From contig NC_052166.1 of NCBI RefSeq assembly GCF_902713615.1, positions 21,637,731 through 21,701,730 on the forward strand: a stretch of DNA of 64,000 nucleotides. Direction: 5' to 3'. The DNA comes from Scyliorhinus canicula (lineage: Eukaryota). Below the pieces are notes generated by a model. The model saw only the letters and a list, made by a program, of their open reading frames with translations. It had not been told where the DNA came from and made no database searches. Shown piece by piece: positions 1 through 64,000 of this stretch; position 1 is the stretch's first letter, and the number at the start of each line of letters is the position of its first letter. The position numbers and the translations under genes were made by a program.

Positions 1-364
1 TAGTTGGTGTCCCTCTTAATCTTAAGAGCCTCCTCGAAATGCTGTAAGTAGATGCAATCAATAGAAACTCCCCACGCTGCTTAATTTGATCTGGAGTCTT
101 GGGCAGTTTAGTGGAAGTCTGACTTCCAGTTCAAGAGTTTTTAAACTACTCAAAAGAACATGGCAACTTTATTTGCACTGGGAGAATTTAAGTTTGAAAC
201 TCTGTAATCCTTTCTGTTCGTCTCGCTGATTTCAGGCCAGTTGTGCTGAAGAAACAATGCAACCTAGTGGCTACTTCAGGCTAAAGTCTTTTGACAACAT
301 CAATGAAAATGCAGTGCAAAACTACTCTGGGAATCCAGTATCAGGGCTGGTATATATATAGAAA

Positions 365-625
365 CTATCATAGAAAATAGAAGCAGGTGGAGGCCATTCG
401 GCCCTTTGAGCCTGCTCCGCCATTCATTACAATCATGATTGGTCATCAAGTTCAATACCCTGATGCCGTCTTCTCCCCCTTAATTCCTTTAGCCCCAAGA
501 GCTATCTCTAATTATTTCATGAAAGTACACAATGTTTTGACCCCACTCCCGTCTGTGGTAGTGAATTCCACAGATTCGCCACTTTCTGGGTTTACCCATT
601 ATTCTCAAACTATGACCCCTAGTTC
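365..625 (-). mobile_element. CR1 LINE 3' end
   Basis: ggaggccattcggccc, the reverse complement of the CR1 3' UTR. Confidence 0.75.
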
Positions 626-692
626 TGGACTCTTCTCCCCCCCCCCCCTCTCCCCCCCCCCTCCCCCCAGCCACCACCATCCGAGGGACCGA

Positions 693-1546
693 TAGTGTTG
701 AAGAAGCAGGGGACTGCTTAAGTACTTGGACAGGCTAGGAGAGTGGGCAAAGAAGTGGCAGATGGAATACAATGTGGAAAAGTGTGAGGTTGAGGTTATG
801 CACTTTGGAAGGGGGAATTTAGGCATAGACTATTTTCTAAATGGGGAAATGCTTAGAAAATCAGAAGCACAAAGGGACTTTGGAGTCCTTGTTCAAGATT
901 TCCTTAAGGTTAACACGCAAGTTCAGTCGGCAGTTCAGGAAGACAAATGCAATGTTAGCATTCATGTCGAGTGGGCTGGAATACAAGAGCAGGGATGTAC
1001 TTCTGAGGCTGTATAAGGCTCTGGTCAGATCCCATTTGGAGTATTCTGAACGGTTTTGGGCCCAGTATCGAAGGAAGGATGTGCTGGCCTTGGAAAGGGT
1101 CCAGAGGAGGTTCACAAGAATGATCCCTGGAATGAAGAGCTTGTCATTTGAGGAGCGATTGAGGAATCTGGGTCTGTTGGAGTTTAGGAGTATGAGGAGG
1201 GACCTTAGTGAAACTTGCAGGATACTGCGAGGCTAGAGTGGATGTGGAGAGGATGTTTCCGCTGGTAGGAAAAACTAGAACCAGAGGGCATAACCTCAGA
1301 CTGAAGGGACGATCCTTTAAAACAGAATTGAGGAGGAATTTCTTCAGTCAAAGGGTGGTGAATCTGTGGAACTCTATGCCGCAGAAGGCTGTGGAGGCCA
1401 AATCACTGAGCGTCTTTAAGACAGAGATCGATAGGTTCTTGTTAAAAAAGGGATCAGGGGTTATGGGCACGGGGATGAGAAAGATATCAGCCATGATTGA
1501 ATGAAGCAGACCCGATGGGATGAGTGGACTAATTCTGCTCCTATGT
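693..1546 (+). mobile_element. CR1 LINE 3' fragment
   Basis: WAKKWQMEYNVEKC, LYKALVRSHLEY, RRNFFSQRVVNLWNS; frameshifted. Confidence 0.92.
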
Positions 1547-2318
1547 CTTTTTTTCATATATAATTGGATTTTATTACAAACATGCATCAAAATAGGTAAC
1601 AGCAAATAAACATCCTGGGAAACATACTTCCCAAAAATCATCTATACAGTCTGTACCTGATACAGCTGAAGGTGCTGTATAGAGCGCACCTTACAAGAGC
1701 GAGGATGAGCCGGCTCTTGAGAGGGTAGAAGATGTGTGTGAACGTTGCCGGGGGGGGGGGGCGCAATCCACCGTGCCCTGGCGTGGCGGGGGAACCTGCT
1801 GGAATGTTTGATGCTTGAAAAGGTCAAATTTGAACTGAGCGGAAGGATGGAGTGGTTTGACAATTCATGGACGTCATTCATTATGCACTTTCGAGAATTG
1901 GATCACATCGAACATTACGGCGGGGGGGGGAATGGAGGCTGGGAGGGTTGGGGAGAGAGGGACTATGGGTGATTCCTGATTCCTTTTTGTCATTTGTTTA
2001 TGTTAACATGCGGGCTAATGTTTGGGGGTTTGGTGGGAGGATGGGATTGTGTTATTGATATGGGGATTGACATTACATTCGTTACTGATTATTGTTGGGT
2101 GTAAATTTGGGGAAAAAATGTGAAAAAGGAGAATAAAAAATATTTTAAAAAAAACTATACAGTCTGTGCAGATTTTCCCCCTTTTTCACCCCCCCCCCTC
2201 TCCCCACGACGAACAGCTCCTCAAACGTAGTCACAAAAATCCCCCACCTTTCCTCAAATTCCCCCTGAAGAGCCCTTTAACTCATACTTTATCTTCTCTA
2301 ACCGCAGGAAGTCGTACA
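1547..2318 (-). mobile_element. L1/Tx1-clade LINE 3' fragment, interrupted by a second L1/Tx1 fragment
   Basis: Poly-T start; - strand DFLRLEKIKYELKG. Confidence 0.7.
1655..2154 (+). mobile_element. L1/Tx1-clade LINE 3' fragment
   Basis: LMLEKVKFELSGR..W..F ORF2 C-terminus; AATAAA plus A-tail; 13-bp TSD ctatacagtctgt at 1642-1654 and 2155-2167. Confidence 0.85.
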
Positions 2319-2588
2319 GGTTTAGCACTGTTGCTTCACAGTGTCAGGGACCCGGGTTCGACTCTGGGCTTGGGTCACTGTGCAGAGTCTGCATGTTCTC
2401 CCAGTGTCTGCATGGGTTTCCTCTGGATGCTCCGGTTTCCTCCCACAAGTCCCGAAAGACATTCTGAATTCTCCCTCGGTGTACCCGAACAGCCACCATA
2501 GTGTGGCGTCTCGGAGATTTTCACAGTAACTTAATTGCAGTGTTAATGTAAGCCTACATGTCGTGACACTAATAAAGATTATTATTAT
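2319..2588 (+). mobile_element. V-SINE variant with (ATT)n tail
   Basis: tRNA B-box and V-domain; tail gtgttaatgtaagcctac..aataaagattattattat; same type at about 50386-50672. Confidence 0.8.
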
Positions 2589-2599
2589 CCCAAATCCCA

Positions 2600-3170
2600 C
2601 TAAAGCATCTCTGCATCCTCCTCACAGTTCACCCTCCCACCCAACTTTGTATGATCTGCAAATTTGGAGAAACTACATTTAGTTCCCTCGTCCAAATCAT
2701 TAATATATAATGTGAACAGTTGGGGTCCTAGCACAGATCCCTGTGACACCCCACTAGTCACTGACTGGCAATTGTAAAACAACCCACTTATTCGGACTTT
2801 TTGTTACCTGGTTGCTAACCACTTTTCTATCCATCTCCAGACACTACCCACAACCCCATGCGCTTTAACTTTACATAGTAATCTTCTATTTGAAACCTTG
2901 TTGAAAGTCTAAATAAACCACATCCATATGGTCAACTCTACTAGTTATATCTTCAAAGAATTCCAGTAGATTTGTCGAGCATGATTTCCTTTTCGTAAAT
3001 CCATGCTGACTTTGTCTGATTATACTACTGCTGTCCAAATGCTGTGCTATGAAATCCTTGATAATGGACTCTATCAACTTCCCCACTAGCGATGTTAGGT
3101 TCACTGGTCTATAGTTCCCGGTTTTCTCTCAACCCCACTATTCAAAAAGGGAGGTAATGTTAGTTACCTC
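2600..3170 (-). mobile_element. CR1 LINE RT fragment
   Basis: SGVSQGSVLGPQLFTLYINDL..KFADHTK; QHGF..SC.TNL. Confidence 0.9.
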
Positions 3171-3177
3171 CTTTAGA

Positions 3178-3786
3178 GGGGTGGCAAGATGGTGCAGTGG
3201 TTAGCACCGCTGCCTCAAGGCGCCAAGGACGCCGGTTTGATCCCAGTCCTGGGTCGTGGCTGTGTAGAGTTTGCACATTCTCCCCATCTGCGTGGGTCTC
3301 ACCCCCACAACCTAAACATGTGCAGGGTAGGTGGATTGCCCATGCTAAATTGCCCCGTAATTGGAAAAAGCACTTTGTTGAAGCATAATAGAGGGAGATT
3401 TACTCTCCTAACAATGCTCCTTGTCTGACCCGAGCTCTTGATGCCGATATGGGGTTTCTGAAATAGGAAGGTTTCTTTTCGTCAGTGCTAATTTTCAGCA
3501 CAAAATATTACAGATGAAATACTACATTTAATTTGGATTTTCTAGGGCAGCACGGTGGCTCAGTGATTAGCCCTGCTGTCTCACGGCGCTGAGGACCCAT
3601 GTTCGATCCTGGCCCTGGGTCACTGTCCGTGTGGACTTTGCACATTCTCCCTGTGTCTCCTTGGGTCTCACACCCGCAACCCAAAGATGTGCAGGTTAGG
3701 TGGATTAGCCACGCTAAATTGCCCCTTAATTGGGGGGGGGGGGGGAGGAAACTGAATTGGGTACTCTAAGTTTAAAGACAAAATTA
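3178..3786 (+). mobile_element. Two V-SINE copies (about 3178-3369 and 3545-3786)
   Basis: tRNA heads and V-domains; the second is flanked by taatt(t/g)ggattttc repeats. Confidence 0.8.
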
Positions 3787-5024
3787 TAATTGGGATTTTC
3801 ATATTTAACATTCAATTTTTGTCAGGGGTTCCTCAGTTTCTGTTCGTTGCGGCTTCCTGATTCATAATGTGGATCTTTGTGGGGGAGTGGAGGGAACTAT
3901 GCATAAAATTTTAAACCTGCTGATGTTGGCATTTATCCATCAAATAATGTAGCAGTATTCAGAACAGTTATTTGCAAATGTTCAGATTCATAAATTTCAG
4001 ATTGGTTTGCATATTACCTAAGCAGCAAAGCTTAGATTTATAGACATAAATTTTATTAGGGAGAAAGGGATAGAAGGTTACACTGATTGGGTCAGGGTGA
4101 AGAGGGTTGGAGAATGTGACTCATGTGGAACATAGTTGAACTGAATAGTCTGTTTCTGTGCTATACTTTGCTCAATAAAAAAAAATATATACACGTATAT
4201 AATTGGGTGGTTTGTAAAATATGTTGCTATGTATGTGGGATAGCATTCTTGTTGGTTCTGTGTCACGTGATGTGTAGTGATGTCAGCAGAGTGTTTGCAC
4301 GGACTTTGATTGTATCAACAACAGCTTTAATAAACCTCTCATCGTGTTTTACAAGAACCAGAGTATGGGCACTTCTATACCGTTTCTCTTTGCAGCAGCA
4401 AAGAAATGTAACAGAAGAGAAACTGGCAATAAGGATTGAGGCAGAAAAATCGCTGGAAAGAACATTTTTGTCAACTTATTGTGGGATGGCATCGGGAGCA
4501 ATGGAACATTCTCTGGTTCGGGCATGTGCACACAGACATCGGGCAAAGCACCCCTGCAATGCGAAGGTTTGACAGAAATCTTCGACAGCAACTGTGAGTA
4601 AGAAAACCGACAGTCAGGGAAGACTTGGCATCGAAGTGACTGGGTTCTGGGCTGCAGGCAGCGCACACCAGAGTTTCAAAGTTTGCCGACTCTGCTCGTG
4701 CCACTACTTGGTAGAAAAGTCGAAATACTCAGGCATAAAAGGGAAGATTTTCTAGTTGCTTGTTCAAGGGATTGTTTGTGTCCTACTTTCCAACGCAGTC
4801 GGAAGGGAGGAAGTGTAGATTCTAGGAGCTGGGATCCAAAGAAATGGCTGGAAAAATGACCGCCTTGGATGTGTTTGATGAAGATTATGAAACATGGAAT
4901 TCCTATGAAGAAAGATTCCAATTGTTTTTAATAAGCAATCAGACACCGGAGGACCTAAAGGTCAAAACATTTCCCGGCTTTTTTGGCTGTAATATGTTTA
5001 TGCTGCTACAGAATCCTGTTCATC

Positions 5025-5437
5025 GGGCAGCACGCTGACGCAGTTGTTAGCACTGCTGCATCACGGCGTTGAGGAACTGGGTTCAATCCTGGCCCTGGGT
5101 TTCTGTCCGTGTGGAGTTTGTACATTCTCCCCGTATCTGCGTGGGTCTCACCACCACAACCCAAAGATATCGGGGTCGACGGATTGGCCACGCCAAATTG
5201 CCCCTTAAATGAAATGAAAATCGCTTATTGTCACGAGTAGGCTTCAATGAAGTTACTGTGAAAAGCCCCTAGTCGTCACATTCCGGCGCCTGTTCGGGGA
5301 GGCTGATACGGGAATCGAACCGTGCTGCTGGCCTGCTTGGTCTGCTTTAAAAGCCAGCGATTTAGCCCAGTGAGCTAAATCAGCCCCTGAATTGGGGGAT
5401 AAAAAGAATTGGGTACTGTAAATATATATTTTTTAAA
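5025..5437 (+). mobile_element. tRNA-derived V-SINE with A/T-rich tail, holding a nested short SINE (about 5208-5388, -)
   Basis: GGGCAGCACG head; 13-bp TSD aatcctgttcatc at 5012-5024 and 5438-5450. Confidence 0.85.
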
Positions 5438-5913
5438 AATCCTGTTCATCCAGCAAAACCCAGAGACTAGTCCTTCAGCGAATGAATGAAAATCTTGGAG
5501 GGACATTTCTCTCCTAAACTGTTATTGATTCTGATTCCACCGCCAGAGCCAGGAAGAAGGTGAAACCATTTTGGTTTACAGCTTCTTTAAGACAATTAGC
5601 GAGATATTGTGAATTTGGTGTCACACTTGAATACTCTTCGAGACAAGTTGGGTTGTGGATTATGCAGTGAAGCTATTCTGAGGAAGCTGCTTATTGTAAG
5701 TCATTTAACTCCAAAAGCTGCTTTGGAAGTTGCCACGTCTGTAGAGTTTGCAACGAGTGAAGCTTCGCAGATGGGGGGCTGGAGTGAATGGATACCTCAA
5801 GGAACAAGGTTGCGAAGGTGCAACTATATCGCTGTTGTACACAGGTTAGATACTCAGCAGGAAAATGCTGGAATAAATCGAATATATGTAAAGACTGTGG
5901 CAAGAAAGACCAT

Positions 5914-6611
5914 GGGCGAAATTCTCCCCTACCCGGCGGGCCGGGGGGTCCCGGCGTAGCGGAGTGGCGCCATCCACTCCGGCGTTGGGCCTCCCCAAAG
6001 GTGCGGAATTCTCTGCACCTTTTGGGGCCAAGCCCTCACATTGAGGGGCTAGGACCGCGCCGGAGCGGTTGGCACCACACCGACTGGCGGCAAAACCGGC
6101 AACAACGGTGACGCCTGGCACCGGGGCTGGCCGAAAGGCCTTTGCCGGTTCGCGCATGCGCCGGTGCGTCAGCTGGGGGATTCTCTTCCACCTCCGCCAT
6201 GGTGGAGGCCGTGGCGGCGGCGGAAGAAAAAGAGTGCCCCCACGGTACTGGCCCACCGGCCGATCGGTGGGCCGCGATTGCGGGCCTGGTCACCGTGGGG
6301 GCACCCCCGGGGTCGATCGCCCCGCGCCCCCCCAGGACCCCGGGGGCCCGCTTGCGCCGCCGATCCTGCCGGCACAGAGGTGGTTCAAACCACGGCGGCG
6401 GGAGAGGCCTCTCAACGGTGGGACTTCGGCCCATCTGGGCCGGAGAATAACGGCAGCACAGAAATCCTTAGCCTCCCGCCGGCCCCCGCCATTCTCCGAG
6501 GCGGGCGGCGGGATTGGCAGCACGCCGACGTTTTGCGGGTGGGAGAATTCTGGACATGGCGGGGGCGGGATTTTCGGCAGCCACGGGCGATTCTCCGACC
6601 CCCAGCACCCC
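5914..6611. mobile_element. GC-rich non-autonomous element (MITE-like, possibly Harbinger-type) inserted in Gypsy gag
   Basis: Starts GGGCGAAATTCTCC; very CpG-rich; internal GGAGAAT/ATTCTCC motifs; splits the zinc knuckle between ..KKDH and IAKV.. Confidence 0.7.
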
Positions 6612-7928
6612 TATATTGCCAAAGTGGGCTGGGATCTGAAAACTACTTCTACACCAAGAAGAACAACACAAGTGAACAATCTCGTAGTGTCTATAAATTA
6701 GTGGATGAAGCTCAATATCACTCAAAAAGCAAGAGCTTAAGTTTGGTGTTTTCCCTATGCTCGGTGGTCATCAACATTTTTGGGCATGTCCAAAACTTTA
6801 CAGTCATGAAATTAAAGTGGAAAGGGGTACGGGTGCAGCAGTGGCACTCATATTTGAAACAATTTATCATCAAAAGCTGAAGCATCTACCTTTAAAACCT
6901 TTAAAAATGTGATCCTAAGAATGTACACTGAAGAGGTTGTGCCATTAAAAGCATGCATTATAGTGAAAGTAGAAGCAAATGGGCAGACAGCGAAGTTGCT
7001 TCTTCACATTGTCCATGGAAACTTTCCTTCTCTATTTGGCAGAGCAGGTTGGCTAAGATTAGACTTAACTGGGAAACAGTCAATCAATTAGTGAACTTGC
7101 AACAACTTCTGAAGTAGTGTGAGAAAGTGTTTGGCTTTATAACTGGAGTTGAGCTACAACTCAAAGCTAGAATCAGACCATATGCCATCAAACCTAAAGC
7201 TGAAGAAGAGCTAGAAAGATTAGTCAGGACAGGAGTCATTGAACGTATTGCTACAAGTGATTTGGTGACACCAATCGTAACGGGATGGCTCTGAGAATTT
7301 GTGGAAATTAAAAAATACTATTGACCCAGTTTTGTGCGTAGATAATTATCCACTACCGCTGATTGAAGACTTGTTTGCTGGATGTTCTGGAGGACAGAAA
7401 TTCAGTAAAATTTATTTTAAAAGGCACATCTGCAGTTGAATGTAGCTGCTGAATTGCAGCCACTACCCACCGTCGTAAGGCACAAAGTTCTCTTTCGTTA
7501 CAGAAGACTTCCTTTTGGAATAACATCTGCGCCTGCTCTTTTTCAATGGTCTACGGTTCATATTCTAAGTGGGTTGAATGGAGTGCAATGTTATTTAGGT
7601 GACATATGCATCACTGGTTCAAGTGGTTACTGATGCACATCCTGAGAGTTAAGAAGGCAAAGTTGTAACTTTTTCAAGTCATCCATAAATTACCTTGGCC
7701 ATATCATCGACAGAGATGGTTTACAAAAGAACCTGGTTCTGAGAAGCACCACATCCTCAAAATGTGACACAATAAAGTAGTTTTTCAGATTGATGGATTA
7801 ATATGGTCAATTTGTGTTGAATTAAGCAACACGATTGCAGCATTTACATACTTTGCTATGTGTCAAACAGACAATGCACTGATCAGAAGAATGCGAAAAT
7901 GCAATGAATTGAAAGAAGTTTAGAGGAC

Positions 7929-8280
7929 AGTAAGAAGACCAGGCTAAAATCCAATAGGTTAATTTGGAATCACTAGCTTTCGGAGCGTAGATCCTTCATC
8001 AGGTGAGCAAAGAGGCAGGTAATTAAATCTTTACAGGTCCAGAAGGTGCATCTCCAGTTGCACCATCTGGACCTGTAAAGATTTAATTACCTGCAGACCC
8101 GCATTCAATGTATCATCTTGCATCATTGGTTTTGTCTATATATGTGTTTGTGTAACCTACCTCTTCACTCACCTGATGAAGGAGCTACGCTCCAAAAGCT
8201 AGTGACCTGTTGGATTTTAACCTTGTATTGTAAGACTTCTTACTGTGCCCACTCCTGTCCAACGCCGGCATCTCCACATC
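7929..8280. mobile_element. Penelope-like inverted pseudo-LTR pair with hammerhead motifs
   Basis: Inverted arms. On - (7971-8007): CTGATGA-aggatctacgctcc-GAAA-gcta. On + (8168-8204) the copy has GAAA changed to AAAA. Imperfect TSD aagtttagag. Confidence 0.75.
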
Positions 8281-8744
8281 AAGTTTAGAGAGGTCAGAGC
8301 TGTTGGTTCACTATAATCGCAAGCTGAAGTTACAATTAGCTTGCGATGCCTCGCCCTATGGCGTTTATGCAGCTGTTTCACACATTATGCCTTGAGGAGA
8401 GGAACAATCAATACCATTTGCTTCACACACTCTTACTAGCACAGAAATGATTTGTGCTCATCCAGGAAAAAAAGGCTTTTGAGCATAAGATTTTGGTGTA
8501 AGAAGGTTGCACCATAACCTTTATCAGCCTCATTGACAGACCATCGACCCTTGATAACAATCTTTGGTCCAAAAAAAGGTTTACCATCTTTGGCAGCTAG
8601 TAGATTGCAAAGATGGTCATTTGATATTGTCAGCACACACTGTCCACTACCGCAAGCCCGAGCAGCATGAAAATGTTGATGCTGGTACAAGTCGAGCATG
8701 ACCCAGAAGAACATTTTGTCAATATTTTGCATTTGCCACTCGTG

Positions 8745-9646
8745 GATAGCGTACCTGTGAGTAAATTTGCAGATGACACTAAAGTCAGTGGAGTTGTGGA
8801 CATTGCGGAAGGATGTTATAAGTTACAGAGGGACATAGATAAGCTGCAGAGCTGGGCTGAGGTGGCAAATGGAGTTTAATGCAGAAAAGTGTGAGGTGAT
8901 TCATTTTGGAAGGAATAACAGGAAGATAGAGTACTGGGCTAATGGTAAGATTCTTGGCAGTGTGGATGAGCAGAGAGATATCGGTGTCCATGTACATAGA
9001 TCCCTGAGAGTTGCCACCCAGGTTGAGAGGGTTGTTAAGAAGGCGTATGGTGTGTTAGCTTTTATTGGTAGAGGGATTGAGTTTCGGAGCCATGAGGTCA
9101 TGATGCAGCTGTACAAAACTCTGGTGCGGCCGCATTTGGAGTATTGCGTGCAATTCTGGTCGCCGCATTATAGGAAAGATGTGGAAGCATTGGAAAGGGT
9201 GCAGAGGAGATTTACCAGAATGTTGCCTGGTATGGAGGGAAGATCTTATGAGGAAAGGCTGAGGGACTTGAGGCTGTTTTCGTTAGAGAGAAGAAGGTTA
9301 AGAGGTGACTTAATTGAGGCATACAAGATGATCAGAGGATTAGATAGGGTGGACAGTGAGAGCCTTTTTCCTCGGATGGTGATGTCTAGCACGAGGGGAC
9401 ATAGCTTTAAATTGAGGGGAGATAGATATAGGACAGATGTCAAGAGGTAGGTTCTTTACTCGGAGAGTAGTAAGGGCGTAGAATGCCCTGCCTGCAACAG
9501 TAGTAGACTCGCCAACACTAAGGGCATTCAAATGGTCATTGGATAGACATGTGGATGATAATGTTGATGGGCTTTAGAGTGGTTTCACAGGTCGGCGCAA
9601 CATTGAGGGCCGAAGGGCCTGTACTGCGCTGTAATGTTCTATGTTC
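8745..9646 (+). mobile_element. CR1/HER1 LINE 3' fragment (young)
   Basis: ORF 8869-9450 with LYKTLVRPHLEYCVQFWSP; KFADDTK upstream; gttctatgttc tail. Confidence 0.92.
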
Positions 9647-11009
9647 ATCTCCAGTTCAAAGATTATACAAGAACTGATCCAGTGATGGGGAAGGTGATGG
9701 ATCTGCTCCAGAAAGGAATGCTGTCAGTCATTCATAGGAAAAGTCCAGACCTTGGACCCTACATCACATGAAGACTTGAGTTGAAATTGTAGAATAGAGT
9801 TCTATTGTGGGGAATCTGTGTGGTTATTCTTCCGTGCTTGCGTAATAGAGTCCTTCACCAACTGCATGATGGCCATCCTGGTATCGTGAGGATGAAGGAA
9901 TTAGAACATTAGTGGCCAGGATTAGATGCTCAAATTGAAGAGAAAGTTGGACAATGCCAATCTTGTGCAAAATTAAGCAACAGTCCTCCATTACATCTGT
10001 GGGAATGGACTACTCAGCCATGGCAGAGAATACACATTGGTTATGCTGATCCACTGGAGGGACACATGTTCTTCGTGATTGTGGACTTGCACTCAATGGT
10101 CAGAATTTGTGATAATGAAGTCAACGACGACTGACTGAGCAGACCATTGAAAATCTAGACTACATATTTGCAAGATTTAGAACACTGGAGCAGATTGTCA
10201 GTGATAATAGTAAGCAGTTCAATTTGAAGGACTGTAAGAAGTCTTACAACACCAGGTTAAAGTCCAACATGTTTGTTTCAAACACTAGCTTTCGGAGCAC
10301 TGCTCCTTCCTCAGGTGAATGAAGAGGTAGGTTCCAGAAACACATATATAGACAAAGTCAAAGATGCAGGCAATCCTTTGAATGCGAGCATTTCCAGGTA
10401 ATTAAGTTTTTACAGATCCAGAGAGAGGGGTAATCCCAGGTTAAAGAGGTGTGAATTGTCTCAAGACACGCCAGTTGGTAGGATTTCACAAACCCAGGCC
10501 AGATGGTGGGGGGTGAATGTAATGCGACATGAATCCAAGGTCCCGGTTGAGGCGGTACTCGTGTGTGGAACTTGGCTTTAAGTTTCTGCTCGGCGATTCT
10601 GTCGCGCATCATGAAGGCTGCCTTGGAGAACACTTACCCGAAGATCGGGGGCTGAATGCTCTTGACTGCTGAAGTGTTCCCCGACTGGAAGGGAACATTC
10701 CTGCCTGGCGATTGTCTGATGACATAATTAAAAACAAAACCTTAGCTCTGGTTGTCTAGTTTGTTTTCTCTAATCCCAACTATGAGTCAACAATCAGTGA
10801 TAATAGCCCACCCTCCTCAAGCTGCGATAAGAGTCACCAGGCAACAATTCAATGCTATAACTCTAACTTTTAATATGGCAGTAAATGTAATCATGCTAGC
10901 TAGATATCAGTATCCCAAAACAGCATATTAGCAAAATTTCTCTAACTGATTTGCATATTAAGGCTGAGTGGGCAAGGGGTCATTTATCTTTCCCGTTTTT
11001 ACTACACAC

Positions 11010-11090
11010 CGAATTGAACAGCTCCTTGGTCAGGCCCAGATAGTTGTGAAATGCCAGGAAGGTCACTCTCTGCAAGCGCACCAAGATTAT
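11010..11090 (-). pseudogene. Orphan PNPLA6/PNPLA7-type exon with native intron flanks, inside a Penelope-like insertion
   Basis: On -: gtaac..tgtgctttctcttcttctcag|[27 protein letters not shown]|gtgtgt; 81 nt, phase 0-0; matches the NTE family [24 protein letters not shown]. Confidence 0.88.
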
Positions 11091-11415
11091 CTGAGAAGAA
11101 GAGAAAGCACAGTTACTCTCCGGGTCCCATCAATGTTGGTAACATTTCTTAAGAGCACACTGGTAGATGCGGAGTTAAATCCACGCGAACTCTGAAAACG
11201 TGTCCAACGATACAATTACAGATTTCCTTCTTCCGAATTGGAGTTGTAAATGGAAATCATGCCTGGAGCTACATAAGAACACAAATTCTAACGATGAACT
11301 CAGAAAGAAGTCTTACAACACCATGTTAAAGACCAACAGGTTTGTTTCCAATCACTAGCTCAGGTTCACCTGAGGAAGGAGCAGTGCTCCGAAAGCTAGT
11401 GATTTGAAACAAACC

Positions 11416-11750
11416 TAGAATCATAGAATTTACAGTGCAGAAGGAGACCATTTGGCCCATCGAGTCTGCACCGGCTCTTGGAAAGGGCACCCTACCCAAG
11501 CCCACATCTCCACTCTATCCCCATAACCCAGTAATCCTACCCAGCATTAAGGGCAATTTTGGACACTAAGGGCAATTTACCTAACCACATCTTTGGACTG
11601 TGGGAGGAAACCGGAACACCTGGAGGAAACCCACGTACACACTGGGAGAACGTGCAGACTCTGCACAGACAGTGAACCAAGCCGGGAATCGAACCTGGGA
11701 CCCTGGAGCTGTGAAGCAATTGTGCTAACCACTATGCTACCATGCTGCCC
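11416..11750 (-). mobile_element. HE1-type V-SINE nested in a PLE pseudo-LTR
   Basis: GGGCAGCATGG head, B-box GGTTCGATTCC, V-domain, ttctatg tail. Confidence 0.9.
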
Positions 11751-12265
11751 TGTTGCTTTTTAACCTGGTGTTGTAAGACTTCTTACTGTGCTCACCCCAG
11801 TCCAACGCATACATCGCCACATCACTTTGTAGGAGTTTGAGGACTAGAAAAGTCTCCATGTCATCCAGCAATGAATGGATTGGCTAAGTGCTTTATGCAA
11901 TCATCAAAGCATTCTATCAAAGTGTTGAAACACCAGGGGATATTGCGAGAATATATTCCTAATGCTGTTCAAGAGGAAACTACAAACCGTTTGATTTGTT
12001 AACTCCACCTGACACTTCAGAGATTGTCAAACAACAAACACAAATTGCTAGGATGGAGAAAATCTCTTAAAAAGCAAGTATTCAACCAGGGAGAAAGAGT
12101 TCTAGCGAAGAATCACCATGAAAAAATAGGCACCAGCAATGATCCTAGCAAAGACTGTTCTGATATCATACACCATACAGATGGATGACAAGAGTTTGGC
12201 GACATCATACTGATCAGTTACTTGCTGCACAAGGTAAGTTTGCAGACAGTTCTCAAGATGTTCTA

Positions 12266-12930
12266 CAATGTAATGTAATGCAACATGAATCCCAGGTCCC
12301 GGTTGAGGCAGCACACGTGTGCGGAACTTGGCTATAAGTTTCTGCTTGGCGATTCTGCATTGTCGCGCATCCTGAAGGCCTCCATGGAGAACGCTTACCC
12401 GGAGATCAGAGGTAGAATGCCTTTGACTGCTGAAGTGTTCTCCGACTGGAAGGGAACATTCCTGTCTGGTGATTGTCGCACGATGTCCGTTCATTCGTTG
12501 TCGCAGCGTCTGCATGATGTCGCCAATGTACTACGCTTCGGGACATCCTTTCCTGCAGCATAGGAGGTAGACAACGTTGGCCGAGTCGCATGAGTATGTA
12601 CACATGAGTGCGGCCTGGGATTCATGTCACATTACATTCACCCCCCACCATCTGGCCTGGGCTTGCGAAATCTGACCAACTGTCCTGGCTTGAGACGATT
12701 CACACCTCTTTAACCTGGGGTTACCTCTATCTCTGGATCTGTAAAGACTTAATCACCTGCTAATGCTCGCATTCTCTATAGATATATGTTTCTGGAACAT
12801 ACCTCTTCATTCACCTGAGGAAGGAGCAGTACTCCGAAAGCTAGTGTTTGAAACAAACCTGTTGGACTTTAACCTGGTGTTGTAAGACTTCTTACTGTGC
12901 TCACTCCAGTCCAATGCCGGCATCTCCACA
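12266..12930. mobile_element. Penelope-like element: GIY-YIG fragment (-) plus pseudo-LTR with hammerhead (+)
   Basis: QTLRQRMNGHR..LPVGEHFS...KLIAKF (GIY-YIG C-terminus); hammerhead CTGAGGA..GAAAgcta at 12810-12846. Confidence 0.85.
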
Positions 12931-13355
12931 CTAATGAAGTACAGGAGAGGGGTGTTGGAGTTTGGGAGTACATTCTTGCTGGTTCTGTGTCATGTGATGT
13001 GACATCAGCAGACTGTTTGCACAGGTTTTTGGCAAATCACCACCTTGATAAAGCTCTCATCATGTTTAACAAGAATTCAGAGTGTGGGCATCTCCATACC
13101 GTTTCTTTTTGCAAGAACAAAGAAATTTAACATGTGTATTTTCATTATTTTGATTATTTGAAACGGCATTATAATGCCTTTTGTAACACTTGCCATTCAC
13201 ATTTGAGAAAGCTGCTTTGCTAAACAATTAGAATGTTTTTCTGTATTAATGGATTTTACCTGTCTAGATTGGAGTTAAATGGCAACTTTCTTCTTTCAGT
13301 TGCTGTAATTCTTCTGAATGATCACACTGGATCTTGGAAGGAGTGATTGAGTGAC

Positions 13356-13496
13356 ATGGAGGCTCGAAGCACAGCTCGAACCCTGCAGGTGGTGGATACA
13401 GAGTATAGTGCCGATGCTGTAGAATGGTGCCCCATCGACACATGGCATCATGTACTGACTTGTGGTACTTACCAACTAAAGGATCCCAAGGAGAAG
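13356..13496 (+). CDS. DPH7: DPH7 (WDR85, diphthine methyl ester hydrolase) coding exon 1
   Basis: gacATGG Kozak; encodes MEARSTARTLQVVDTEYSADAVEWCPIDTWHHVLTCGTYQLKDPKEK, matching the DPH7 N-terminus (human LQTVDTELTADSVEWCP..LACGTYQL). Donor AAG|gtacag, phase 0. Upstream acceptor ttctttcag ends at 13299. Confidence 0.95.
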
Positions 13497-13509
13497 GTAC
13501 AGTACCATT

Positions 13510-15162
13510 GAAGTTTCAGTCGGTGATTACTTTGGGGATAGCGATCACAATTCCGTAAGTTTTAGAATACTCATGGACAAAGACGAGAGTGGTCCTAAAG
13601 GAAGAGTGCTAAATTGGGGAAAGGCCAACTATAACAAAATTCGGCAGGAGCTCGGGAATGTGGATTGGGAGCAGCTGTTTAAGGGTAAATCCACATTTGA
13701 AATGTGGGAGTCTTTTAAGGAAAGGTTGATTAGAGTGCAGGACAGACATGTCCCTGTGAAAATGAGAGATAGAACTGGCAAGATTAGGGAACCATGGATG
13801 ACGGGTGGAATTGTGAGACTTGCTAAGATGAAAAAGGAAGCATACATAAGATCGAGGCGACTCAAAACTGATGAAGCTTTGAGGGAATATCTGGAAAATA
13901 GGACAAATCTCAAAAGCGCAATAAAGAGGGCTAAAAGGGGTCATGAAATATCTTTGGCTAACAGGGTTAAGGAAAATCCCAAAGCCTTTTATTCGTATAT
14001 AAGGAGCAAAGGGTAACTAGAGAAAGGATTGGCCCACTCAAAGACAAAAGAGGGAATTTATGCGTGGAGTCAGAGGAAATGAGTGAGATTCTTAATGAGT
14101 ACTTTGCATCGGTATTCACCAAGGAGAGGGACATGACGGAGGTTGAAGCTAGAGATGGATGTTTAAATACTCTAGGTTATGTCGCCTTAAGGAAGGAGGG
14201 GGAGGTTTTGGGTATTCTAAAAGGCATTAAGGTGGACAAGTCCCCAGGACCGGATGGGATCTATCCCAGGTTACTGAGGGAAGCGAGGGACGAAATAGCT
14301 GGGGCTTCAACAGATATCTTTGCAGCATCCTTGAGCACGGATGAGGTCCCGGAGGACTGGAGAATTGCTAATGTTGTCCCTTTGTTTAAGAAGGGTAGCA
14401 GGGATAATCCAGGGAATTATAGACCTGTGAGCTTGACGTCAGTGGTAGGCAAACTGTTGGAGAAGATACTGAGGGATAGGATCTATTCACATTTGGACCC
14501 TGAAGGTGGCAACGCAGGTCGATAGAGTGGTCGAGAAGGCATACAGCATGCTTGCCTTCATCGGACGGGGTATTGAGTACAAGAGTCGGCAGGTCATGTT
14601 ACAGTTGTGTATGACTTTGGTTAGGCCACATTTGGAATACTGTGTGCAATTCTGGTCGCCACATTACCAGAAGGATGTGGATGCTTTAGAGAGGGTGCAG
14701 AGGAGGTTCACCAGGATGTTGCCTGGTATGGAGGGTGCTAGCTATGAAAAAAGGTTGAGTAGATTAGGATTGTTTTTGTTGGAAAGACGGAGGTTGAGGG
14801 GGGACCTGATTGAGGTCTACAAAATTGAGAGGTATGGACAGGGTGGATAGCAACAAGCTATGGGGTGTCAATTACAAGGGGTCACGATTTCAAGGTGAGA
14901 GGGAGAAAGTTTAAGGGAGATGTGCGTGGAAAGTTTTTTACGCAGAGGGTGGTGGTTGCCTGGAATGCTTTGCCAGCGGAGGAGGTAGAGGTGGGCATGA
15001 TAGCATCATTTAAGATGCATCTGAACAGATATATGAACGGCCGGGGAACAGAGAGAAGTAGAACCCTGGAAAATAGGCAACAGGTTTAGATAAAGGATCT
15101 GGATCGGCGCAGGCTGGGAGGGCCGAAGGGCCTGTTCCTGTGCTGTAATTTTCTTTGTTCTT
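13510..15162 (+). mobile_element. CR1/HER1 LINE with internal deletion
   Basis: SDHNSV.., KSPGPDGIYPRLLRE, PGNYRPVSLTS, then a jump at about 14496 to VRPHLEYCVQFWSP; ttctttgttct tail. Confidence 0.92.
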
Positions 15163-15260
15163 CATTCATTAGAAGGGAACACAGTTGATGCAGAGTAGGC
15201 CCCTCTTTAATTTTCACTGAGTCTGATGTAACTTTTTAAGACAAGAGTGGACTCTAGTTT

Positions 15261-15628
15261 TGATGTGTTGGGTGCTCTGGATCCGTGAAACACATACAGG
15301 CCACCAACACTTAAAATAGTACAACACTATTTTATTAAACTATAAACTGCTGAACATACTATTACTATGGGTTACACGATGTTAGATTAACTAAAGACCT
15401 GTGCGTGTCCTAACCAGTCAAATCACTCAGAACATGGTGAGGATCTGTGCTGTCAGCTGTAAGCTCTTGTGCTTCTGAAAGGCTGCATCCCGAATGAGCA
15501 GGAAAAGTGATGCCCTCTGTCTTTATAGTGAGTGTGTTCTAACTGGTGATTGGCTGCGGTGTTATGCGTGTTGATTGGTCCTACTGTATGTCCATCAGTG
15601 TGTGTCTGCACTGGTGTATATTATGACA
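15261..15628 (-). mobile_element. Solo LTR
   Basis: TG..CA termini; 5-bp TSD agttt at 15256-15260 and 15629-15633; AATAAA on -. Confidence 0.8.
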
Positions 15629-15998
15629 AGTTTCTAATCAACCAAAACAGGAGTTACCCTAATGGGAACTGATCGGTATTGATTAGGAAATTTTTTGTTT
15701 CAATTCCGACCACAGCAGGATAGTAGGAGGAATACCACAGTTGACCGGATAATTCCTGAGCTGGGGAGAATAATAAACCAACTTGATTTCAACTATCCTG
15801 ATTGTTGCCCACCGACCTAGTGCATTGTGTCCATCGAGATGATTGTTGAAGGAAGGATTGGCTCAGCCATGAGTTCAAATACCTCCCTCAAAAACACTGG
15901 TTTACATTGGAGAGCTGTCTTGAATTTGGTATTGTTTAACAATCTTGTATTTGACTCATTGGGGTTTTTGACTATTTGCTTTAACTTTGACTTTTTAG

Positions 15999-16138
15999 GG
16001 TGCCGGAGACTCTGAAATCAATGAGCCCCATGTGAGACAGGGCCGTCTTTATCTCTACTGTTTCAATCAGGATCGGCTTTATTCTCCATTAACAGAAGTA
16101 CAGCGGATTGAAATGCCTGCAATATTAGATCTCAAATG
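15999..16138 (+). CDS. DPH7: DPH7 coding exon 2
   Basis: ctttttag|[46 protein letters not shown](W)|gtaagc; 140 nt, phase 0 to 2. Confidence 0.95.
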
Positions 16139-16430
16139 GTAAGCAATAGAGATGCGGGTGGGGGGGGGGTCACATGGAGCGATCCATTATTCTAGGTTAA
16201 AGGATCAAATCTCAGCCTCACAGTGACTCTTGCTGGAAGGATGGTGTATGGGTGATGGATTACAACAGAATTGGGTGCTCAACAATGAGACCCCACACTG
16301 TGGCCCAACAGCTTGCTCTTACTGCCCAGTCTCTGAAGAATGGGGAGTTGGATGAGATACAAGTTGGTTGGCAGCACATTAAAAGAATTGCCCAGAATTA
16401 ATCAGTGCTTTCTGGAGAGGTTGAGACAAA

Positions 16431-16790
16431 TAGAATAGAACATAGAACATAGAACAGTACAGCACAGAACAGGCCCTTCGGCCCTCAATGTTGTGCCGAG
16501 CCATGATCACCCTACTCAAACCCACGTATCCACCCTATACCCGTAACCCAACAACCCCCCCCCCCTTAACCTTACTTTTATTAGGACACTACGGGCAATT
16601 TAGCATGGCCAATCCACCTAACCCGCACATCTTTGGACTGTGGGAGGAAACCGGAGCACCCGGAGGAAACCCACGCACACAGGGGGAGGACGTGCAGACT
16701 CCACACAGACAGTGACCCAGCCGGGAATCGAACCTGGGACCCTGGAGCTGTGAAGCATTTATGCTAACCACCATGCTACCCTGCTGCCCC
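16431..16790 (-). mobile_element. HE1 SINE, young
   Basis: Full head, V-domain and HER1-type (gttctat)n tail; nearly identical to 44719-45058 and 62419-62769. Confidence 0.93.
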
Positions 16791-16854
16791 AAATGGGTGG
16801 AGTGAGCTTGGTTTTATTAGCGAACAGTAATGAAATTCATCAAAGAAAAAAGGA

Positions 16855-17150
16855 CAGACTTGCATCTGGTGGTCGTGCAAAACTCTATATAAATGCATCA
16901 ATTTGCATTACAGCTAATGAAGTAATTTTTGAAGTGTAGTCACTGTTATAATGTAGGAAATGCAGCAGCCAGCGTATACACAGCAAACTTCCACAAACAC
17001 CATTTTTTTGAGGGGGGGCTGGTGTAACTTCCTTGCTCTCTTTTTGAAGTAGTGCCATGGAATCTTTTACATCCACTCAAGCAGGCAGATGGGGACCTCA
17101 GTTCAATGCCACCTCCAGAGGGCAGCATTCCCTCACTGCTGCACTGGAGT
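16855..17150 (-). mobile_element. Deu-domain SINE remnant (SacSINE1/AmnSINE1-like)
   Basis: Reverse complement contains ggctgctgcatttcctacattataacagtgactacacttcaaaa, the Deu-SINE 3' region. Confidence 0.7.
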
Positions 17151-18268
17151 CAGCTTCGTGGGAGTTACATGAAGTAAAGTCATTGGGAATGCAGAATGGT
17201 TCTTGGCACATGGCGTCTATCAAAGCGTTGTATTTTTCTTGCTTGACACAGTACTGTAGTTTGAGACGATTACATTTTCTAACACTTTCCACAGAGGAAA
17301 TGGTGGTTGTTTATTGAATGCTTTATTTAGTGGAGGGAAGGTTTACTAACAGGGAGGCTCACACCTGAGCAGGTGATAGCTGGTTTGACTGGCAGCTCAA
17401 CTGGACAAAATGTGTGTACACATGCTGGAAAGAGTCAAAGTTTGGGTTCTCTATTCCCGCTAAATAAGGTTGGAGAGGTAGTCTGTAAGAGCTGGGAAGG
17501 GTGTGCGGGTTAGAGGGAGGATTTTCTCTGAAAGATTAATGTTGATCTGTCTCACAGAAGTTATCAGTAAGACAAGTGTATTTTACCACATAACAGCAGT
17601 GTGATGTACTTAGTAACTTCTGTGTTATGGGTACAAACCAGGCTAATATTCACTCTAAATGTTAACTTGCAGATAAGCGAATGAACAGTTAAATCACTTT
17701 TATAATCTGTTCTCCTCTTACTAAACCGTTCACTTGCCTTTTGGAAAATTAGGGAAATAGATATGGGACAACATGAGATTGTAGTATCCAGTTAACCAAA
17801 CAAATGGCTTTCATTGTTATGATCTCTGAGCCCTGTCATTGTATGACTAGATGTTGGGCATTAAAGATAAACTGGAACAACAATTTATATTTATGTCTTT
17901 GATATAATAAATGTCTCATGGTGTTGTGGAGGTAAATAAGACACCAAAAACAAGGAGATATTCGGGCACAAAAGCAGAAAATGCTGGAAAAACGCATCAA
18001 GTCTGGCAGTATCTGTGGAGAGAGATACAGTTAATGTTTCACAATATGACCCCTCTTCAGAGCTTTTCAGGCAGAGAGGTGATTTAAGGAACATTGTGAA
18101 GGAAGAGGGAGCGGTGCAAATACCGAGGAGAAATTCCCTACTCGGGGCCTGGGCAGCCGAAGGTGTGGTCATCAATTGTGGAGCAATACAAATTGGGAAT
18201 CCACAGGAGTTGAGAATTCTGAGTGCATATATCTTGGAAGGTTGTGGGACGGGGAGAATACCAAGTCA

Positions 18269-18435
18269 GATGCTGTTTAGCACAGGGCTAAATCGCTGGC
18301 TTTGAAAGCAGACCAAGGCAGGCCAACAGCACGGTTCAATTCCCATAACAGCCTCCCCGAACAGGCGCCGGAATGTGAATTGAAGTCTACTCGTGACAAT
18401 AAGCGATTTTCATTTTTCATTCATTTCATTTTTCA
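18269..18435 (+). mobile_element. Short tRNA-like SINE with (TTTCA)n tail
   Basis: Same family as about 5208-5388 (-), 30689-30872 (-) and 53895-54007 (3' part). Confidence 0.8.
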
Positions 18436-18870
18436 TATAGAGGGAGATGGCAGGAAAGCCATGGAGGGATTTGAAAAATGATGAGAATTTAAAGATTGGC
18501 ACCCAGTCAGGCAATAATGAGCACAGGGCGAACTAGACATGGTGCAAGTAAAGACAAACAGCAGAGTTTTGAATGATCTAAAGTTCACAAAGGGTAAAAT
18601 GTGGGAGGCCAGCCAGGAATTTATTTCAATCGTCAAGTCAGAGGAAACAAAAGCATGAATGTGGGTTTCAGCAGCAGATGAGCTGAGGCAGAGGCAAATA
18701 AGAATAGTTACAAATGTGGAAATAGACGATCTTAATGATGCCATGAATATGAAGTTGCAAGTTCATCTTTAAGTCAAATGACACCAAGATTACGCCTGGT
18801 TGAGTCACTGACAGTTGTCAGGGTAAAGGGTGGAGTTGGTAGCTAGGGAAACAATGGCTTCAGTCTCCCC
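18436..18870 (-). mobile_element. L2 LINE fragment
   Basis: AAETHIHAFVSS resembles the L2 ORF2 motif AETLIHAFVTSRLDY. Confidence 0.7.
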
Positions 18871-19449
18871 AGTCTGATGGTAAGGATTGGCTTACAATAG
18901 AGATCAGTGAAGATCAGTGGTATGAACGAAAGGACTGTCTTGTGCAGACATGAAATTTGTAATAGCCAATTCGTAGCCTCAGCGCAGGAACTCTGACCAG
19001 ATGAGGAAGACTCTACCTTTAACCCAATGATGCCGCTCAGTTGTAGTATTTATACTGCTGTCCTAAAGGTAGATAACTCAGCATAGATTGCAGACCTAAC
19101 CTGGGTTTTTTTATGATCTGCATATTTGACGTGTGTACCTATCATTTGAGGAAGCACGAGGAAGTAGTTGAGGCTAAAATAATGTGTTAATTTGAAGAAG
19201 GAATTGGATATAGCTCTTGAACTGAGGGATATGGGGAAGGCAGGATCAGGGTATTGAACTTGATGATCAGCCAGGATCATAATGAATAGTGGAGCAGGCT
19301 CAAAGGGCCAAATGGCTCATCCTGCTTCTGTTTTCTATCTATGTTTCTATGTATGATTCTTAATGCCTGGAATTTAGGTTAACCTTAACTTTGAGTGACT
19401 GGTTTTCTCTCTGGTGAAATATTTGAGTATAATCTAAACTAATTTGCAG

Positions 19450-19537
19450 GTGTCATGTACCAGTGGCAGGGCATCCTGTACTTGGCATCGCAAATGCTGA
19501 GGGAAATCTGGAGCTGTGTAATCTGACACATTGTGAG
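19450..19537 (+). CDS. DPH7: DPH7 coding exon 3
   Basis: ttgcag|(W)CHVPVAGHPVLGIANAEGNLELCNLTHCE|gtatgt; 88 nt, phase 2 to 0; matches human WCHIPVAGHALLG. Confidence 0.95.
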
Positions 19538-20224
19538 GTATGTGGATTCATTTTTCTATTGGATTATTAAGAAAACGTTTGAGATGCTGATCACCTGTAT
19601 ATATTTTATATTCTGTCCATGTAATGTTGCAATTTGCATCACAATGCATTTAAATTACACTTAACTGAGTTGAACTTTTGTTCTAATATCAGTATAGGGA
19701 TGTGGCTTTTGTCTGCAGTTCTTCACGCACTGTTCCTAATTGTGAAAAAAACAGGAGTGTGAAACCATTATCAGTGATTCGGAATAGAGAAATAGCTAAA
19801 TGTGCAATTTATAATGAAATCCTGCCTGGAATATGGTCGTATCCTCAAGCTCTTGTGCAAAAATAAAGTATGCACAAACGGAATTGGTGAATTTTCATGT
19901 AACTAATGTGCTGTTCGTTGATGCTCAATCTTTTAGTCCTGCATAGTTCTTTTTAAATATCGACTTGATGCTCATTCTGCAGATTTGTAGGTCACATCAA
20001 TGTCACTTTGGAGTTGGCATTGCATATAGGACATGTATAGTTGGAAGAGAATACATGATTGGGCAGTTTCTACAGGTTCTCTTAACAGTGGAAAAGAGCA
20101 GGTCGGGTGCTGATCTGATGTCATGTTAAATCATGGAAGAACGTTAGAGGGAGAACAATGGCAAATAAAGCTGGATGTAGAATGACTGGGTAACTAATCA
20201 GGCTGTTGCTTTCAAACGTTTTAC

Positions 20225-20785
20225 AAGAGGAAATCATGCTTGATATATCTACTGGAACTCTTTGAGGATCTAACTGGTAGACTTGATGAGGGGGAGCCAA
20301 TGGATGTGGTTTATTTGGACTTTAGAAGGCTTTCGAAAAGGTCCGACATAAGAGATTAATGTGTAAAATTAAAGCACATGGGATTAGGGATATTTGGATG
20401 GATAGAAAATTGGTTGGCAGGAAACAGTAGGAATAAACAGGTCTTTTTCCAAGTGGAAGGCAGTGACTATTGGTGTAGTACAGGATCAGTGCGAGGACCC
20501 CAGCTATTTACAGTATCTATTAATGATTTAGATGAGGGAACTAAATGTTATCCCTCCAAATTTGCAGATGGCATAAAGCTGGGTGGGAGATGAGCTGTGA
20601 GGAGGATGCAGAGACGCTTGAGTGTGAATTGGACAAGCTGAGTGAGTGGGCAAATGCATGGCAGATGCAGTATTAAGTGGATGAATGAGAGGTTATCCAC
20701 TTTGGTAGCAAAAACAGGAAGGCAGGTTATCACTTGAATGGCTATAGATTGTGAGATGGAATGTGCAACAAGACCTGGATGTATT
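20225..20785 (+). mobile_element. CR1 LINE RT fragment (old)
   Basis: GSVRGPQLFT..INDLDEGTKC..KFADGIKLGG. Confidence 0.85.
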
Positions 20786-21245
20786 GCTGGGTGTAACTGC
20801 ACAAACCTTTCACGTGCCCACTTTCATGACATTCTTGTAACATAATTGAGATGAACTTCTAAAATTTCAGGGGGCACATGGCTTATACAGTGCTGCTTTA
20901 AAGAATTGCAGTTCCAGTTCCAATTAGCCTTTACACTTCTGAGTTAGAGATAGGGATGGCGAAGCAATCCTGGTTTCTGTTCCAAATCACCATCTACTTC
21001 CCTGACTGAAATGTGTGAAGGTTATGGATATTTGGTAAGCATAGAAATGGACTTGCCTGTAATACTCCCTGAAAAGCTGCAGTTACCATCGATCCGCGCA
21101 CATGATACTGACACTCACGAACATGTATCCCAATTATGAGTTGATGCTTTCAGGGAAGGGGAGAACATTGGTGAAAAAGACAAGTGGAGCTGTAAATGTT
21201 AAAATTGAGTTATTTGTGGCTCATCATGATCTTTTCTTTCAGTAG

Positions 21246-21337
21246 AAAAACAGCTGCTCCTTAGAACCAATGTGCAGTGTTTGCATAGGCCCAGATTGCC
21301 TTGCTCTGTCCCTGGATTGGTCAACTGGAAGAGAACA
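21246..21337 (+). CDS. DPH7: DPH7 coding exon 4
   Basis: cttttctttcagtag|[30 protein letters not shown]|gtaagt; 92 nt, phase 0 to 2; contains [11 protein letters not shown]. The distal AG of CAGTAG is needed for an open frame. Confidence 0.93.
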
Positions 21338-21842
21338 GTAAGTCTTTATTCATGCATTTGTTTTCCTTTTGGTGAGTTTTGTTGTATTTAATATTACAGC
21401 ACAAGCAGACTATTTGATCCATTGAGTTTATGCCACCTCTTTCATGGGGAAATCCAGTTAGTCCCAATTCTATTCTTGTTCCCCATAGCCCTGCAGTTTC
21501 TCCTTTTGTTTATTTATCCAATTTCCTTTTGAAGGCTTGCATTGAATCGGTTTCTACCAGCCCATCAATTAATGCATTCACAAATTTTTGTTATATTAGA
21601 AAAAACTTTTCTTCATGTTGCCTCTTTCATCCTACCCCATGAATCTCCTGGAGCTGACACACAAACTAATTTCAGGGTTCTACTATTACATGATGAAACC
21701 TGGCTACTGGAAGGCATACAAGAATGGTCTGAGGTGACATATAAGAATGTATGAAAAATTTTGAATGGTGAGAACAAATAACTGGTTGACTTGCTGTCTC
21801 CTAGTGCTGTGATACCTGTTTCATAATTAAGACTGTTCCTAC

Positions 21843-22434
21843 TGTCATGGGAGTGTCCCTTTAAGAAATGTTTTTGTCTTATCACATGGCTTCAGTGATG
21901 TCATTATGTGGTGGAGCTGGGCTGTGGCTCTGGGTTTTTACTTTCGGTTTGAGTTGGGACCTGGCTGTGCTCTGAGTTTTACTTTCGCTTTGAGTTTGAA
22001 CTGGTTTGTACAGCACAGGTTGAAAAAGAAGGTTTTTTAAAAGCTGTTTGCAGACTGCTTGATAACTTGAAAAGAAATAATTGCTTTCTGGAAGGAATTC
22101 AAACCTGATGTGTCAATACCAGGTCTTGAGTGCTGTGTGCTGGGCCGCACCTTTCTAGTTTATGGGATCTTGTTATTAAATTGGAACAGCTTAAGGGGGA
22201 AATGTATTAAGGGTTATTCATAGAGTACTGTAGCTGTGGGTATTTTTGTTGGTAGTTAATAAAAATGCTCACTAAATTTGTAGCATAAACATTTTTGATT
22301 AAAAGTGCTTAAGGCCTCTGTTGAATAACACCTGAAAGGCAGACCCTTGTGCTCATCGTAACCAAAATAAACAGTAGTAGGTCAGGTGATCTCCTTGATA
22401 TACTTTGGAGTTTTCTAAACCCTGGCCCATAACA
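21843..22434 (+). mobile_element. Solo LTR
   Basis: TGTCATG..CATAACA termini; near-TSD ctac/ttac; AATAAA at about 22366. Confidence 0.75.
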
Positions 22435-23326
22435 TTACCCTCCTTGATCCATATAACCTTCAGGGAGAGGTGAATAAAAATTATGGCTGGATGGAAAAAT
22501 TCAGCTCCAAACCTACACTCCAATTCTCATTACACCTACTCCAGGACCATGACTTGTGTTGCTTGGTGCCTACCTATTGTTATGATGTGATTTCTGTTCC
22601 AGGTCATACTTGGCCCAATGTCCTTTAAAGGTAGACCCTGAATCTGCATTCACTGCACTGACTAGCAACTTGTTCCATCAGGTCTACTATTATCTGGGAA
22701 AAGAAGGACTGCCTAACATCCAACCTAGTTCCACCCATGTGTAACTTCTATAATTTCCACAATCTATTCCATTCATTATTTTATAGAAGTTGATCAAATT
22801 GCTCTCAAGTCTTCTTTTTCTCAAGTACACAGATCCAGCTTTTTAAGCCAACCAATAAGCTACGCTGCCAGTTTGGTGAAGGTGACTCTGGCAGCTAGTT
22901 GATCTTTACTCTCTATCTGATTATATGTGTTGATAAATAGAAAAAGTTTTGCACGTCCCAGAATTGACATCCATCACCTTGATTAACATGAAAATTTCAC
23001 CCAAAGATCAGTATTTTTAGAAAGTGGGATTAAAATGTGCGGCTAGTTTCTTTTTTATATCCTTTGGCCAGCACAGACACGATCGGCTGAATGGCCTCTT
23101 TCTGCTGCGTTGTATTTCTTTGGTTCTAGGGTAGATTTTGTGATCAGTTTCTCCATTTTAGAATTCCATCCCCATTAAACATGCCAATTCACAGAGTCAC
23201 TTTGTTAATATTTAGTGAAATGTATTTTCTTATTGTCTCTTATGTTTTCTAGTCTTGAAGCTGAATCTTCCTCTGTGTAAAATATAACAGTACTAATGTT
23301 ATGGTCTTTTTCCTTCTCTGCTGCAG

Positions 23327-23490
23327 GAAACCACTGAAGATCATTAGTAGTGACTCAAAGGGCTGCCTGAGCCTTCTGTCGGTGGACGGTTGTCGATCAG
23401 CACTAGAGGTGGTCTCTCGCTGGAAGGCGCATGACTTTGAGGCTTGGATTGCAGCTTTCAATTACTGGAACACAGACGTTGTTTATTCAG
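23327..23490 (+). CDS. DPH7: DPH7 coding exon 5
   Basis: ctgcag|(Q)[12 protein letters not shown]...[23 protein letters not shown]|gtagcc; 164 nt, phase 2 to 1. Confidence 0.95.
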
Positions 23491-23642
23491 GTAGCCTTGT
23501 CAAACCTTTCTGAGCAGCTGACTGGCAAAAGACAAGCCAAATGTGCTCTTTATCGGTGCGTGAATTGTGGCTGTTTCTACTCTATTAGAAGTCTGTTACC
23601 CTAACTCTTATTTTGGTTTTCTCCCCTCTAATCCGTGCTGAT

Positions 23643-23978
23643 TAGCACGGTAGCATAGTGGATAGCACAGTTGCTTCACAGCTCCAGGGTCCCAGGTTCG
23701 ATTCCCGGCTGGGTCACTGTCTGTGCGGAATCTGCACGTTCTCCCCGTGTCTGCGTGGGTTTCCTCCGGGTGCTCCGGTTTCCTCCCACAGTCCAAACGT
23801 GCGGGTTAGGTGGATTGGCCATGCTAAATTGCCCTTAGTGTCCAAAAAGGGTAAGTGGGGGTTACTAGGTTACGGGGATGGGGTATTACATGGGCTTGAG
23901 TCGGGTATTCTTTGGAAGGGCCGGTGCAGACTCGATGGGCCAAATGGCCTCTTCCTGCACTGTAAATTCTATGATCTA
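23643..23978 (+). mobile_element. HE1-type V-SINE
   Basis: Head, V-domain, ctgtaaattctatg tail. Confidence 0.9.
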
Positions 23979-48039: not shown

Positions 48040-49680
48040 ATCTGTGGAATTCCCTGCCGAGTGAAGCGGTTACCTCTACATCATTAAATGTTTTTAAGGC
48101 AAAGGTAGATAGATTTAAGGCAAAGGTAAAAGAATAAAAGGTTACGGTGAGCGGGCGGTAAGTGGAGCCGAGTCCAGAAAAAGATCAGCCATGATATTAT
48201 TGAATGGTGGAGCAGACTCGAATGGCCAGGTGACCTACTCCTGCTCTTATTCCATCAGGCTGTTTGATTAACAGTGACATTTCTCTGAATTTTGTACAAA
48301 GGAACAGGAGTAGGTCATTCAGCCCCTTGAGCCTGTTCCATCATTCAACTAGATCATGCTTGATCATCTATCTTAATGCCACTTTCCCGTGCTATCCTCA
48401 TATTCCCTGATGTTATTAGTCTCCAGAAACATATTCATTTCTATCTTGAACTTGCACAATGACGAAGCCTCCACAGCTCCCCCAGGGTAGAGAATTCCAA
48501 AGATTCATGACCCTCAGTGATGATATTTCTCCTCATCTCAGTCCTAAGTGACTTGACCCTTCTTCTGAGACTGTCCCCTGGTTCTAGACACCTCAACCAG
48601 GGGAAACTGCCTTTCTGCACCTAATCTGTCCAAACCCTGAAGAAGTTTCTAAGTTTCAATGAGATCACCTCTCATTCTTCAAACCTTTTGAGAATATAGG
48701 CCCGGTCTCCTCAATCCCTCTTCAGGAACCTATCGCGACTTTTAGTCTAGTGAACCTCCATTGCACTTCCTCTATAAGTATATTGATAAGGAGACCAAAA
48801 CTTACACAATACTCAAGGTAGTTTAACCAAGGCTCTGTGCAATTGAAGCAAACCACCTTTAATCCTACTCAAATCCTTTTGTGATATCAAACAAGCTCCT
48901 ACCATTTAAGAAATGTGGTAGATTCCTTAAATTCTACCACATTTAAGATTCCACCTATCAAAATGAATAACCCCACACATATCCAGAATATATTCCATCT
49001 GCCACGCACTAAACTTGACAAATGTTGAAGTATCTTGCATCCTCCTCACAATTCATATTTCCACCTAGCTTTGTGTTATTCGCAAATTTGGAAATATTAT
49101 ATTTGGTCCCCACATCAAAATCATTGATGTGGACTGTGAACAGCGGGGGACCAAGTACTGATCTTTGTGGTACCCTTCTAGTCAATCTGAGAATGACCCA
49201 TTTATTCCTATTCTCTGTCCGTTAACCAATCCTGAATCTATGCCAGAATATTGCTGCCTATGCTATGTGCTCTAATTTTATTTGCTAACTTCCCGTGAGG
49301 GACCTTACCCAAAGTCTGAAAATCCAAATACACCACATGCACTGATCCCCTTTTCTGCCAGTAATATCCTCAAAAACTCCAACAGGTTTGTCAAACATGA
49401 TCTCATAGAGTCCCAGTGCAGAAGGAGGCCATTTGGCCCATCAAGTCTGCACTGACCCTTCGAATGAGTACTCTACCCATTTAAGAGTGTCCACTCCACC
49501 CTATAATCCCATAACCTAACCTGCATATCCCTGGACATTAAAGGGCATTTTAGCATGACCAATCCACCTACCCCGCACATCTTTGAACTTTCATAAATCC
49601 ATGCTGACTCTCCCAATGATCATTATTTTTCAAGTATCCAGTTGTCACATTCTTTATAATATTCTGCTACTTTCACTATT
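48040..49680. mobile_element. CR1 fragments (3' end on + about 48040-48250; longer piece on - about 48300-49680, with a nested partial SINE)
   Basis: CR1 3' UTR motifs and RT remnants. Confidence 0.75.
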
Positions 49681-50068
49681 GCAGTGGGGCATGTTCCCAC
49701 AAAACCTCACAAGCAATTCAATGGGACGAAGTTAGATTCCAATAAAGTGAGGGTAGGATTGATTTGTGCAGTTACTGTACAGCAAATTGTGATACAGTAT
49801 AAATGACAGGCAGGGGAGCAACATGAGACATATTGAAAATTTAAAAAAAGAGACATTTGAAAAAAGAAATTACCTCAAAACTGGCAGACAAAATTGGTGA
49901 ACATTTCAAAATTGAACAAAGCCATATCGCAGTTCTGGAATGAGAAATTCGGACATTTCCAGGTTAATCTCTCTATTCAGGCTGCACTTCAGCTACAACC
50001 ATTCAAGGCACTGGTTCTCATTTTTTAAAGCACCTTTCTAATGGGTGAGAAGGACCAATGGAAGGAGT

Positions 50069-50982
50069 GTGGCACGGTGGCAGAATGGCTAGCAGTGCTG
50101 CCTCACAGTGCCAAGGACCCAGGTTCTATTCTGGCTTTGGGTGACCTTCTATGTGGAGTTGCACTTTCTCCCCATGTCTGTTTGGGTTTCCTGCAGGTGC
50201 TGCGGTTTCCTCCGACAGTCCAAAGATGTGCAGGTTAGGTGAAATTGCCATGATCAATATGCGGGGTTACGCGGATAGGGCGGGGGAGTGGGCCTCAGCG
50301 GATGTACTCTTTCGGATGGTCGATGCAGACTTGATGGGCTGAATGTCCTCCTTCTGCACTGTATGGATTCTTCTATGGAATCTGCTTGCACGGTGGTTAG
50401 CATTGTTGCTTCACAGCGTCAGGGACCTGTGTTCGATTCCCGGCTTCCATCACTGTCTGTGCTGAACGTGCACATTCTCCCCGTGTCTGCGTGGGTGTCC
50501 TCGAGGTGCTCCGGAATCCTCCCACAAGTCTCGAAAGACATGCTTGTTAGGTGAATTGGATATTCTGAATACTCCCTCAGTGTACCCGAACAGGCGACTA
50601 GGGGATTATCACAGCAACTTCATCGCAGTGTTAATGTAAGTGTACTTGTGACACTAATAAAGATTATTATTATTGCAGAGTCTTCGACCCCATCTCCCCG
50701 TTAAAACACGTTGAGGTCTCTGATCTGTTATTGCTGCTGCCTCCTCGGGGGCAAAGAAAAGATATATCGGCAACCGATTGCCTGCGATGTACAAAGGCTT
50801 AATGCTGGTCAGAGAATATACTAACAAGGTAATCACGAAAGGTGGGACTTTGTCTTGATGTCAAGCTAACAGTGTACCTGAACAGGCGCCAAAGTGTGGC
50901 GACTAGGGGATTTTCACAGTACCTTCATTGCAGTGTTAATGTAAGTCTACTTGTGACACTAATAAAGGTCATTATTATTATT
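50069..50982 (+). mobile_element. Cluster of V-SINEs (about 50069-50376 and 50386-50672) and an (ATT)n-tail fragment (about 50870-50982)
   Basis: tRNA heads, V-domains and tails. Confidence 0.8.
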
Positions 50983-51107
50983 GCAGGGACTTCGATCCAT
51001 GAGCCCGTTGAAACATGTTTCTCTCTTCCTCCTTTCTTAAACAGTGGAGCTACATTTTCAATCAAACTATTGTAGGATTATTTGGGCTGCTTATACCTTG
51101 TGTGCTT

Positions 51108-52370
51108 GAACAAAGAAAAGTACAGTACAGGAACAGGCCCTTCAGCCCTCCAAGCCTGTGCCGACCATGCTGCCCGTCTAAACTAAAATCTTCTACACTT
51201 CCTGGGTCCGTATCCCTCTATTCCCATCCTATTCATGTATTTGTCAAGATGCCCCTTAAATGTCACTATCGTCCCTGCGTCCACCACCTACTCCAGCAGC
51301 GAGTTCCAGGCACCCACTATCCTCTGTGTAAAAAAAAACTTGCCTCGTACATCTCCTCTAAACCTTGCCCCTCGCACCTTAATCCTATGGCAACCAGTAA
51401 TTGACCCCTCTACCCTGGGAAAAAGCCTCTGACTATCCACTCTGTCTCTGAATTTTGTAGACCTCTATCTGGTTGCCCCTCAACCTCCGTCGTTCCAGTG
51501 AGAACAAACCAAATTTATTCAACCGCTCCTCGTAGCTAATACCTTCCATATCAGGCAACATCCTGGTAAATCTCTTCTGCACCCTCTCTAAAGCCTCCAC
51601 ATCCTTCTGGTAGTGTGGCGACCAGAATTGAACACTATACTCCCAAGTGTGGCCTGACTAAGGTTCTATACAGCTGCAACATGACTTGCCAATTCTTATA
51701 CTCAATGCCCCGGCCAATGAAGGCAAGCATGCCGTATGACTTCTTGACTACCTTCTCCACTTGTGTTGCCCCTTTCAGTGACCTGTGGACCTGTACACCT
51801 AGATCTCTCTGACTGTCAATACTCTTGAGGGTTCTACCATTCACTGTATATTCCCTACCTGCATTAGACCTTCCAAAATGCATTACCTCACAATTATCCA
51901 GATTAAACTCCATCTGTCATCTCTCCGCCCAAGTCTCCAAACAATCTAAATCCTGCTGTATCCTCTGACCATCCTCATCGCTATCTGCAATTCCACCAAC
52001 CTTTGTGTCATCTGCAAACTTAATCAGACTAGTTACATTTTCCTCCAAATCATTTATATATACTACGAACAGCAAAGGTCCCAGCGCAACACCACTAGTC
52101 ACAGCCCTCCAATCAGAAAAGCACCCTTCCATTGCTACTCTCTGCTTTCTATGACCAAGCCAGTTCTATATCCATCTTGCCAGCTCACCCCTGATCCCGT
52201 GTGACTTCACCTTTTGTACCAGTCTGCCATGAGGAACCTTACTGAAGTCCATATAGACAACATCCACTGCCCTACCTGCATCAATCATTTTTGTGACCTC
52301 TTCAAAAAATTCTTATCAAGTTGGTGAGACACGACTTCCCCATCACAAAACCGTGCTCCCTCTCGCTAAT
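51108..52370 (-). mobile_element. CR1/HER1 LINE 3' part
   Basis: KFADDTKVGG, MEFNLDNCEVMHFG, LYRTLVRPHL; ttctttgttc tail. Confidence 0.92.
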
Positions 52371-52380
52371 ACAAAAATCT

Positions 52381-52544
52381 GTAAGAAGTCTTACAACACC
52401 AGGTTAAAGTCCAACATGGCATTAACCCCAGGAAGGAGCAGTGCTCCGAAAGCTAGTATTTGAAACAAACCTGTTGGACTTTAACCTGGTATTGTAAGAC
52501 TTCTTACTGTGCTCACCCCAGTCCAATGCCGGCATCTCCACATC
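52381..52544. mobile_element. Minimal fold-back Penelope pseudo-LTR element (hammerhead core truncated)
   Basis: Same family as 40423-40629; imperfect TSD acaaa(t)atctgt. Confidence 0.8.
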
Positions 52545-52899
52545 ACAAATATCTGTGGTGGTCCATTTGCCTTTTTTCTCCTTATTAGACCTTTTCGTAG
52601 CAGAGAGTCATTCCAGAGACAGCTCAGAATCAACTACATTGCTGTGATTCGGGGGTCATATCAAGGCCTGGTCGGATAAGTTCAGCCGACCCAGGTCTCT
52701 AAAGGACCCAGGAGTTTAATGTACATCGTTACTCACCCGAGCTGTCCTATTCTCGGTTTGTTTAACTGAGTTTACATTCCCGAGACGAATTTGAACTCCT
52801 GGTTCACTGTCTCTCCCCTCCCCTCAATATGCTGGCGAATGGGGGCAGGCCGTCACCCGGGGCAACAGGCTCCTCTTCAAACACCATCATCCTGACTAA

Positions 52900-53270
52900 C
52901 CCCGGGGAACCTTTGTAGCGCCTGCCACACCCCCAGTGCTCACTGCACCGATCCCCGTTTCTCTTTCTCACCTTCCGTCGCTCTCGCCTCCAGCTGCCCC
53001 CGCCGTCGCTCTCCCGCCGCGCAGCAAGCCGCGCCACCATTGGCGGGCGCCCATGTCCAATCACCGACGTCCGTACTGCGGCGAGTGTGGATTCCGGCCA
53101 ATCAGGAGGCGGCGGGCCTGCGCCTGCGCAGCGCAGCACAACAACAGGCTGTGTTGGGTCAGAGTCCGGCAGGAGGGCGGCGGTAGTCAACCGGGGGAGG
53201 GTGTGGGGACGGGGGCCAAACCCAGCGGCCATGGAGACCGGGCCGCCAGACCCAGAGATGATGCTCGACC
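52900..53270. promoter_or_regulatory. CpG-island bidirectional promoter (MRPL41 / putative PNPLA7)
   Basis: GC- and CpG-rich. CCAAT boxes at 53039-53043 (-), 53057-53061 and 53098-53102 (+); GGCGGG boxes; NRF1-like TGCGCCTGCGCA at 53119-53130; divergent splice donors on both sides. Confidence 0.8.
52972..53040 (-). other. MRPL41: Probable 5' exon of MRPL41 (transcription start uncertain)
   Basis: Strong donor GAAG|gtgaga on - at 52972/52971 inside the CpG island; pairs naturally with the acceptor at 46197. Confidence 0.7.
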
Positions 53271-53273
53271 CAG
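53231..53273 (+). CDS. PNPLA7: Probable first coding exon of PNPLA7 (METGPPDPEMMLDP, phase 1)
   Basis: gccATGG Kozak in the CpG island; donor CAG|gtattc. Gene identity is inferred only from the PNPLA7-MRPL41 head-to-head synteny; no downstream exon was recognised in the window. Confidence 0.55.
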
Positions 53274-53283
53274 GTATTCAATC

Positions 53284-53509
53284 TTTTAAAAAAATAAATT
53301 TAGAGTACCCAACTCATTTTTTCCAATTAAGGTGCAACTTAGCGTGGCCAATCCAGCTACCCTGCACATCTTTGGGTTGTGGGGTGAAACCCACACAGAC
53401 ACGGGGAGAATGTGCAAACTCCACATGGACAGTGACCCAGAGCCGGGATCGAACCTGAGACCTCCGCACCGTGAGACTGCAGTGCTACCACTGCCCAACC
53501 GTGCTGCCC
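53284..53509 (-). mobile_element. V-SINE with A/T-rich tail inserted at the putative PNPLA7 exon-1 donor
   Basis: 14-bp TSD ccaggtattcaatc at 53270-53283 and 53510-53523. Confidence 0.9.
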
Positions 53510-53597
53510 CCAGGTATTCAATCATGTCCGCTTTTTCCAAATGGTAGCTCAGCCTGACAGCGGGAATCGTGCAAACCGGTAAAAAGGAACTGTACCC

Positions 53598-53890
53598 TCA
53601 GACCTGGGGTCCAACTCTTCTACCCCCCCCCCCCCTAAATACCCAGGGTGCAACTCTCTCCCACCCCTGCCTCCCCTTCACAGACCTGGGATACAACTCT
53701 CACCACCCCACACAGGCCTGGGATAAATCCCCCTCAGACCATGGGTACAACTGTCTTTCCCACCCCCCTGGCACTAACCTGGGGTACAATTCCCCAGATG
53801 GGTACAACCCCTCTCACCCCCCCCCCCTCCCCCTGGCCATGGTACAACGCGCCCCCCTTCTCAGGCCTGGGGTAAAAAAACTCCCCTTCA
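53598..53890. repeat. Degenerate C-rich minisatellite
   Basis: About 9 variants of cagacctggggtacaactc separated by C-runs. Confidence 0.75.
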
Positions 53891-54649
53891 GATTCCTGTA
53901 CCAGCCTTCCCAAACAGGTGCCGGAATGTGGCGACTAGGGGCTTTTCACAGTAACTTCATTTGAAGCCTACTTGTGACAATAAGCGATTTTCATTTTTTC
54001 ATTTTCAGGGCTAATCCCCCCCCCCCCCCCCCAAGATTTTGACATATGCCACTCCACCGGGGAATCATTCCCCGCAGTCAGGTATAAACCTCTGCACTCT
54101 TGTGTTGACTCCTACACCTGCGTGTTTTGTGATGCAAGGCCAGGATTTACTGCACATTTAAATCGAACCATTTGGCTGCTTGCTTGAACTGCTCTAATCC
54201 TCTTGCTGTAGTTGCACCCACAGTGCTGTTAAGATTTGTGTAATCTCTAATTTTGACCCAGTGGCAATGAAGAAACGATAATATATTTCCACACAGGATG
54301 GTGTGACTTGGGAAATGTGCAGGTGGTGGTGTCCCCATGCGCCTGTTGCCCTTGTTCGAGGTGGTAGAGGTTGTGCATTTAGAAGGTGTTGAAGAAGCCT
54401 TGGTGGATTGTTGCAATGCATCTTGGAAATGGTGCACACAGTGATGTGTTAGATGCCAAGCCAATCAATCGGGCTGCTTTGTCCTGGACGGTATTGAACT
54501 TGTGTTGTTGAAGGCATGCTCGACCAGAAATTGTAGTGTTCCATCAAATTTCTGAGTTATGCCTTGTAGATGGTGGACAAGCTTTGGGGAGCAGGGAGGT
54601 GAGTTACATGCTGCAGAATTTCAAACCTTTTTGCTCTTTTAGCCACAAT

Positions 54650-55381
54650 TGTTACAAGACCTGTGAGGTTACTTGAAACCAACATATCTAAACTTATTAA
54701 TTGGTGTCCATGTGAACAAGATTTCACTTTTTGTAACGTTTACTCAAATGCAACGTAAAATAAACATGAATGAACAGGAAAATAATATTTCAAATAAAAA
54801 GGTAAATTTCACTTTGAATTATCGACACTACAAATAAATGTATGACACAACCACTTGCTTTTCACTTCAGCATGTATGGCATTACGTCGCTACACAGTTC
54901 CACAACATGATGGCCTTTATTCCTGCAGGGTATGTCTTGTGACCCAGTTGACCGCAGCTTTCACCTCTGTTATCAGAAAGGCACACTTCTATGAACTCTC
55001 TCTTTCGTGGGTCACAGCATTCCTGATGGTGCAGCTCTCCAGAATTTCTTTCCAATTGGCCAACCAACAACACACTATTTTATGGTTTGACCACTTTTGA
55101 TAAAACACCTCGCTGTTTCGCTTCTCTGATGTATTTACGCAACCTTCCAAATTTTAGACCTTTTTGTAAGCCTGTTCACAGTGCGTCCAAGAGCTCCTGT
55201 ACCTGTGTGCTGATCGCCTTCTGTCTCTGCTTCATGTGTGGCCATACCTGTCTTCTCTTCCGGCTCATACTGATTCTGGATTAAGGGTTGGCAGGTCACA
55301 TGGGTTAGTATTTCTTATTCAAGAAATTTACAGTTAATCCATTGTAATTAATGCAAAATCTTAAAAGCCATTTTCATAAAA
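54650..55381 (-). mobile_element. Solo LTR-like element
   Basis: TGTTA start, degenerate cataaaa end, TSD acaat at 54645-54649 and 55382-55386. Confidence 0.6.
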
Positions 55382-56365
55382 ACAATAACTGATTTCACAT
55401 TTAAAAAAACGTACACGTTTTTCTGACGTACCACTTCCGAGTCACGGATTGTCACATAGTTTTTATGTGGGTCATCCAATTAAGATTCTGGTCAATGGTC
55501 GCAGGATGTTGATGCTGAAGGTTTCAGCGATAGTCATTCCATTGAATATCGCAATGGGATTCTTTCCTTTGAGGTGGTTATTGCCCAGCACTTGTGTTGA
55601 TTGAATGTTACTTATTGGCCAAGCCTGAATGCTGTACAATAAGGATCAAAGTAAGATTTTATTTCATGAGTTTCTCACAAGGGCTACTCATTGATTTTCA
55701 GGGTTGCTTTATTCATTTTCACGAACTCCTTTTATTAGGTGATGCAGTCACGCAGTAACATTACCTTCTGTATTTGTGTTAAATATTTTCAGAACTTCCT
55801 TTAGCTAGATAAGATAGCACAAAAACCAAATGGAAAGACTCAACAATATGTTGCAGTTCAATTAGCTCATCCAATCTCGATCCAAGGATTAATCAGATCA
55901 AGATGGTATGCTAACAGTGTGTCAGTGCTATATTAAAGAATTAATTTGCAAAGTAACGCCTTTGTTTGGCAACACAACACATGACTTGTGCAATAATGGT
56001 TTCAAACCCAGAGCAGAGAAAACATATGGAAGTGGGTATCAGCTGTTTTAATTGAAATAAATATTCCATTACATCCAAAAGTAACAAATGTTCATCTATA
56101 GTGTCTATGTAATTATTAAATCCTTCTGAAATGTCTTTATTCATTGCCTAAATACAATTCCCAATTTGCACTAATAAATTACGATCAGATTCATCTAAAG
56201 TTTTTATAATGAAACAAAACAGGCAGGCCTAGGGACTTTAAGTTAGTTAGTAAAAGTATTTTACTCGAAGTCCAAATGAATTTGCATGGTTCTCTTTCAT
56301 GCCTGATTGTCAATTGCCTCCCTAACCCAGTTTCTACTCCACCCACTATCACAAAATTAGCAATG

Positions 56366-56712
56366 TTCATAGAATTTACAGTGCAGAAGGAGGCCATTCG
56401 GCCCATCGAGTCTGCACCGGCTCCTGGAAAGAGCACCCTACCCAAGGTTAACACCTCCACCCTATCCCCATAACCCAGTAACTCCACCCAACACTAAGGG
56501 CAATTTTGGACACTAAGGGCAATTTATCATGTCCAATCCACCTAACTTGCACATCTTTGGACTGTGGGAGGAAACCGGAGCACCCGGAGGAAACCCATGC
56601 ACACACGGGGAGGATGTGCAGACTCTGCACAGACAGTGACCCAAGCCGGAATCAAACCTGGGACCCTGGAGCTGTGAAGCGATTGTGCTATCCACAATGC
56701 TACCATGCTGCC
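56366..56712 (-). mobile_element. HE1-type V-SINE
   Basis: Head, V-domain and tail. Confidence 0.9.
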
Positions 56713-58750
56713 TCTGTGACCGACCTCTGCTGGCTGATACCCTTATTTTCGGCAAGGGATTCTTTTGGATCTGCAGTCTGAATGGGGAAGGTGCCCCCAA
56801 AGTGATGTTAGGTAGAGAGTTCCAGGCTTTGGACCCAGCCATAGAATCATTCAAATTTACAGTGCAGAAGGAGGCCATTCAGACCATCGTATCTACACAG
56901 GCCCTTGGAAAGAGCACCCTACTTAAGCCCATGGTGATTATGCAGTGATTTGAAGGGGAATTTGCAGGCGGTGATGATCCCTTCTGGGTTGTGAGTTTGG
57001 GAGCTTGAAGGAACTCTGGCAAGCAGCTGCAGAGATGTTATAATTGGTACATACTGCAGTCACTGTACGCCAGTGATGGAGGGAGTGAAATGCATAAGAT
57101 GGTGTACTGCATCCTGGATGGCATTAAGATCTCCATGGAGGCTGTCAACTTTTAAAAAGATATGAATTTCCCAGTGACTGACTCAGGGTTAAGATTTTTA
57201 CTGTAACCAACAGACTAAAATTAACATAGCCCAAAAATTACCTAATGCTAAATTGCAAAAATGGTATTCCCGATTTACTTAACACAACAGAAAAACTCTG
57301 CAATGTATATTACACCATACTCTCCACAGAAATATGTCAATGTGTGTAAAGTCCAAAGCTCCTCCTAACCTTAACAGGGTGAATCTTCCAGTGTCCTTTT
57401 AAACAAATTCTTCTGCACTCACCTTTTGAGAAAAATCAAATAGACTTCTAGTAACAGAGTGCCCTATGGTGACTTTGTGGTCATTAACTCTTCACAATGC
57501 TTGTTTCCATGAACAGTGATTCCATCCACACCAGCACTCTGCTTAGTGAGTAACCCGAAAGCAGTCCTTTCTTTCCGTCTGGTATAGCACTATCTGTTGC
57601 AGGTCACCTTCCCCAAAACTCTCGATCTGACTGACTCAGAGTCTGGGCAGCAGTAAGGCCAGCTTATCTCCTCCTTCATATCCAGGACGTTTCCAGACTT
57701 TTCACTTTGAGTTTCTTTTTCCTTAACTAGTAGGTTACGTGGATTTGTTTCTGGACGTTCCACCTCCCTCTCCAGACCACTCTGTGTTATCTTAAATTGA
57801 AGGGGACAGTTTAAAATAAAACTGTCCTATAAAATCTAAACGTTTGTAACTGCTGTTGCAATATTATGATTTATTAAGCTTCTATGCTGAGCGTGCACTG
57901 CAACCAATAATTAAATCTGATGTGGGATCGCTTGCTGTTCAGGAGGCAACCGGATGCATATAGGTTCATTCTTATAACCAGTTTATATTGTGATATCATG
58001 GTTTTAATTGTAAATTCATCAATCAAATTAATCCCAACTTGGGTATTGCCCAAATAGACTGTGATCCATTGCCATGCTCTCGCTCCTATATGCGCCGCTG
58101 TTAAATAACCTGTTTTGTTCTGTGCCAGCCCTGTTACCATAGATGTAGATCAGACAGTGGCCACTCTAATCCTGACTCGCTGTTCCTTGTAGGGTATTCT
58201 AATTATTTTCCCATCACATTGTGGTATATTGTTTCCTTGGAGAACAATATTTGAGTTACATTTTCTTGTTCTACGCACTTGAGCTATGAATGTAACAGAC
58301 AGAATCCTTGTAGATTCTGTCATTCTCAACTTGTGGCTGCAGCAAAGCCTGTTAATTGTGTAATACGAGGGTGCGATATTTACAGATCTGTCATTGGTGA
58401 TGGATGCAGTATATAGATTTGTATTGCTTTAATTGCTAAAGTGTTGATGGTTTACATGAAATTATTGTTTGCTATCACAGTGGCACCAGGGTTCAAGCTG
58501 ACTAATGACATAGTATGGTGAATGTCAAGGTGTAGCATTAGGATCTTCTCTGGATGATTCTGATCCTGCGGATCGGTTGCTTCAGATTGTAAGAATCCGT
58601 TTTTTCTCCCTAACTAGTCCGCCTCAGCACATGCTTAAAGAACCAAGTTCCTTACTCTGCAGCCCATCAATATCATTATTAGTTGGCTGTCTAGTTTTCC
58701 CATTTGTATGTATCAGAGAAGGTATGAGATTAAGAATGTTTCCGAGTGGG

Positions 58751-60684
58751 GACTTCTGATGGTGGCATGTGGGAGGAAGTCATGCAATAAGTGCCTCCTG
58801 CCAGGGTACTTGCTTTTTGGCCTTTTTTGTCTGGTTTCCTGGATGTTTTGCTGGACAAGTAGAGGAGTCCCAGTGTGGAAGCATGTCAAAAAAGATCTGG
58901 GTGGAAATTCTTCCACCAACTCGGAGGCTTCACATCGAGCTTCAGCAGGGAAGATGGCGGCTCCACTTCACTACTGTTGGAAAGGACCCAACGGAGTGTG
59001 GGTCATACCGGCTGATCTTGCTGCTTAATGTGGATGCAAGATACTGGCTATGTTATTGGTGGTAAGGCTGGAGCCCTGTCTCCCCGAGGTAATTGTGGAG
59101 GATCAGACAGGCTTTGTTAAAGGCCAGCAATTGTCAGCCAATATCAAGATGCTGTTTAATGTGGTTCTCTCTCTGTCTAAAATACCCGAGCCAGAGGTGA
59201 TGGGGTGTCTTTAGATGCCAAGAAGTTATTCAAAGGGGTAGAGTGGAGGTACCTATTTGCAGTTCTGGAGAGATTTAGTCTTGTGCCAAAATTGATTTCA
59301 TGGGTAGGGTTGTTATATGTGGTCCCCGTGGATCGTATTCGCACAATACCTTGAGTTTGGGGTACTTCAATTTGAAAAGGGGACGAGACAGGAGTGTTGA
59401 TATCTCCGCTCTTATTTGCGTCATCGATTGAGCCCTTTGCCATAGAGTTGAGGGTTTTGGAAAGGGATAAAGAGGGAAGGGGTGAAGCACAGGGTGTCCC
59501 TATATGCTGACTATCTACTGCTTTATGTTATGGACTCGGTTCCCACTATGGGTGATATAATGGAGCTGTTGAGCTTAGGTTCATTTTCAGGCTACAAGCT
59601 GAATCTGGAAAAGAGTGAATATTTTGCGGTTAACCCCAAGGAAGGGAGCCAACTCAGGGATGTTGCTTTTTCACTTGGCCAGCTCCAACTTCCAGCATCT
59701 GGGAATCCGGATGGCCCATGATTGGGGCCCGGTTGCCAATTTGAGCCGTTGAGATTGAACGCACTGTTTGGGGAGTGGGAAGGGGAAGGGCTAGAGAGAT
59801 TCGGGGACCTGTTTATAGAGGGATGGTTTGCCAGCTTGGAGGAATTGTCAACAAAGTTTGAACTGTGGGGGACAAATTTGTTCAGGACCTCCTGATAAGG
59901 AATTTTGCGCGGGTGGCCAAACATTGGCACTGTGGGTGTCTATTGGAAAGGATACCTTCGCTGGTGTCCAGTAGAGGCCCCAGCTCCCTCTCCCACTTCG
60001 CCTTCACTCCATCTGCCAGGTCCTACTCCTCAAGACACCATTCGCCCATAAATACCAGACGTGCGACCAAAACTAGGATGTGTTTTTTTTTCTCGAGGTA
60101 GAAGGCAGGTGTGATCGGTGTTCTGGGGCGGCCGGCCAATCACACGCATGTTCTTGTCTTGCCCCAAACTGGTAAGTGTTTGGGTCTCCTCCTTCAGCAC
60201 CATGTCAGCGATTTTTGTGAATATCGAGCTGGAAACTTGTCCTTTGCTGGCCATTTTTGGGGTGTTGCACTTGCCAGGGCTGCAGACGGGAGTGAAGGCA
60301 GATGTCCTTGTCTTTGCCTTGCTGATTGTCCGGAAGTGAGTTTTGCTGGGGTAAAGGTCGTCTTCTCTGCCCAGTGCCTCAATATGGTTGGATGACCTAA
60401 TGGAATTCTTGTACCTGGAGAAAGTAAAGTACGGCATCAGGAGGGTCGGTTGAAGGGTTCTACTGGAGATGACAGCCATTCAATACCTACTTTTAAGGAA
60501 TTAGTCATTGTCAGCAGTTGGGGGAGTGGGTGGTGTTGGTTGTTTTTAATCTTGGTGCATGGGGTGGGTATGGTTGTTTGGGGTTTTTGTTATGTTGGTT
60601 TTGTATATCTACCATTGATAATGTGGGTTTTGTTGTAAAACTTATTGTAAAAATGGAAAACCTTTAATAAAAATATTAAATAAA
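58751..60684 (+). mobile_element. Internally deleted L1/Tx1-clade LINE retaining both ends
   Basis: 19-bp TSD aagaatgtttcc(g/a)agtggg at 58732-58750 and 60685-60703; KDPTECGSYR, HRVSLYADYLLL, GYKLNLEKSE, H.HMFLSCPKL; AATAAA and A-rich tail. Confidence 0.85.
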
Positions 60685-60821
60685 AAGAATGTTTCCAAGT
60701 GGGAGAAAGGAGAACTTTGATCTGGATCATACTCCTGATCACAATAACGTATTCTACACCACTAATGTCATCGTTGTTGACCATCCCCTAAATTCGAATA
60801 TTACATCTAATCGGGGTTAGA

Positions 60822-61620
60822 CCATAAGACGTAGGAGTGGAAGTAAGGCCATTCGGCCCATCGAGTCCACTCCGCCATTCAATCATGGCTGATGGGCATT
60901 TCAACTCCACCTACCAGCATTCTCCCCGTAGCCCTTAATTCCTCGCAACATCAAGAATTTATCTATCTCTGCCTTGAAGCCATTTAGCGTCCCGGCCTCC
61001 ACTGCACTCCGCGGCAATGAATTCCACAGGCCCACCACTCTCTGGCTGAAGAAATGTCTCCGCATTTCTGTTCTGAATTTACCCCCTCTAATTCTAAGGC
61101 TGTGCCCACGGATCTCGTCTCCTCGCCTAACGGAAACAGTTTATTTGCGTCCACCCTTTCTAAGCCATGTATTATCTTGTAAGTTTCTATTAGATCTCCC
61201 CTTAACCTTCTAAACTCCAATGAATACAATCCCAGGATCCTCAGCCGTTCCTCATATGTTAGACCCGCCATTCCAGGGATCATCCGTGTGAATCTCCGCT
61301 GGACATGCTCCAGTGCCAGTATGTCCTTCCTGAGATGTGGGGCCACAAAACTGGACACAGTACTCCAAATGGGGCCTAACCTGAGCCTTATAAAGGCTCA
61401 GTAGCACATCGCTGCTTTTATATTCCAACCCTCTTGAGATAAATTACAACATTGCATTCGCTTTCTTAATCACGGATTCAACCTGCATGTTTACCTTTAG
61501 GGAATCCTCGACTAGCACTCCCAGATCCCTTTGTACTTTGGCATTATGAATTTTCTCACCGTTTAGAAAGTAGTCTATGCTTGGATTCTTTTTTCCAAAG
61601 TGCAAGACCTCACATTTTCT
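60822..61620 (-). mobile_element. CR1 LINE 3' fragment
   Basis: LEHVQRRFTRMIPG..YEERLRILGLYSLEFRRLRGDLIE. Confidence 0.92.
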
Positions 61621-62418
61621 GTCATGGGTCTTCAAGTGACTAACAGGCTGTTTCTCAACCCACAGCTCTTTGGGCTCATGGCACAGGATGTTTCAGGAGG
61701 ATCTGGAGTAGAGGATTTGTTATAATGAAAAATTTCTTCAATAAAAATGTTTTAAAAAATTGTTCGCGCTAATCTCTGACTTCAGTAAGGACAGAGTTTT
61801 GAATGTGGGCCTTTTAAGAGATGGACTGCAGTTCAAAAAATGGGAAAGAAGCTGATGGAATATTCAAAACAGAAAAAAATATTGATCTGATAGGTAGTTG
61901 ATGAATACTTTGCTCTGACTTTTACAACATTGGAGAAAGAAGGTAAGTACCAGAGATACGGGAAGATTAGTTAGATCAGTGAGTGTGAGGAGCTTGCGGG
62001 TATTAGTACAAACTGAAAAAGTGAAATGAATAAACTGATTGGGATTGAAGTCAAGTTTCCCAATCTTAAAACAGTTTCCACTCAAGTGTATTAAAAGGCA
62101 CAGGTAAGTACATTGGGGATTTATACCTTTCAAAGCTCATTGGATTTGGTGATGGTATCACAGGAAAGGAGCATAGATTACAATATAATTCAAAAAAAAT
62201 GAGAAAGAGACAAACCAAAGAAACTGCTGCCCAGTGAGTTTAAAAGTAGAAAAGTTGTTCGAATTTACTGATCAGTTAAACTGTTAAGTGAAAAAGAAAG
62301 ATGTGCAGGGTTACAGGGAGAAAACGGGAGAATTGTATTAGGTGAATTCCCTTTTGGAAAGCCAGTGCATGCATGGTGACCATCTCCTCCACTGTAACAA
62401 TTCTGTAATTTGCATTAA

Positions 62419-62996
62419 GAACATAGAACATAGAACAGTACAGCACAGAACAGGCCCTTCGGCCCTCAATGTTGTGCCGAGCCATGATCACCCGACTCAA
62501 ACCCACGTATCCACCCTATACCCGTAACCCAACAACCCCCGCCCTTAACCTTACTTTTATTAGGACACTACGGGCAATTTAGCATGGCCAATCTACCTAA
62601 CCCGCACATCTTTGGACTGTGGGAGGAAACCGGAGCACCCGGAGGAAACCCACGCACACACGGGGAGGACGTGCAGACTCCACACAGACAGTGACCCAGC
62701 CGGGAATCGAACCTGAGACCCTGGAGCTGTGAAGCATTTATGCTAACCACCATGCTTCCCTGCTGCCCCTTAATTAAAAATTTTTTTTTACAGTGCCCAA
62801 TTTCTTTTCCAATTAAGGGGCAATTTAGCGTGGCCAATTCACCTAACCTGCACATCTTTAGGTTGTGGGGGTGAAACCCATGCAGACACGGGGAGAATGT
62901 GCAAACTTCATACAAGCAGTGACCCAGGACCGGGATCGAACCCGGGTTCTCAGTGCCGTAGGCAGCAGTGATAACCACTGCACCACCATGCTGCCC
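62419..62996 (-). mobile_element. A/T-tailed V-SINE (62770-62996) with a young HE1 SINE (62419-62769) at its tail
   Basis: Both lie within TSD tgtaa(t/c)ttgcattaa at 62404-62418 and 62997-63011. Confidence 0.88.
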
Positions 62997-63388
62997 TGTA
63001 ACTTGCATTAATATATTTGTTTCTTGCAGTTAGTCTGGTTCAGAATCTTTTTACCTAACCCTTTAGGAAAGCTGTGTATTGGGCTTCCCCAATGACTTAG
63101 CAACCTTACCCTTTGACTCTCTGAACGAACCACACTAAGTTAATTGAACGCAGTGTCCCTGGATCAGGGTTCCCATTCCACACAGCTGTGCAGTAACCCT
63201 TGCTAAAGTGCAGTTGGAGACATTAGAGAAGACGGGATTGGGATAATCTGTGATGCATCTGTCACATACCGCTGTCAAATTGCAAATGTCTGATAAAGGA
63301 AATGGAGGAAACTTAATGGTGGGGGAATCATGCCTCGGCAAGGAGTCTTCTTTCAGAAGCAAAGGCAGTGAGAAAATTAGCAGAAGAG

Positions 63389-63695
63389 GCGGCATGGCAG
63401 CACAGTGGTTAGGACTGTCGCTTCACAGCTCCAGGGTCCCAGGTTCTATTCCCGGTTTGGGTCACTGTCTGTACGTTATCCCCGTGTCTGTGTGGGTTAC
63501 CTCCGGGTGCCCTGGTTTCCTCCCACAGTCTAAAGATGTGCAGGTTAGGTGGATTGGCCATGCTAAAATTGCCTTTAGTGGTTAGGTGGTGTTACTGGGT
63601 TATGGGGATAGGATGGAGGTGTGGGCTGAAGTGGGGTGCTCTTTCCAAGGACCGGTGCAGACTCGATGACCACCTCCTGCACTGTAAATTCTATG
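63389..63695 (+). mobile_element. HE1-type V-SINE
   Basis: Head, V-domain, ctgtaaattctatg tail. Confidence 0.88.
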
Positions 63696-64000
63696 AAGAA
63701 GGAAACCTAGATACATTAAATGAAATTGAACATTATTCTGTCTGCATTATTGGTGAATGACATGCACTTTTGTGCCTTCTTTGTTGCACTCGGTACACAA
63801 ATTTTAGTTTAGTGCTATTAGAGATTGTGTGCTGCCACTGTTACTGTTTTGTTGAGTGTATTCTTCCAAGTAATTTCAGCATGGAAATCCCCGAGAGTAT
63901 AAATGTACTCTGGTCCCCAAACTCCCATTCATCTGTTTGTGAATGGAACCCACTGAATCCAAATCTGTATTCCAAAAAGGCTGCTGAATATATCAACAAC

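Follow-up and report, generated by a model that had tools for sequence, protein, structure and literature searches.

A Penelope-like insert in a shark genome encloses an intron-flanked exon copied from a PNPLA7-type gene

The window analyzed here, a stretch of 64,000 nucleotides of Scyliorhinus canicula (NC_052166.1), consists of repeat-rich vertebrate DNA. DPH7-type WD40 exons were located at 13368-32016 on the plus strand by tblastn with an opossum read-through model, and a 468-aa WD40 gene is annotated in assembly GCA_902713615.2 as ending at about 41885. MRPL41 follows at 45781-46185 on the minus strand (Pfam MRP-L27). Head-to-head with MRPL41, a 1349-aa gene of the NTE family with the domains cNMP_binding, NTE_Ploop and Patatin starts at about 53231 on the plus strand according to the same annotation, i.e., about 41 kb downstream of the insert described below. 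Two opossum entries labelled as PNPLA7 isoforms (P0063 and P0142) start with DPH7-type WD40 exons and run into PNPLA7. They are NCBI read-through models across DPH7, MRPL41 and PNPLA7, and gene order and orientation are conserved.

The first DPH7 coding exon found lies about 1.5 kb downstream of the insert, and the exon captured in the insert is on the opposite strand. Since this coding exon is downstream of the insert, an antisense position within DPH7 is not supported. At 5800-6700, a block rich in CpG was observed, with long open frames in either strand. This block could be a promoter or first exon, either of DPH7 or of a divergent gene, and its nature decides whether the insert sits in a 5'-UTR intron.

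A decayed LTR-retrotransposon pol on the plus strand surrounds the insert. Its domains were matched below threshold in the right order, namely RVT_1 at 7421-7630, RT_RNaseH_2 at 8234-8392 and Integrase_H2C2 at 9913-9975. Pfam analysis of the integrase flanks returned nothing besides the weak Integrase_H2C2 match, PDB sequence searches with two flank ORFs were empty, and a word-index protein search for intact integrase copies spanning the insertion site yielded no candidate. The view that the insert interrupts a Gypsy integrase thus agrees with the order of the pol domains, the Pfam matches being sub-threshold throughout. The duplicated target site together with the weak domain matches gives a faint indication that the flanking integrase is contiguous across the insert; an empty site was not observed among the contigs.

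The insert itself (10232-11822) is a single unit flanked on both sides by a 12-bp target-site duplication (TSD). The left copy, caatttgaagga (10220-10231), and the right copy, cactttgtagga (11823-11834), are identical at 10 of 12 positions. The TSD measures 13 bp if an ambiguous t is counted, and the empirical chance of such a match at fixed positions was about 4e-4. Read on the minus strand from 11822 to 10232, the parts follow each other as an inverted arm of a pseudo-LTR (pLTR), a direct pLTR arm, 589 nt of non-repeat DNA, the end of a Penelope-like element (PLE) ORF and a 3' pLTR. According to the alignments, the last two form a 5'-truncated PLE (10232-10711, minus strand), which comprises the end of a putative GIY-YIG ORF (about 10516-10711) and a complete 3' pLTR that terminates at 10232, the canonical 'short' terminus.

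The non-repeat DNA, also on the minus strand, contains an 81-nt copy of a PNPLA7-type exon (11010-11090), which was identified by protein matches, exon boundaries and donor contigs. Downstream of the exon lies an intron piece of 298 nt, probably PNPLA7-derived (10712-11009), low in copy number and homologous to the donor contigs. Upstream of the exon lies another such intron piece of 210 nt (11091-11300) with a polypyrimidine tract and an AG, assigned from its sequence and from contigs. This host segment had been placed at 10718-11304; its presence was confirmed, while its bounds were corrected to about 10712-11300 from the loose ends of the donor contigs.

The inner direct pLTR arm (11301-11365, minus strand) was delimited by arm alignment. 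Its canonical short terminus adjoins the host DNA, and a deletion of about 21 nt takes out helix II of its hammerhead motif. The inverted pLTR arm (11366-11822, plus strand), with a 36-nt 'tail' outermost, was recognized by arm alignment and motif search and is split by a tRNA-derived SINE on the minus strand (about 11418-11757), identified by its sequence and a contig depth of more than 1e6. Contigs of other PLE copies skip 11417-11758, and the SINE at 11418-11757 is a later insertion into the inverted arm. The anatomy given in the original prediction was correct as far as it went, and the inverted arm with its tail and SINE (11366-11822) was missing from it.

Published PLEs are laid out with direct and inverted pLTRs, an optional tail of 30-40 bp and a short TSD (PMC3846280). 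The same combination of direct and inverted pLTR arms, tail and short TSD was found here, with TSDs of 10-12 bp in four units. Besides the composite insert, these are PLE fold-back units at 40423-40629, 52383-52544 and 7926-8280, which are flanked by perfect or near-perfect 10-12-bp TSDs. In each fold-back unit, one terminus is 'short' (gacttcttac plus 0-2 nt), and the opposite terminus is 'long', being placed 36-37 nt further out. As revealed by the arm alignment, the composite insert ends at the same short and long termini as the three other units. Thus, the claim of a TSD-bounded PLE insertion is borne out by the TSD match and by termini typical of the family. The end of the inner arm beside the host DNA also lies at most about 3 nt from the short terminus used by the three other units.

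The point where the direct and inverted arms of the insert join is close to the 5' edge of the hammerhead, which is also the case in 2 of the 3 other units, and 11301-11822 alone constitutes a complete standard fold-back unit. A second duplication was looked for at 10232/11300 and at 11301/11822, and none was present. Both host/PLE junctions show microhomology of 2-5 nt, i.e., ATC at the left and G-TCA, inside the tail region, at the right. The right junction is spanned by DNA contig X2 (11155-11354) with 0 mismatches. An RNA-library contig from a separate study matches 11187-11300 with 0 differences and extends past 11300, the position up to which it was compared. No contig bridging the left junction (10711/10712) was present among those shown from the sequencing runs.

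The 196-nt PLE ORF end in the insert (10516-10711) shows 86% identity to that of a neighboring copy (12272-12472). In the Atlas, the ORF at 12272-12472 obtained a score of 0.95 with GIY-YIG clusters, and Pfam analysis of the PLE ORF pieces gave no match.

Some further observations concern the PLE family in the window. The copy at 12272-12930 resides in the same pol remnant as the insert and is a head-to-head pair, composed of an ORF end at 12472-12272 on the minus strand and of an ORF end, pLTR and tail at 12614-12930 on the plus strand. No TSD was detectable around 12272-12930, and its left end at 12272 is non-canonical, which suggests deletion or rearrangement. The units at 40423-40629 and 52383-52544 are minimal fold-back units of 160-210 nt with 12-bp TSDs, and within the window such minimal units outnumber PLE copies with remaining ORF sequence. 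The unit at 7926-8280 is longer, with the TSD aagtttagag and a near-perfect palindrome at its center. This palindrome explains the matches to mir-3912 and mir-1 that Rfam gave below threshold for both strands at 8012-8097.

The pLTRs carry a hammerhead core, CUGAGGA-A-GGAGC(AGU)GCUCC-GAAA-GCUA, at 10286-10314 on the minus strand in the 3' pLTR and at 11370-11398 on the plus strand in the inverted arm. Its elements are CUGAGGA, one additional A, a helix II of 5 bp that starts with G-C, then GAAA, and finally the palindrome AGCU with an A behind it. Five copies of the core were counted in the window, while none was expected by chance. The 3' pLTR and the inverted arm each retain an intact core, and that of the inner arm is broken. 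According to published criteria, the minimal hammerheads of metazoan PLEs lack their own helix III and probably work as dimers. The core agrees with these published criteria for minimal hammerheads and is, on the basis of its sequence, a putative ribozyme. In an Rfam search of 8000-14000 at E<=1, no hammerhead was reported and only mir-3912 and mir-1 appeared below threshold; folding and cofolding of the pLTR by minimum free energy did not reproduce a hammerhead fold. The 'intact hammerhead' predicted for the pLTR is hence supported as a core motif and was not recovered as an Rfam match.

The captured exon (11090-11010, minus strand) is an open 81-nt exon of phase 0-0, preceded by AG and followed by GT. 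Its peptide shows 85% identity to residues 294-320 in a PNPLA6 protein of 1360 aa, which carries three cNMP_binding domains, NTE_Ploop and Patatin according to Pfam. A search with the exon peptide yielded 125 matches to the NTE family at E<=1e-3, the best being 4e-8. Together with the domain architecture of the long matches, this confirmed the assignment of the peptide to the NTE family (PNPLA6/7). Many matches are single-exon ORFs on vertebrate contigs that start after cag and end before gt at the same residues; thus, the boundaries are those of a real exon, and the exon with its splice signals is as had been predicted. The sense of the exon is the same as that of both direct PLE parts, and the predicted co-orientation of exon and intron flanks with the PLE applies to both of them. 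No other PNPLA exon was found in the window on either strand by tblastn with PNPLA6/7 proteins, also under relaxed settings. Since further PNPLA exons were absent in this tblastn search, a relic inverted duplicate of a PNPLA gene and a real minus-strand gene were both rejected as candidates.

A second copy of the host segment, as expected from the original prediction, was found in the same species. The summed contig depth was 2-14 over 10736-11267, as compared to 1e4-1e6 for the PLE and the SINE, while the pol remnant reached values from a few hundred to a few thousand. Among the DNA contigs of the species, two versions of the host segment were present, one of which is identical to the window. 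The second version is homologous from about 10711 to about 11299 and then continues into TTTACATGA... at the left and ...GGTCATT at the right. These flanks are non-PLE, and a further 100-250 nt match nothing in 9900-12150. In a related species, a single version of the segment with the same non-PLE flanks was found. Since the related species shares the donor flanks, the donor locus is ancestral and the window copy derived. The window copy is probably absent from the related species, whose contigs are low-coverage. Copy-specific alleles were found in two DNA samples.

The second copy belongs to a spliced, expressed gene of the PNPLA7 type. An RNA contig of 4754 nt aligns with precisely the exon (11009-11094) and differs from it at two positions (11049 and 11084); both differences recur in the DNA contigs of the second version. 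At these positions the donor encodes a conserved M and L, while the copy encodes L (11084, M>L) and F (11049, L>F). The next exon of the donor mRNA reads ESQAIPLVSL, as in human and opossum PNPLA7 clusters. In comparison, the mRNA of the paralog shows 14 differences and continues with QESQPSRLA, as does a shark protein type that bears the label '7a' and is close to PNPLA6.

No second copy was found in the window by blastn with the host segment and its retrotransposon flanks, and a word-index protein search for ORFs of the donor exon gave no candidate. The donor exon falls outside the window and lies 53 kb or more from the copy. With the start of the NTE-family gene at about 53231, a local donor is probable. 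The proposal that the neighboring PNPLA7 served as donor is supported in that an NTE-family gene begins about 41 kb downstream, the donor exon itself being beyond the window. Based on synteny and paralog type, this neighbor is very probably the donor, and the donor gene is probably no more than a few hundred kb away along the same chromosome.

Copy and donor diverge by roughly 3% in the left part and roughly 8% in the right part, figures that are approximate because contigs of two similar copies may be mosaics. In the left part, the copy is closer to the donor of its own species than to the related species. DNA contig X1 (10732-11144) combines the donor left flank and donor alleles at 11049-11134 with window alleles in between. 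This mosaic is either a collapsed de Bruijn path or the product of gene conversion between donor and copy.

Exon shuffling had been proposed as a candidate, with inclusion of the exon in RNA as a point to check. In one RNA run, each contig covering the exon carried alleles of the donor or of the paralog and none carried those of the copy. RNA matching the copy was unspliced and of low depth in this single run, which makes for a weak test. Thus, the captured exon shows no sign of use in the RNA run examined, and exon shuffling is only a potential here. The two amino-acid-altering changes within 81 nt fit neutral drift.

In our view, the chimera was probably built by one PLE integration event with template changes. 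A single event is favored because one family-typical TSD encloses all parts without a second duplication, because the host piece is co-oriented with both direct PLE parts, and because the inner arm ends about 3 nt from the canonical short start site. PLEs studied in vitro extend both target strands, and their reverse transcription starts at two adjacent internal sites, the spacing of which corresponds to the 'tail', with a primer that need not match the RNA (PMC11167929). In the proposed sequence of steps, the PLE endonuclease would have made a staggered cut in the old pol remnant, giving rise to the 12-bp TSD. Reverse transcription primed by the left nick would have begun at the canonical short site and proceeded along 480 nt of PLE RNA. 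The template may then have been left at a microhomology of 2-3 nt (ATC), and 589 nt of unspliced PNPLA7 would have been copied in sense orientation, most likely from the nascent pre-mRNA of the neighboring gene, with single-stranded DNA also conceivable as template. The extended 3' end would have been re-used as primer at the canonical start site of the PLE RNA, yielding the inner direct arm. Finally, this arm would have been joined to the inverted arm, the latter having started at the 'long' site with the right nick as primer, and the captured exon would have drifted afterwards by two amino-acid changes. The terminus of the inner arm is expected if a PLE particle positions its own RNA on a host-extended 3' end regardless of the primer sequence. 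We infer this order of template switches, as well as RNA rather than DNA as the template. A donor that is probably local suits a physically near template; the unspliced sequence and the nearby donor are equally compatible with pre-mRNA and with single-stranded DNA. The more specific version, in which the PLE reverse transcriptase used nascent unspliced pre-mRNA from the same chromosome stretch at the target and then re-initiated on the host 3' end, is put forward tentatively as one possibility.

Other origins of the chimera were considered. The original prediction held that two PLE insertions had flanked the exon inside PNPLA7 and that a read-through transcript had been retrotransposed as one unit. 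This would account for both the canonical terminus of the inner arm and the 5'-truncated PLE across the host DNA, and Arkhipova 2013 read pLTR-framed host genes as mobilized in trans via their flanking pLTRs (PMC3846280). However, the donor contigs, obtained from two DNA samples and one RNA sample as well as from the related species, enter shared non-PLE sequence; the PLE flanks predicted for the donor are thus missing at either breakpoint. Only two copies were evident by depth, and no master copy was seen, so that copying of the exon together with two intronic PLE pieces appears quite improbable. Repair of a break in an earlier PLE with nearby PNPLA7 DNA, by MMBIR/FoSTeS or end-joining capture, is somewhat easier to reconcile with the data, but we still regard it as unlikely. 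It would fit the unspliced state of the segment, a donor that is probably a few hundred kb away at most on the same chromosome, and the 2-5-nt microhomology at both junctions. Repair would require a prior unusual structure, though, and a random break would rarely fall about 3 nt from the canonical start terminus of reverse transcription, where the right junction is found; the agreement in sense orientation between the host segment and the PLE parts also speaks against it.

Two successive insertions, i.e., of the fold-back unit 11301-11822 with its TSD and subsequently of a chimeric cDNA between the left TSD and this unit, appear very unlikely. The second cut would have to fall exactly at the boundary between element and TSD, and the second insertion would lack a TSD of its own. 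No duplication exists at 10232/11300, while three other units possess 10-12-bp TSDs (12272-12930 has none). These points outweigh the completeness of 11301-11822 as a standard fold-back unit and the reported recognition of PLE sequence by the PLE endonuclease (PMC11167929). An assembly artefact or a genuine exon of a minus-strand gene is the most improbable of the origins considered. For the left junction, which is bridged by no contig shown, an artefact may be suspected, but the right junction is crossed by DNA contig X2 (11155-11354) without mismatch and is reached without mismatch by the RNA-library contig of the other study (compared to 11300), and the copy-specific alleles occur in two DNA samples. 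A minus-strand gene is contradicted by the lack of further PNPLA exons in the window on either strand and of any RNA contig with the exon alleles of the copy.

For a single PLE integration with template changes, precedents and parallels can be named. In the rotifer Adineta vaga, Penelope-mediated mobilization of intron-containing host genes has been described (Arkhipova, Yushenova, Rodriguez 2013, Mob DNA 4:19; PMC3846280). In that study, non-coding DNA was likewise found in a frame of two direct pLTRs plus an inverted one, together with a TSD, and PLEs were considered able, unlike other retroelements, to spread intron-containing genes (PMC3846280). The shark insert resembles the rotifer case in that intron-containing host DNA lies between direct pLTRs, with an adjacent inverted pLTR and one short TSD, and in the optional tail of 30-40 bp. 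In contrast, a whole NRPS gene was moved in A. vaga, whereas here a 589-nt fragment with one exon was captured; internal PLE sequence was absent there, whereas 196 nt of PLE ORF end were kept here. Moreover, the source locus was not identified in A. vaga, whereas here the donor was identified, without PLE flanks, and the host is a vertebrate. Since the identified donor lacks PLE flanks, assembly during reverse transcription is favored over trans-mobilization of a pre-framed unit. In the literature searched, the rotifer case was the only precedent found for PLE-framed intron-containing host DNA. Thus, the present case is a vertebrate example of known PLE capture, and its new aspect is an identified, probably neighboring donor without PLE flanks.

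LINE-1 elements reportedly form chimeric retrocopies by template switching, such as U6-L1 and mRNA-L1 chimeras. As in these chimeras, the reverse transcriptase would have swapped element RNA for host RNA during target-primed reverse transcription, and the product is sense-oriented inside one TSD. While LINE-1 chimeras involve abundant mature RNAs, with the host part at the end, the host part here is unspliced and probably from a neighboring gene, the reverse transcriptase would be that of a PLE, and the return to PLE RNA would have taken place at a canonical start. Exon shuffling by L1 3'-transduction is also said to occur, and there too a retroelement carries a host exon to a new locus. Transduction of this kind needs an element beside the donor exon and read-through; this arrangement was looked for here, and the donor lacked it. 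The parallel with PLEs in vitro (PMC11167929) lies in the extension of both strands, in the two start sites and in a primer that need not match the RNA, which would explain the short and long termini as well as the restart on a host-derived 3' end. That work used a lizard element, and template switching to host RNA was outside its scope (Frangieh et al. 2024, Mob DNA 15:12; PMC11167929).

Since donor and copy are both visible, the case bears on how such chimeras form, and it points to template switching during integration and not to read-through of pre-flanking elements. The two start sites of reverse transcription and the extension of both strands, as seen in vitro, appear here as genomic marks. 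If re-initiation on the host 3' end did occur, the insert would be an in vivo record of primer-independent internal initiation by a PLE. Copying of a nearby pre-mRNA would in addition represent a proximity-driven route for the spread of splice-ready exons and their intron flanks by PLEs to sites near the source genes in vertebrates. If such events are frequent in PLE-rich shark genomes, they would call for caution when 'retrocopies' are counted by intron absence, and they would supply introns with scattered fragments of exon size that are competent for splicing.
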